Below, one piece after another: positions 1 through 64,000 of a stretch of 64,000 bases of DNA. Below the pieces are notes generated by a model. That model saw only the letters and a program-made list of their open reading frames with translations. It searched no databases and was not told the origin of the DNA. The translations under genes and the position numbers were made by a program. Origin of the DNA: Phyllosticta citribraziliensis. Taxonomy: Eukaryota. The DNA is taken from positions 248,001 to 312,000 of the forward strand of contig NW_027117342.1 in NCBI RefSeq assembly GCF_038025025.1, read 5' to 3'. The number at the start of each line of letters is the position of its first letter. The stretch's first letter is position 1.

Positions 1-1187
1 GTTCTCAATCACGCGGAAGGCTATGCGCGCATTCTCGGCGTCCGTCTTGAAAGTCTCCTTGAGCGACGCGATTGCTTGGCTGTCGTTGTCCAATGCCGCT
101 TCGACAGCCTCGACCTTGGTGTTGACGAATTCCACGTCACTAGGCAAGTATGAGAGGCTCTCCTTGATCCGTCCGTCGATGAATGCTGCGCACTTGTCGT
201 GCGCCTGGATCTGATCCTGGATGAATTGGTCGTACTTTTCGATTTCCTTTTGGAGGTCGTCGTGGAGATCGGAGAAACGCGTCGAACCGCGGATATTGCT
301 GAGATCTATGCGAACACCGGGCACCGTTTGCTGGTTCGTAGAGGCACCTCCGAGCAGGCCGCCGCTAAAACCTGTCGTGGATGAATTCGCTCCAGCAGCT
401 CCGGCACCGAAAAGACCACCGGGAAGGCCTGTCGTGGATTGGTTTGTAGGAGCAGATTGGCCGCCGAGACCCCCGAACAAGCCACCGCCGGTCTGATTTG
501 TGCCACCACCGCCGGCTCCAAACAGTCCCTGTGGTTGATTGTTCATGGCACCGCCGAAAGCGCTCTGCTGTGGTTGGGAGGTGTTGTTGGTGGAGGAGCC
601 GAAGAGAGAGGGTTTGTTTTGGGTTGCGCTGCTGCCGCTGTAGAATATATTAACGAGGATTCCCTTTTGTCATCATGCAGGGGCTCAACGTACAACAAAG
701 AAGGCGCCGAAGGTTGGCTTGCTTGCGCATTGCCAAACAGCCCCCCGCCTTGCTGTTGTTGTGGCTGCGACGAGGTGGTTGTACCGCCTCCGAACAGTCC
801 ACCACCAGGAGCACTCGTAGCCGTACTCGACCCGAAAAGCCCGCCACCCGTCGTCGTTGCTGCTTGTCCTCCGCCAAAGAGACCTCCCCCGGGAGCACTG
901 GTAGCCGTGTTTGACCCAAAGAGACTGCTCCCAGATGTGTTTGTCTGCGCGGGCTTGTTTTGTCCAAACAGGCCCCCGCCAGAAGTGTTTGCTCCAGAGC
1001 CGAAGAGCCCTCCGCCCTGCGCAGATGTTCCGCCAAGGCCTGTGCTCTGCGGCTGGCTAGTATTGTTGCCGCTGAAAAAGAGCCGTGTCAGCGGAATCCA
1101 ACAGGTGAAGCAAGGGACTGCTCACAAGAGCCCTCCTCCAGTGTTTATGGTCAAGCCGCCGGACTTGCCAAGTCCGCCGAAGGACAT
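1..1187 (-). CDS. NUP49: FG-repeat nucleoporin Nup49/Nup58-like; 3' end runs off the window
   Basis: ATG at 1187 (MSFGGLGKSGGLTINTGGGL). Introns 1125-1072 (GTGAG..GCTGAC..CAG) and 693-638 (GTACGT..CAG). Repeated GLFG/SLFG units, then QTVPGVRIDLSNIRGSTRFSDLHDDLQKEIE and a coiled-coil region typical of fungal Nup49. Confidence 0.85.
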
Positions 1188-1523
1188 GATTGCGGCGTGA
1201 TAATTCGAGGAGGTGCGGAAAGTCGGAGAGGGATCGAGTGTGGCACAAATGGGACTGTTGGCGAGTGAGGCGTTGGCGAGGAGTGTCGAGGCAGAGGTTG
1301 GTGCGGTTGGTGAATGTTTTGGCGGTATGAGGTCGCGTCGCGAAAAGCAGAGCTCCAGTCCTAGCTCCGCTGCGCTAGCACCAACCAACCAACCACAACT
1401 CTACCTGCGCACCTCAGCTCTTCGTCACCACATTCGAATCTTGCCAAAAGCGACGTTGCACTCGTTCCTTGAATACTCTCGGCTTCTTGCATTGCTTCTG
1501 ATATCTCCGAACGTTTCGCGACC

Positions 1524-2655
1524 ATGGAGGAAGACGACGATTTCTACGGCGACGACTCGACCCCAGTCACGAAGAAGGATGAGGAGCCCACCAATGGTGA
1601 AGACGAGAACAAGGATGAAAAGATGGATGAATCGCTAGAAGAAGGAGAGGAAGAGGAAGACAGCGACGATTCGGTGCGTCAAGGGCCTGGATTGTCCCAA
1701 GTTGCGCTTCGCTGACCTTGCACCTCAGGACATTGAAATTATCACCGAAAGCAAAGATGCGCCAGCACCAGAGCTATCGTACGTCTTTGAGGCAACCCTT
1801 TGGGCCGGCTGGTAGCTGACGAGACGCAGAAGAGGAGCCAGTTTCAACCAGCCGTTCAACAAATCCGAGCCGACGCGCACCGCATCCGCCGACCCTTCCA
1901 AAGCACAAGGCAGCGCTCACGCAGCGCCGAGCAGCGGCGCCAACAAGAGCAGCGCCCCCGGCGCACCGCAAAAGCCCGGGTCGGCCTACCCAGAAGTACG
2001 CACCTCGACCATGGACGTGGACGGCAACCCAGTGTACGAGCCCATCGGCAAGCCCATCACTGAGGTCGACATTGACGCCGACCTGCAAGAGAACGACAAG
2101 CCGTGGCGGCTGCCGGGCGCCGACCAGTCCGACTATTTCAACTACGGCTTCGACGAGTTCACTTGGACGCTGTACTGCCTCAAGCAGCGCCGCACCGCTG
2201 ACGACATCAAGTCGAGCAAGGGCGAGATGGGCGCGCAGATGGCGCAGTTTGAGATGCTGTTTGGCGGCATGCCGCCGGGGATGGCGGGCGCGCCGGCTGG
2301 CCCAGCAGGCAATGGGCCTCCCGTGGGTGCTCCCACCGGTCCGGCGGCCCAGCAAGGCGCCGCTGGCGGCCCGCAGGGTGGTGCCCAGAATGGCCCTGGA
2401 GCTGCCGCCGCCATGATGGGCATGCCCATGGACGACAATACGATGCAGATGCTGTCGACGTTCAGGGCCCAAGGCATCGACCCCAGCCAACTCAGCTTTG
2501 AGCAGATGATGCAGATGATGCAGGGCGGCGGCATGCCGCAAGGTCCTGCAGCAGGGCAGCAAGCAGGCTTCGGAGGGCAAGGAGCTCAGCAGGGGCAGTT
2601 CGGCGGCGGCTACCAGGGAGGATTCAGGGGAGGTCGTGGCGGCAGGAGGTGGTGA
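1524..2655 (+). CDS. FIP1: Pre-mRNA polyadenylation factor Fip1
   Basis: Exons 1524-1673, 1729-1778 and 1830-2655 splice in frame. Acidic N-terminus, Fip1 motif [28 protein letters not shown], and an RGG-rich tail. Confidence 0.93.
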
Positions 2656-2842
2656 TTGGGCAGAAGCCGGGAGCAGGAGGATGAAAACCCGTCATGGGAT
2701 GGCGTTATCACTCAAGTCATGCCGGAGGCGTCGAGCACGCCCGTCATCGTGTTCTGGCACGGAGGAAGAAAAAACGGCTGAACAATGAATTCAATCAAGA
2801 CTACCCTGTCCACTTTCGTGGCGCCCACAGACCCTTCTCCCC

Positions 2843-3811
2843 TCAGACCTCAGTCTTCAAAATGCGCTCCACGTCCTCCCCCTCAATAACATCCACACCC
2901 TCCCTCGTCACCTGCTCCACCGCCTCCTTCACTGGCACCTCGCCATCCAGCAAATCCAACCACCCGCCCTTGTACCCACTACCCAAAAGCTCTGCCGCCG
3001 TCTGCGCCACAAGCTCCCTACTCGCCTTCCCATTAAACTTGCTCGTACGGCCCAACTCCGCCTTCCCAGAGCTAGGCACATCGCTCAATGTGCCGGGCCG
3101 CAGATTGATGGCGCGGAAGCCATCGCCGCGCGCGGCCGCCGCGGCCACCAGGTACTCGTCGGCGGCCAGCTTGGCGTCGGCGTAGGTGGGCAGCACGCTG
3201 GCGAAGGTGTGCTGCACGCCGGCCCAGTCGGCGTCGTTCCACCACGACGGCTTGACGCGCCGCGAGCCGAGCCACGAGATCATGAGGAAGGTCGTGATGC
3301 TCGGCGTGTTGGTTGAGGCGCGGATGAAGGCTTTGGCGGCGTCGCGGTCGATGGCGTAGGTGCGGGGGGCGCCGCCGCGGCCGCCGGCTCCTGGGGGGAG
3401 GTCAGAAATCGGTGTAATTGCGGGAGCGTGGTGTGTGAAGTTGAGAGGAGGGAGTGGGAAGTTGGTGCCCTGCCATCAAGGTGCTCAAAACAGCTCCCAC
3501 GCCCAGAAAACACACATGAGAATAGAAAAAAGAAAAGAAATCATACCCGCACTCCACACAACCCAGCTCGGCTTCACCTCATCCAGAATGCTCTTGGCGT
3601 CGCGCTCCGTCCTAACATCCTCGACGCTGCGCACCAGCACGTTGAGCTTGCCCGGCTGGCCGTGGCCCAACTTCTCAATCGTCGGCACTTGCGCCTGCTC
3701 GCGGATCAGCGACGTCACGGCCCACGACCGCGCCAGCAGCAGCGGCGTCATCAGTTGCGCCACTTTGCCGTGGCCGCCGATGAGCAGGACGTGTGGGGTT
3801 GAGGGGGCCAT
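2843..3811 (-). CDS. NAD(P)-binding Rossmann-fold protein (YMR090W/NAD_binding_10-like)
   Basis: Exons 3811-3547 and 3390-2843 (intron GTATGA..CTGAC..CAG). Motifs VLLIGGHGKVA, VVWSAGAGGRGG, YADAKLAAD and INLRPGTL. Confidence 0.88.
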
Positions 3812-5027
3812 TGTTCGTGTGTTGGTGGTGGTGGTGGTGGTAGGTATGCAGGTGTGTAGGTGCGTCGGATGTTTTTGTCGTCAGAGGTCGTGTACGGTAG
3901 GCAGAGTAGAGGATAGATGCGTTGTTGCGGTGATGTCGTGCTTGTTCTCAGCAGATAGGCAGTGGGGCTAGAAAAAGAAGCAGCAGCCAAAAGCTCACAG
4001 GCAAACTCAAAAGATATATATATCGCTGAAATCGCTCCAGTCAATGACACAAGTCAACGCCTCAAACAATGACGAGGACGGCAGAGCACAGCACCTCTTT
4101 ATACCACGACTCAACCCCTCGGTATGACATCCAATTACTACACACCAGCGGATCGTCTTCCCTTCTGGCGTGATTGATCGCGATTGAAGCTGTCCTAAAC
4201 ACCCCCGGCCCGCGCCCGATTGTTAAGCAGATGAGGGGAGCACCACTCACCGGACCACAGGAGTTTAAAAAACGGGGGCCGCGTATGACGCAATGGGTCT
4301 GGCGAGCGAGTCGTGAGCTGTGCTGCTGTTGTTCGGCCCGATCCACTCGTTCATGCGTTTCTTCCCTCGGCTGCGCACTCGGAACCGACCGAATCATGGG
4401 GCTATGGCCGAGACGGATCCCCGGAGTCGTTCGAGAGAGAGGCAGCAAGCACCCACTACGTCAGCCGTGATGACGAGGCGTCAGGCCCGAGGACTGCAGT
4501 GGGACTCCCGTCAACTCGGTGGTCAGCAAATGACCAACAACAAGCCGGACCAATACACAAGCAAACAGTGACACGGCGGAGGGACATTCTATGCATCCAT
4601 TGATTCTTTCATGGCCATAACTATACTCCCACCATACCATACCGTTCCATGCCCATCCATCATTTCCACCGGACGCCAGCAACCCACCGCAGCTAGCCAA
4701 CCAGGCCCCACCTGCCATTCATTCAGGCAGCCATCATCCAGTATGCAGGCAGGCGTTTGTGGCCGCCCTGTATACCCTAGCCCCGACAGCGTATTTATCT
4801 CATGACGTACAAACCACCACCACCACCACGCCCGCCCACCCGCTTTGGACTCATCACCACACGAGTCCAAAGCCGAGGAATAAACAGCCAACCAAGAAGG
4901 GGGGAAAGCAAGAGAGAACAAAGGAAGAGGAGGAATGCAAAAAGAGCAAGTAGAAGGGAAGAAAAGGGGGGGTATCCTACTGTCCCACGTGAATGGATGT
5001 CTGAGAGACCGGTGATTTTTGTGTTGT

Positions 5028-6453
5028 TTACAAGAAATAGTCCGCCACAGGCTTCTTAGCCGGCATGCCGCGCGAGTCCTGGGGCGCCGCCTCAAACACG
5101 CGATACCTGCGGCCAGGGCCATCTCGCGGTCTGTCGGGGAAGCCGTTGGTGCGGCCAGCGTCGCCGTTGGTGCGCGGGACGTAGCCGCCGTTGGTGCCGT
5201 CCTCGCCCAGCTCGAGGATGGCCGCCACGTTGCCGCAGCGGTAGCAGTAGTTGGGCGCGCTCCACACCGTGACGATGCTGTTGTCGAACATTTCCTTGAA
5301 GCCCTCCATGACGAGCTGGTGCGCCCGCGCGATCAGCGACAGGTCGTTTTTGTGGTTGAAGCACTTGACGATGTCGGCGCCGAAGAGGAAGCCCGCCCCG
5401 CGTGGTGACAGGCCCCACCCGTCAATCTCGTCCGGGTCTGACCAGAGGAGGTCGCACATGGCGCCCTCGTGGGGAACCTCTTGCTTCCTGTCCAGAAGCC
5501 GGATTTTGTCAATTGTGTCGATGAGAGGCGATAGACCTCCGTGTACACACAGCACCGCTCCACCGGGATTGCCGCTCGAGCCAGAGCTGGACCCCGAAGC
5601 ACCGGTTCCAGCAGGCCCCGTCTTGCTGGGTGTTCCGCGTATCGGTGAGCTCGAAGTCTCGGCGGCGTTTGATCCGGGAGAGTTGGCGCGCGTGTTCCGC
5701 GGGTAGCGGTTGATGACCTCGTTGTTCGAGTTCAAAATCTCAATCTCAATCTCCTGGTCCTCCCCCAAGGTGTTTTGTGTACTTGAATCGCCTTCCGGGC
5801 TCGGTGTGGGCTGGAGATTCGAAGCGGCGCCTGAGACGAGGGCGCCCAAGGCCAGGTAGTCGAAGACTTCGCAGCAGTACCTCCAGACGTTGGCGCTGCC
5901 GTACTTTCTGAGACACTCGTCGTAGAAGCCGTAGACTGTCGTGATTTGTCGCGACTCGTGGTTGCCGCGGATCAGGGTGATGCGGTCAGGGTAGCGCACC
6001 TTGAGGCAGAGCAAGAGTAGGAATGATTCCAAGGAATAGAATCCGCGGTCGACAAAGTCGCCTGCGAAAGTTAGCGACGCTTCCACTGCATCTCCGCCGA
6101 TTGCATTACCCATGAACAGGTAGTTTGTCTCTGGGACGTCGCCCCCAACGCGGAAAAGCTCCATCAAATCGTGGAACTGGCCATGTATGTCGCCACATAT
6201 CTGTGACCGCAAGGTCAGTCACTGACGAGAAGACCCGAGGTCGCGCTGTGGCTCACTGTCACTGGAGCGTCCACGCCCACCACGTTTCCCTCCTCTATCA
6301 AAAGCTCACGCGCCTTGTAGCATAGTTCGCGCACTTGGGCCTCGGGTATCGGTCGACATGCGCGCAGCTGCTCTATCGCCCTGCTCAACTTGTCAACATT
6401 GCCAGCCCAGAGAGACCGGCGGGGAAGGCGGCGCACTGGTCTAGATGGCTCAT
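5028..6453 (-). CDS. PPH3: Ser/Thr protein phosphatase 4 catalytic subunit (PP4c/Pph3)
   Basis: Exons 6453-6437, 6380-6257, 6200-6110 and 6061-5028. The 48-nt in-frame intron 6109-6062 is read through in the ORF track. PPP motifs GDIHG, GDFVDRG and GNHE. The C-terminus [21 protein letters not shown] is PP4-type. There is a low-complexity insert before CVHGGLSP. Confidence 0.9.
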
Positions 6454-7335
6454 GATGAACCGAGTGCGCACACGGCCGGGACGGCCTGCGGCACGAGATT
6501 ACGCGTAGACGGGAGAGTGGAGCGACTAAAAGAGACGAGTCTCCGGGTCGAAAAGGCGGATTTTGAGGTGGGAGACGTGGAGAAGTAGGCCTGGAGCGGC
6601 GGTCGGGGTAGGCGAAGAGTGGCGGCGTTGACGCGGACAGTCGCGAAGAAGGAAGAAGTACGGTACGGTACGGTGGGCAGCGGGAGAAGGCGTGCACAGG
6701 TGTGGCGCGGGTGCGATGTCGACGGCGAGCACTTTGACAGAGACGTGCAGAAGGTAGGGTAACACGGTGTGCTAGATTTGCGGTAGATTTCCAAAGAGAC
6801 GACAGCAATACAGAGCTCAAGGCCGAGCTGGAGTCGGGTTCGGGTTGGCCACACGGCGTGCTGCGGTGCCAATCCCACCGCCTCGCGCAAAGCAGAGCCG
6901 CGCGCCGGCCGGCAAGCAAAAGCCAAGGCCATGGCGCCGTCGCTGCGGGATCATCCGCTCTGCCAAAGCTCTCCGCCAAAGCTCGACCTCACAGTGTCAC
7001 TCATCCACCTCACCACCGCATCACAGTCCTTCCCTCCGGTCCATTGCTTGCAGCCCAACTCTCACAGCCCGACGCTTTCGATCGTGAGCCACAATGCATC
7101 CCAATGCTCTCCCCACCTAATCTTTGCATCCAGTCTCTTCATGCGCAATCCACGGTAGAAAAAAGGAAGAAAAAAAGACCATCCCAACCTCATCGACACC
7201 CCGCGCCCGTCGTCGACCGCAAAGCAAAGCGCCATATTCAATCGCCTCGCCTACCTACATATACCGGCTTGTATCGTAACGCCCAGCCCACAGAGCCGGC
7301 CAAAGGGCTCCACACCACACCGCACCGCACCCGCC

Positions 7336-7755
7336 ATGGCGCCGGCCCTGCACCCGCGCTCGCGCCAGACCGTCTCCCTCTTCACCGGCACGCTGCTCGT
7401 CTCCTTCTTCGTCGTCGGCCTGCCACATCTCCTCCCGTGCCCCGTGCCGACGCGCGCCTACGCCGACGCGCCCGCCTCCGCCGACCCCAACAATCCGCAA
7501 CGGCGTCGCCGCCGCCGAAGGAGCGCTGCCAACGCCGACGACGAGACCGCCACCGCTGCTGGCGTCATGGGCGCCGCCATGGAGGATGGCCGCAGGGCGA
7601 GGGAGTGCCCTGTCCCGAAGCCTGGTGGTTTGGTGGGCAAGGTGCTTGGGTTTGACACCGAGGGTGGCGCGAGGCCGCGGCCGACGGAGGTCGTTGTTGA
7701 GAGCATACGGGCGAGGAGAGAGAGGGGTAAAGGCGGTGATCAAGAAGGGAGCTGA
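7336..7755 (+). CDS. COA2: Cytochrome c oxidase assembly factor Coa2-like small protein
   Basis: 139-aa ORF. SLFTGTLLVSFFVVGLPHLLPCP resembles the yeast Coa2 hydrophobic/LPCP segment. A RECPVPKPGG motif lies near the C-terminus. Confidence 0.65.
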   Translation: MAPALHPRSRQTVSLFTGTLLVSFFVVGLPHLLPCPVPTRAYADAPASADPNNPQRRRRRRRSAANADDETATAAGVMGAAMEDGRRARECPVPKPGGLVGKVLGFDTEGGARPRPTEVVVESIRARRERGKGGDQEGS

Positions 7756-8166
7756 AGCGAAAGAGTAAAACAAAGATGAGTGGAACAGCATGGAAGAGAG
7801 GAGTAATATGACGGGAGTTTTGGCAATGCATACGGTGGCTTTTTGATTGGGATAGAAACGGGCATTGGCGCAGACTCGCATCTCCAAGAGACGGACACGT
7901 TGGATCGCTGTAAAGTACGGATTTTTGTGGAAAGATGGCGAGCGTGGACACTGTACAAAAGAGAAGAGGATGGAAGGTTGCGGGTTGCACATGTGTGTAT
8001 ATAAGGTGAAGTCAACTCAACTCCCCTATCGTCGATTATTCCTCTGTTTATGACGTCGTCTTTTCCATCACTATTGCTACCATTTCCAGCAAATCCACGC
8101 AGCAAAGATTCCCAGACAGATCCGAGCAGCACTCACACCCCCACACACCATCAACCCCACCCCTTT

Positions 8167-11133
8167 TCAACCCCGGAACATACCTTCTCCCACACAGACC
8201 CACCCCTGATCCAGCACCTGTCCCACGCGATCCAGGACCCGGCGCCCGCCCATGATGGCGCCAAACCGCACCACGCGCTCCTCGCGGCTCATGCGCACAA
8301 ACGCCGCCAGCCCGGAACCGCCAGCTTCGCGAGACGTCTCCTCATCGTCGCCTTGGCCCTCGTCGCCCTTCTTCTTGAGCGCGTCGAGCACCACCTGCGC
8401 TGCAAACGCGTCCATGCCCGCGCGCCGCAGCACCTGCTCCCAGAGCGTCTCGTCCTGGAGCAGCTTCAGCCGGCCGGTCACAGCACTATCTTGTCCCTCC
8501 ACGCGCTCTTCCCGCTCCGCTCGCCGCTGCTGTTCAGGAGAGTGGTGCTGCTGCTGCTGCGCAAAGCGCGCCATGAGTCTCACGATCCACCGCGCCAGCG
8601 CCTCTTCCTCGTCTGCTGCGCCCTCTCCTCCCGGGACGAGCACCACGTCAACGGCACTCTCCAAGCGCGCCGCGTGCCCGCTTATCTCTGCAAACGCGAG
8701 CGCCTCGGCGCTACTGAGTGGCGGCGCGGCGGCTGTTGGAGCGGAGTGAGCGCCGCGCCACACGCCGACGAAGACCCTCTCGCAGCGCTGCGCCACGCGG
8801 GCCAGCTGCAGTGGGAAGAAGGTGGTTGGCGATGGTTGCGCGCCGGGAAGCGGGCGCTGGGCGAGCGTCGTGAAGGTTGGGAGGAGCAGTGCTGTGCCGG
8901 GGGCGAGCAGGATGGCGGGGAGCGGCTCGTGTTGTGCTGGCTGCTTGGGTGGTTTGTTGGTGAAGAGGGGAGACGGGAGGATGGCGAGGGGTGCGCGCTC
9001 TATGAGGGTGGCGGAGGGGTAGAGGGATTGGATCTTGGATGTCAGCGAGCGCTGGTGCGTTGACAGGTGTGTGGAGATGATGTAGGAGGCAGGCGTCTTG
9101 GCCTCCGGTAGCGGTATCAGAGTCGCCTTTTTGGACTCGAGTGCCGGGGACAGCGGTCGAGAGAGCTCAGGCTGCGGTTGAAGACTTGCCTCGGCGGGCT
9201 CCGGGCATGCCGGCTCGGGTTGCGTGGTGGTGATGCCGCTGTGGACCTTCATGAATGACGATAGGGACGTCGAGGCAGAGAAGATGCTTCCAAATATCGA
9301 AGTGGTGGGAGGCTGTGTTGGAGTTGGAGCCAGAATCCCTCTTTTGACACGCTCTTGGAAATCCGCTTCCAATCCTGCTGGTCTGCTCTGTGGTCGAGAG
9401 GTGTGTTGCTGCTTCTTCTCAGGTTCGTTCGTAGCCTCTGGCTCCTGCATGTCCATCTTTCTTTTCCGCACCAGGGCGCCGATATCATCTCCTGGAGAGA
9501 AGCAGCCGCATTCGAGATCTTCCTCGTCCTCGTCGATATCATCCAGCACACGCAATCCATCTGGCTTCCACGCCAAATCTTCCGGCTTGACTACGTCCTG
9601 CAGCCTGATCTTCGCCATGAAGGCCGCCAAATCTTTTTCATATCGAATCACCTCGTCTGAGATGGCTTTGGCTTTTGCTGACTGCTGAGTAAACGGATTC
9701 CATCTCATTTTGTCGTCAAGACTTTCAGTCTGACACATTGGCGCAACACTCAGCTCCTCTCGCGCGCACTGTCTCAGCAACTGCTTCTGCGCGTTCAGCT
9801 CTGCTTTTCCAAAAATTTCCCACGGAGACACAGGAAGTGAAAAGTCCATCAGTGACACGTCGACCCGGCGGACAGTGTCGACCTCAGAGAGCTTCTCCTG
9901 CTCTGTGCGCTGCGCAACCTTGTCGGCTATGGGTGCTACTTCGTCTCGAAAGAAGGCATCAAAGTCGGAATCGTCCTCCATCTTATCGTCAGCATGAAGG
10001 AAGTCCGATGGCAGGGCTTCTTCGTGCTTGGTTGTGGATACCGGCCTGGGCGCAATTAATTGAGTAAGATTGTCAGCAAAGGCCACCGTCTTCGGCTTCT
10101 TTTCGATTGACAGTGGAGTCAGTGGGACTTCGACCCTGAGGACTGCGGCTTTGCGTTTTCTGCTCGAGGGGTCACACGTCATGTTTGAAAAGATGTCAAG
10201 GAGCTCGGCGTCGGGCTCGTCGTAGAGCATGGGGTCATAGTGTGCGGTTTGCTTGGGAGGTATGAGAGTGTCTCGGCTCGTTAGCTGCTCTTCGAGTGCT
10301 TGAGCTTCCGCGACCGCTGAATTGTTATCCGAGGAGGTGTATTGAATTTGGTTTGTTGGAGAGGAAGAGCGTGGATCGGGAAACGGATTCAATGGTGGAT
10401 CCAAGGGCAAGAGGGGTGGAGTGACTGGTTCCGGGAAGAGCTTCTTGAAGCTGTCAGCAGACCTGAAGGGAAGACGAGTGTGAGCTTTCACCTTGTTCGC
10501 CTTGTCATCCGCTTCTTTCAATGCCTGGTCCACCGCCAGCTCTTGGTCCTCTTTCGAGAAATCATCCTTGAGACAGGCCTGGAGGTAGACAAAATCTGCG
10601 CGCGCCATTCGCAGCTTCTCGGAATCCATGCACTTACGCATCTGCTCCAGTCGTTCCCAAAACTTCTTGGGCCACGCCAAACCCCCGTCATTTTCGTCGT
10701 CGACATCTTCGAGCGGGAATGCAAAACTAGACAGAACCATCTCCTCCCGTCGCACGAACCTTTTCATGTCGAGCTCATTATCAGAAAGCAGGATAGGCAG
10801 TTCAACCTTCCACTTCCGAGTACGATGGAGCTTGCCTTCAATTGCGTCTTCGGGCTCAGAGGGCAGTGGAGGTGCACGGCAGGCGCAATTCAGCGCTCTC
10901 GCTCCCAAGATGTCGATCTCGAGACGCTCATGTTGGGATCGGAAATCTCGAGGCCACTCAATCTTTGCGGCGTTGGGCGGATCGACCAATTCTTGCCTCA
11001 GAAAAGGTGGCGCTCTGGGGAGCTCGTCTGGTCGCGGCGGGCCCTCGGTCAGGTAATCTTTGGCGATGCCATGGAAGCGGGCGTAGTCGAGCACAGTTGG
11101 CTCTTGGTGCTGAGAATGGGGATCGTTGACCAT
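8167..11133 (-). CDS. Large conserved-looking protein, probably meiotic Zip2/SHOC1-like (degenerate XPF/ERCC4 domain plus HhH)
   Basis: Long ORF with likely start at 11133 (MVNDPHSQ). Possible 48-nt in-frame intron 10491-10444. The C-terminal YIIST..LYPSATLIER..ILLAPGTALLLPT segment and the LRRAGMDAFAAQ..FVRMSREER helical hairpin region suggest an XPF-like fold. The gene is well supported; the family call is inference. Confidence 0.5.
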   Translation of the reverse strand: MVNDPHSQHQEPTVLDYARFHGIAKDYLTEGPPRPDELPRAPPFLRQELVDPPNAAKIEWPRDFRSQHERLEIDILGARALNCACRAPPLPSEPEDAIEGKLHRTRKWKVELPILLSDNELDMKRFVRREEMVLSSFAFPLEDVDDENDGGLAWPKKFWERLEQMRKCMDSEKLRMARADFVYLQACLKDDFSKEDQELAVDQALKEADDKANKVKAHTRLPFRSADSFKKLFPEPVTPPLLPLDPPLNPFPDPRSSSPTNQIQYTSSDNNSAVAEAQALEEQLTSRDTLIPPKQTAHYDPMLYDEPDAELLDIFSNMTCDPSSRKRKAAVLRVEVPLTPLSIEKKPKTVAFADNLTQLIAPRPVSTTKHEEALPSDFLHADDKMEDDSDFDAFFRDEVAPIADKVAQRTEQEKLSEVDTVRRVDVSLMDFSLPVSPWEIFGKAELNAQKQLLRQCAREELSVAPMCQTESLDDKMRWNPFTQQSAKAKAISDEVIRYEKDLAAFMAKIRLQDVVKPEDLAWKPDGLRVLDDIDEDEEDLECGCFSPGDDIGALVRKRKMDMQEPEATNEPEKKQQHTSRPQSRPAGLEADFQERVKRGILAPTPTQPPTTSIFGSIFSASTSLSSFMKVHSGITTTQPEPACPEPAEASLQPQPELSRPLSPALESKKATLIPLPEAKTPASYIISTHLSTHQRSLTSKIQSLYPSATLIERAPLAILPSPLFTNKPPKQPAQHEPLPAILLAPGTALLLPTFTTLAQRPLPGAQPSPTTFFPLQLARVAQRCERVFVGVWRGAHSAPTAAAPPLSSAEALAFAEISGHAARLESAVDVVLVPGGEGAADEEEALARWIVRLMARFAQQQQHHSPEQQRRAEREERVEGQDSAVTGRLKLLQDETLWEQVLRRAGMDAFAAQVVLDALKKKGDEGQGDDEETSREAGGSGLAAFVRMSREERVVRFGAIMGGRRVLDRVGQVLDQGWVCVGEGMFRG

Positions 11134-11683
11134 TTGCGTCCGCCGAGTGATGGCGCGGAAAGGAATGTCAGCAGTAAAAGTTAGTAACAATGGTCGTGGG
11201 TGTTGAGGTGAGGTGGAGGATGCGTCAAGAACTAGGTTTGGCGAAATCAGGGTCCACGAGCCTGCCGCCTGCAAAGCATGGCAGTCATCTACTCAACGAG
11301 ACCTCTCTACAGTAGGCCGGTGCCACATAGTATCAAAATTTTGTCTCTACAGGTTGATTTCAGAGCTCTGGCGTCGATTTATTTCACCTCCATTTGCAGC
11401 CTTCATTCTCGCTTGGGTCAATTTCCAGTGAACATGTCTTGTCAGTTGCAACAGAGGGACCACGTCCCGGGTATCGATTCTGAGTAAACGCGTACGTACT
11501 CAAGCGCCAGCATGGCCATTTGATCCTTGCAAGAAGATTAGAGCTCCACTCTCCCAATCAAATAAGCAGCCCAATAACGCCACGACGCGCTCAAAATTAA
11601 GACCTCTTCTTTCGACCAGAAACGCCCAAGAGAACAAGATGCAAAGATCAATCTTCCAACAACAACCCTGCACCTCAAAAGAC

Positions 11684-12301
11684 TCAAGCTTGGTCCCCTC
11701 TCTCCAAAAACCCCGGATCCATTTCAATCTTCTTTTCAAACTTGGCCCACCAATCCTGGAAGCTCTTCAAAGGCACCACCTCCTGACCGCCCGGACCCAC
11801 GTTCCCTGCAAAGCTGGCCAGGAAGTTGAACGCGTTGGCAATGATGCGCTGCGCCAGGACCTTGGTCGAGATGGGATTGGCAGCAGCGGCACCAGCTCTG
11901 ACCAGCTCCATGCCCGAGGAGCCACCTTGCTGCTGCTGTGCCTGCTTTGCGTTCATAAGCTCCGCAATTCTGGCAACGGGCTCGACGCTGACGCCCAGCG
12001 TGACGGGGGCGACTTGGCCCGTGGCCGGGTCGACCATGGCGGCCGGATCGACGCCGTCGACCTTGAAGATGGCGCTCTGCTTCTCGTTGGCAATGGCGCC
12101 GAGGAAGCGGAATTCGGACGAGGGCGGGATCTGCACGTAGACGCCGGCGGCCGTGTCTGGCGGCAATTGCGTCCCGGGCAGGAGAAAGACGACGATGTGC
12201 GAGAAGGATGGAGTCGCCGGGAGGGGAAAGGCGTATTGTGTTGGTGAAAGGGCTTGCGGCTCCGTCAGGACGGGGCGTCCGGATATTATGACGCCAAACA
12301 T
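11684..12301 (-). CDS. OPI10: Hikeshi/Opi10 (DUF775), nuclear import carrier for Hsp70
   Basis: 205-aa ORF with HIVVFLLPG, FLGAIANEKQSAIF, NAFNFLASF and VPLKSFQDWWAKFEKKIEMDPGFL. Confidence 0.92.
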   Translation of the reverse strand: MFGVIISGRPVLTEPQALSPTQYAFPLPATPSFSHIVVFLLPGTQLPPDTAAGVYVQIPPSSEFRFLGAIANEKQSAIFKVDGVDPAAMVDPATGQVAPVTLGVSVEPVARIAELMNAKQAQQQQGGSSGMELVRAGAAAANPISTKVLAQRIIANAFNFLASFAGNVGPGGQEVVPLKSFQDWWAKFEKKIEMDPGFLERGDQA

Positions 12302-12641
12302 GTCTGTCGAGTCTTTGGCTTGGACTTTTGCCGTCTCACTCGTTTGGGCGACGCTTTTGCTGAGTGGTGAGACTGTGCTAGAAAGATGAATTGTCTCGCC
12401 GGATGCAGAATTTCGGGCGGAGGTCGTGAGACTCGAGACGTCGAAGAAGTGGTGCGGTCCGAGTACGGAATGGGTATTTGCCGTCAGCCTTGTGCAAACG
12501 ATGCAGGACAGGACGAAGCCTGAGATAGACGATGCAGCTTCTCGTGGTCGTAGACAGATGAGATGGTAGATGGTTACTCGCGGTCAGGTCAGCAAGGCTG
12601 TTTGTTTAATACTTTCCTAATGGAGTGAAGGTGCTCAAGCT

Positions 12642-12654
12642 TTCGAGAATTTTC
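12642..12654. promoter_or_regulatory. Perfect three-unit heat shock element
   Basis: TTCgaGAAttTTC in the divergent OPI10/NUDIX intergenic region, about 340 bp upstream of the Hikeshi ATG. Confidence 0.6.
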
Positions 12655-12894
12655 CCATGACGTTGGCCGGCTTTATCGATAAGCCCTGTTTTAACGGCCT
12701 GGCGCATGTTTCTAACGGTGAGTAACAGTTGAACCTAAGGCCGCCAATCCATGCTCCCGGTCGACCGTAATCCATGCATGAACTGCCTGTTCTGCTTCAG
12801 CTCAGAACCTGACAGCTAACCATCTCGTCCAACTTCAGCTTGCAGCCTTGCTGTTGCTTTTGTTTTTTCCACCACCTCCGATCTGCTGCGCATC

Positions 12895-14066
12895 ATGGCC
12901 ACCAACGAGAAGACGAGCAAATCGTACCTGGATTTGGTCAATGAGTGCGACAAGTGAGTACCTCGCTGGTACCCCGCCGCTGCAGGCCCCTCTCCACAAT
13001 CCATGGCGGCTGCAGAGCACACGACATTCCTCAGAACACCCGAGGAAGCTTCAAGGAATGGATCCATCACTCATGATATCCTACTCTCGCCGCCAATGCC
13101 AAACACCTACTTGGACTAACAAACTCCCCCAAATACAGCTTCCCCTACCCGCAAACCGACCCCGGTCTCTACGACGCCAGGCTCGACGGGCTATACACGC
13201 TGCTCGTAGCCGAGGAAGAGTCGACGCTGGGCTTCGTGCTGCCGCGCGTGGCCGAAGTGCTGCGGGGGCTGCCATCGTGGACGCTCAACGACGACGACGG
13301 CACGCTGACGCTGAGCGCGGGGCCCAGCGAGGACGAGCGCAGCGCCATCGTCGCCGCCACCACCATGGCCATGCGCCAGACGGGCCACTTCGCCGTGCTG
13401 AGCGGCTGGCGCGACGAGCTGTACCCCGTCTACGGCCGCGACGGCAAGTGCCTGTTCAAGATTGAGCGCTCCGCGAGCCCGCTCTTTGGCGTCGTCAGCT
13501 ACGGCGTCCACATGACTTGCTACACCAAGGACGCCGTGACGGGCGAGTACCGCTTTTGGACCCCCAAGCGCGCCTTGACCAAGCAGACGTACCCGGGCAT
13601 GCTGGACAATACCGTGGCGGGTGGGCTGGCGGCCGGCGAGAAGCCGCTGGAAGCCGTCGTGCGCGAGGGCGAGGAGGAGGCCAGCCTGCCGGCCGACTTG
13701 ATCAGAGAACGGGCAAAGGCCGTCGGCAACGTCAGCTACTTTTTGATCAGGGACGAAAAGGCGGGCGGTGAGACGGGCTTGATGCAGCCCGAGAGCCAAT
13801 ACGTCTACGACATGGAGCTGCCGGACGACGTCGTGCCCAAGCCCAACGACTCCGAGGTCGAGTCATTTGCGTTGCTGTCGACAGAGGAGGTCAAGGTCTC
13901 GTTACGGAGGGGCGAGTTCAAGCCAAACTGCGCGCTCGTCATGTTGGATTTCTTCATCAGGCACGGCATCCTGACGCCAGAGAACGAGCCTGACTACGTC
14001 GAGATCATCGCGAGGCTGCACCGCAGGTTTGAGTTCCCCACCGTCAAGTACCCTGGCTCGCAATAG
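12895..14066 (+). CDS. NUDIX hydrolase (YJR142W / thiamine pyrophosphokinase-related family)
   Basis: Exon 1 12895-12953, intron 12954-13138 (GTGAGT..ACTAAC..CAG), exon 2 13139-14066. Motifs GWRDELYPVY, YGVHM, KQTYPGMLDNTVAGG..REGEEEASL (Nudix box) and GEFKPNC. Confidence 0.9.
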
Positions 14067-14396
14067 AACGGCGGAAAAAGGAATATCAAAAAAAGACAGT
14101 ACAGGAATTTGGCGAGTCACTACTTTTGTTTTGGAGCAAGGAGTCTTGCCCGCAGGTTCATGCCTTGATCTTTCCGCTGCTGCATGCACATTCCGGACTT
14201 GTCTAGACTCGCCTTTTTGATATCTCATACGCCCGCGCTTCAGTGATGAAAGTAGAGCGCTGACCCTTCTCCGAACGCCAAAAATGCACATGTCCTTCCT
14301 CCGCGCCGCGTCATTGAGTTGTAGACACTGCTGGAGGCCCATGGGACGGACAATCCAAATGTCCAAATGTTGATTTTGAAAATGCCAGCCCCAGAT

Positions 14397-14891
14397 TTAT
14401 TTCTTGAGCAAGAGGTAGACGTAGTCGATGCGCAGCGGGGTCAGCTTCTTGTACGGGCCGTCGATGAAGAGCAGCAGCCCGCCAAAAGAAATGTAAACCT
14501 TGCTACAAGCACGAAGCATATCAGCAAAGCGAGCTCCCAACCTTTCACGCTCGCGCGAGTAGACTCACATGTGGTCGCCGTCGCCCTCCTCAAAGCGGTA
14601 GACCTTGCCGTGCATGACATAGTCGTACATGTCAGCGAGGGTCGTCTCGGTGGAGGTGTCGAGCTCGCGCCAGCCCTTTTCCTCCTTGGTGCCGTCGAGG
14701 TTCAGCGTGCTCGCCAGCAGCATCTGCAGCGTCTCGCCCGTCTCCACCGGGAACAGCTCGTGGTTGATGTCCAGCGTCATGGTCGTCTGGCTGTCGCTCG
14801 ACGACCCCGTCAGCCGCGACACCCGGTCGTACTTGGCCTTGTCCTGCCCCGTGACGTGGAACGTGTCTTCGTAGAGCTGCGAGTCGCTCAT
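14397..14891 (-). CDS. RPB8: RNA polymerase I/II/III shared subunit Rpb8
   Basis: Exons 14891-14569 and 14502-14397. Motifs KYDRVSRL, TLDINHELFP, LADMYDYVMHGKVY and YISFGGLL. Confidence 0.96.
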
Positions 14892-15211
14892 GGTGGCGGT
14901 TGGTCGTGGTGGTCGTGGTGCTGTGTCGGAGGTGAAAATACGCGGGCGTGCGATTGAAGCGCGGTTACGGGACGAGGACGCAGATCAGAGGGCGCTGGAC
15001 GTGTATCTGTGAGCGCTGGTGTGGACGCCGTAGCTGACGCTTCGGTGGTGATTTTGTCGGAGGATGCAGAGGTGTCAGGAAAGGTGGTTTGCGATGCGCG
15101 TGAAAGTCCGCCGCAAATCGCGGAGATGGTCCGAGCTCCCACTTCTTCTCTTCCGCCGGGCCGCCAAGTCCTGGACGCATTCTGCCATCGACTTTCTCTC
15201 AACGCCCAATC

Positions 15212-16524
15212 ATGGCCTTTCGCAAGCGTAACATCGGCATTGGTCGTACGCCGCCTGGAAACGAATCGCCAGTACCGGTAGCGAGTGCGCCGCCAGCAGT
15301 GGTCCCCGGAATACGCCCATCGCCCGTTGACGGCCGCCCGACGACCTCGACGGGAACACCGTCGCTGGATGGGATTCTGGCTGGCCATGCGGGCCTCGCG
15401 ATGGGGTCCTGCCTCCTCGTGGAAGAAACGGGCACCACCGACTTTACAGGAGCTCTTCTGAGATACTATGCCGCAGAGGGCGTGGTGCAAGGGCACAAAC
15501 TCCACGTGGTGGGGTTTGGGGAGCCATGGGGAAGACAGCTGCCCGGGCTTGTGGGAGTGGCTGACGGCGAAGAAGAGAGCAGCGGCGGATCCAAGACGAA
15601 GGAGAAGATGAAGATAGCTTGGAGGTATGAGAGACTGGGGGAGTTTGAGGCGGAGAAGAGAATTGGCGGCGCTCGAGGTGTGTGGGACCTGTCTTTGCGT
15701 GGCTTTTTGTATACATGTTCCAACAATATGGACATTTGCTCTATCAAAGACTCGATCTATGATTGCTGATGCCATGTGAATGTGTAGGACCGGTGGACAG
15801 GAGTGCCTCTGGCACAAATCTAACTTCACCGGACGATGCAGCACCGCCATTCTGCCACAAGTTTGATCTGGCCAAACGTCTCGAATTTCCTGCCGGAACG
15901 TCAATCAACTACATTCCTATGCCACCGCCACACCAACAGACTTCGCCTTTTCTACCCGTTCTCCAGAACGTAGCAAGAAGCCTTGCGTCGACGTCACCGA
16001 CAACGATCCACAGAGTGGTAGTCCCCAGTCTACTTTCTCCAGCGCTCTACCCGCCTCAGGCCAGCCAGCCTTCATTTCTCCTTCAGTTCTTCCACGGACT
16101 CCGTGCTCTTCTCCGCAAATACCCCACGCGCCTGACAGCCGTCCTCTCTCTCCCGCTCGAGCTCTACCCGCGCTCTTCCGGCCTCGTACGCTGGTGCGAG
16201 CTGCTCTCAGATGGCGTACTCGAGCTCCAGCCGTTCCCTCACTTGATGGATTCCTACGGAGATCTTGCAGCGTCCGGAGCTGCCACGGCAAACGAAGAGA
16301 AGCCGCAGGGCATGCTGCGAGTGCACAGACTGCCCGTCTTCCACGAAAGAGGAGGCGGAGGCGGCGGCGTCGCCAGCGTTGGAGACGACTTGGCGTTTAC
16401 AATGAGCAGGCGGCGGTTTGTGATTAAACCATTCAGTCTGCCGCCGGTGGAGGGAGACACGGAAGCGCAGGGAGCGCTGGGTGCCGAGCAAGGAAAGCAG
16501 ACCAAGGTGGACATAGAATTTTGA
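15212..16524 (+). CDS. ELP4: Elongator subunit Elp4 (PAXNEB)
   Basis: Exons 15212-15677 and 15788-16524. Motifs PGIRPSP..TSTGTPSLDGILAGHAGL, LLRYYAAEG, MKIAWRY, FCHKFDLAKRL and FVIKPFSLPP. Confidence 0.93.
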
Positions 16525-16593
16525 TTGGCGATTCCCACGATCCTCTCTGGTAGGTACTCCTAAGAACTGAGGTGGTGCCACATTCGAGAAAGA

Positions 16594-16900
16594 TCAGAGG
16601 TCGGAATCTTCGGATTCAATGCCGGCTTCGTACATGGCCTCCATTTCGATTTGCTCCCAGCCCGCGTGACCGGCTCCAGAGCTGAGACCTCGAGAATATC
16701 CACGGCCAAAGGATGGATTCCGAGGATTGATGGAAATGCCGGCAAAGGTGGCCCTGGCGCTCTCTCCGATCAATGAAGAAAAGACGAGCCATGCTGCAGT
16801 TTGGAGTTAGAGTTGACTGGCAAAATAGAGGAATGGCCGTACCAAACAATGCAAGCAATGGGAAGAATAGAACCAAGGCTAGAATGATCAAGACTCCCAT
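16594..16900 (-). CDS. Small (85 aa) spliced single-pass membrane protein of unknown function
   Basis: Exon 1 16900-16843, 49-nt intron 16842-16794 (GTACGG..CTAAC..CAG), exon 2 16793-16594. Product: MGVLIILALVLFFPLLALFAWLVFSSLIGESARATFAGISINPRNPSFGRGYSRGLSSGAGHAGWEQIEMEAMYEAGIESEDSDL. Confidence 0.7.
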
Positions 16901-17054
16901 GTTCGATTTGAATGTTTCTGAAATGTGTCGAGGATTGTGAATGAGTGGTCAGGCGGTTGGTGGTCAGGACCGCCGGCGGAATCCGGAAGGCCTGCCGATG
17001 TCCGTGCGCTCGGCTCCGGCCGACATTCTCCCGCGACACTCACTTTTCTCAACG

Positions 17055-18946
17055 ATGTCCGCCTCTTCTCCCCACCACCCGCACAATGTAGAAACCACAA
17101 ACAACGCCTCATTGAGGCACCACACAGGTACGCACCCTTCTTCTCCTTCCACCCTACCCATTTACATGATTAATGCAACTTATCAATCAATCTGTCAATC
17201 CCCTGAGCTCCAGAGCAAGACTCTGGACGTCGATGTCACACAGTCCTACTATGAATTATCCACAATACCCTCGAGTTGAAGAAAATTAAGCGAAACAAGC
17301 GACTAACTTTCGCAACAGATCTACTAGCAAGTCTTGCTGCCGAGATGAGTGGCCTCGCCCACGTCTTCCCGTTTCAAAGGGCGTCGACGCCTCCGCCTGT
17401 TGGCGAGGTGCAGGCACCAAGCCCGGAGCGAAAACAGATTCCTGCTGTCCTGGTCGACGAAGCCGAAGCTACTGTGGTACGGGGTGAAGATGCTGGCGAT
17501 GCCGCCCGGCCACAAGCGTCGTCTGCACTCATAGATGAGCAGATGCAGGTGTTTGAGCCGTTGGAGGTCGGAGACCTGACACCGGCGCCGAGTGAGCAGT
17601 CTGGAAGCAGCCCACGGAGGACACCCGAGGAAACCTCAAAGACCAAGTCGGAGGTTGCGCCTGAAGCAGAAAGGCTGGATGCACCTCGAGCAGAGGTCCT
17701 AGTGACGGATCCTCAGTCGCCCTCCACCTCGACACTCAGTGAAGAAACAACCCTTCCGTCTTCCACGAGCACTGGGGCACCGCACTCGAGTGCCTCCAGC
17801 GTGGAAGCAAGGCCCGTGCAACATAGCGTAGAGGAATCACATGATACGATCGAGTTTCCAGCATATTCATCCGCATTCATGCCTGCCAGTCCACCCACAC
17901 CCGTCTCTGAAATGCCTCCTCCAAAAGAAACACGACAGCAGCCGGCCCAGGCAACGGACGAAACCATCCAACCGGCTCATGCTCCATTCCCCATATCCCA
18001 CGTTGCCAAGAAGTACTTCATCCACGACCCAACCACCATTGCCCACGTCCGCCGCGAACACAACATGTGCGGCGTCCTCATCGGCACGCTTCCCAGCCAC
18101 CCTCAGCAAAACGTCTTCCTGGGCACGCCTCTCTCGCTCATGCCCGAGGAGGCGCGCCGGCTCGTCGAAATCGGCGCCGCGTACATCGTGGACGACACGG
18201 CCGCGCACCGGGCCGGCATGCTGGGCGGCGGCGTCCCCGAGGCCGAACGCAAGGCGTTTGCGCGCGCCGTGGAGAAGCAAGGCATCGACGCCATGCGCGC
18301 CTCGCAGAAAAAGGCCGACGACGTCAAGAAGGAGATTCTCAAGAAGAACGCCGAGAAGATTGCGGCTGCCAGGGAGGCCAAGCAGAAAGAGCGGCAGCAG
18401 AAGAGGGACAATGCGGCGCAGGCGCAGGGTCAGACCAATGGCGACGGCGACGGTGCATCCGAATCCCTCTTCAACGCGCCAGCACCACCGCGTCCCTCGT
18501 CGCCCGCGCCGTCCTCACTCAAGTCAGCCGCAACCGGCGAAGAGCGATACTACATCACACCCACGACATCGCACCCGCCGCTGCCGACGCCTCCCGCCTC
18601 TCCGCCCACGCCCTCCACGCCCTCAACGGCGCTGCTCCCGCCGGCGCCGTCGTCGTACCCGCTCTTCGCGTACCTGCACTCGCGCGGCTTCTTCATGACG
18701 CCCGGGCTGCGCTTCGGCTGCCAGTACACGGCGTACCCGGGCGACCCGCTGCGGTTCCACAGCCACTTCCTGGCCGTCGGCATGGGCTGGGACGAGCCGT
18801 TTGACTTGATGCGCTTGGTGGGCGGCGGCCGGTTGGGCACGGGTGTTAAGAAGGCGTTTTTGATTGGGGCGAAGGAGGAGGGAGATGGTGATGAAGATGC
18901 GGCGGAGGGCGTGCGGGCTTTTAGCGTGGAGTGGAGTGGCATGTAG
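17055..18946 (+). CDS. SEN34: tRNA-splicing endonuclease subunit Sen34 with a long acidic N-terminal extension
   Basis: Catalytic-region motifs PGLRFGCQYTAYPGDPLRFHSHF and GGGRLGTGVKKAF, and N-core RREHNMCGVLIGTLP..QQNVFLG. Putative exon 1 17055-17127 splices in frame across a 191-nt intron (17128-17318; GTACGC..GACTAAC..CAG). The true start codon is uncertain. Confidence 0.88.
17161..17259 (+). ncRNA. Intronic box C/D snoRNA; predicted guide for 2'-O-methylation of 18S rRNA at the U in GGA(U)UGACAGAUUGA (human Um1288 equivalent; SNORD110/snoR14-like)
   Basis: C box ATGATTA 17166-17172. Guide TCAATCTGTCAATCC 17187-17201 is the exact reverse complement of conserved 18S GGATTGACAGATTGA. D' box CTGA 17203-17206. 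7-bp stem TCCAGAG/CTCTGGA 17209-17227. Degenerate C' near 17230-17236. Candidate D box ATGA 17251-17254, about 50 nt before the branch point. Boundaries are approximate. Confidence 0.78.
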
Positions 18947-19155
18947 AGTTGCAGTGGGCAGGAAACTCTTCTACGTCTCGGAGGGAAGCACTCGGAGTAC
19001 AAAGTCGACATGCGAATCGAACCCTTTTCGTCCATGTTTTGCCAAACAACGGAAATAGTTACCAACCAACTCGGTCAAAGGCTCTCCAGCACCATCCAGC
19101 CCATGTCCCCTTGCCCCTCTCTTCTGCCCTCATCCCTCATCCCTCAAACAACATG

Positions 19156-19188
19156 CCTACCTACCTACCTACCTACCTACCTACCTAC
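19156..19188. repeat. (CTAC)n microsatellite
   Basis: Tandem CCTA units downstream of SEN34. Confidence 0.9.
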
Positions 19189-19521
19189 ATGCCTACATGC
19201 CTACATACAAACACGCCCTCATCCACATCCACACGCACCAAAAACACGCACCCGCTTTCTCTTTCCGGAACGGCTCATCTGGGCCCGGCCAGGGAGTAGA
19301 TCACGGGCACCCAGCGCCTCGGCTCGGGGCGACCAAGTCTAACCCCCTTCGTCAGGTAGGCAGGGTGCCAGGTGCCGCCGACGTGGAAGCGAGCGAATAA
19401 CGACGGATAGGTACGGATGAGCAGTAACGTGCGGATCAGCAGCGGGCGTCCCTGAGGGTTGGGTGTGCAGGGCAGGGCCCGAGGGGGCTCGGAGTTTGCG
19501 AGCGAGACTGATGGCGCTGGG

Positions 19522-19730
19522 TTATCTGATCGGGGATTGGAGGTGGTGGGCGGGACATGTCCGAACCGATGGCCGAGGCGAGAGAGCGAGGACCGCCGCT
19601 GTGGTTGGTGAATGAAAGAGATGATTGGGGGGGGCTGTGGTCTGGGGCTCTGGGGGCCATGTCCAATTACTGGTGGCAGCCTGAATGGTGGAATGCGGGG
19701 ATGGCGGTGTTCGTCCGCCTGTTATCTGAT
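19522..19730 (-). promoter_or_regulatory. Two SreA-type extended GATA sites (ATCAGATAA)
   Basis: TTATCTGAT at 19522-19530 and 19722-19730 matches the ATCWGATAA consensus on the minus strand. A near-match CTATCTGAT lies at 20990-20998. Confidence 0.6.
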
Positions 19731-20213
19731 GTCAGTGCATGTCGTACATTTTTGATGCTTGCTTGATGCATATTGGCCATGTAGACCATGTGTCTGGAGC
19801 GCCGAGTGTCAGCACAGTACGGAATACCCACGTATCCGGCTCTTTGGCGTGCGAGGGCCGGCTTTATTTCGTACTCGGTTCCTTCGTGCGTGTGGAACGC
19901 AGAGTGAGGACGCCGGCACTCGCCTATCCGCGAACGACTGTCTGTACCACCACCACAGAACAAAAGAGCGACGGGTGTGGAAGCGAAAGCGATGGTAGAC
20001 AAGGATGTGACAGGGAGGAGGGGACGTGTGCATTAACGACGGTCGGCAGACAGGGGCGCTAGGGACAAGAAATGGCGAGAATCGGACTGGCTGCCCGGGG
20101 GAAAGAAGACTTCTAGACGGGCGGCATGGATGCCAAGATGTGGAGCTGCTCGACCACGGCCCACGTGCCGTGCCAGGAAGGGCTTTGAGCAGGACGGGAC
20201 CGCAGAGAGCGAG

Positions 20214-20239
20214 CCAATCACGGCGGAGATGTTGGTCAG
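20214..20239 (+). promoter_or_regulatory. Candidate CBC:HapX bipartite site
   Basis: CCAAT-cacggcggagat-GTT fits CSAAT-N12-RWT and is followed by GGTCAG (TGAC on the opposite strand). It lies upstream of sreA. Confidence 0.55.
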
Positions 20240-21107
20240 AAGTACGGAATACGGTGTTTGGTGCCTGGTAAGGATGGGACAGCATTGACGGGCGCGGTCG
20301 AATCTAGAGACTCTTGTATCCGTGGACGCGACTGGAATTCACCGGGTGCCGCCGCGCGTCGGAGGTGGGAGACGGCACGGCCAAGATGGGGCGCGACGAC
20401 GAAGTTTTTTTCTTTTTATTCCCGCGCGCTGTGGTGGTGGTGGTTTCAAGGGGCGATGCGATGCGATTTCGGACTGGAGAGGTGGGCGGCATGATGTGGT
20501 GTGGAGAGGGGGCCGGGGTGCGATATCGCCATTTGCGTGCCGCAATGCAGCGAGGAATTTGCAGGGCGCGAGAGAGTGGACGCGTAGCGCATGAGGAGGA
20601 CGACAAGCCAGGGCGTTTCTCGAGAAACGTTTCGGGATGCGAAGGGCATTGTAGACCCGTTGGATGACATGTCGTGAGGTGGTGGTGGTGGTTGATAGCC
20701 GAAAGCAGGGACAGCCAATGGCAGACGGGCCAAAGGCGCTGACGCAGCAGCAACGGGCAGCGCGCCAAACCTGACTGCGCGTACATCAACCAACCAATGC
20801 TCTCCCTCTCCCACTGCAGTCCAGTCCAGTCTCACCTCACCCCGTCTCCCTCCACTCCACTCGCTCGCTCCGCCCACCACATATCAAGCTTTCCGCCCCC
20901 CCCCGACCAGGTCCAGCCTTTGCCCAAAAGAGCGCCGCTACCTCTCCCGAACCGAACGCCCCCGGACACCGCCCAAGCATCTATCTCATCTATCTGATCA
21001 CCACCCCAAACCATCTCCGCGCCGCTGCTCGCCTGTCCCAATCCATCACCACCCTGGATTCCAACTCGCCCTCCACTCACCTCCCCTCCCCACCGCTTCA
21101 TGACGTT

Positions 21108-23011
21108 ATGACCACCTCCTCCTACAACTCGCCCTCCTCAATGCCCAACGCTCACCACTCTCGGTCCGACCCTGCTGCGGAGTCGCCCCTAAATCCCCAG
21201 CCTGCCGCCAATCCCGTCTTGCGCCAGCCCTCCAAGGAAGATCTCGAGGTTGCCCGCGAGCTTTCCCTCTTCTCTCACGCCCAGGAGCAACATCAACAGC
21301 CATCGCGAGATTCTTCCTCCCAATCTCAGCCCATGGCAGCCGACCCCGAACGCAATTCTCCCGCCGATCCCACGGCCAAGCAACACAACGTGCTCGAGCA
21401 CCATTCGCTCGACGACATTCAGACCTACCACGCCGGCCAACACCCTCCTCAACCTCGCCCTCTTTCGCCCTCTCCGAGCCCGCTGGTCCCGCGCCAACAG
21501 GCCGCAACCGCTCCCATGAACGGCCAGACTTGCAGGTATGCTCCCTCGGCTCCTTTTGACTAGTCGGTGTTGACGTCTGTAGCAACTGCGGGACAACGCG
21601 GACTCCCCTGTGGCGGAGATCGCCCACGGGAGAGCCCATATGCAACGCGTGCGGTCTCTACCTCAAGGCGCGCAACCAGTCTCGCCCTTCCAACATGAAG
21701 CGGAACTTGGCCCAGTCTCCCACCATGTCTGTCCAGCAACCACACGGCACCCCTGAGCCGCAAGATCGAAGTCAGTCCCCGTCTGCCTACCCTGGAGCCC
21801 CAGCGCGTGCGCCCTACGTAGCCGCCGAGCACGCGTCAGGAGGCACATGTCCAGGAGGAGGACGCTGCAATGGCACCGGCGGGCAGCAGTGTTGCAATGG
21901 GTGCCCTGCTTACAATAATCGGGTCTCCAAGACTGCTCAATACGCCCTCGCCCACGTCCATTCCAACGGAGCTCACCAGACTGAAGCATCGTCGTCGACT
22001 GCAGATGGCTCACAACCCCAACACCTCGCAACTCCAGCCGGCGCCAGCGCCATTCCTGCGTGTGCCAATTGTCGAACCACCGTCACGCCACTCTGGAGAC
22101 GCGATGAGCAGGGGCACACAATTTGCAATGCATGTGGTCTTTACTACAAGCTACACGGCGTCCACCGTCCAGTTCAGATGAAGAAGCAAGAGATTAAGCG
22201 AAGGAAACGCGTCGTTCCGGCAGCGCCCGCCGAGCCTGCCCACCACCTCTTTGCTCAGCATCCACCGCAGCAATACCCTCAATCACTCGGACACCAGCCA
22301 CAGCAGGAGCGTAGCCCTCAGTCCTCGGTTTCTCCAGCAGCAGCACAACAGTCGTTCCCGGAGAGGTCAGCAGACTATCCAAGGTCAGATCAAGAAGTGG
22401 CCGCACACCTCCAGGCCGCCGTCAATCAGCCACACCAGGCCCCGTCTGCCCACGACCACCATCACCATCACGACGAGCATCACCACCAGCCCCGCTTCGC
22501 TCCTCCACCGGCAGATTTCACAAATTACGTACCACCAGCCCCCGTTCAACGAGCAGCTCCGCGGCCCGTCTCTCAGCAATACCCCACCTCTCCCGCCTCC
22601 TCCATCCCTAGCAAACGCTCCGCGTCGCCCGGAACAGACACCGAGCAACCCCCGCCGCGGTCCGCATCCAACATTCCCCAGCTCCTCAACATCGACCCCT
22701 CGCTCTCGAACGCGACGACGGCAACGGCGCAACTGCACATCACGTCGGCGCCGACGACAGCGGCCAGCCCTACGACGGCACATAGCAACATGAGTTCCGA
22801 CGGCGGCCAACAGCAGAGTCAGACGCCGACCCCCGCAATCAGCCCGGAGCAGCGGCGCGTGAAGCGCGCGCGGCTGGAGATGGAGATGCAGGAGCTGAGG
22901 CGCAAGGCGCTGGAGGTGGAGAGCGAGTTGAGCAGGCTGGATCAGGACGGCGACACCATTCTGAGCGATGCGACGGCAACTGTGGGAGGAGGAGGAGGAG
23001 GAGGCGCGTAA
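21108..23011 (+). CDS. sreA: Iron-responsive GATA repressor SreA/SRE1/Urbs1
   Basis: Exons 21108-21535 and 21583-23011. Finger 1 [25 protein letters not shown], Cys-rich [20 protein letters not shown], finger 2 [25 protein letters not shown], and a C-terminal coiled coil. Confidence 0.95.
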
Positions 23012-23641
23012 AAGAAAGTGAAGTGAAGGTGGAAGTGGTGTAAGAGAGCGCTGCTACGTCACGGAAAACGAGAAAAGGAGGCGAAGCGAAGGGAGCAAAG
23101 TAGAAAAGTATGAATTGTTACGAATTCAAGAACTGGATACGAAGTACACGTCGGCTAGGTACTGTCAACTGTCTATTGGCCGCTACACTGCACTGCGATG
23201 GCGAATCGACCAATGGATTGTGTGATCGTGTGGTGAAAGATGTACTTGCCTTGTGTGGCGGCGTGAGTGAATGAGTGAGTCAAAGCACTGCCAGTTGCCT
23301 GTGTATGTATGTCCGTATGTAACTGGGGGGGGATGTGGCCAGTGCAGTGCGTGCCGAGGGCGTGGAAGAGATGCATATACGCAAAGGGATGTAGCCAGTG
23401 CTTGCGTGCGTGCGTGGGTGCGATCAGAGCCGTCTGGTCTGTTTACCATTGTAGGCAAGTAGGTAGGTAGGTAGGTGATGAGCTACTATGTAAGGCTCTG
23501 ACTGCGTAGAGAAAAGAAAGTAGGTGGATCAAAAAAAGGAAAAGGGGTTGGTTACCAAATCTACACTTTATTTTCGTAAAACTTCAACTCAATCTATAAC
23601 TGATAATGTAACTCTATGCTCCCGCCTATTTTGCCTTTGAC

Positions 23642-23693
23642 CTACTACTACTACTACTACTACTGGCACCACCACCACCACCACCACCACCAC
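23642..23693. repeat. Compound (CTA)n(CAC)n microsatellite
   Basis: Visible trinucleotide tracts between the convergent sreA and TAO3 3' ends. Confidence 0.85.
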
Positions 23694-24394
23694 TTTATCA
23701 ACCTGCGCACAAATACATCGTACACCCCAAGGAGCCCTATTTTCGGGTTCCTAGCTACTAACATAGAAAACAAAGACGCCATCGAGATGTGAGTTCGAGA
23801 ATCCAAGTGTGGATGTAGATGATTCGCTTTTTTCTCTCTTCTTTTCTGTTTCTGCTACGTGTGTGGAAGGGAGGGAAAAATGAGGGGGAAATGAGCTCAT
23901 GCGAGATGAGCCGAGGGGAGCTGGGCGGAGGCCTGCTTGGTTTTCTACATCTAGCAGTTGGTTGGTATATCGTACATTGGTAGCATAGCTGCACAGCAAG
24001 GCGGCATGGCATGGCATGGCTTCAGTCAAATCGAATCGAGCCCGTTTCCACACAACCGAACACATGACAGCTACAGCTACAGCTACAGATACAGCCCGAT
24101 ATCCGACCAAACCACCTCACGACAGGGCGACATCGCTCTCGACACGCAAGCAAGCGTTGGGCTGGCAACACTTGATGCTTTTCATCTTTTCCCATTCGCC
24201 GACGGACATCACACATCACGATGGGCCGGAAAGAAGAGAAGACAGAGAAGAGAAAAGGGAAAAAAAAAAGAGAATACCGTGAGGATACCTACTACTATAA
24301 GTGCCGCCGTAATCCACATATCCCATCCCACATCCCCCTCCCATCCCATCCATCCTCCCTTCCCCCCTGGTCCATCCCATCCCGCCCTCAACCC

Positions 24395-27300
24395 CTACAT
24401 ATCCCCACTCCTCGGCCTCTCCCGCTCCCTCTCCCTGTCCCTCTCCAACCCCCCCGCCCCACCCACGCCCAACGCCCCCGTCCCCGTCACCGCGCCCGGC
24501 AGCGGCGGCAAGCGCGGCAACTGCGGGATCTGCGGACTCGTGATGGAGCGCTGCTGCAGGAAAGGGTGCGGCTGGCGCAGGGCGTCGCCTTCTTTCTTCC
24601 TGCTTCCGATACCACCGCTGCTACTGCTGCCCGGGGCGTTGGTGGCGTTCAGGGTGGGGGTGTGGAAGGGGTTGTTGAGGGCATGGTTGTTGCTGATGAT
24701 GGGCGAACTAGGGTCGCCAATGCCGACACGCTCGCCGCGATCCTTCTCGCCGCCCGTCAGCCGCCGCATGCCTGAGCGCAGGCCGGCACCGACGCTGCGG
24801 CTTTGCGCGAAGGGGCGCATCATATTCTCGAGGGAGAAGTTGGAGTTGCTATTACTGTTGTTGGTGTTGGAGTTGGATGAGGAGCTGCTGCTGCCGGGCG
24901 GCGGCGGCGCGTCCTTGGACGAGTGGAGGTTGATGTTGGGGCCGGGTATGACGACGGGATTGGCGCCGCCCGACGCAGAGGCGGAGCCGCCGAGCGACGA
25001 CGTGATGATGGGGGGGATGGAGACGAGGCTGCTGGCGTTGGAGGGGCCGTCGCCGCCGCGGCCAATGTGCAGCGGGCCCGTAGGTGCGCTGGCCGGGCCG
25101 CTCGGCCCCGTGGCGCTGGCCGTGCTGGCCGTGCTGATGCTGCTGCCGGCGGGCGAGGGCCGGCTGTTGACCGTGTCGATGCTGGAGCGGCCGATGATGG
25201 GGGGGCCGGGGGGTATGAAGGGGGCACGCGGTGGACCGAGGTCTTCCTCGGACAGGAACTCTTCGTCTTCATCTATGGCGGGGCCTGGGCCCGGGCCGGA
25301 CAGGGACGACGTGGAAGACGTCAACGCATGCCCATAGCCTCCAGCGGGGGAGGCACGAGATACTCCTTGTTGCTGCGGGTTGACGCTGGGCGACGTTACG
25401 GATCGCGAGTGCATTTGCTGGCGCGCAGACGGGAGTGGCAGGTTTGGCGTGGACGTGCTGCTTGCTTGGACGATGGGTGAAGAAAAGGCTGTTGGTGTCA
25501 TGATCGAATGGTCGACGGAACGGGTGGGTGTGATTTTCATGTCCGCAAAGCCAGTTTGGAACGAACTGACACTTGCGTTGCGCGTGAGGGATTTGTGTAG
25601 GATGGGTGCCGTCTGCTGGTCGTAGAGGTTCTCGCGCACTTGCAGGCTGCTGCCACTGTGGAAGCGACTCAGGCTTGGACTCGAAGGGATTGCAGTCGAC
25701 GAACCGTAGTCCACGACTGTGTCGTCTTCGAAAAAGTCGTCCAAGTCGTCGAGAGTTTGCATGAGATCGCCAATGTTCCCGTCTCCGCGCGTTCCCTCGG
25801 ACGACATTGTGATGGTCCTCTCATCCGGTGGGAAAGACGAGTAAAGGGACGGGTATTCTTCAGCTCGGAACTCAATCTTGGGCGTAGTCACCTCCGCAGC
25901 AACAGAGACCTCGGCTGGAGCGGTCGTGTAGAAGACGGCGTGGACGTTGTGTCTCGTCATGGCGGAACACACGGCAGGCATGGGAATAGACCAGCCCGTT
26001 TCCTCCGGTATGCCGTACAAGCTTTGCGTTCTTTCGTACTCTTTCCTAAAAGCGCGAGTCGAGTGCGAGCCAGCCATACTCATGCGAATGTGGTGTCGCT
26101 CAAGAGGATTGGCGGTGCCACTGAGCGGTGTGTTGAGGATGTGATCGAGGACCTGGAGCGCCTGCAAGCAAAACTCGGTCTGCAACAGGCGGAGGAGCGG
26201 AGAAATGAGATCCGACCCCTTGGTCGATACGTCGGGCTTTCTCAGGTCAATGTCCTGAATGATGACACACAACAAGTCCATCGTCTTGATCTTGACCCAG
26301 GGATTCTTGTTGAGCAGAAGGCCCATCAGGAATACAAGTGACTTGAAGTCGTGCTCGGGGAAGAACGACAGGCGCAGCGCTGGGACAAGCTGGTTCAAAA
26401 AGTCTCTGGCGGCGCGGTAGCGAGTGGCTGCAAAGCCGCGGAGCGCTGTTGCAACATCCGAGTGCCCTTTGCACTCTGCAATGTTGGCAAGGTTCTCCGC
26501 AGAAGCAAAAGCCGTGCTGTCGCGAGCCTCTTGCTCATAAGTCTGCAAATATCTCGGAAGGTTCGCGAGCAGGGTGAATAAGAGGACATTGTCCGGCCCG
26601 ACAAGCTCACTTGGGGGCAAGGCAGAAAGTTTCTCGAGGATCCGGAGTGTGCGATCCAAGCAGGTGCTGGACTTGACTCCCTTGTAAACAAGCTCAGCCA
26701 GTCCATCGAACGAGCCGCCTTCCCAGTGGTCCGGATAGTGATCCTTGAGAAGTTTCAACACGGCGGGATCTCCAAGGTCCAGCTTGTCGAGCAGCTTGTC
26801 CAGCATAGCCAGACTCTCCATAAACTCTTCCTCATGTACAGTCTGCAAACATGCACATGTAGTCCAGAAGAGTTGGGGATACTGAATCAAGTCTGTGCGG
26901 TCGAGCTCCTCGATGATGGTGCGGAGAGTGGTCAAAATCTCCATGGAAAAGGTGATGATTTCGTCGTCCTCGTCGGAGATTGTGTTGGAAAGCCGAGCCA
27001 ACATGTCGCCGAGCATGGTTTGATCCAAAGAGCTGAGGATGCAACGGAAAAGTTGGAAGGAACGGCACGCGAGATGCCGTACAGGACAGTTCGTCGCCCA
27101 ATTGAGTGTTGTCCTACCCCACTCCTCCCGGATGCCAGGATAAGTAATGGTAAAAATCTTGACTACCTCCGTGGCTACGTATTGCATGGCCTCGGGCACG
27201 CGCAGAGTTGACTCATCGTCGTCTTTGCCATTGGCGTCCTCATAAGACCAAACGACCTTGGGATGGTGTTGTCGGATGGATTCAATAAAGTCTTCAATGT

Positions 27301-30300
27301 ATTTCTTGTCCGGCGAGGTGCCGACTACGTCAATCTTTGAGATGACGAGCTCATGCATGAGGTGGACCAGCATTTCCCTTGCTTGATCCTGGACGATTGG
27401 TGTGTAATGGTCCCAGAGGACGAGAACTGCTTGCAGGAGCAAGGGAACGTTTTCCTTGGTAAGCTGAATGGGAGAGACCATGAGATCAACAAGGAGAATC
27501 AAGCAGAGCTGACCCAAGGAGAATCCGGACTGCAGCATGTCAGACGAGTCGTTTTGATCAAGGAGGATACTCACCTGCTTGTTTCCCGAGGCCAGAACCG
27601 TTCCTAGGTCTGCCACATAGGGGAACATGACACACTCCGCTGGGGCTTGAATGTGCTCCCTCTTCTCAGGAGCCATGGCCCTAGGCGTAATCTTGAGCAA
27701 CAGAAACTCGACAACTTTGGAACCAGCCGGGGTATTTGAAAGATAGACAACAATCTGCTTGGCGTAATCGACGAAATTCTGCTCCCGCTTGTCGGAGCAA
27801 AGAGAAATGATGAAATCGAGGACCAGTTGAACGTTTCCAGCGTGTGGTCCTGTAGCCAGCGCCTGCCATAGAGCCTGGATCTCGTTGTGCAGAATGTTCC
27901 CAGACTTGACCGTAATCTCAAACAGATTGACGAGCAGCATGTACGAGCTGGCCGTGGGGTTGCCATTGGGCTCAACCTGCAGTTCGATTATCTGTATCCA
28001 AGGAAGCATGGCCGCAACCATGTTTCGCTGCTGGTCCGGCTGGAGCTGCCTGAAGTAAAAGGCAAACTCGGAAAAAACGTAGAACGCAATCTCGGCGTGC
28101 TGTTTGGCTAGCCTTCGAGACATTTCAAACTGTGCGGCTTTGTAAACGGCAATGGTCTTGTCGGAAATACTAATATCCAGGTCCTGAAGCTTCGAGTTCT
28201 TTTGCTGTCGCTCCTCCAGGATGCGCAGGATGCGCAGGGACTTCATCCGTATCTTGTTGCTTTCGTTTCCCAAGGCGTAGAGCCCAGCGCTCAAAACCTT
28301 GTAGAAAGGAAGCACAAAGTCCTCCCTTTCCGTGAGCACCTGGGTGACCACTTCAAAGTAACTTTCCAGGGATTTTGAATGTCTGGAAAGGTAGCACATC
28401 TCGACCGAGCGCTCGATGAGATACGGATGCTCCTTGTTGTGCAAGATCAAATTCCGGAGCGCTCTTCGACCGATTGAATGCACCTTGTCGCTGGGTGTTT
28501 CGAAGATGGAGTCGATCCAAACCAATAAGCGTCTGACATCAAACTGCAGGTTCACGCCGCTCTCCGTCTGGATTCTGATAGGGCCACCGCATAGAGACGC
28601 CATGGCGCTCAATGCTGCGGTCCGCAGCTCCTTTCTCTCAATCTCCATCGACGCCGTGGCAAACTGCTTGTTTCCTGGATCATGCTCTCTCTCGAGCACT
28701 GACCGCCGCATGGTATTTTCCCTCAGCTGAATTTGATTTTGGTTCGGCGAGTATCCACACCAATCTTCCATGAGCGTGAATGCGGCTTTTCTGGCCTGGA
28801 AAGGCATCCAGCGGATGGGATCCTTTGTCCTGTTGATTCCCTCGAAGAGCTCCTCCATGACACCGCAGTAATGCGACCTCAGCTTGCTATAGCTCCACTC
28901 ATTCTGCACCTCCTGGTCGTTGAGAAAGAGTCTGAGGTCCTTAGTATAGCTGATTAGATTGTTCAGGATCCAGTCGTCGCCGTAGACTTCAGGGGATCGT
29001 AGGAAATGGGATGTGAGCTTGTACACGTAGGTAACCTCTGTCCTGAGGTAGTCGACAGAACGGTCTCTTCGAGGAGGTACGCTGACAGATCTTTGGTGCA
29101 TCTGCATTTGAGTGGCCAGTCTCATTTTTGCATCCTCGTCGCACTTCTTCACCAACGGCTGGAGCGACTCGAGGAGCTGGCGATAGATGTTTTGGTTGAT
29201 AGAGCCCAAGCCTCCAACGGCAGCCCCTCGTACTGCCGGATTTGGTGCCTGGAGCAAAGGAGCCACATTGTCAAACAAGAGCTCCGCAGAGTACACTCGG
29301 TTGTTCTGGGAGTTCTTTTGCGACGACTTGGAGCCCTTTCGGGAGTGTATTGGTGTTTGGTGTGGTGTCTGCTGTCCCCGTGCTGTCGTAAGGGTTGTAC
29401 AGGCGAAAATGAGGTAGAGTTTCCATTGCTCAATCGTGAGTTCTGGGGTTGTATGAAGCCTACCCCTGTTGGCGGCCATATCCAGCGGGGGGTTGGGAGC
29501 GGGCCGGGGCATGTGAGCGAGTGATTGGATGATGGACTGCATCTGGAGAAGCCGACCACAAACACTATTTCTGGTGTGTGCCACAGCGAATGGGCAGATT
29601 TCTGAGCTTATTCCGACGAGATTCGGAAACATCTTGAACCAGAGAGTCGAATCATAAGGCGCGTCACTCCCGCAAAGCTCGACCAGCGTGCTGTTGAGGT
29701 TGCTTCTTCTCAATCCACGCTGGAGTCGGCTTCTCTCCGCCACCGAAAGCTTCTCGTCGTTGACGTCCATCACGAGTTGAGGACTTCCTTCCAGAATTCG
29801 AATCACTCGGCTGCTTTCTTTGCCGAGTGCCGTGTCGAACTCTGTAACCAGCCGCAAGACCGTCACAGCAAATGTCCGAACGCGCCTCGAAGGCGAGCAC
29901 AGGAAGAACAAGCCATGCGATTCGATTTCGTCAACGTACGCGTCGACGCCAGACAAACTCAGCGACGCTCCGCGGTCAGGGTCACCATCAAAGGGCTCCG
30001 TGGACGCCCTCTGGATTCGATGCTTGATCTCGTCGATCCAGATTTGGAGCAACTCGACGTACAACCGCAGGGTGCTCTCAATGTGGCCAGGTCCGAGCAT
30101 GCCACCATCAGACATTGTAGCATAACGATCCTCAAAGTTGAAGATGAATCTAGCAAAGCCGATGGTGACCTGTTGGGCGTGGGACTGTCGCGCGATGGAC
30201 TTTAGGGACTGGGCCGAGGATGCGGCTATACCGCTCTGGACGTGTGCAGTGCCCGTGCACAAGAGGTTGATAAGATGATTGAAGTTGATATGAGGAGACA

Positions 30301-33008
30301 GGCATCGGGGCAGCGCTTGGACGGCAACGTGGAGCAGATCGTAGAAACCCTGGCGCACATCAGACGCACCCAAGTGATCGTCTCTCCGCCCAAAACTAAA
30401 GGCTTCGGCCATGGGCGTTTTTGGTGCCTGTGAAGAAAACTTTTCGTCCAGCACGGCTTGGCCGCCAAATGCATTGTCGCAAATGATGGTGATTTCGCCA
30501 AGGATTTTGCAGAACTTGTTGTAAGACTCTTTGGTAATCTCTGGAAAGTCTGCAATCATCACTGGCCTGGAAAGCCGTTCCTCCTTGAGAGTGACGGCTT
30601 TGGGAGACCTCATTTGCATAGACGGCCGGGGACTAATGGGTTGCATTGGCATCTCCATGGGTTGGAGCAAATCGTCGTCGGGGAAGCGCTCTGGAAATGG
30701 CGGTTGTTCTCCCTTTTCCAAATCGGCCATGACGGCGAGGAAAGCTCGAATGCCAATGACCATTCTCTCGGGCTCCAAGTTTTCAACCTTGAGCTCTTTT
30801 CCCAACCCGAATTGATCAGAATTCATCAAGGGGAAAATGATGTTGCGGAAACAAAGGTCCTGGTACTTGAAGCCAATGAAACGGATCAGTTGGATTATGG
30901 GCTCGGCGATGGTTGCCTCGGTCGATAGGTAAGATCTTCTTCCGGGTTGGAAAACGAGACGGATGACGTCCTCGAGCTTCCTGATGGTGATTCCATGCGG
31001 TTCCGCGATCCTGTACAGATACGTCCAGACCAAGCGACATACATTGCGCAGAGCGTAGGGGCGAGTGGTTCGCTCTTTCAATTTTGGACCCAGAGGGCTT
31101 ATCAAACTCATCCACTGGGACGCAAAGACTTCGGTTGGTGATGCACACGTGAGAATGGCCATTAGAGGGAATGCGGCCTGCCAATGTTTCGGTTTGCTTA
31201 GCATCTGCGTCAACCTCGGCTTGATCGTATCAATCACGAGCTTCCATTTCGGGACGTTGACCTCTGAGGTGGCTGTTGCGGCGATTGGCAGGAGAAATTC
31301 TTCGAACAGGTGACAATACGCATGTTTAACAGGTTGGCCGTGGACTCCGGCAAAGAGTTCGCCGAGAGATAGCATCAGGTCGCAGGAGTGGCTCCACGCT
31401 TCTTCGGGCTGGAACTTGAGCCTAAGATATTTCATACCTCTGATGATGAGGACGGCCTTGCCCTCGACGGCTCTAGGTTGCAGCCCCTTGATCACTAAAT
31501 GCTTTTGCATCTCCTTGAGGTCGGACACAAATCTGCTGGCTACACTGTCAAAGTTCATGTCGCTCATGACGCCGAGAAGGCGACCAAAGATGACCCAGTT
31601 GGCATTTTTGAGCGGGGATTCTTCCAAGGAGTCTGGATCAGCTTGCTTGAGCTGCGAGTAGATGATGTCTTCGAGGCGTTCAGCCATTTCCTCGGTGACG
31701 TAGGATAAGCTACTTTGGCCAATGATTTCCATCAGGACTCGGCAGAGCAGGTAGATGGACACGGTCGACTTTCTCTCAGCCTCGACTACGGCTTGCTGCA
31801 GGGCAAGCGTGGCGTGCGTGGGGGCATGGACCGGGCCGTACTGGTTGTGAGGCAGCGAGGGTCTCGAAGAGCTTCCCATTTCGTGAATTGGCTGCAGGGC
31901 TGCTCGGGTCTGCACGTGGTCAGAGATTTGTCGAATCGTGACCGCGTCGACTTACCGCTTCTAGCTCCTTTTTCTTGTCGTTTGCCTTTTCGCTCTTGGC
32001 CTTGCGCCAAAACATGAGCGTATCAATCAGCGGCTTGGGCTTTTCTCGCGCGACATGGCCAAGCGCATAAATCAACTGATCGAACGCCGGGTCCACTCCA
32101 GGTCCGCACACGGACTCGACCTTTGGCTCCGCTCCTTGCACGTCCGAGACGCATTGGTTTATCTTTTGGTCGGCTTGTCCAACAAAAGAGTTGAACAAGT
32201 GGTGCAGGGCCATTTCGCCGACATTGCGCCCTTGGTGGTTCCGCGACTGAGAGCGGCCGTGATCATGGTCGCGCTTCACTCTGAGGCTGTCGGTGCGCTC
32301 TAACCGGCGCTCTGGACCGCGAAAGATCTGAGTGTTTCCGTCTGGGATGTGACGTGGCTCGGCGCCCGCTGTCACGGCAGGCCCATACCTAGCGCTGGAT
32401 GGATTTATGCCGCCGGGGGAGTCTGAGAATTCGTCGTGAGAAATCATCATGGAGCCATCGAGAGTGTGGACGTTTCCGCCCCCCGCGGCAGCGATGATTT
32501 GGGGGCTCAGCGGACTCGGGGACTGGGGGTTTGCGAAGCTCGTGTTGCGCGAGTGTTGTATGCCATGGACAATGGAAGTGTTGCGATGGTGGCCGTAGGA
32601 CAGCGAGGGCCTCCGCTCTGCTCCTGGGTCGGGGGTGGAGCGGTCTCTGGAAACGGCCACGACGGGTGTTTGGGAACGCGAAGAGGGAGCGCGTTGGCTG
32701 CCGATTGTTGGGGCGCGGCCGCGACTCACGGGAGACTCGCAGGAGGGACTGGCATGGACCGAGGGTGGTGCGGGGAAGTCGGGGTGGTTATAGTGCGACA
32801 GATTGTTGGCAGCATGCTGTCGGGCTTGAGACGGAGGGGGGAGAGCTGGAGCGGGTCAAGGCTTGGTTAGCATCAAGCTTAAGGTGTAGGGAAACATGTC
32901 AGGACAAAAAGACTGATGGGCGGCGGGTAAAGCCGCGGGTGGTGCAGGGCAGGGCAGGGCAGGGCAGGGCTGCAGGTAGGTAGTTTGGTTGAACATGTTC
33001 TCACCCAT
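24395..33008 (-). CDS. TAO3: RAM/MOR network scaffold Tao3/Pag1/Mor2 (Furry family)
   Basis: About 2,800 aa. Introns at 31955-31910 and 27574-27530 (45 nt, in frame), plus probable intron 33004-32846 after a 4-nt coding first exon (ATG G). Motifs PKPLIDTLMFWRK, AERKSTVSIYLLCRVLMEI and WATNCPVRHLACRSFQ. The start is less certain than the rest. Confidence 0.92.
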
Positions 33009-34206
33009 CCCGCTTTTGGAGCCTCTTCATCGGGGCACAGAGGCTGGTCTAGGGCGAAGCCATGGGGTCCTTGTGGAGTCGCAAAAGGGCTGCAGGGCCG
33101 CGGCAGCAATGGATCAGGACGGGGCGAATCGAGGGCGTTGGAGCCAACGGTCGCGCATGTGGACGACGACGCAAGGCCAATCAATGGGGGAGGCGAGCTG
33201 GGCGGTAGGAGCGGTAGGGTGGGTGTTGATGATGACGGAGACGGTGGTGATGGTTGTAGTCAGTCAAGCGAGCACATCCATCAGCGACGGATAATGGCCG
33301 GTGGCACGCGTCGCGCAGTGCCATCCGATGTCATGTCAACGGTGCCATCGGCCATTTGTCGTCGACTAAACTTCACGAACACGATCGTCTCACTCAGGTC
33401 AGGGCTGCTCCAGCTGCTGACGGGCGCAGCGCCAGTGCCACGAGGGGGTGCTACTTTTAGTCGACGCGGTGAGAAAGGCCGTGGTTTGTCGCAAGACGAC
33501 GATGCCATGTCCTGCATCTCTCGGGCTATGGTTGCAGAAATGGATGGTCGATTCGGGATTCGGATGTCAGATCAGCCGCCGTCAGTCAGGTCAGGTCGCG
33601 TTGCCGGGCGGCCTCAGGTTCAGTTCCCGTCAGTTTCCACACCACCTCACTGCTCCAAGCAGATCGATCCGAGGGACAAGTCAAAGGGTCCGCCGCGCCC
33701 CAGGAGAAGCGCCCGCCCGCTTATCGCCCAGGGCCCGCCCAGCCCAGCCCACGCCAGCCCGTCAGCCACTGCCACCCTCAGGTCTTCAAAGACTTGCTTG
33801 GATTCCGTCCCGCTTCATCGCCTTCTTCATATTATTGTTATTCCTTTTCCAGCACTCCACTGCCTCCAATTGCTGGTGCCTGGACGCTCTCCCAGGATCG
33901 TGCCGCTCTGCGTCGTCGACTTCGACTCCCCATCTACCCGCTTTCGGCCCCTTCTCCACACGTGCCCCATCACAAGCCGGCCGGTTTCGCGCAAACTCCC
34001 GGCGGGCAGCTCATCCTCGGGTGCCCGCTTGTCAGATATCCTTCGCCGCCACTGAGACCACGTTTCGTGCTTGCTGGAGTCTAGTCTTTTCCAGGCAGCA
34101 CTCTAAACTAGTCCTGCTACAAAGTATGTCCCGTCCTATATCTTCTGCGCCTCTTCCATCCGCCCCGCCCCCGGCGCTGACTCTCGCTCGCAAGACAGCA
34201 GACAAC

Positions 34207-36349
34207 ATGGCCCAGCTCGATACCCTCGACCTGGTGGTGCTCGCCGTGCTCCTGGCCGGCACCATTGCCTACTTCACCAAGGGAACCTACTGGGCAAAGC
34301 CCGCCGACCCTTTCGCCGGCTCGCTGGCTCACACCAATGGCGCCAAGGCCGGCAAGTCGCGCAACATCATCGAGAAGATGGATGAGACGGGGAAGAATTG
34401 CGTCGTCTTCTACGGCTCTCAGACCGGCACCGCCGAGGACTACGCATCGCGTTTGGCCAAGGAGGGTGCTTCGCGCTTTGGCTTGAAGACCATGGTCGCC
34501 GATCTGGAAGACTACGACTTTGACAATCTGGACCAGTTCCCCGAGGACAAGGTCGCCATCTTCGTCCTGGCCACCTACGGCGAGGGAGAGCCCACTGACA
34601 ATGCCGTCGAATTCCACGAGTTCATCACCGGCGAGGATTCGTCCTTTAGCGACGGCGGTTCCGCCGCCGACAAGCCTCTGACCAACCTTCGCTACGTCGC
34701 CTTCGGTCTCGGAAACAATACCTACGAGCACTACAACTCCATGGTCCGCTCGGTAGATGCCGCATTGCGCAAGCTCGGTGCTACCAGAATTGGTGACGCC
34801 GGAGAGGGCGATGACGGCGCCGGAACCATGGAAGAAGACTTTTTGGCCTGGAAGGAACCCATGTGGGCTTCTCTGACTGAGAAGATGCACCTGGAGGAGC
34901 GCGAAGCTGTTTATGAGCCCGTCTTTGAGGTTTCGGAGAAGCTTGAAATGAGTGCCGAGACCGACGAAGTCTACCTCGGGGAACCCAACAAGCACCACCT
35001 CGAGGGTGCTCAAAAGGGACCCTTCAACGCGCACAACCCGTACATTGCCCCGATTGCGGAATCCAAGGAACTCTTCACGGCCGGCGAGCGCAACTGCTTG
35101 CACATGGAAATCGACATTGGTGGCTCCGGCCTCTCGTACCAGACTGGTGACCACATTGCCGTGTGGCCCACCAACCCCGGCAAAGAGGTTGACCGCTTCC
35201 TCAGAGTACTCGGTCTTGACCAGAAACGCGACACGGTCATTAGCGTCAAGGGAATTGACCCTACCGCCAAGGTTCCCTTCCCTTCTCCGACGACCTACGC
35301 TGCCGCCGTCCGCTACCACATGGAAATCTGCGCCCCCGTATCCCGTCAATTCGTCCACTCTCTGGCCCAGTTTGCCCCTAACGATACTACCAAGGCTGAG
35401 CTCACCAAAATGGGCACTGACAAGGACTACTTTTCTGAAAAGGTCGCCGCTCTCAACCTCAATATCGCTCAGCTTCTCGAAATCCAGTCCACTGGCCAGC
35501 CGTGGTCGTCGATTCCATTTTCAATCATGATTGAGGGTCTGCACAAGATTCAGCCGCGTTACTACTCCATTTCGTCTTCGTCGTTGGTTCAAAAAGACAA
35601 GATTTCCATCACGGCGGTCGTCGAGTCGATTGAGAAGCCGGGGGCCCCTCACATTGTCAAGGGCGTCACGACCAACTACCTGCTGGCGCTCAAGCAAAAG
35701 CAGCACGGCGTGGCTGATCCTGATCCACACGGTCTCAACTATGCTCTTACTGGTCCTCGCAACAAGTACGACGGCATCCATGTTCCGGTTCACGTGCGCC
35801 ACTCCAACTTCAAGCTGCCCTCGGATCCGTCCAAGCCCGTCATCATGGTCGGCCCGGGAACTGGCGTGGCTCCCTTCCGGGGCTTCGTCCAGGAACGCGC
35901 AGCGCTTGCGCGGGCGGGCGAAAAGGTTGGAAAGACGGTTCTCTTCTTTGGCTGCAGGAAGCGAGATGAAGACTTTCTTTACAAGGATGAGTGGGAGGTA
36001 AGCTAATCACGGAAGCAGATTTGTTTTGATGGATTGGCTGACCTGTGCGCAGGAGTACAAGAAGGACCTGGGCGACGCCTTTGAGCTTCACGTTGCCTTT
36101 TCCCGAGAGGGCCCCAACAAGGTTTACGTGCAGCACAAGATCCAGGAACAGGCCGAGAACATCGACAAGCTGCTGCAGCAAAAGGCGTACTTTTACGTGT
36201 GCGGTGACGCCGCGCACATGGCACGCGAGGTCAACAACCTGCTTGGACAAATCATCTCCAAGCAGCGCGGGTTGCCCGAGTCCAAGGGCGAGGACATAGT
36301 CAAGTCGATGCGCGCGTCGAACCAGTACCAGGAGGATGTGTGGTCGTGA
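34207..36349 (+). CDS. cprA: NADPH-cytochrome P450 reductase
   Basis: ATG at 34207 (MAQLDTLDLVVLAVLLAG, membrane anchor). FMN motifs YGSQTGTAE and ATYGEGEPTDN, FAD motif RYYSISS, NADPH motif GPGTGVAPF, and C-terminal YQEDVWS. Intron 35998-36052. Probable 5'UTR intron starting GTATGT at 34124. Confidence 0.96.
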
Positions 36350-39300
36350 GGAGAGGCATTTTCGGACGTGGTAGACTGTTTAATGCGCGACAGCTAGAGG
36401 GTCATTTCTGGATTGGAGATGGGGTGTTGATACAAGGCAGCTCTTGCCTCGATCGATGCATACGTGCGGGAGGGCGAATGGGGCGCATTCGAAACCATAG
36501 AAGCCGTGTAGCAAAATATAAAAAGGCGGCATCTCAGCACAAAAGCGTCTCTGGGCCAATAATGGGCGGGTAGCGGCAGGACATGGGCTGGGGCTGACGG
36601 GGCGTGAGTGCGGCCTCGACCCGGGATTTTTCTGGCGGGCACAGGAACAGAGGCGCATCACGACAGGCGACCATGGCACAAGCGCGGAGTAAAGTTCTCG
36701 TCGTCGAGGGCGGGCGAAGCCGGATCGGGCGGCGGGTGCCTTTGTGCATCGCATTTTGATGGCATCGCATTCCACCTTACGGCATGGATGGCGTCACGCA
36801 GCGCCCTGCCTTGGGTTCCTTGGACATCAGCAGACGGGGTCAGGTCGTTCGCGTCTCACGAGATGATGTGAGCTAAGGAAGGTCGGATTCCTGGGACGGG
36901 GACGAGACAAGAAGAGCCCAACGGGGCAAAGAAGCAGAAGCCGAAGCGCAAAAAGAAAGTGTCGTGGTGAGCAAACGGCGGTCAAGAGATACTTCGCACA
37001 GTGAAACGCGGAACAAATTTGGATTCAAGCGACCTCTGCTCCACGTCCCGGGAACCAGGTACGCGCTGCCGCCACTAGACCACCAGTCCACCACTGACTA
37101 CATACATGAGCAATATCACAACCCAAGCCGTCCGTGTCAACTCCATGGTCCAATGTGACAGGTCGGCTCGTTTGCCCATGGCCTCGACCCTTCATCTTGC
37201 TCGCATGCCCCCGCCGTGCTGGTCGCCCACGAACGCCCATCGTCGTCGGTCCACCGAGCGAGCGCCTCGACGTCGGTCCATGTCCCTGCGCTTACATGAC
37301 GCGGTGGGGAGAGAGCCTGGCACCATTTGGGCGTCCCTCGCATGTGCGATGCGCCCACGACGCACCAGGCGCACGGGAAGCTTCAAACAGCAAGACGCCG
37401 TCGCACAGCGCGCCGAGGGGAATCTTCTTGTGGATTCCCCGTCGCTCAACCCAGGTTCGCGGGATGACAAACACGATCAATCCAGGACCAGCTGGACGGC
37501 CAATGGCGTTCAGGGTCTGCGCGCTGAGGTTGAGCTATGTTTGGACCTGCTTGCTTCTTGGGTCCTTGCTTCCTGCACCGGGCCAACGTCGAGGGACTCT
37601 GGGTGCTGTCGTCGTCGTTGTCGTTGCGGTCGTGCCGTAGAGCGGGCCAAGCGGAAGCCAGCCGACCAGCCCAATCAGAAGCATCCGTCGACGAGACGTC
37701 GTAGGACAAGCACCAGACCAGACCAGACCAGACCAGACCCATCCGCACAAACAAAAGATTCCACCCCCCGGGGCTGGCTGGCTGGCTGGTCACTACCAGG
37801 CAGGCAGGCAAGCAAGCTGCGTGCATGCATGGTCCCGCGGGCGTCCATCTCGCAGATCCACCGACCGAGCCTGGGAAATCCTCTCAGATGCAACTGTGTA
37901 TCATGTATGTACAAGCTCCCAGATCCCCAGCGCCCGTCTGACGTCAATTGGTCAGGGCACTCGAGGCTGGGGGTCCGTGGTGCTGCACTGGAGATTGACC
38001 ACCTCGTTTGCGACCTGTAGCTGATAGAAGACGCTCCCCCAGCTGAAACGGCAAGCCAGCAGAGCAGATTGCGCGCCCCCTTCCCTTGGAACGTTGGATC
38101 AAAGTCGACAGACAGACAGACAGACAGGCGAGCAAAGAAGAAAAATGTCGTGCCGTCGTGAGGGGTGCATGCCGTGGGGTTGGATGGTCCCCAGTCGAGA
38201 GCCTTTTCAGCCGCCTGCATACTGTTCTTGTCTCAGACGAGACGCTCGAGAGCGGTTCGCATTGGGTGACTCTGTACACGCTGCAAAAGAAAGCGCCCCG
38301 GTGCCTGTTCTGTACACCCCCCTTTGCACAGACTGACTGAAGTGCCCGTCGTTCCATTGTGCATTTAAACTGCCACTTGTCGCCCTCGCGCGCCAGATCC
38401 AAAATCCCGTCGCTCTTGGCAATTGCATTGCTATCGAGGCAGCCCTTTTTTGTTTCCGTGCCTATTTTATTTTATTTCGATCAAGTAAGAAGAGCCGGGT
38501 AGGTACCATTCTGGTGGACACCTCAGCCTGCCCCGGGTGGGCGGGTGAGCGAGCCTGAGCAGCGGTGCATTGCGAGTAAACAACACCACCAGACAGACAG
38601 TAGCGATTGCCGCGTCCTCGTCGAGCCTCAAAGCGAAGCGACCGACCGACCGACGGGCTTGGAGGCGCTGCTGGCTGCTCTGCTCTGCTCTGCTCTGCTC
38701 GTGTGCGCCTGCCTCTGCCACTTGCCTTACTGACGTTGCCTCCTGCCAGAAGCCCTCCCCGTCACCACCTCGACTGCCCTTAGCGCGCGCGCAGCACCAC
38801 CCTCTATATCTTCGCCACACGCCCCATCCCTCTTCCTCTCCGCCCTCTCCGCTCCACTTTTGCCTCGTCCCGCTACCGTTCGATCCATCCGCCTCAGGGC
38901 CCTGCATTTCTTTGTAGCTTTCCTCCAGCCCAAAGTGAGTCTTGCACCACCGAGCCTCGACCTCGACGACGTCGACGACACCACCTCCGCTCTCCCAGCC
39001 CGCCAACCGAAACACGACACCAACGCTGACCTTCACGCCCACAGCTTTTGCCCGCAGTCGCTTCCCTCACATCTTCAAGCGATCCAGCATCTTCGTCAGG
39101 TATGTCGTCTGTCCTACCCTGCTGACTGCTCCCGCCGCTCAACCTTGCCCACCTCCCCGCTGCCCACCACCGCCCTCGACCGTTGCACGGGCCTTCCAAA
39201 TATGCACCACCATGCCACTGCCCCAGGACTTGCATCCTCGCCAGACGCTGACATGACTTTGCCAGGTCAATCCGACTCTCTGACACCGGTAGCTCGCTAT

Positions 39301-39455
39301 CATCTAACGAACTCCATCACCGCCGAGGTATTGCTCTTCACTTCCGCCTCGTCCGCTCAGCTTCGCCCTCTGCTCCTTGGCCTGCCCATCCCAAAACACC
39401 TTTACCTCTACTCTTCGTCGACTTCGAGGCTGACCACATGTTGCAGTCTACAGCA

Positions 39456-41308
39456 ATGGCGGCTCTCTCCGACATCGAGTCGCAGCGCAAGCGCAACTTT
39501 GCCGGTCACCACCCTGCCAACTTTGGCGGCCGCACCGCCATGTATGGCACCTACCAGGGCCAGACTCACCGTCCTGCCTTTCTGAACCCTGGACATCCCG
39601 GTGTCTTGCCATATCACGGTCTGGTGGGCGACGCGGGCCTGGCTGCCTTGACCCAGGGCTTCGCCGGCATGAACTTGCACCACCCGTCTCTCGGCTCGAC
39701 CAAGCCTGGCTCGCACGTCTCGGCCACGTCCTCTGAGCTCGGTGTCTCGGTCCCGGCGCACATGCAGCATGGACAGCACGCGATGGTGTACCAGCAGGCG
39801 GCCCAGATGATTCCTGGAATCACCAACTACCACCACGGACTTCCCCACTCGCCTAGCATGCAGACGCCTCTGAACCACTACCTCCCTCCCAATGCTTTCC
39901 AGTATGGACACCACATGCTCGACAACAACAGCCCCGTTGCCAACAACTGGAACTCGCGTGTCTCTTCGGCGGAGCCGGCCCTGATCACTCCTCGCCGCGA
40001 CTCCATCTCTTCCACCGAGCAGGACTTGCCCGGCACTCCTTACACGAGCGCCCATGCCACCTACCAGCCCAACGTCTACATGAATGGCTCTCCAAATGCC
40101 ATTTACCCTGGCAGCGGCACTCCTTCGCCCTCTCACCTTGGACCTTTCTACGTCCCGCAGGTCAACAAGGCCCCCGTCGCGCAGACCATTCCGCCCGAGA
40201 TTCAGGAGCTTCTTGTCAAGGAGCCCGCCATCCCCCATGCCATTCCCGCGCCGAGCTCGCCCGTCAAGCCGCTTGACCGTTCGCTCGAGAACAAGAACGG
40301 CGAGACCAACGTCTACATCCGCGGCCTGCTTCCCGAGACGACGGACGACATGCTGCACCAGTGGGGCATCCGCTTTGGCGACATCCAGAGCTCCAAGTCC
40401 ATCATCGACGTCAAGACCAATCTTTGCAAGGGGTGAGTCGAGTCTGATCCTTTTGACGCTTGCTTTGTACTGACACACTGCAGCTTCGGCTTCATCAAGT
40501 ACTACAACTTCAAGGATGCTGAGAACTGCATTCGCGGCTTCCACTACCTCGGCTACGAAGTCAGCTTTGCGCGTGTAAGCATCACCTTTCCCTTTAAAGT
40601 ACCAAGCTGACCTTTCAGGAATCCTTCTACGCGAAGCTCAAGAAGTTTGCCGATGAGCACAACACCAACCTCTACGTCTCCAACATCCCTCGCCACATCA
40701 ACGAGGCGGAGCTCCAGAACATCTTCGGCCCCTTCAAGGTCTGCTCGAGCAAGATCCTGCGCGATCCCGCCGGTCATGGCCGCGGCGTCGGCTTTGCCCG
40801 CTTCGAGACGCGCGACATTTGCGAGGAAGTCATCAAGAAGTTCAACAACACCCCCGTCACCGTCTCCGACGGAGGAGAGGAGCACACGATCCAGATCCGC
40901 TACGCCGACACGCAGGAGCAGAAGATTCTCAAGCAGCAGACTGCCGCCGCCCGCCAGTTTCGCGCTGCCGAGTTCGAGTACGGCGTCCTCCAGTCCAGGG
41001 CCGTCAGCAACATGAACCCCGGCTTGGTCGCTCCTCAGCAACGCATTTCGTCCCTCACTCCTCAAAAGGACGGCAACGAATTCGAAAACTACCTGAACAA
41101 GACTACGCACACCAGCTTTGGTGGACAGGGCCGTGATCGCAATGGCCGCGGCTTCGTTGCGCGCTCGTCCCAGCTCGCCCCGACTCAGTCCAAGATGCCC
41201 GTCGTCCGCGTCCAGAACGAGGACGACAAGCCTCGTCCCACCACTCCCGTCATTGCTCACGGCGACCATTCCTCGACCTCGAGCAACGCTGCCAGCGACC
41301 GCGAGTAG
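39456..41308 (+). CDS. Two-RRM RNA-binding protein (MSSP/RBMS, Spo5/Rim4-like family)
   Basis: Coding exons to 40432, 40484-40574 and 40619-41308. RNP motifs TNVYIRGL, CKGFGFIKY, TNLYVSNI and GRGVGFARF. Q/H/P/N-rich low-complexity N-terminus. Three upstream introns are predicted (see findings). Confidence 0.88.
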
Positions 41309-42544
41309 TGGAGGTCTCGAGGCCGTACATCAACACGCCCAAGATGCACACTCCCTCGCGCCATCCGTCGCTGGGACTTGTCTATCTCTACTTTCACAAG
41401 CGAACGCTACTTTGACAAACGAACGAATCGTCTTCACGCACCCAACACGCGAAACATGGATTATGGACCGCATGGAAGGTCACGTCGCCGACAAGCCGCC
41501 TAATCGATTTTCGTCGCATTGGCTCGTCGTTTGGCTCGCATCTCAGCCGCCACGTTGGGATCACCTTTCGCCTATGGTTGTATGTCTTTTTTTGACGCTT
41601 GTCGATTTGCTCCTTTTTCTTTTTTTCTTTGCATGTTGAGTATCTCGTCTACGGGTGGCGACAGGCAGCGTAATGGGTTTTCCTTTTTTTCTTCTTCTGG
41701 TCAGCCAGGTTGGTCGGGAACAAAAAAAGAAGATTGATCTGCCCTCGCGGGCTACGACGATGACGATTTGGGCGGTTCTTTTCTCTTCGACCCTGTCTTT
41801 TGTTTGCATGCTCTTTTGTACGGTATCTTTTTCCTCTTTTTGCAGCAATCATCGGTCGGACCTGGGGCCAAAGCCCTCGCCATGTCTCTGTCCTGTCAGA
41901 TGATTGGGGAGGCTGGTGCCAGGCCTCGTCTCTTTTCATTTTCCAACTGAGGGCCTTTTAGCCGACGAGTAGTCTAGCAATACAATGGTGTCTGATTGAT
42001 TTTTTTGGGGTGTGGTGAACATGTCAAAGATGAGAACAGCACAATCACGAAGGATGCATGATTCGAAGTCGTTTCGACCGTCGTCCGTCGTCCGTTGTCG
42101 GCTCATTGATGCGTTTGCCGCCGGCATGTTCGGCATGTTCGGCACCACGACGCGCATGTTTTTCGGCAGCGAAGCCCGGCGCGGCGCGCGGGTTCCGTAT
42201 CGGCATGAGGTGCTTTTGTGCAGTTGGTTCGGCATGGATCCATTTTCCCACTTTTTTTTTTTTTTTTTGGTTCTCTCTGTTTCCTGATTTGGGTTGCGGT
42301 GTTGGGTGGTGGTGGTGGCGAGTAGGCAGGTGGGCAGGTGGGTAGGTGGGTGGGTGGGTAATTTTGCCGCGTTTGGGTTACCGCGAACGGTATAGGAAGA
42401 CGGTGAGTAGTAGGGAGTAGTGACCAGCGGGCGGGGAAAAAGGGACGGAAAGGGAAGAGAGAGAGAGGATTTGTTTTGCATCAGTCAAGTGGCTGCGGGG
42501 GCTAATGAATGTAGCCACCTAGGTACATGTACGTAGGTACGTAC

Positions 42545-42547
<3 letters not shown>

Positions 42548-42584
<37 letters not shown>

Positions 42585-42725
42585 CTCACCAACTGGTCGT
42601 CACCATTGAATGATTGACGAGATGTGTATGCAACAAATGGTGGGCATGGATGGGAAGAGGATGGAGGGAGGGAGGTAGGTACAGAGAGTATCGGCACGTA
42701 GGTAGGTAGGTCTACATGAAGCTCA

Positions 42726-42773
<48 letters not shown>
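42548..42773. repeat. (GT)n and (CT)n dinucleotide microsatellites
   Basis: GT tract about 42548-42582 and CT tract about 42731-42773. Confidence 0.92.
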
Positions 42774-42781
<8 letters not shown>

Positions 42782-44374
42782 TCTTTCTACATAGTTATCG
42801 CTGGCTCTCTGTCTCGGCGTGGCGTGTCGACAGAATAACCTCACACCCCCTCGCGCGCACGGCCCCATCAGCGCCCCGAACCCAAAACGGGGATCGCTCG
42901 TAGGGTCCAAGGAATTCGCTTGCTGGCCGTGCTCCCACTGGCTGGCCACCGGTGCTTCCGCCGCCCTACCCATCTTTCTCACCCATGGGAAAGGAGGGTG
43001 GTTGGGGAGGGGGGAGGAAGGGAGGCATGGAGGTCGCTAACTGTGCTTCTGTGATGTGATGGACACGGCAACGTGTGTAGAGAGAGAGGGCGGAATCCGC
43101 GCATGCCATGCCATCCGCATGTCGTGAGGTGACAGCCCACCTCAGATGCCCACCCAGATGCCCTGCCGTGGGCTGCCCGCACCCCGGGGCCAGAGCAGCA
43201 ACGATGGTCTGTGCTGTGCTGTGCTGTGTATGTAAAACCGATTCTATACGCAAGGCTGTGTCATGCATATTCCCGTATTGCATCCAATACGCCGCGCATG
43301 GGTGGCGTAGGTAAGCGCGCTGTTCGGGCAAAAGCGTGGGCGGTGAGGTGGGCTGGCCGTCGGGTCTGGGATCGCCCGCCCGCCCGCCTGTTCGGTGGAC
43401 GGACCGGACGGATAGCGTGTGCCTACTGCCTACACACCGAACGGCTTTCGATAGATGGACAGGCACGGCAAGGCAAGGCAAGGCAAGGCAAGGAAAGCGA
43501 TAACGGCTGAGTTCCTTGTCGGATAGATGACAGGCGGTCGTCAGGCCTGCTAGCGGCACATCACATGCAAAGCCCGCCGTCCGTCTGTCGACGTAAAGTC
43601 ACTTCCTTCGTCGGACAGATGTGCGGATGCTGCACTGCCATCAGTTCCGCACTGCGTTTTTAAAAGTTTATGCTGTTTGCTTTTTTTTTTTTCCTCTCTG
43701 GGTGAACGTGAGGATGGACGCAAGACGACGTGAGAGCAGTTGCAAAGACAAAGTGCCATATCACCCACCGCTCTATCGACAGCCATGTAATGTAGTGTGA
43801 TGTGAGTAGATACAGACAAGGCGAGAAGTCCTCCGTACATTCATCTCCCCCCTCTCTTTCTCTTTTTCTTTCTTCATCCTCTTCCCACCTGGCTGGCGCT
43901 CGGGACGCGCTTGTGCACACTGCGGCAGCCTACGTAGGCAGCGCTCTGCCCGCCCAAACACTTGCCGCGCATGCGCGTCGCGTCGCATATGTATGCAGAG
44001 TCGATCCCCACGGGACTGTCTACACTGCACTGCCGCTGCTGCTTGACTAGCGCCGCCAACCGCCAAAATCTTCGAAATATGGTGCATTGAACCGAACCCG
44101 CCACCGTCCAAAGATCCTCTCGCCTGACGCCTCGCCATGCCATGCTTCGTGGTCGTCGATCCGAACGAATCCCATGCGTGCCAAATGTGGTTGTTGCCTG
44201 GGCCCTCTCTCCTTTTACCCGCCGGGTCGCGATGCGATGCGATGCGATGCGCTTATCCCCTCCCCTCCCCTACCCTGATGTCCGCATCCCACGTGGGATA
44301 CCCAAAATGCGATGCAAATCTTCCTCTGCCTGTACTGTCCTCTCTCTGCCGCAAAACGCGCTCATCCGGTACCG

Positions 44375-45330
44375 TCAATTCGGCGTCTGCGGCCCTGACT
44401 GCGCCAGCCCAGCCGCCGTTTGCGGAGACGGCTTCCGCATCGTGCCGTTCCCGCTGCCGCCGCTGGCTCCGCCTCCATCCCGGCCGAGCCGCTCCTCGTA
44501 GTCCTCGACCAGCTCGTAGGCGGGGCGGAAGCGGTCGGTCGTGTCGATGCGCAGGGCCGGGTTCGGATGGGTGTCGGTGGTGCCGCCGAGGCTGGTGTAG
44601 CCGGCGTCGTAGAGCGGGCAGTAGGGGATGCGGAGGTGGCGGATGAAGGTCCAGATCTCGACGTAGTGCCAGTCGATGACCGGGTGGATGCGCATGAAGC
44701 TGGGCCAGCCGTGGTCGGTCGGGTCAAAGTGCGTGAGGTGCTCGCCGTGCGGGTCGGTGCGCCGCGTGCCGACGAAGATGGCCTTGACGTTGGGCTGGTC
44801 GCGCAGGTACGACGCAAAGGCGGCTTTCATGGGCGAGGCGTAGGTTGCGAGGGAGAGGCTGTAGGTCCGGGTCGACGAGACAACAAAGTGCTCGACCTCG
44901 GGGAAGGGGTGGGCGGATTGTATGTACACGGACTGGATGGAGGGTGGGATTGGCGACGAGGTGGCGACGCTGCGTCGGTGGAGCGCTACAAGGTAGAGGA
45001 CGAGTAGAACGAGGCAGTCCTTGCCGCCGTTGTAGGAGAGGGATAGTTCGGAAATGCTGGTGGTCGCGTTGGTTAGAAAATGGTGAGTATGGCAAGGCTG
45101 ACCAACCTATATCTTTGCAACGCCTCCTCTATCACGCCCAGGGCAACGCGGGTCTGGGCCTGGACGGCAGAGAGGCGGACATCTTGGAATTCCTGGGCCA
45201 AAAAAGCTGCTATTGCATCGTCTAACCGCGCACATAGCTTCGCAAAGGGTACCGGGGGATCAGGAACCAAGGGCGGGGTCCCATCCACTGTGGGGTAGTC
45301 GTGCGCGGCATTGGACGTCGCGAGGGTCAT
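44375..45330 (-). CDS. FAD1: FAD synthase (FMN adenylyltransferase, PAPS-reductase fold)
   Basis: Exons 45330-45107 and 45056-44375. Motifs LSLSYNGGKDCLV, IFVGTRRTDPHG, MRIHPVIDW and LYDAGYTSLGG. Confidence 0.93.
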
Positions 45331-45912
45331 TGCGGAGCGGCGAGCTACGAATGCATGAGAGGGAGAGGGAGAGGGCGAGACAGATGATGCAGAGCGACGT
45401 CGGCAAGTTGTAGAGATGGCCTGGTGTCGGAGTCGGCGAGCTGGCGCTATCGCTATCGGGGGGTTGCCGAGGTTTGGCAATGACGTGGGAGGGGGCAGAC
45501 GGGGACAGGGACGGGGAGGCGGCAGAACCGAAAGATGAAGACCGGGACGGTACTGGTATCGAAACGGGGGCATGACGGTTGATTCAGTTCAATTCAATAC
45601 CGGCAGCCAAGTCATCACGATTTGGGTGCTGAGATGACTGGACAATATCTCGGGCGGCCGGCTGCCATGTCGAGTTAGCGTGGATGATGTGATGGGCACC
45701 CAGGCCAATGCCGAGCCAGCCAAAGGTCATTAGCAACGCAAAAAAAGTCCCAGTCAAAGAGCCGCGCTTGCATAATATTTCCCATCCAGGCGTCCGGCCT
45801 TTGACCTGCCCACCACTCGCCATTCCACCTCTCGTCGCCCCATCCGTCCTCTCTTTTTTCCTTCCACTCTCTCCCAGCATCGGCTCGCCCACCGGACACC
45901 ATCATTGCAACC

Positions 45913-48900
45913 ATGGGCTCTGTCACCAATGCTGGAGAGGCCGGTACGTCGAGCCCCATGCCCCGCATCACCAAGCCGGCCCGCACTTCGCCGCAACCAA
46001 ACAATGAATTCAGTCGCTGACCACTCCACCACCTCCAGTGGCGCGCATCGCCTACCTTGCCAGCGATGTGGTCATCTCTGTTCAGCCGTCCTTGAAACAG
46101 GACTCTGACTTTTCCGCCCACCTCTCCGCCTTGACCGCATCCAAGGCGCCTTCGGTCGTGGCCAAAAGCATCCCAGAGGTACACCTCCGCAAACACCCCG
46201 AATCTCTGCAAAAGCTGACCCCGCGCAGATTCTGCCCGCAAGGCAGAATGCCGACCCTCTCCTCTCCGTCTTCCAGCCAATTCGCTCTGGCAAGCTCGTT
46301 TCCGTCACCGCCCCCTCCTCCATCCTCGTCAAATCGATACCCCACCTCTACAAGCTCGCCCAATATCCCGTCGTCATCCACGTCTCTTTGCAGCCAACGG
46401 GCTACCCTGACTACTCGGACATCACCTCCATCAGGCAGTGCGGCTTCACATTCTTGCAATCCGAGTCGCTGCAAGAGGCACAGGACCTCGCTCTGACGGC
46501 CCACGCCCTCGCAATCAAGTCGGGCAAGGGTGTCATTCACTTTTTCGATTCTTCTGTTGCATCCAACGCAAAGCCGATTGCTCAGGAGGACCGAGAACTT
46601 GTCAAGAAGGTCTTGGATGTGGATGCCGCAAGAGTGTTCCAGAACACGACATCAGGAGAGACGACGTTGTACGCCGACGAGGGCCGAGTTGCCTCCGTCA
46701 CCACCTTCGGTGGCCAATCCCAGGTCAATGGCACCGTCAGTGAAAGCCTGACCCTGCCCGATCAGGCCGGTGGTCCTTCTCCCAGCGAGTCGTCAGGAAG
46801 TGGTTCTTCGAGGCGCGGTAGCAGCGCCGCTAGTGACAAGCAGAGCACCGTCTCTTCTGCCACGACTGTCGAGTCGGTCTCGGCCAGGCCAGTCTCTTCG
46901 GACGACATTTTCAAGCTCGTTTCCGGCATCTGGTCGACTGTCAAGGAGGTTACCGGTCGCGAATACCAGCCGTTTGCCTACACTGGCCCTGCCAACGCTG
47001 AGGCTGCTGTTTTCATTTTCGGTTCGGACACGGCATTGTTTGCCGAGGAGCTCGACGAGGCAGGTGGCGACTACTCGAACCCCGGCATAGTGACTGTTCG
47101 GCTATACCGGCCATGGCTGGGAGCTCAACTGTCGAGCATCCTTCCCAAGTCCATCAAGAAGCTTGCAGTGTTGGAGCAAGTGCGGAGAAAGACGACAAAA
47201 TGGGGCCCGCTTCTCATGGATCTTTTGATTTCGCTCAAGGGCTCCAGCGGCGCTTCTCCCACCATTGTTGGCCATCAGCTTGGCTACATTGAGGAAGCTA
47301 CCGTGCGCCAGGCTCTCCGCGGCGTCTTCCAAAACCTTTACTCGGACAAGCCCATTCAGAACCTGCAGATTGGCAAGATGGATGGCCCTTCTCCTGCCCC
47401 TTCTAGCGAGCAGGAGCTCAGCCAGCCCCAGCTTGAGAATGCCTACATGAAGATTCTCAACCAACTTTTTCAGGAGCGCCTCTACATTGCCAACCAGCTT
47501 GGTTCCGAGCATGCAGGCATTTCCGCGCAGGTTGCTGCCACTCCGGAATACGGATTCGGTTCGCTTCTTGCCCGGTTGGAGCACCGCAAGCGCTTCATTA
47601 CCGAGGCTCAGGAGGCTTCCAAGTCGGGCGAGTTCAAGTCGGACGAGGCGAAGCAATCACTCTCCAAGTGGGCTCTGGCAGCGGAGGACGTTGCCAAAGT
47701 CGAGGCTCTTGCAGAAGAGGTCATCTCCAAGCTGACTTCGGATGCTTCCGAGACCGCCAGCAAGCTCCTAGGCTCCAAGAATCTTTTCCGCAAGGAGTCC
47801 CAATGGCTTGTTGGATCCGACGCTTGGGCCTACGACCTGGGCAACTCGGGTGTCCACCATGTCCTGGCTTCGGGTGAGAATGTCAACATGCTCATTGTCG
47901 ACTCTACCCCCTACTCCGAGCGCGCTGCTGCCGACTCGGCCAGGAGAAAGAAGGACATTGGTCTGTACGCCATGAACTTTGGCAACGCTTACGTGGCATC
48001 GACGGCCGTCTACAGCTCGTACACGCAAGTCCTCCAGGCCATGCTTGAAGCCGACAAGTTTGATGGTCCTTCGGTCGTCCTGGCCTACCTGCCCTACAGC
48101 AAGGAGGACGACTCGCCCCTCACTGTCCTCCAAGAGACCAAGAAGGCTGTTGACCTTGGATACTGGCCGCTCTACCGCTGGGACCCCAAGGCCGAGGACA
48201 GGAACGAGGAAAACTTCAAGCTCGACTCTGAGAGAATCAAGAAGGAGCTCGAGGAGTTCCTTCGCCGTGACAACTACCTCTCTCAGCTGATGAAGAGGCA
48301 CCCGCAATTTTCGGCCAATCTTTCCTCTTCCTACGGCACCGAGGTCCGTGAGCTTCAAAAGAGAAAAGCAAAGGACTCGTATGGCAAGCTTTTGGAGGGC
48401 CTGCAAGGCGCGCCTCTGACCATTCTCTTTGCTTCGGACAACGGCAACGCTGAGACCGTTTCCAAGCGTCTGGGCAACCGGGGCAAGGCTCGTGGTCTCA
48501 AGACCATGGTCATGTCCATGGACGACTACCCTCTGGAAGACATCAACAACGAGGAGAACATTGTCTTGATTAGCAGTACTGCTGGCCAGGGTGAACTCCC
48601 GCAAAACGGAAGGAACTTTTGGGAGGCCGTCAAGAACTCGACCGACATTGACCTCGCATCGGTCAACTTTGCCGTGTTTGGTCTTGGTGACAGCCACTAC
48701 TGGCCCCGCAAGGAGGACAGGATCTACTACAACAAGCCTGCCAAGGACCTGCACTCTCGCCTGCTCACTCTTGGTGGCAAGGCCATGACTGACTGCGGCC
48801 TCGGTGACGACCAGGATCCTGATGGATTCCAGACTGGCTACGGCGAGTGGGAGCCCAAGCTTTGGCAAGCTCTCGGCGTTGACAAGGTCGACGGCCTTCC

Positions 48901-50703
48901 AGAGGAGCCTCCGCCAATGACCAACGAGGATATCAAGACCCAGTCCAACTTCCTCCGCGGTACCATTCTCGAAGGCCTCAAAGACACTTCGACCATGGCC
49001 ATCTCGGCGTCCGACCAGCAGCTCACCAAGTTCCACGGTACCTACATGCAGGATGACCGTGACGTGCGTGATGAGCGCAAGGCCCAGGGTCTCGAGCCTG
49101 CGTACTCTTTCATGATTCGTTGCCGTCTCCCTGGTGGTGTCTCCACTCCCGACCAGTGGGTCAGGATGGACGAGATTAGCAGCACTCTTGGCAACGAGAC
49201 CATGAAGCTGACGACTCGCCAAACGTTCCAGTTCCACGGAATCATCAAGACCAAGCTGAAGCCGGCTATGCAGGCCATCAACCGCGCACTCATGGATACT
49301 CTTGCCGCCTGCGGTGATGTCAACCGAACCGTCATGTGCAGTTCTATTCCCAGCCAGAGCGCGTTCCACCGCGAGGTCCACGCCATCTCCAAAAAGATCT
49401 CCGACCACCTCTTGCCTTCCACGACTGCCTACCACGAGATTTGGCTGACGGACGAGGACGACAAGAAGACGCAGGTCGCCGGCAACGCCGTCGTCGACGA
49501 TGAGCCGCTTTACGGCCCCACATATCTTCCCAGAAAATTCAAGATTACGATTGCCGTTCCTCCCACCAACGACACGGACGTCTACGCTCACGATGTTGGT
49601 TTGATTGCCATCAAGGGTGCGGATGGTCGCCTTGAGGGCTTCAACGTCCTCGTCGGCGGTGGTATGGGAACGACGCACAACAACAAGAAGACCTACCCCA
49701 GGACTGGCAGCATGCTTGGCTTCGTTCCTGCTGACGAGGTTCACACTGCCTGCGAAAAGGTCATGCTTGTCCAACGCGACCACGGAGACCGCAAGAACCG
49801 CAAGCATGCCCGTCTCAAGTACACCATCGACGACATGGGTGTCGAGACCTTCAAGGCCAAGGTCGAGGAGTACTGGGGCAAGAAGGGTTTCGCCGAGCCG
49901 CGTCCCTTCAAGTTTGAGAGCAACATTGACACCTTTGGCTGGATCAAGGACGAGGCTGGTCTCAACCATTTTACCATGTTCATCGAGAACGGTCGCATCG
50001 AGGACACTGCAGAATTCCCCATGAAGACGGGTCTCCGCGAAATTGCCAAGGTCCACAAGGGTCAATTCCGCCTGACTGGAAACCAGCACTTGATTCTCTC
50101 CAACGTCCACGACGACGACCTCGACAACATTAAGGAGATGCTCAAGAAGTACAAGCTCGACAATACCAACTTCTCTGCCCTTCGCCTCTCTTCCTCTGCC
50201 TGCGTTGCCTTCCCAACCTGCGGTCTGGCCATGGCCGAGTCCGAACGTTACCTGCCCGTTCTGATCAGCAAGGTGGAGGACACGCTCGAGGAGGTTGGCC
50301 TCAGACAAGACAGCATCGTCATGCGCATGACCGGTTGCCCCAACGGTTGCGCGCGTCCCTGGCTCGCCGAAGTCGCCTTCGTCGGCAAGGCGTACGGCGC
50401 CTACAACATGTACCTCGGCGGCGGCTACCACGGGCAGCGTCTCAACAAGCTGTACCGGTCGTCAATTAAGGAAGACGAAATTCTCGCCATCCTGAAGCCG
50501 CTCTTCAAGCGCTACGCTACTGAGCGCAACGAGGGCGAGCGCTTTGGAGACTTTTGCATCCGCAAGGGCGTCATCAATGAGACGACGCACGGCACCAACT
50601 TCCACGACAACGTAAGTTAACAATCCGTCATTGATACCTTTTGCACATTTGCTGACTCGTATTGCAACAGACTGGCGAGGAAGAAGAGGAAGACGAGTCA
50701 TAG
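45913..50703 (+). CDS. MET5: Sulfite reductase [NADPH] beta (hemoprotein) subunit
   Basis: Exons 45913-45943, 46039-46178, 46229-50611 and 50671-50703. PFOR-like GSDAWAYD, flavodoxin ASDNGNAE/STAGQGE, KFHGTYMQDDRD, and siroheme/4Fe-4S cysteines CVAFPTCGLA and TGCPNGC. Confidence 0.96.
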
Positions 50704-51890
50704 CGGGCGAGACTCTTTTCAGGTCTTGTCTCGTCCCGAGACTTTTCACGAGTTTGTTCTTGCATGACATGTACGAAAAGCGACATTTGAGGGGGTTTTT
50801 GCAAACGAATGGCTTTATTGGTTCCTCTCTTTTTTTTCTTGATGGCGTTTTTTAGTTTGGAGGTCGGAGATGTAGCGACGGTGAGCCACTGCCGCCACTG
50901 ACTGCAATACACGAATCCTTTTCGGTTGCTCTGCTTTTTTTTTTTTTTTTTTTTTTTTTTTCCTTGGATCGATCTCTTCATCTGTACATATTTCCTTTGC
51001 GCGAAATGTGTGGGTTGGCACGTCTGGTCTGTTCATCTCTGGTTGGTGTTTATGCGCGTATCGTATCCAGTCAGCTAAGCTAGCTAGCTATGTAGCTGGA
51101 TGCATGGATGGGTGGATATGTAGGCAGTCGGTCGCTTTTTGCTTATTGCTTTTTTGCTTTTGATCCTTCCTGTTTTTGGCTTTGTTTTGCGTTGCGTTGC
51201 GTTGCGTTGACGGCCGGCCGGTTTGGTAGGGATGGAGGCAGGCGGCGACCTCCTTACTGTTTTCTCGTCTCTTGTCAGATATACCGCATGCAATTTCAAC
51301 AATTGTCCTGAAAGCTGAATGTCCTGTTCTGAATGTGACGTTGTTTACCTGGCTGTTGAGCGCGGAGAATTGGTACATTGGTGAGTCGGTGAATAAGTGA
51401 GTGTATTAAGGCAGTCAAGTCAGGTTTTTATCCTCTCTCGCGCCATGTGTACGGCTGCTCATCCATCCATCAAGTAGCAGTCCGAGTCTTGTCAATTCTT
51501 ATCACAAAAGAGAGAGACAAGACAGATACCTTTCACTTTCAGACTGTTTCTTGCATGTAATCTCTTTGCTTGTAATGCAGTTTCGGAAAAAGCTGATCGG
51601 ATAAAACTCCAGACGATGATGGCACGTGGCCCTCGGTATCTACCATGTACAAATGTGGATGGATGGATGTGTATGCTTGCGCTCACACTGCGCGCCGCTC
51701 CCGCTGCTACTCATGGGTAGGCAAGAAAGACAAGACAAGATGCAAAATCCTTCAAATCAAAAACAAAACAAGTCAAACAACAGGCTCGAAAGACAAAACG
51801 CCCCAAAACGCCCCGTTCCGCCCCGGCTCGCTAGAAATGCCACAGAAAGATCAAACAGCTCAATGAAAACACAACTCTTGTTTGACAGCT

Positions 51891-53131
51891 TTAGTCGTTG
51901 TAGTTGACAACGCCCGAGCCGTCCTTGGGGACAGGGGGCAAACCGTACTTGGCGCACAACTCCTCCTCCTGGCTCTTGCCGGTGGCAGCATCAAAGTACG
52001 GGCGCTCAGCCTGGCAGCAGACGCGCACGGCGTGGCGGCGATGCGGCGCGAAGCCGTAGCTAGCCGAGTGGTTGCAGATGCGGTTATCCCAGAAGGCGAC
52101 GTCGCCCTTGTTCCAGGAGAAGTTGGCGTGGGCCTCGTTGGTGGTGGCGATGAGCTCGTTGAGCAGCGAGATGACGTGGTCGCTCTCCGTCTTGGGCACG
52201 CCGACGATCTTGGTCACGAAGCCCGGGTTGTAGAAGATGGACTTCCACCCCGTCACCGGGTGCACGCGGACGAGCGGGTGCTCCGTCACGATGGGGTCGC
52301 GGCGGACGGCCCGGCCCATGGCTTTGGACCCGTCGGCTTGGATTTTGGCCGAGTGCAGCGCCGTCAGGCTCTCGAGGTACTTTTGCATGTGCGGCGATAG
52401 TGCGTCGTAGACGGCGTACTGCGACGACCACAGCGTGTTGCCGCCGCCGCCGCGAGGCGGGCCGGACAGCAGCTTCAGTGATGTGTACGAGGGTGGTTGC
52501 ACTTCGTAGGTGACCTGTTTGGCATTGGTAAGCGGGTGTGGCGACGAAGAGATGGGCTGGCACTTACGTCAGAGTGCCACAGGAAAGTGGGCGTGAAGAG
52601 CGAGCGCAGGTCCTTGTTGCCCTCGGTGTAGACGACGTGGACGTCCTCCAGGCCGGGACGCTGGGGAACAGAGGTGGTGGCGTGCTTGTGCAGCTGGCCA
52701 AAGTAGGCGCCCAGCTCGCGCTGGCTGTCAATGTCGAGATCGTCTTGGTCGCGGAAGAAGACGACGCCCCGGACGGCGATGAGGCGGGCCAGGTCGTTCT
52801 TTTGCGCATCGGTGAGCTGCGAGAGCTTCACGCCGTGGATCTCGGTGCCGATCTTGGGGTTGTAGTCGAACACGTCCGTGGCCGACGCCAGCAGGTTGCG
52901 GAACTGCGGATCGCCCTTAATGCCCTTGTCCTCGTAGGGGATGGGCCCGAGATCCGGCCAATGGACGTCGGGGAAGCGCGGCTTGAGGTCGTCATATTCG
53001 TACGTCTCGTGCTTCTCGACGACGGTCCGGCCGGGCTCGTAGTTGAGGACGTTGGACTTGGTAGCCAGCGGCTTGGCGGGCTTGGTGTCGGTGATTTGGG
53101 AAACAGGGTCCTCTTGCAGATAAGGAGCCAT
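51891..53131 (-). CDS. Fe(II)/alpha-ketoglutarate-dependent sulfonate dioxygenase (TauD/Jlp1 family)
   Basis: Exons 53131-52568 and 52514-51891. Motifs RGVVFFRDQ, WHSDVTYE (HxD), GGNTLW, HPLVRVHPVTG and WDNRICNH. Confidence 0.93.
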
Positions 53132-53629
53132 GGCGGACGAGTAAAATGGCAGGATAGCAAGAAGGGAGTGGGACTTTTAGGCAGACAGATAGGCAGAGTG
53201 AAAGGATGGTGTGCTTGAATGACTCTCTTTGAAGACGCAGACGGGCTCTTTATTATAACGCTCGGAGTTATTAAGAGAAGGCAAAGCAATGAGTGACATC
53301 GGGAAGGGATGTTGCGCGATGAGCCGTGGCCAGCACCTCATCTTGCGACAAAGGCCGGCCAGCACAGCGTTTCGACTCAGACTTGGTCTGCACTGTTCAT
53401 GTCAGGTCCGAATCGGGCTGAGAGGAGCTGCCGTGGATAGCTGCGCGGCGCGAGAGCGGGCAGGAGAGGAGGCTGGACGCGCGGAACAAGCGAGGCATGT
53501 TTGAGCGGTGCATGACGCTGGCGCAGAGGCACGCAAGCGTCCAAACGCGCGTAACGGGGCTGGACGATGTCTTGAGGGTCGTGGGATGTGGTTGAAGCTT
53601 CCCCAGACGATGCGCTCCGGGAAGCTCGC

Positions 53630-55240
53630 CTATTGGCCAGCTAGGCCCGAAGGGGAAACCCAGCACGCAATCACGCAATCGCCCTGCAAGATGGCATTAG
53701 AAGGCGAAACACCAACGTCGCCGTCATCAACCTCATCTTCATTTCCCCCGACTGCGGGTGCCAGCCTCACCCGATCACTCTGCGCCGCTGCCCCTGAACC
53801 CCCTGGATTACCTAACCCCAGATAACCTCCTTCTTGATCATTTCGATCAACTTCCAACGCGGCCATCATGCGTCCATCACACCGCCCGGTCACTCCCCTT
53901 TGCAGATCCTCCGCTTCTGGGGCTCTGACGTCCCTGAGTTCCTCTTTCCATGTGGGGACTGCCGCCTGAAACCATGCGACTACATGCCTCCGACCATCGG
54001 CTGCAGCGAGAGAGCGTTGTCGCTGTCGCCACGAAAACGCTGGAACGGCCTTGTGTTACTGACGTGCCCGCTACCCTGCCGCACGTATTCGACCAGTGCA
54101 CCCGGGAGATGCTTGGAAATAGAAACAAAGAGAAGGGGCGTTGTGACGTGCCACCATCATCTTCCTCGAAGCGCTTCTACCTCGCAAGGGTCGGCACACA
54201 AGAAGCATCCATCTCTGTGGCTTACCGCTTGAGTGCTCCTTGTTCCTGTCCGCAAAGACGTTTCACTGTGCATGCATGGCCATTCTCTCGCCGTGGCAGC
54301 TGAATGCTTCTAGTCAGGAGACCTTGTCAGGGATGCACAGGTAAAGTAAGGAGAAGAAAGAGAAAGAAACCGAAACAAAGAACTGAGGGCTGCCGATGAA
54401 AAGAAACAGTCCTGGGCTCACCCGGCGTCTTGCCATCTGACTTGTTCCCCTATTCTTTATCTGGGTGATGTAGAGATGTATATGGAACCTTCATTGCTTG
54501 CTACAGCTGCGCTTAGGAAGCAGTCGTCCATTGCCGCAGCCAGACCCGGGGAGTCGATGGACGAGTCAAGTCGACGTCCATCGTTACAGGCCGCTGAAAA
54601 AAGAAAAACAAGTTGCACCTAGCAGCTAGCCCTGGCCTTGGGCTGAGCCCTCTCCGGGTGAAGATCAGCAATGAACTTCAGCATGGTTTCGATCTCGGGG
54701 TAAGCAACTCCCATCTCGTCCATCTTGTCAACGAGTTTGATGAATGCCTCCATGTAACCCACATCGCCCTACCACGAAGCTACAACGTGTCCGTCATGCG
54801 GCTGGCCGTCTCTTGGAGCCGAGGCTGGCTTTCGTCGATGAGGAACGTGCGGAAGCCGCTCATGCTGACCGCCAGCGTTTTGACGTGCATAGGAGTGGCA
54901 CGACCTCTTGAGGTCCACATTCAGAATGTACTGCTGTCCGAGTTTGCCGACCGGGGGCAGCGATCCGTCCTCGAGTCTTTCTTGTTCGAGGCGAGATTGA
55001 TTGATGAGAGGGACGGACACCGTGGAAATGATTCCGCCATTTTCTTGCCTTGCCACGCTTGGTCTTCTTGTTGAGTTTGTTTTCTGCGGCTTCGAGCTCA
55101 TTGTAGCCTGGGACCGACCGCTTGCGTCCGTGTCGATTGACTGAAGAAAGAGAGGAGTCTACCAAGGGATGCTCCGTGTTGCAATGAACTCAGTGATGAG
55201 GAACATGGCAAGGTCAAGCGAGAGAGGAGTAACGGTAGCA
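53630..55240 (-). pseudogene. Possible decayed coding sequence of unknown family
   Basis: Protein-like segments separated by stops and frameshifts, e.g. MHVKTLAVSMSGFRTFLIDESQPRLQETASRMTDTL* and GDVGYMEAFIKLVDKMDEMGVAYPEIETMLKFIADLHPE. No recognisable motif. Confidence 0.25.
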
Positions 55241-56301
55241 GGCCGACAGTAAGAGGCGAGACTGGTAAACGAAATCCCCTCTCACAGGATTCAAGTGAGA
55301 TGCTGCGCAACGAAGCCTACTTCGACATCGACGATTCTAGACGTCCTCCCTGTGCCCTTGATCGAAACATTGGCTACCGCCTCGGCATCGCGGCGAACCC
55401 AAATTTCATGGCGCTCGAGGCCCTTCGCAAACAAGTTGACGCGAACCACAAAGATGCCATGGCTGCGATCGCATCCTTGGGCGGTCCTGCTCGGTTGGCT
55501 GGGCTGGCAGCTACCGCGCGCTTCTATCCTCGCCGCTTGACAGCTGACCTTGAGCACGAGTCTGCTCCTCTCTCTCGTTTGGCCTTGGAGTCGGAAAGGA
55601 GCGCAACGTCTGACAGGCAGTCAAGAAACAAAGCCTGTTCGATGCACTGCTCCACGTCGCTGTGATGTCGTCGTGAGATGCTTCAAATCGAAGAAAATAT
55701 CAAAGCACACTTTTTAGCCAACGCACAAAGGGGAAAATATAAGTCGAACAAATCTCATTCTCTAAACAAGGTAGGTACTTTTCTCCCCATCTGCACTCCT
55801 CTCAACCTGAGGTGGAGCGTTCCGTGTGCCAAAACGCTGCAGAATCCCCGAAGGAAAACAGCCAGCCAGCCAGTCGACTGACTCACTGCCGTTCCGTCAA
55901 CCATCTGGACATCGAGTCGCCTATCGAATGAAGCCGAGGTCTTAATGGTCGGTCGGTCGACCATTGAGATCAGGGTTCGTCGTGTCTTTCTTTCTCTTTC
56001 TCTCTGATTAAGAATCATGTTGCCGCTTCCCTTCCCTTGTCTCCTCATCCATCTCATCCACTCCATCCATTATACCTTCCACAAACAACAGACAACAAAC
56101 AACCAGTCAACCAGTCAGCCCCAAACGCAACGAACGCAACAAAAAACGCAAAAGAACCCCACGACAAAGGCAAAGCCCCCTTCCCGCGCACCAAGAGGTC
56201 GCGATGATAATCGACCTCTGCAGCTGCCCCCTGCTCTGCCTGTACATGTTTGTGTTGTTTGTGAGGGATTAGGGATTAAGGATTAGGGAAAGAAGAGGAA
56301 G

Positions 56302-56710
56302 CAGTGTGTGCCATGCCATGGCACGCCATGCCAGACCAGGCGGCGTAGGCCAAGCTGGGCTAAGCAAAGCTGCGAGGCTGTCGGGTACCTCGCCGCCTTG
56401 CCGCTGCCTTGCCGCTGCCTCGCTGATGCCGAGCCGGAGGCGTTGCGTGGCGGCTAGACACTATTACTGCTGCTGCTGCTCCTGAGATTACAGGTACTGC
56501 TAGTATTACAGGTACGTGTAAATAGCCAGTGTGTGCCATGCCAGACTATGCCATGCCATGCCAGACCAGGCGGCGTAGGCTAAGCTGGGCTGCGAAGGCT
56601 GCGAGGCTGTCGGGTACCTCGCCGCCTTGCCGCTGCCTTGCCGCTGCCTCGCTGTTGCCGAGTCGGAGGCGTGGCGTGTCGTCTAGGCACTACCACTGCT
56701 GCTGTGATTA
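56302..56710. repeat. Diverged tandem duplication of a ~185-bp GC-rich unit (period 225 bp)
   Basis: Copies at about 56302-56490 and 56527-56710 share the core GCTGCGAGGCTGTCGGGTACCTCGCCGCCTTGCCGCTGCCTTGCCGCTGCCTCGCTG. Confidence 0.9.
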
Positions 56711-57231
56711 AATAAAGGGTGATAAGAAGCCGCTGCCGCTGCCAGCTGCAGCGCTTGCGTATATTACTCCACAAACAACAACTCGCCCGTCGACGGCCCG
56801 ATTATAATGGCCGTCTGTCTGGCTGCTCGGCTCCGCGCCGTTGGTGCGCGGGGAGGGTGCGTGTGTGCGCGCGTTCGTGGGGTGGGTGTGTAATTGGATT
56901 AATGTGAAGTGAAGTATAGTCGGGTTGCGGAGCTGCTGTGTCCAGGTGGTGTCGTGGTTTGTCGTGGAGAGATGGATGGATGGATCCATGGATGGACGGC
57001 GAGGAGGAGGAAGAGGAAGCGGAGCGAGGTTTTGAGAGATATCTCTAGAGAGATAGAGAAAGAGATAGAAAGAGATTCAAGGCGTACTTTTATTCCGAGA
57101 AGACCTCGAGACGGACGAGCGCGCAGGCGACTGACTGCCCTGCCCCTCGGAGACGCAAAACACGGAAAACGACGATTAAACATTAAAGAAAGCTTTTCTT
57201 TTGGTGGTTAGTATAGTCCGTCAACGACCGC

Positions 57232-60200
57232 CTAGAAGGCCAGGGCCAGCATGACGATCGGTGCGAGCACCAGCGACATGGAAGTCGCCGAGCTCAGCTT
57301 GACGGCCGCCGATCTCTTGCCGTCCGTCTTGATCGGCTCGTCCGACGGCAGGTCGGAGCTGGAGGGCAGGTCGGCGGGGACGGGCATGACGCCGGACGGG
57401 TTGACGTCCTTTGCCGCAATGTGGCCGTCGGCCTCTTGCACCATCATCACGACGGGCTGGGGCGTGGCGGCGGCCATGATTCCGTGTCCAAAGTGGAAGC
57501 GGTCGCCATGCGTGAAGGTGAAGGGAGCTGGAGTTGGCTGAGCGGGCTGAATATCCGGCGTGGGCACGCTGTCCCGCTTCTTGTGGGTCACGCTGGTCGT
57601 CGGCGTACCTGTCACGACGTCGACCCTGGAGTAGGGCCACTGGAAGCCTCTTTCGCAGCTGAGGCACTTGGAGTCGCCGAACGTGTACCAGCCCTCGGAC
57701 CGCTCCTTGTTGAACCACTTGGCGCCCCTCACGTTGATCTGCATCATGCGGTCCTTGTCCTTCCTGTCAAGCGGCGGCGCCACGAACCTGCCGTTGAACT
57801 GCACCGGGATGATGAAGCACTTGCGGCAGAACTTGACAAAGTACACGCTGTGGTCGAATGGATTCGGCGCGTACACGTTGATCTGATCGCGGTTGAACTT
57901 GTCGAGGATCCCGCGGGGAAGCACATCGTGGACGGGCCTGTATCCAACGGGCACCTTGTGCGCTTGGCGGGACAGCAAGTGCTTGGGGTTCCTCTTGCCT
58001 TTGCAGCCAGGTCCGCAGTCGCCCGCCGAGTTGATGTAGTAGTTGCCGTCCACCAGGATTACGTTGACCGTGTTGTTGGTGCCCTCGACCTGGATGGGAG
58101 CGTAGAACTGGCTATCCTTGCCCTTCTTCGGCGTGTGGTGCGGCGCCGACGGGCCCGTCTTGGTCTTGTGCGGCCGGCCGCCCTTGGTGACGGTCACGAC
58201 CTTTGGTGTAGCCGTCACCGTAATGTAGACGGGCGAGTACGTCGACGTAGTCTGGACGATGACGACCGTCGACGACGACGCCACGGGGATGACGGTCGAC
58301 GAGGAGCCGACGATAATCGGAATCGACGAGGCTGAGACCAAGACGGTCGAAGACGTGACTACGACTGGGACGGGGGTGGACGAAGTGATGATGACTGGTG
58401 TGGGCTTCGCCGAACTGGGTTTCGGATGGCTGTGGGGGGGCTTTGGATGGCTGTGGATTTCCGATGGCTTTGCGGGACCCTTGCTCGACGCGGGATCGAC
58501 GACCACGGTGTGTGTAATGAAGTGGATCGACGAATGCGAATGATGCGACTTCGAGGGGGTAGGCTTAGGACCAGGGGTAACCGACTTTCCGGGGGTGGAC
58601 TGTGGTTGTTTAGAACTAGGTGAGGATGACTTGCCAGGCGTGGAAAGCGGTGCTTTAGAACTAGTTTTACCTGGAGTCGAGATTGGTGGACGCGGGCCGC
58701 GGCTCGATTGTGTGATAGGTCTCTTGCTTGAAGGTGTGACTGGCTTCTTGCTGGACGGTCCAACAACAACCGTTGAAGTAACAACCGGCTTGGGAGTAGA
58801 TTGCGTTGGGCGCGGGCCGGGGCTGGTAGGTGTGATCGGTCGTTTACTTGAAGGTGTGCCTGGTCGTCTGCTTGAAAACGTAATGGGTCTCTTGCTCGAG
58901 GGCGTGCCTGGCTTCTTGCTCGAGGGACTGACGACCACAGTGGACGTCACCACGGGTGCCTTAGACGATGGGGTAGCAGGGCGCTGAGATGATGGGGTAC
59001 CCGGCCGCTTAGACGAGGGGGTGCCAGGGCGCTTAGAAGATGGGGTACCGGGGCGCTTAGAAGTCGGGGTAGGCGTAATTGGCCTCTTGCTCGTGGGGCT
59101 GACAATGACCGTCGACGTCACCACGGGAGCTTTAGACGACGGGGTAGCAGGGCGCTGAGATGAGGGAGTCCCGGGGCGCTTAGAAGATGGGGTACTGGGG
59201 CGCTTGGAAGATGGGGTGCCAGGGCGCTTGGAAGACGGCCGAATGGGTGAAGAAGCAGGTGTAGAAACTCCACCGCGGCTCGTAGGAGCGACGACGACCG
59301 TCGACGTCACAACGGGTCCCTTGGACGACGGGGTAGCAGGACGCTGAGACGATGGGGTACCCGGCCGCTTAGATGAGGGCGTGCCTGGTCGCTTTGAAGA
59401 CGGAGTGCCCGGCGGCTTGGAAGACGGCCGAATTGGCGTGGAAACACCACCGTTGCTCGTGGGCGGAATTGGCCTCTTGCTTGTGGGAGTGACGATGACA
59501 GTCGACGTCACAACGGGTGCCTTTGAAGACGGGGTGCCTGGCAATTTCGACGAGGGCGTGCCAGGCAACTTAGAAGAAGGAGTGCCTGGTCGCTTTGAAG
59601 AGGGTGTGCCAGGGCGCTTGGAAGACGGCCTGATTGGAGTAGAAACGCCTCCGCGGCTCGTGGGCGTGGGCGGAATTGGCCTCTTGCTTGATGGGCTCAC
59701 CACAACTGTCGAAGTGACGACGGGCCCCTTCGAAGACGGGGTGCCCGGCAACTTAGACGAGGGTGTGCCAGGCAACTTAGAAGAGGGCGTTCCTGGGCGC
59801 TTCGAAGACAGAGAGAACGGGGGGCGAGGGCCGTGGCTCGTAGATGGCTTCACGGGGCCTTTAGTAGGACTGACAACGACCGTCGAAGTCACAACGGGTC
59901 CTTTCGAAGATTGGGTGCCGGGCAACTTAGAAGAGGGAGTGCCTGGGCGCTTCGAAGACGGGCGAACGGGAGTCGAAACCGGACGGCTCGAGGGCGTCAC
60001 TGGCCGCGAAGACGGGCGGACCGGTGTGGAGACTGGACGACTTGAGGGTGTAACTGGCCGCGAAGACGGGCGGACGGGAGTCGAAACCGGACGGCTCGAG
60101 GGCGTCACCGGCCGCGACGATGGGCGGACGGGGGTCGAAACCGGACGACTCGAGGGCGTCACGGGCCGTTTGCTAGAGGGGCTAACGGGACCAGGGCCTT

Positions 60201-63055
60201 TGCTTGAGGGGGTGACAACGACGGTCGAAGTCACGACGGGTCCCTTTGAAGATGGGGTGCCAGGAGCTTTGCTAGAAGGACGACCCGAGGGCGTCACTGG
60301 CCGCGAGGACTTTCCAGGGGTGGGGAAGGGACGCGAAGATGGCCGGACGGGAGTGGAGACTGGACGACTCGAGGGCGTCACTGGCTTCTTGCTTGAGGGG
60401 CTGACAACGACCGTCGACGTGACAACCGGTGGCTTCGAAGACGGCCGGACCGGAGTGGAGACCGGGCGGCTGGAGGGCGTCACTGGCCGCGACGACTTTC
60501 CAGGGGTGGGAAAGGGACGCGAAGATGGCCGAACGGGCGTGGAAACCGGACGACTCGAGGGCGTCACTGGCTTCTTGCTCGAGGGACTAACGGGGCCAGG
60601 GCCTTTGCTTGAAGGGGGGACAACGACCGTCGACGTGACAACCGGTCCCTTCGAAGATGGCCGGACCGGAGTGGAGACCGGGCGGCTCGAGGGCGTCACT
60701 GGACGCGAGGACTTTCCAGGGGTGGGAAATGGACGCGAAGACTTCCCAGGGGTAGGACGAGAAGACTTTCCGGGCGTCGGAACCGCTGATTTCGACGGGC
60801 TAACGACGACCGTAGACGTGACGACCGGTGGCTTAGAGCTCGGGGTCAGTGGGCGCGAAGACTTCCCAGGGGTGGGAAGAGAACTCTTTCCGGGCGTGGG
60901 ACGGGAAGATTTTCCGGGCGTGGGAACGGAAGATTTTCCAGGCGTCGGCACCGACGATTTGCCTGGGGTGGGTTTGGAGATCGGGGTCACTGGACGCGAG
61001 GACTTGCCCGGAGTGGGACGAGACGACTTTCCAGGCGTCGGAACCACTGATTTTGACGGGCTAACCACGACAGTCGACGTGACAACCGGTGCCTTTGAGC
61101 TCGGGGTCAATGGACGCGAAGACTTTCCGGGGGTGGGGCGGGAAGATCTTCCAGGGGTAGGAAGAGAACTCTTTCCAGGGGTGGGACGGGAACTCTTTCC
61201 AGGGGTAGGAAGAGAACTCTTTCCAGGGGTAGGAAGAGAGCTCTTTCCAGGAGTAGGGCGGGAGCTCTTTCCAGGGGTAGGAACAGAACTCTTACCAGGC
61301 GTCGGCAGCGACGACTTGCCCGGCGTAGGCCGCGAGCTAGGACGAGGTCCGGGGCCACGCGAGCTGGACGGGGTGATGGTGGATCTCGGCGGGGGAACGT
61401 AGGTCGTCGGGGTGATGAAGGGACGGCTGCTGCTGGAGAGCTTGGTCGTCGAGACGGGGCGCGGAGCCGGCATCGACCCCGACGTGTGGTGGACCCAGTC
61501 GTGGCACGAGGCAGACGACGCGTCCTTGCCGTCGCAGCACTTGGTGCAGCTGCTCGTGGGCGTCAAGCGGCCAGGGGTGGGCGTCTTGTCGGGGATGACG
61601 ACGTACTTCTTCCTCAGGGCCCGCGCACTCCAGAAAGGTGCGCCTGCGTAGTATGTCCTGTGCGTGCTGCCGTCGGCCACCATGCCGCAGTCCAATGTGT
61701 TGGGGACATAGGTCACGCCGTGACATTTGTCGTTCATGCTGCAGCGCTCCATGCAGCCCTCAAAGTCTTGAGTGACGGCGCGGTCAATGTAATCGGCCGC
61801 TGCGTAAGAAACGCTGCACTCAATCGTGTACTCGTCGCCTTCAACGGGAGAGTAGCGGTCTCCACCGTCTTCCGGGCACCGTTGTCCATGAGAGTGGTGC
61901 TTGCCACCATGTTTTCCAGTGCTCGACGCAGCAGGAGGAGCAGGTTTTGAAGACTGGCCAAGCGTCCTGGTCACCAAGACGGTAGACTGCTTCGAGGACT
62001 GAGGTGATGGCTTCTTTGTTGAAGTGACGACCTTGGTAGAGGGCCGAGGGGTCTCTGGGCGCTTTGTTGAAGTCACCACCTTCGTAGAGGGCCGAGGGGT
62101 CTCTGGGCGTTTTGTAGAAGTCACCACCTTCGTCGAAGGCCGGGGAGTCTCCGGACGCCTTGTCGAAGTCACCACCTTGGTCGAAGGTTCCGCACGGCGC
62201 GTCGAAGTGACGACCTTGGTAGAAGGACGAGGAGTCTGTGGGCGCCTGGTCGACGTGACGATGACCGTGGAGTGGCCATGGTGGCCAGGGGAGCTACTCG
62301 CGCCCTTGACGGAAGTGACAATGACGGTAGAGTGGCCATGCTGGCTCGAGGAACTCGGACGCTTGACTGATGTGACAACAACTGTAGAGTGGCCGTGGTG
62401 AGTCGATGAGCTCGGGCGCTTGACCGAAGTGACCACGACGGTCGAGGGAGTGAGCGGGCGCTTGGTAGAAGTGACCAAAACAGTCGAAGGAGTGAGCGGC
62501 CGCTTGGTAGAGGTGACCAGGATCGTCGAGGGGGTAAGGGGGCGCTGTGTCGAAGTCACGACGACAGTCTGGGCGCGTCTCGCATTCCAGAAAGCCGGGT
62601 CACGGACGACGGGCCTGATGGTCTTCTTGAGGTGGCACGTCTTGGAAGCAGAGTTCCATGAGGCGTCGACGCAGCCGGGCTCCTTGTCACAGCGGTCGAC
62701 GCACTCTGAGAAGCCAATGTTCTTCACCGTCGTCGAGGGGTCGTTGTGGACCGGGGGACGGTGAAGTCCACACTCGACGACGTATGGAATGTTTGCATTG
62801 GACCTCTGCGTCGTACCATTGTACGCCGGACAGGCTTGGCTAGGCTGAGAGATACATGTCAGCGGGAAGGAACTGAAGAGGATGAGACGAACTTACCACG
62901 GCCATGGTATCCATGATGTCCAGGTTGTCCATGGCGTTCATGGTGTCGAATGCTGGGAACATTAAATTGTCCGCGTCGACATTATGTGGTCTAGCAAAGA
63001 CAGCAGATGGCCTCAGAGCCATAAGGCCCAAGGCCACCACGCCGAGAGATAACAT
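57232..63055 (-). CDS. ~1,920-aa secreted, putatively GPI-anchored surface protein with two PAN/Apple-like domains and a long basic Pro/Ser/Thr repeat stalk
   Basis: Exon 1 63055-62897 encodes the signal peptide MLSLGVVALGLMALRPSAVFA. Intron 62896-62845. Exon 2 62844-57232. Cys modules CPAYNG..YVVECG..CVDRCDKEPGC..CHLK and CPEDGG..YTIECS..CMERCSMNDKC..CGM. Hydrophobic C-terminus SAAVKLSSATSMSLVLAPIVMLALAF. Confidence 0.85.
58600..62560 (-). repeat. Intragenic coding tandem repeats
   Basis: Blocks of PTPGKSS(R/L/V), PVTPSSRPVSTPVRPSSR, PGTPSSKR and PETPRPSTKVVTSTKR, punctuated by PVVTSTVVVSP. Third codon positions vary between copies. Confidence 0.92.
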
Positions 63056-64000
63056 CCTGGCGGACTGGTGCGCACGGGAGTGGACAAGAAAAGAGAGAAA
63101 GAGAGAATCGAAGGAATGATGAGAAGGCAGAGATCCGAAGGACAGCTCGCCCTTTTGAGTCCGAATTCCTCCTCAATGCGCGGATGGACTAAGAGCACTT
63201 GAACCATTGTATCCAGTTTGAAGGAGGAGTATGAAGGGATAGAGATGACGAAAGCTGGACGAGAAAATTGGGAACACCATGTGCGAGAAACCACTTGAAT
63301 TGCGAGTGTGAAGAGAACATGGTGGCAATTGGCTGGCGAAATGCAAGCTGGCGGTCAAGTTGTAGAAATCGGAACATGGATGCTGCATTGGTGAAAATTC
63401 ACCTGAGAGATAGACATAGAGTTGCAAAATATCTTCTGAGCCTTCCATAAGAATTTGAATGCCTCTATGGACAAGCTGGACGAGGCGTGTCCACATGATC
63501 TGGGTATACGATAGCGGACTGCAGGAGCCTGAAGTTCAACCTGTGAACCCAATTCCCTGCAAAACCGTGCCTCTAATGGCGTCGAGTCGGCCGGTAGCGA
63601 GTGCCTGTACATGCGGGGCAGCATTCGATGCTCTGACACGAATTGGTGCTTTTTAGTCATAGACTGAGGTATCGTCAAGAAGGGAATTGACAGGGACCAA
63701 AGTTGCGAAGTGGAGGATTGTTTCTTGGCCGTTCTGGTTTCACGCGCTAGGCGCAATGTTTGCCCTGCAATCCAGGATAGTCGCGTCGTTATTTTCTTGC
63801 TTGTGAGATGCTTTCACATTCATCCTAGCTCTTTCTCTAGGTCACCACCATGATTCGACGAGGGAACATGGAAATCTCTTCATCGGCGTGCCTTTGTCGG
63901 TTGCAGAGGGAGCAGCGAGAGGGGAGGAGTGAGGGACCATGTGGGAGGGGAGAAGTGAGCTGGAAGAAGGGATGGACATGACTAAAAACCACGATAGAGC

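Follow-up and report, generated by a model that had tools for sequence, protein, structure and literature searches.

The first intron of the SEN34 gene, which codes for a tRNA-splicing endonuclease subunit, very probably encodes a functional box C/D snoRNA of about 90-100 nt, judging from its sequence and from its relatives in other genomes. This RNA would be the orthologue of Nc CD44 in N. crassa, snR82 in S. pombe, snoR14 in A. thaliana and SNORD110 in human. The original prediction had read the intron as the source of an 18S methylation guide, and this predicted function matches that of Nc CD44, a published and experimentally detected orthologue. The element is thus an added member of an already known snoRNA family, real but ordinary. 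Its parts are listed in Table 1, with positions counted in the window, i.e. the whole stretch of 64,000 nucleotides that was analysed. The boxes, the antisense element and the hairpin that had been described earlier were all recovered there.

Table 1. Positions in the window of the SEN34 exons, the host intron and the elements of the predicted snoRNA.
Feature	Position	Strand	Basis or remark
Exon 1, contig-covered part	17088..17127	+	RNA contigs start at 17088, 17089 and 17096, which need not be the starts of transcription
SEN34 host intron	17128..17318	+	191 nt, GT..AG; joined across by RNA contigs of three runs
Predicted box C/D snoRNA	17161..17259	+	approximate ends, 5 nt beyond each box; match of covariance model R1
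C box AUGAUUA	17166..17172	+	sequence; consensus RUGAUGA, position 6 is U and not G
D' antisense element, 15 nt, TCAATCTGTCAATCC	17187..17201	+	complementary to 18S GGAUUGACAGAUUGA
D' box CUGA	17203..17206	+	sequence
Hairpin between D' and C'	17209..17227	+	7 bp, loop CAAGA
Probable C' box UCGAUGU	17230..17236	+	position and alignment to UGAUGA/UUGACGA of relatives
Spacer before D box, CACACAGUCCUACU	17237..17250	+	possible second guide
D box AUGA	17251..17254	+	sequence; consensus CUGA, position 1 is A and not C
Branch site ACUAAC	17302..17307	+	51 nt past the D box, 12 nt before the 3' splice site
Exon 2, SEN34 ORF (tRNA-splicing endonuclease subunit)	17319..18946	+	Pfam PF01974, E 7.4e-13

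The host intron is genuine. Its length had been given as 191 nt, and contigs from three RNA runs, X1, X3 and X4, taken from three studies on organisms coded A, B and C, skip exactly these 191 bases and join the exons at 17127/17319; the junction was reported as 17123->17315, and moving the cut by +4 yields the GT..AG ends. Read directly in the sequence, the intron opens with GT at 17128-17129 and closes with CAG up to 17318. The contigs of X6 hold exon 2 only, without the junction, and an in-frame ATG is found at 17055, upstream of the contig-covered part of exon 1. The ORF in exon 2 has an N-terminal extension of about 222 aa, and its best six sequence matches in the PDB are all Sen34 (top E 1.1e-27). 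The intron is three to four times as long as a minimal fungal intron, presumably because of the snoRNA inside.

A single C (17202) separates the 15-mer from the CTGA of the D' box, as had been described, and with 15 nt the element falls within the 10-21 nt usual for antisense elements of box C/D snoRNAs. Counting five bases upstream from D' leads to A17198, which faces the first U of GGAUUG; this position was read directly, and the register is that of Nc CD44. The claimed complementarity to conserved 18S rRNA also holds, since the 15-mer equals the Nc CD44 guide and fits the 15-bp duplex drawn for N. crassa, from which the 18S letters are taken. The D'+5 rule together with the identity to published orthologues predicts 2'-O-methylation at the first U of 18S GGAUUGACAG.

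In S. pombe 18S rRNA the modification has been proven chemically: Um1248 lies in AAGGAUmU and is given as 98% at 30 C; the same row has no S. cerevisiae entry, and its S. cerevisiae column carries the numbering 1227 (PMC4605285 Suppl. Table 3). The listed target of human SNORD110 is 18S U1288 (PMC5025248 Table 2), and both this snoRNA, as HBII-55, and plant snoR14 are named as homologues of Nc CD44 (PMC2780460 Table 1), so that the equivalence to human Um1288 and to snoR14 that had been proposed is borne out. Neither 1288 nor SNORD110 is mentioned in the main text of the human RiboMeth-seq paper PMC5027482 or in that of the review PMC8393311.

Nc CD44 was described by Liu et al. 2009 (GenBank EU780967; PMC2780460 Additional file 1). 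It was detected by northern blot and by reverse transcription, is intronic, and has a 15/0 D' guide for 18S-Um1227 (PMC2780460 Table 1, Additional files 1, 4). The homologues given for it in Table 1 of PMC2780460 are snR82 in S. pombe, snoR14 in A. thaliana and HBII-55 in human, and no S. cerevisiae homologue is listed; snR82 and snoR14 share the 18S site according to this table, and it is by that listing that we liken them to the window copy. The original prediction had thus been right to suspect that fungal orthologues were catalogued, as Nc CD44 and snR82 are both published. Between Nc CD44 and the window copy the guide, the spacer C and D' are identical letter for letter, the target is the first U of 18S GGAUUG, both are intronic, and the order C - guide - D' - C' - second spacer - D is common to both. 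However, Nc CD44 has 85 nt against about 90-99 nt in the window copy. Its boxes are the canonical AUGAUGA and CUGA and its C' box is a canonical UGAUGA, where the window copy has AUGAUUA/AUGA and a degenerate C'. The 7-bp hairpin that the window copy has between D' and C' is missing from Nc CD44, whose D guide, directed at 26S-Cm776, is unrelated to the D-side spacer of the window copy. As printed, Nc CD44 has almost no flank outside its boxes.

The resemblance to human SNORD110/HBII-55 (RF00610) lies in the guide plus D', where AAUCUGUCAAUCCCCUGAG equals the Rfam consensus letter for letter, and in the intronic location. The host differs, NOP56 in human (PMC5025248) and SEN34 here, and in the human RNA the boxes are canonical and a terminal stem is present, unlike in the window copy. 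From Trichophyton rubrum a small RNA of a cDNA library, TRnc_3297, was assigned to Rfam SNORD110 (PMC3890542 Table 2). It is likened here by description only, and it differs in being 138 nt long, located in a '3'UTR' and listed with no target. No snoRNA in a SEN34 intron was found by title or abstract start in a search of the full-text literature, and CD_44, SNORD110 and snoR14 are absent from the main text of PMC5824354, the paper on the fungal snoRNAome.

In the kink-turn of C/D boxes the pairs G.A, A.G and U.U are followed by a Watson-Crick pair, in which position 6 of the C box pairs with position 1 of the D box, usually as G-C. The C box in the window keeps its GA core (positions 3-4) and has a single deviation, at position 6; its A7 is able to pair with U17250. 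There is no second CTGA in the intron, and ATGA at 17251-17254 is the sole other well-placed D candidate of the NTGA type. A shorter RNA of about 50 nt, ending with the CUGA at 17203-17206 as its terminal D box, was considered and rejected, as the relatives and Nc CD44 run on to C' and a second box.

To examine the boxes in relatives we used metagenome loci that contain the 20-mer made of guide, spacer and D', a construction by which the D' CUGA is constant among them. This gave 70 loci in 46 distinct segments; in 43 of the segments a C box lies 8-25 nt upstream, and 41 are complete as far as the D box. The comparison with relatives that had been suggested turned out favourably, with guide and boxes conserved in the 41 distinct complete loci. 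The variant A[U/G]GAUUA is found as the C box of 22 distinct related loci. Among the complete distinct relatives a C box in ..GAUUA goes with an AUGA D box in 20 of 20, and one in ..GAUGA with CUGA in 21 of 21. By hand assignment, C-box position 6 and D-box position 1 are therefore U-A in 20 and G-C in 21 of the 41, with no mixed case. In a MAFFT alignment of the same 41 (A2) the two classes have their D boxes in separate columns, and counts were taken instead from a model-made alignment (A4), where 97.6% of cells show a standard pair at these two positions, compared with 48.8% after shuffling and 10-56% with a slid partner. Alignment A4 is fitted to the model, and the covariation comes from related sequences with probably few independent changes. 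We infer that AUGAUUA and AUGA form a compensated kink-turn pair, with U-A in place of G-C; the non-canonical C and D boxes that had been pointed out are in this form conserved in relatives.

Such variants are found elsewhere in fungi. Replacement of the first C of the D box, usually by A, is given for 4.2% of fungal D boxes in the main text of the fungal snoRNAome paper (PMC5824354). Further, Nc CD55 of N. crassa has the same variant pair as the window, its printed sequence starting ..AUGAUUA.. and ending ..AUGAUUCCU (PMC2780460 Additional file 1); it differs in being an orphan snoRNA with no guide in common.

Between D' and C' the window has a perfect stem, 17209-17215 paired with 17221-17227 around a 5-nt loop, as had been claimed; with flanking G-C pairs its predicted fold is -10.5 kcal/mol. 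The nearest relatives have shorter hairpins in the same place with other letters (GAC/GUC, AGGC/GCCU, AGGU/ACCU and AAGC/GCUU). The element that follows, UCGAUGU, is probably the C' box; it is degenerate, keeping the GAUG core and deviating at positions 2 and 7. A terminal stem of 4-5 bp at the boxes is absent and the flanking bases are unpaired; in the minimum-energy fold nothing but an outer stem of 6 bp, formed by the flanks of the intron, brings the boxes together. The fold of the whole intron is no better than that of shuffled sequences (z -1.39; 17 of 200 shuffles equally stable). By eye, some relatives have long outer stems (L001, L007 and L009).

The search of the window with a covariance model, R1, was made with a model built from 21 fungal relatives, the window left out; the loci had been found through the window's own 20-mer, and the score is circular in that part. 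In the 64 kb there is a single match, 17161-17259, with 45.2 bits (E 7.7e-07), covering model positions 1-91 of 91. Three of the 46 distinct segments (L005, L014 and L034) hold the 20-mer without boxes and score 20.8-25.8 bits with R1. These three also illustrate that in very large collections the 20-mer alone can arise by chance, and one could imagine the same for the window: an ordinary long intron in which an rRNA-complementary 15-mer happens to lie among box-like words. This is extremely improbable. The window exceeds the guide-only matches by about 20 bits, the 15-mer occurs once in the 64 kb where 0.12 occurrences are expected even if up to two mismatches are allowed, and boxes, spacing, host gene and intron layout are common to the relatives. 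On these sequence comparisons chance resemblance is excluded.

The Rfam scan that had been proposed as a check found no match at gathering score in the 64-kb window. When the 601 bases at 16900-17500 were searched, SNORD110 (RF00610) reached 19.7 bits with E 0.32, below its gathering threshold of 64 bits; this alignment covers the guide and D' only and skips the C box. Five other families listed for these bases at E <=10 (ZNRD1-AS1_1, MIR2933, freshwater-1, Methylosinus-1 and sR39) were far under their thresholds and taken as chance.

With R1 the window scores lowest of the fungal SEN34-linked members, 45.2 bits against 59.7-87.3 for the 21 relatives, which score too high because the model was trained on them. 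A low score is what would be expected if the window held a decaying relic of the CD44 family, with weakened boxes, no stable snoRNP and no RNA, and a site that is either unmethylated or guided from elsewhere. The missing terminal stem and fold signal described above agree with such decay, as do a D-side spacer and a C' that differ from those of all relatives. No small RNA is seen in the four RNA runs either, but these are assembled contigs that all lack the intron and thus carry no information on such an RNA. Still, we consider a relic very unlikely. The AUGAUUA/AUGA pair is the norm in all 20 complete distinct fungal relatives of its class, and hence no sign of decay. Outside the guide, D' and the kink-turn positions the intron is unalignable with relatives, yet in it all 20 letters of guide and D' and the kink-turn positions (GA in C, GA in D, U.U and U-A) are intact.

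In the relatives the D-side guides differ by fungal sub-lineage and are conserved within each, being ..UCCAAGGCUU in one and ..AUGCUAUGCUCUUU in the other, and therefore second guides appear to have been used and replaced in the CD44 family. The spacer of the window is unlike both of these types and unlike the D guide of Nc CD44, and no other site in the 64-kb window matches its complement with up to two mismatches. Possibly it serves as a second guide specific to the lineage, or else it has no target.

The genomic setting is also shared. A SEN34 homologue with 30-62% identity follows on the same strand in 24 of the 70 loci, starting about 170-200 nt past the guide, and therefore the guide has been invariant while the host protein diverged. 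As estimated with a regular-expression heuristic, the 5' splice site lies 32-57 nt before the C box in most relatives, and the D box 48-61 nt before the branch in 19 of the 21 fungal relatives; in the window the latter distance is 51 nt, close to the 50 nt first estimated. One locus (L048) has the snoRNA with no SEN34 within 2.5 kb downstream, and the host link is therefore not obligatory.

Second guides that change between sub-lineages and persist within them, and the maintained linkage to SEN34, might also be taken to mean that the snoRNA is functional with its main role elsewhere, either in lineage-specific methylation of another RNA through the D side or in regulation of SEN34 by the intron, 18S being secondary. 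We judge this highly improbable, given L048 and given that the D' guide alone stays the same in fungi, in green-lineage-like marine loci and in the human consensus. What may be unreported here is the packaging: a whole fungal clade in which an intron directly before the SEN34 coding body houses the guide, always with AUGAUUA/AUGA, with the D-side guide swapped between sub-lineages, and with a spacer unique to the window that could guide a lineage-specific methylation. We put this forward tentatively, as a possibility with rather less than even chances.

For the 18S guide, which remains our preferred reading, the following pathway is proposed. The SEN34 pre-mRNA would be transcribed and the 191-nt intron spliced out, a splicing event that is seen in the RNA contigs. 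Snu13, Nop56, Nop58 and fibrillarin/Nop1 would assemble on the AUGAUUA/AUGA kink-turn, as the covariation and the known geometry of such turns suggest, and the distance from the D box to the branch adenosine fits assembly coupled to splicing. If the general pathway applies, the debranched lariat would then be trimmed by exonucleases to the boundaries of the snoRNP. Finally the guide would pair with its 18S target, and fibrillarin would methylate the 2'-OH of the first U opposite A17198, in line with the D'+5 rule and the identity of the orthologues.

In terms of annotation the gain is a single snoRNA gene together with a single predicted ribose methylation of 18S rRNA, and little beyond. The AUGAUUA/AUGA clade is missed by scanners that require RUGAUGA and CUGA, as well as by the metazoan-seeded Rfam SNORD110 model. 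Non-canonical C and D boxes are best judged as a pair, and the window provides a clean worked example of this. Specialists in fungal snoRNAs might make use of two lesser evolutionary observations, the conserved link to SEN34 as host and the turnover seen in the second guide.

The predicted box C/D snoRNA in the first intron of SEN34, a subunit of the tRNA-splicing endonuclease, is found exactly as originally described, from the AUGAUUA and the 15-mer one base ahead of CUGA to the 7-bp stem and the AUGA, with A17198 as the fifth base upstream of the D' box. The window contains a single copy of the 15-mer, and shuffles give 0.12 matches even with up to two mismatches. Within the 191-nt intron there is no second CUGA. 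Of the C' box only the GAUG core is kept and a terminal stem is absent: in the minimum-energy fold a 6-bp outer stem alone closes the snoRNA, and this fold is no better than shuffles (z -1.39).

Features of the snoRNA and its host gene, in window coordinates
Feature	Position	Strand	Remarks
Host intron	17128-17318	+	191 nt; GT at 17128, CAG ending 17318
C box AUGAUUA	17166-17172	+	read in sequence
Spacer, C box to guide	between 17172 and 17187	+	14 nt; read in sequence
Guide 15-mer UCAAUCUGUCAAUCC	17187-17201	+	read in sequence; followed by one C, then D'
D' box CUGA	17203-17206	+	read in sequence
Perfect 7-bp hairpin	17209-17215 with 17221-17227	+	read in sequence
C' UCGAUGU	17230-17236	+	followed by a 14-nt spacer
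D box AUGA	17251-17254	+	read in sequence
Branch site ACUAAC	17302-17307	+	sequence of the intron
SEN34 exon 2 frame	17319-18946	+	PF01974 domain and Sen34 structure matches

The proposed intron is borne out by assembled RNA contigs from three runs (three studies, organisms A, B and C), from which exactly 191 bases bounded by GT..AG are missing; contigs of organism A are identical to the window across the covered parts, and in a fourth run coverage is limited to exon 2. The exon 2 frame contains a tRNA intron endonuclease catalytic domain (PF01974, E 7.4e-13), and in a comparison with solved structures its six top-ranking matches are Sen34 subunits without exception (best E 1.1e-27). Translation from an ATG at 17055 would continue in frame across the splice into SEN34. 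The contigs of the three runs start downstream of this ATG, at 17088-17096, but such ends do not map where transcripts begin, and two of the three carry adapter letters as loose ends. The start codon is either 17055 or 17346, and exon 1 and the snoRNA intron are thus either on the coding side or 5' UTR.

Between this intron and the conserved body of SEN34 lies an N-terminal stretch of low complexity, about 222 amino acids long (17319-17984). In all 24 metagenome SEN34 relatives the homology, directly after the intron, starts somewhere between query residues 157 and 226, and in 23 of the 24 within 223-226. The stretch looks like real coding sequence, because it is transcribed in the RNA contigs, third codon positions account for 18 of its 30 variable sites in runs X3, X4 and X6 (p 0.0025), and a 21-base deletion in X6 keeps the frame.

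Searching Rfam, as had been proposed, gave no match for the element at curated thresholds; a permissive scan brought up SNORD110, whose 19.7 bits fall short of the threshold of 64, in an alignment that skips the C box and in which guide and D' (AAUCUGUCAAUCCCCUGAG) are letter-identical to the consensus. In Neurospora crassa, Nc CD44 is described as an 85-nt intronic snoRNA, with northern-blot and reverse-transcription evidence for the RNA (Liu et al. 2009, PMC2780460). Its printed sequence has the same 15-mer, spacer C and D' box as the window; its D' guide is given a 15/0 match at 18S-Um1227, the duplex being drawn with 18S 3'-AGUUAGACAGUUAGG-5', and the homologues listed are S. pombe snR82, A. 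thaliana snoR14 and human HBII-55, the S. cerevisiae entry being a dash (PMC2780460). Human SNORD110 is tabulated with host gene NOP56 and target 18S U1288 (PMC5025248, Table 2), and the Trichophyton rubrum cDNA TRnc_3297 is assigned to SNORD110 (PMC3890542, Table 2). For S. pombe rRNA, mass spectrometry places Um1248 in AUmUG and AAGGAUmU, to an extent of 98% at 30 C; this row gives 1227 as the S. cerevisiae number, against the U1231 originally named, and 'NA' as earlier S. cerevisiae evidence (PMC4605285, Supplementary Table 3). The literature on Nc CD44 and its homologues settles what the element is, an orthologue of a family known from N. crassa, S. pombe, plants and humans. The identical guide and the published homologues support the original reading, a guide for the 18S site equivalent to human Um1288, with methylation here predicted; the caution that fungal orthologues might already be catalogued was right, as Nc CD44 and snR82 are.

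Nc CD44 is also assigned a second, D-side guide, to 26S-Cm776 (PMC2780460). The D-side spacer of the window, CACACAGUCCUACU, is unlike that guide (..GUCCAAGGCUU) and unlike both types of D guide found in the relatives; it may act as a guide specific to this lineage or be without a target.

In the kink-turn of box C/D RNAs, G3 and A4 of the C box form sheared pairs with A4 and G3 of the D box, U5 lies opposite D-box U2, and position 6 is Watson-Crick paired with D-box position 1. Because this last pair in the window is U-A in place of G-C, the two deviations are, on the predicted pairing, mutually compensating. Exact matches to the 20-mer of guide, free spacer base and D' were sought in JGI metagenome contigs, giving 70 loci (46 distinct segments). 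The C box is A[U/G]GAUUA in 22 of the 46, two of them truncated before the D box, and AUGA follows D' by 30-42 nt in all 20 complete ones, so the box pair originally flagged as non-canonical recurs in relatives. A ..GAUGA C box is found in 21 segments, every one with CUGA. In a model-made alignment of 41 distinct rows the pair is U-A in 21, G-C in 17, A-U in one, U-G in one and other in one. Standard pairing holds in 97.6% of cells, compared with 48.8% when shuffled and 10-56% with the partner slid by 1-3 columns, in an alignment that is itself fitted to a model whose sole annotated pair is this one; the sequences share ancestry, and independent changes are probably few. Both states occur within fungi: L046, a locus adjoining a SEN34 gene, has AUGAUGAUUA and CUGA, and Nc CD44 has AUGAUGA and CUGA. 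The printed Nc CD55 starts ..AUGAUUA.. and ends ..AUGAUUCCU (PMC2780460), and in the fungal snoRNAome the first C of the D box is given as replaced, usually by A, in 4.2% of D boxes (PMC5824354).

The remaining three segments, without box-like words (L005, L014, L034), were taken as chance matches, and in L029 an alternative CUGA, 9 nt before AUGA, is disfavoured by homology with L011. A group of near-identical aquatic loci (L003, L004, L010, L020 and similar; 28 of 70) has canonical UGAUGA and CUGA; its D-side guide ..UAUAUGGUGCCCUUCCA is conserved, and by eye there is a terminal stem of GCGC type, about 5 bp long. These loci are probably from non-fungal eukaryotes.

A covariance model (R1) built from 21 fungal-type loci (alignment A3), the window left out, has a single match in the 64-kb window, on the + strand at 17161-17259, that spans the model's full 91 positions; its score of 45.2 bits (E 7.7e-07) is partly circular, since the 20-mer used to fetch the loci was the window's own. 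The baseline, set by three guide-only chance loci, is 20.8-25.8 bits; 21 non-fungal-type loci likewise outside the model reach 34.1-48.2 and the training loci 59.7-87.3. By these scores the window element is a clear yet relatively divergent member of the family.

The comparison with related metagenome loci, akin to the one proposed at the outset, shows boxes, spacing and the link to SEN34 recurring in relatives. A SEN34 homologue (tblastn with the window protein, 30-62% identity) begins on the same strand about 170-200 nt past the guide in 24 of the 70 loci. The guide is invariant while the host protein has greatly diverged, implying that the guide is under purifying selection. By a regex heuristic, the 5' splice site of most relatives lies 32-57 nt ahead of the C box, and D box and branch site are 48-61 nt apart in 19 of 21; in the window the distance, originally put at about 50 nt, is 51 nt. 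Spacing of such length is preferred by splicing-coupled snoRNP assembly. The link does not hold everywhere: in L048 the snoRNA is present with no SEN34 within 2.5 kb downstream, where a 214-aa frame without Pfam match and, on the other strand, NPR2 are found. L006, L011, L019 and L048 (L048:338-417) form one fungal-type lineage with an AUGAUUA/AUGA snoRNA and its own D-side spacer, in which a change of host gene has apparently taken place.

In relatives with SEN34 closest to the window's, the hairpin after D' recurs with letters changed and pairing kept (GAC/GUC, AGGC/GCCU, AGGU/ACCU, AAGC/GCUU); the other fungal subgroup has a U-rich linker in its place. Several SEN34-linked relatives show by eye long outer stems from the intron flanks, GGAGG/CCUCC in L001 and L009 and CAGACGCGGC/GCCGCGUCUG in L007, which would join C and D instead of a terminal stem; the window has only a weak 6-bp counterpart.

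The original observation is confirmed and its interpretation supported, and the predicted modification is reported as chemically proven in fission yeast (PMC4605285). A literature search on the SEN34 host link, judged by titles and the opening of abstracts, found nothing. The window snoRNA is a further example of a known family, useful for annotation; possibly unrecorded are the conserved SEN34 host link, the clade-wide AUGAUUA/AUGA kink-turn and the replacement of the second guide between sub-lineages.
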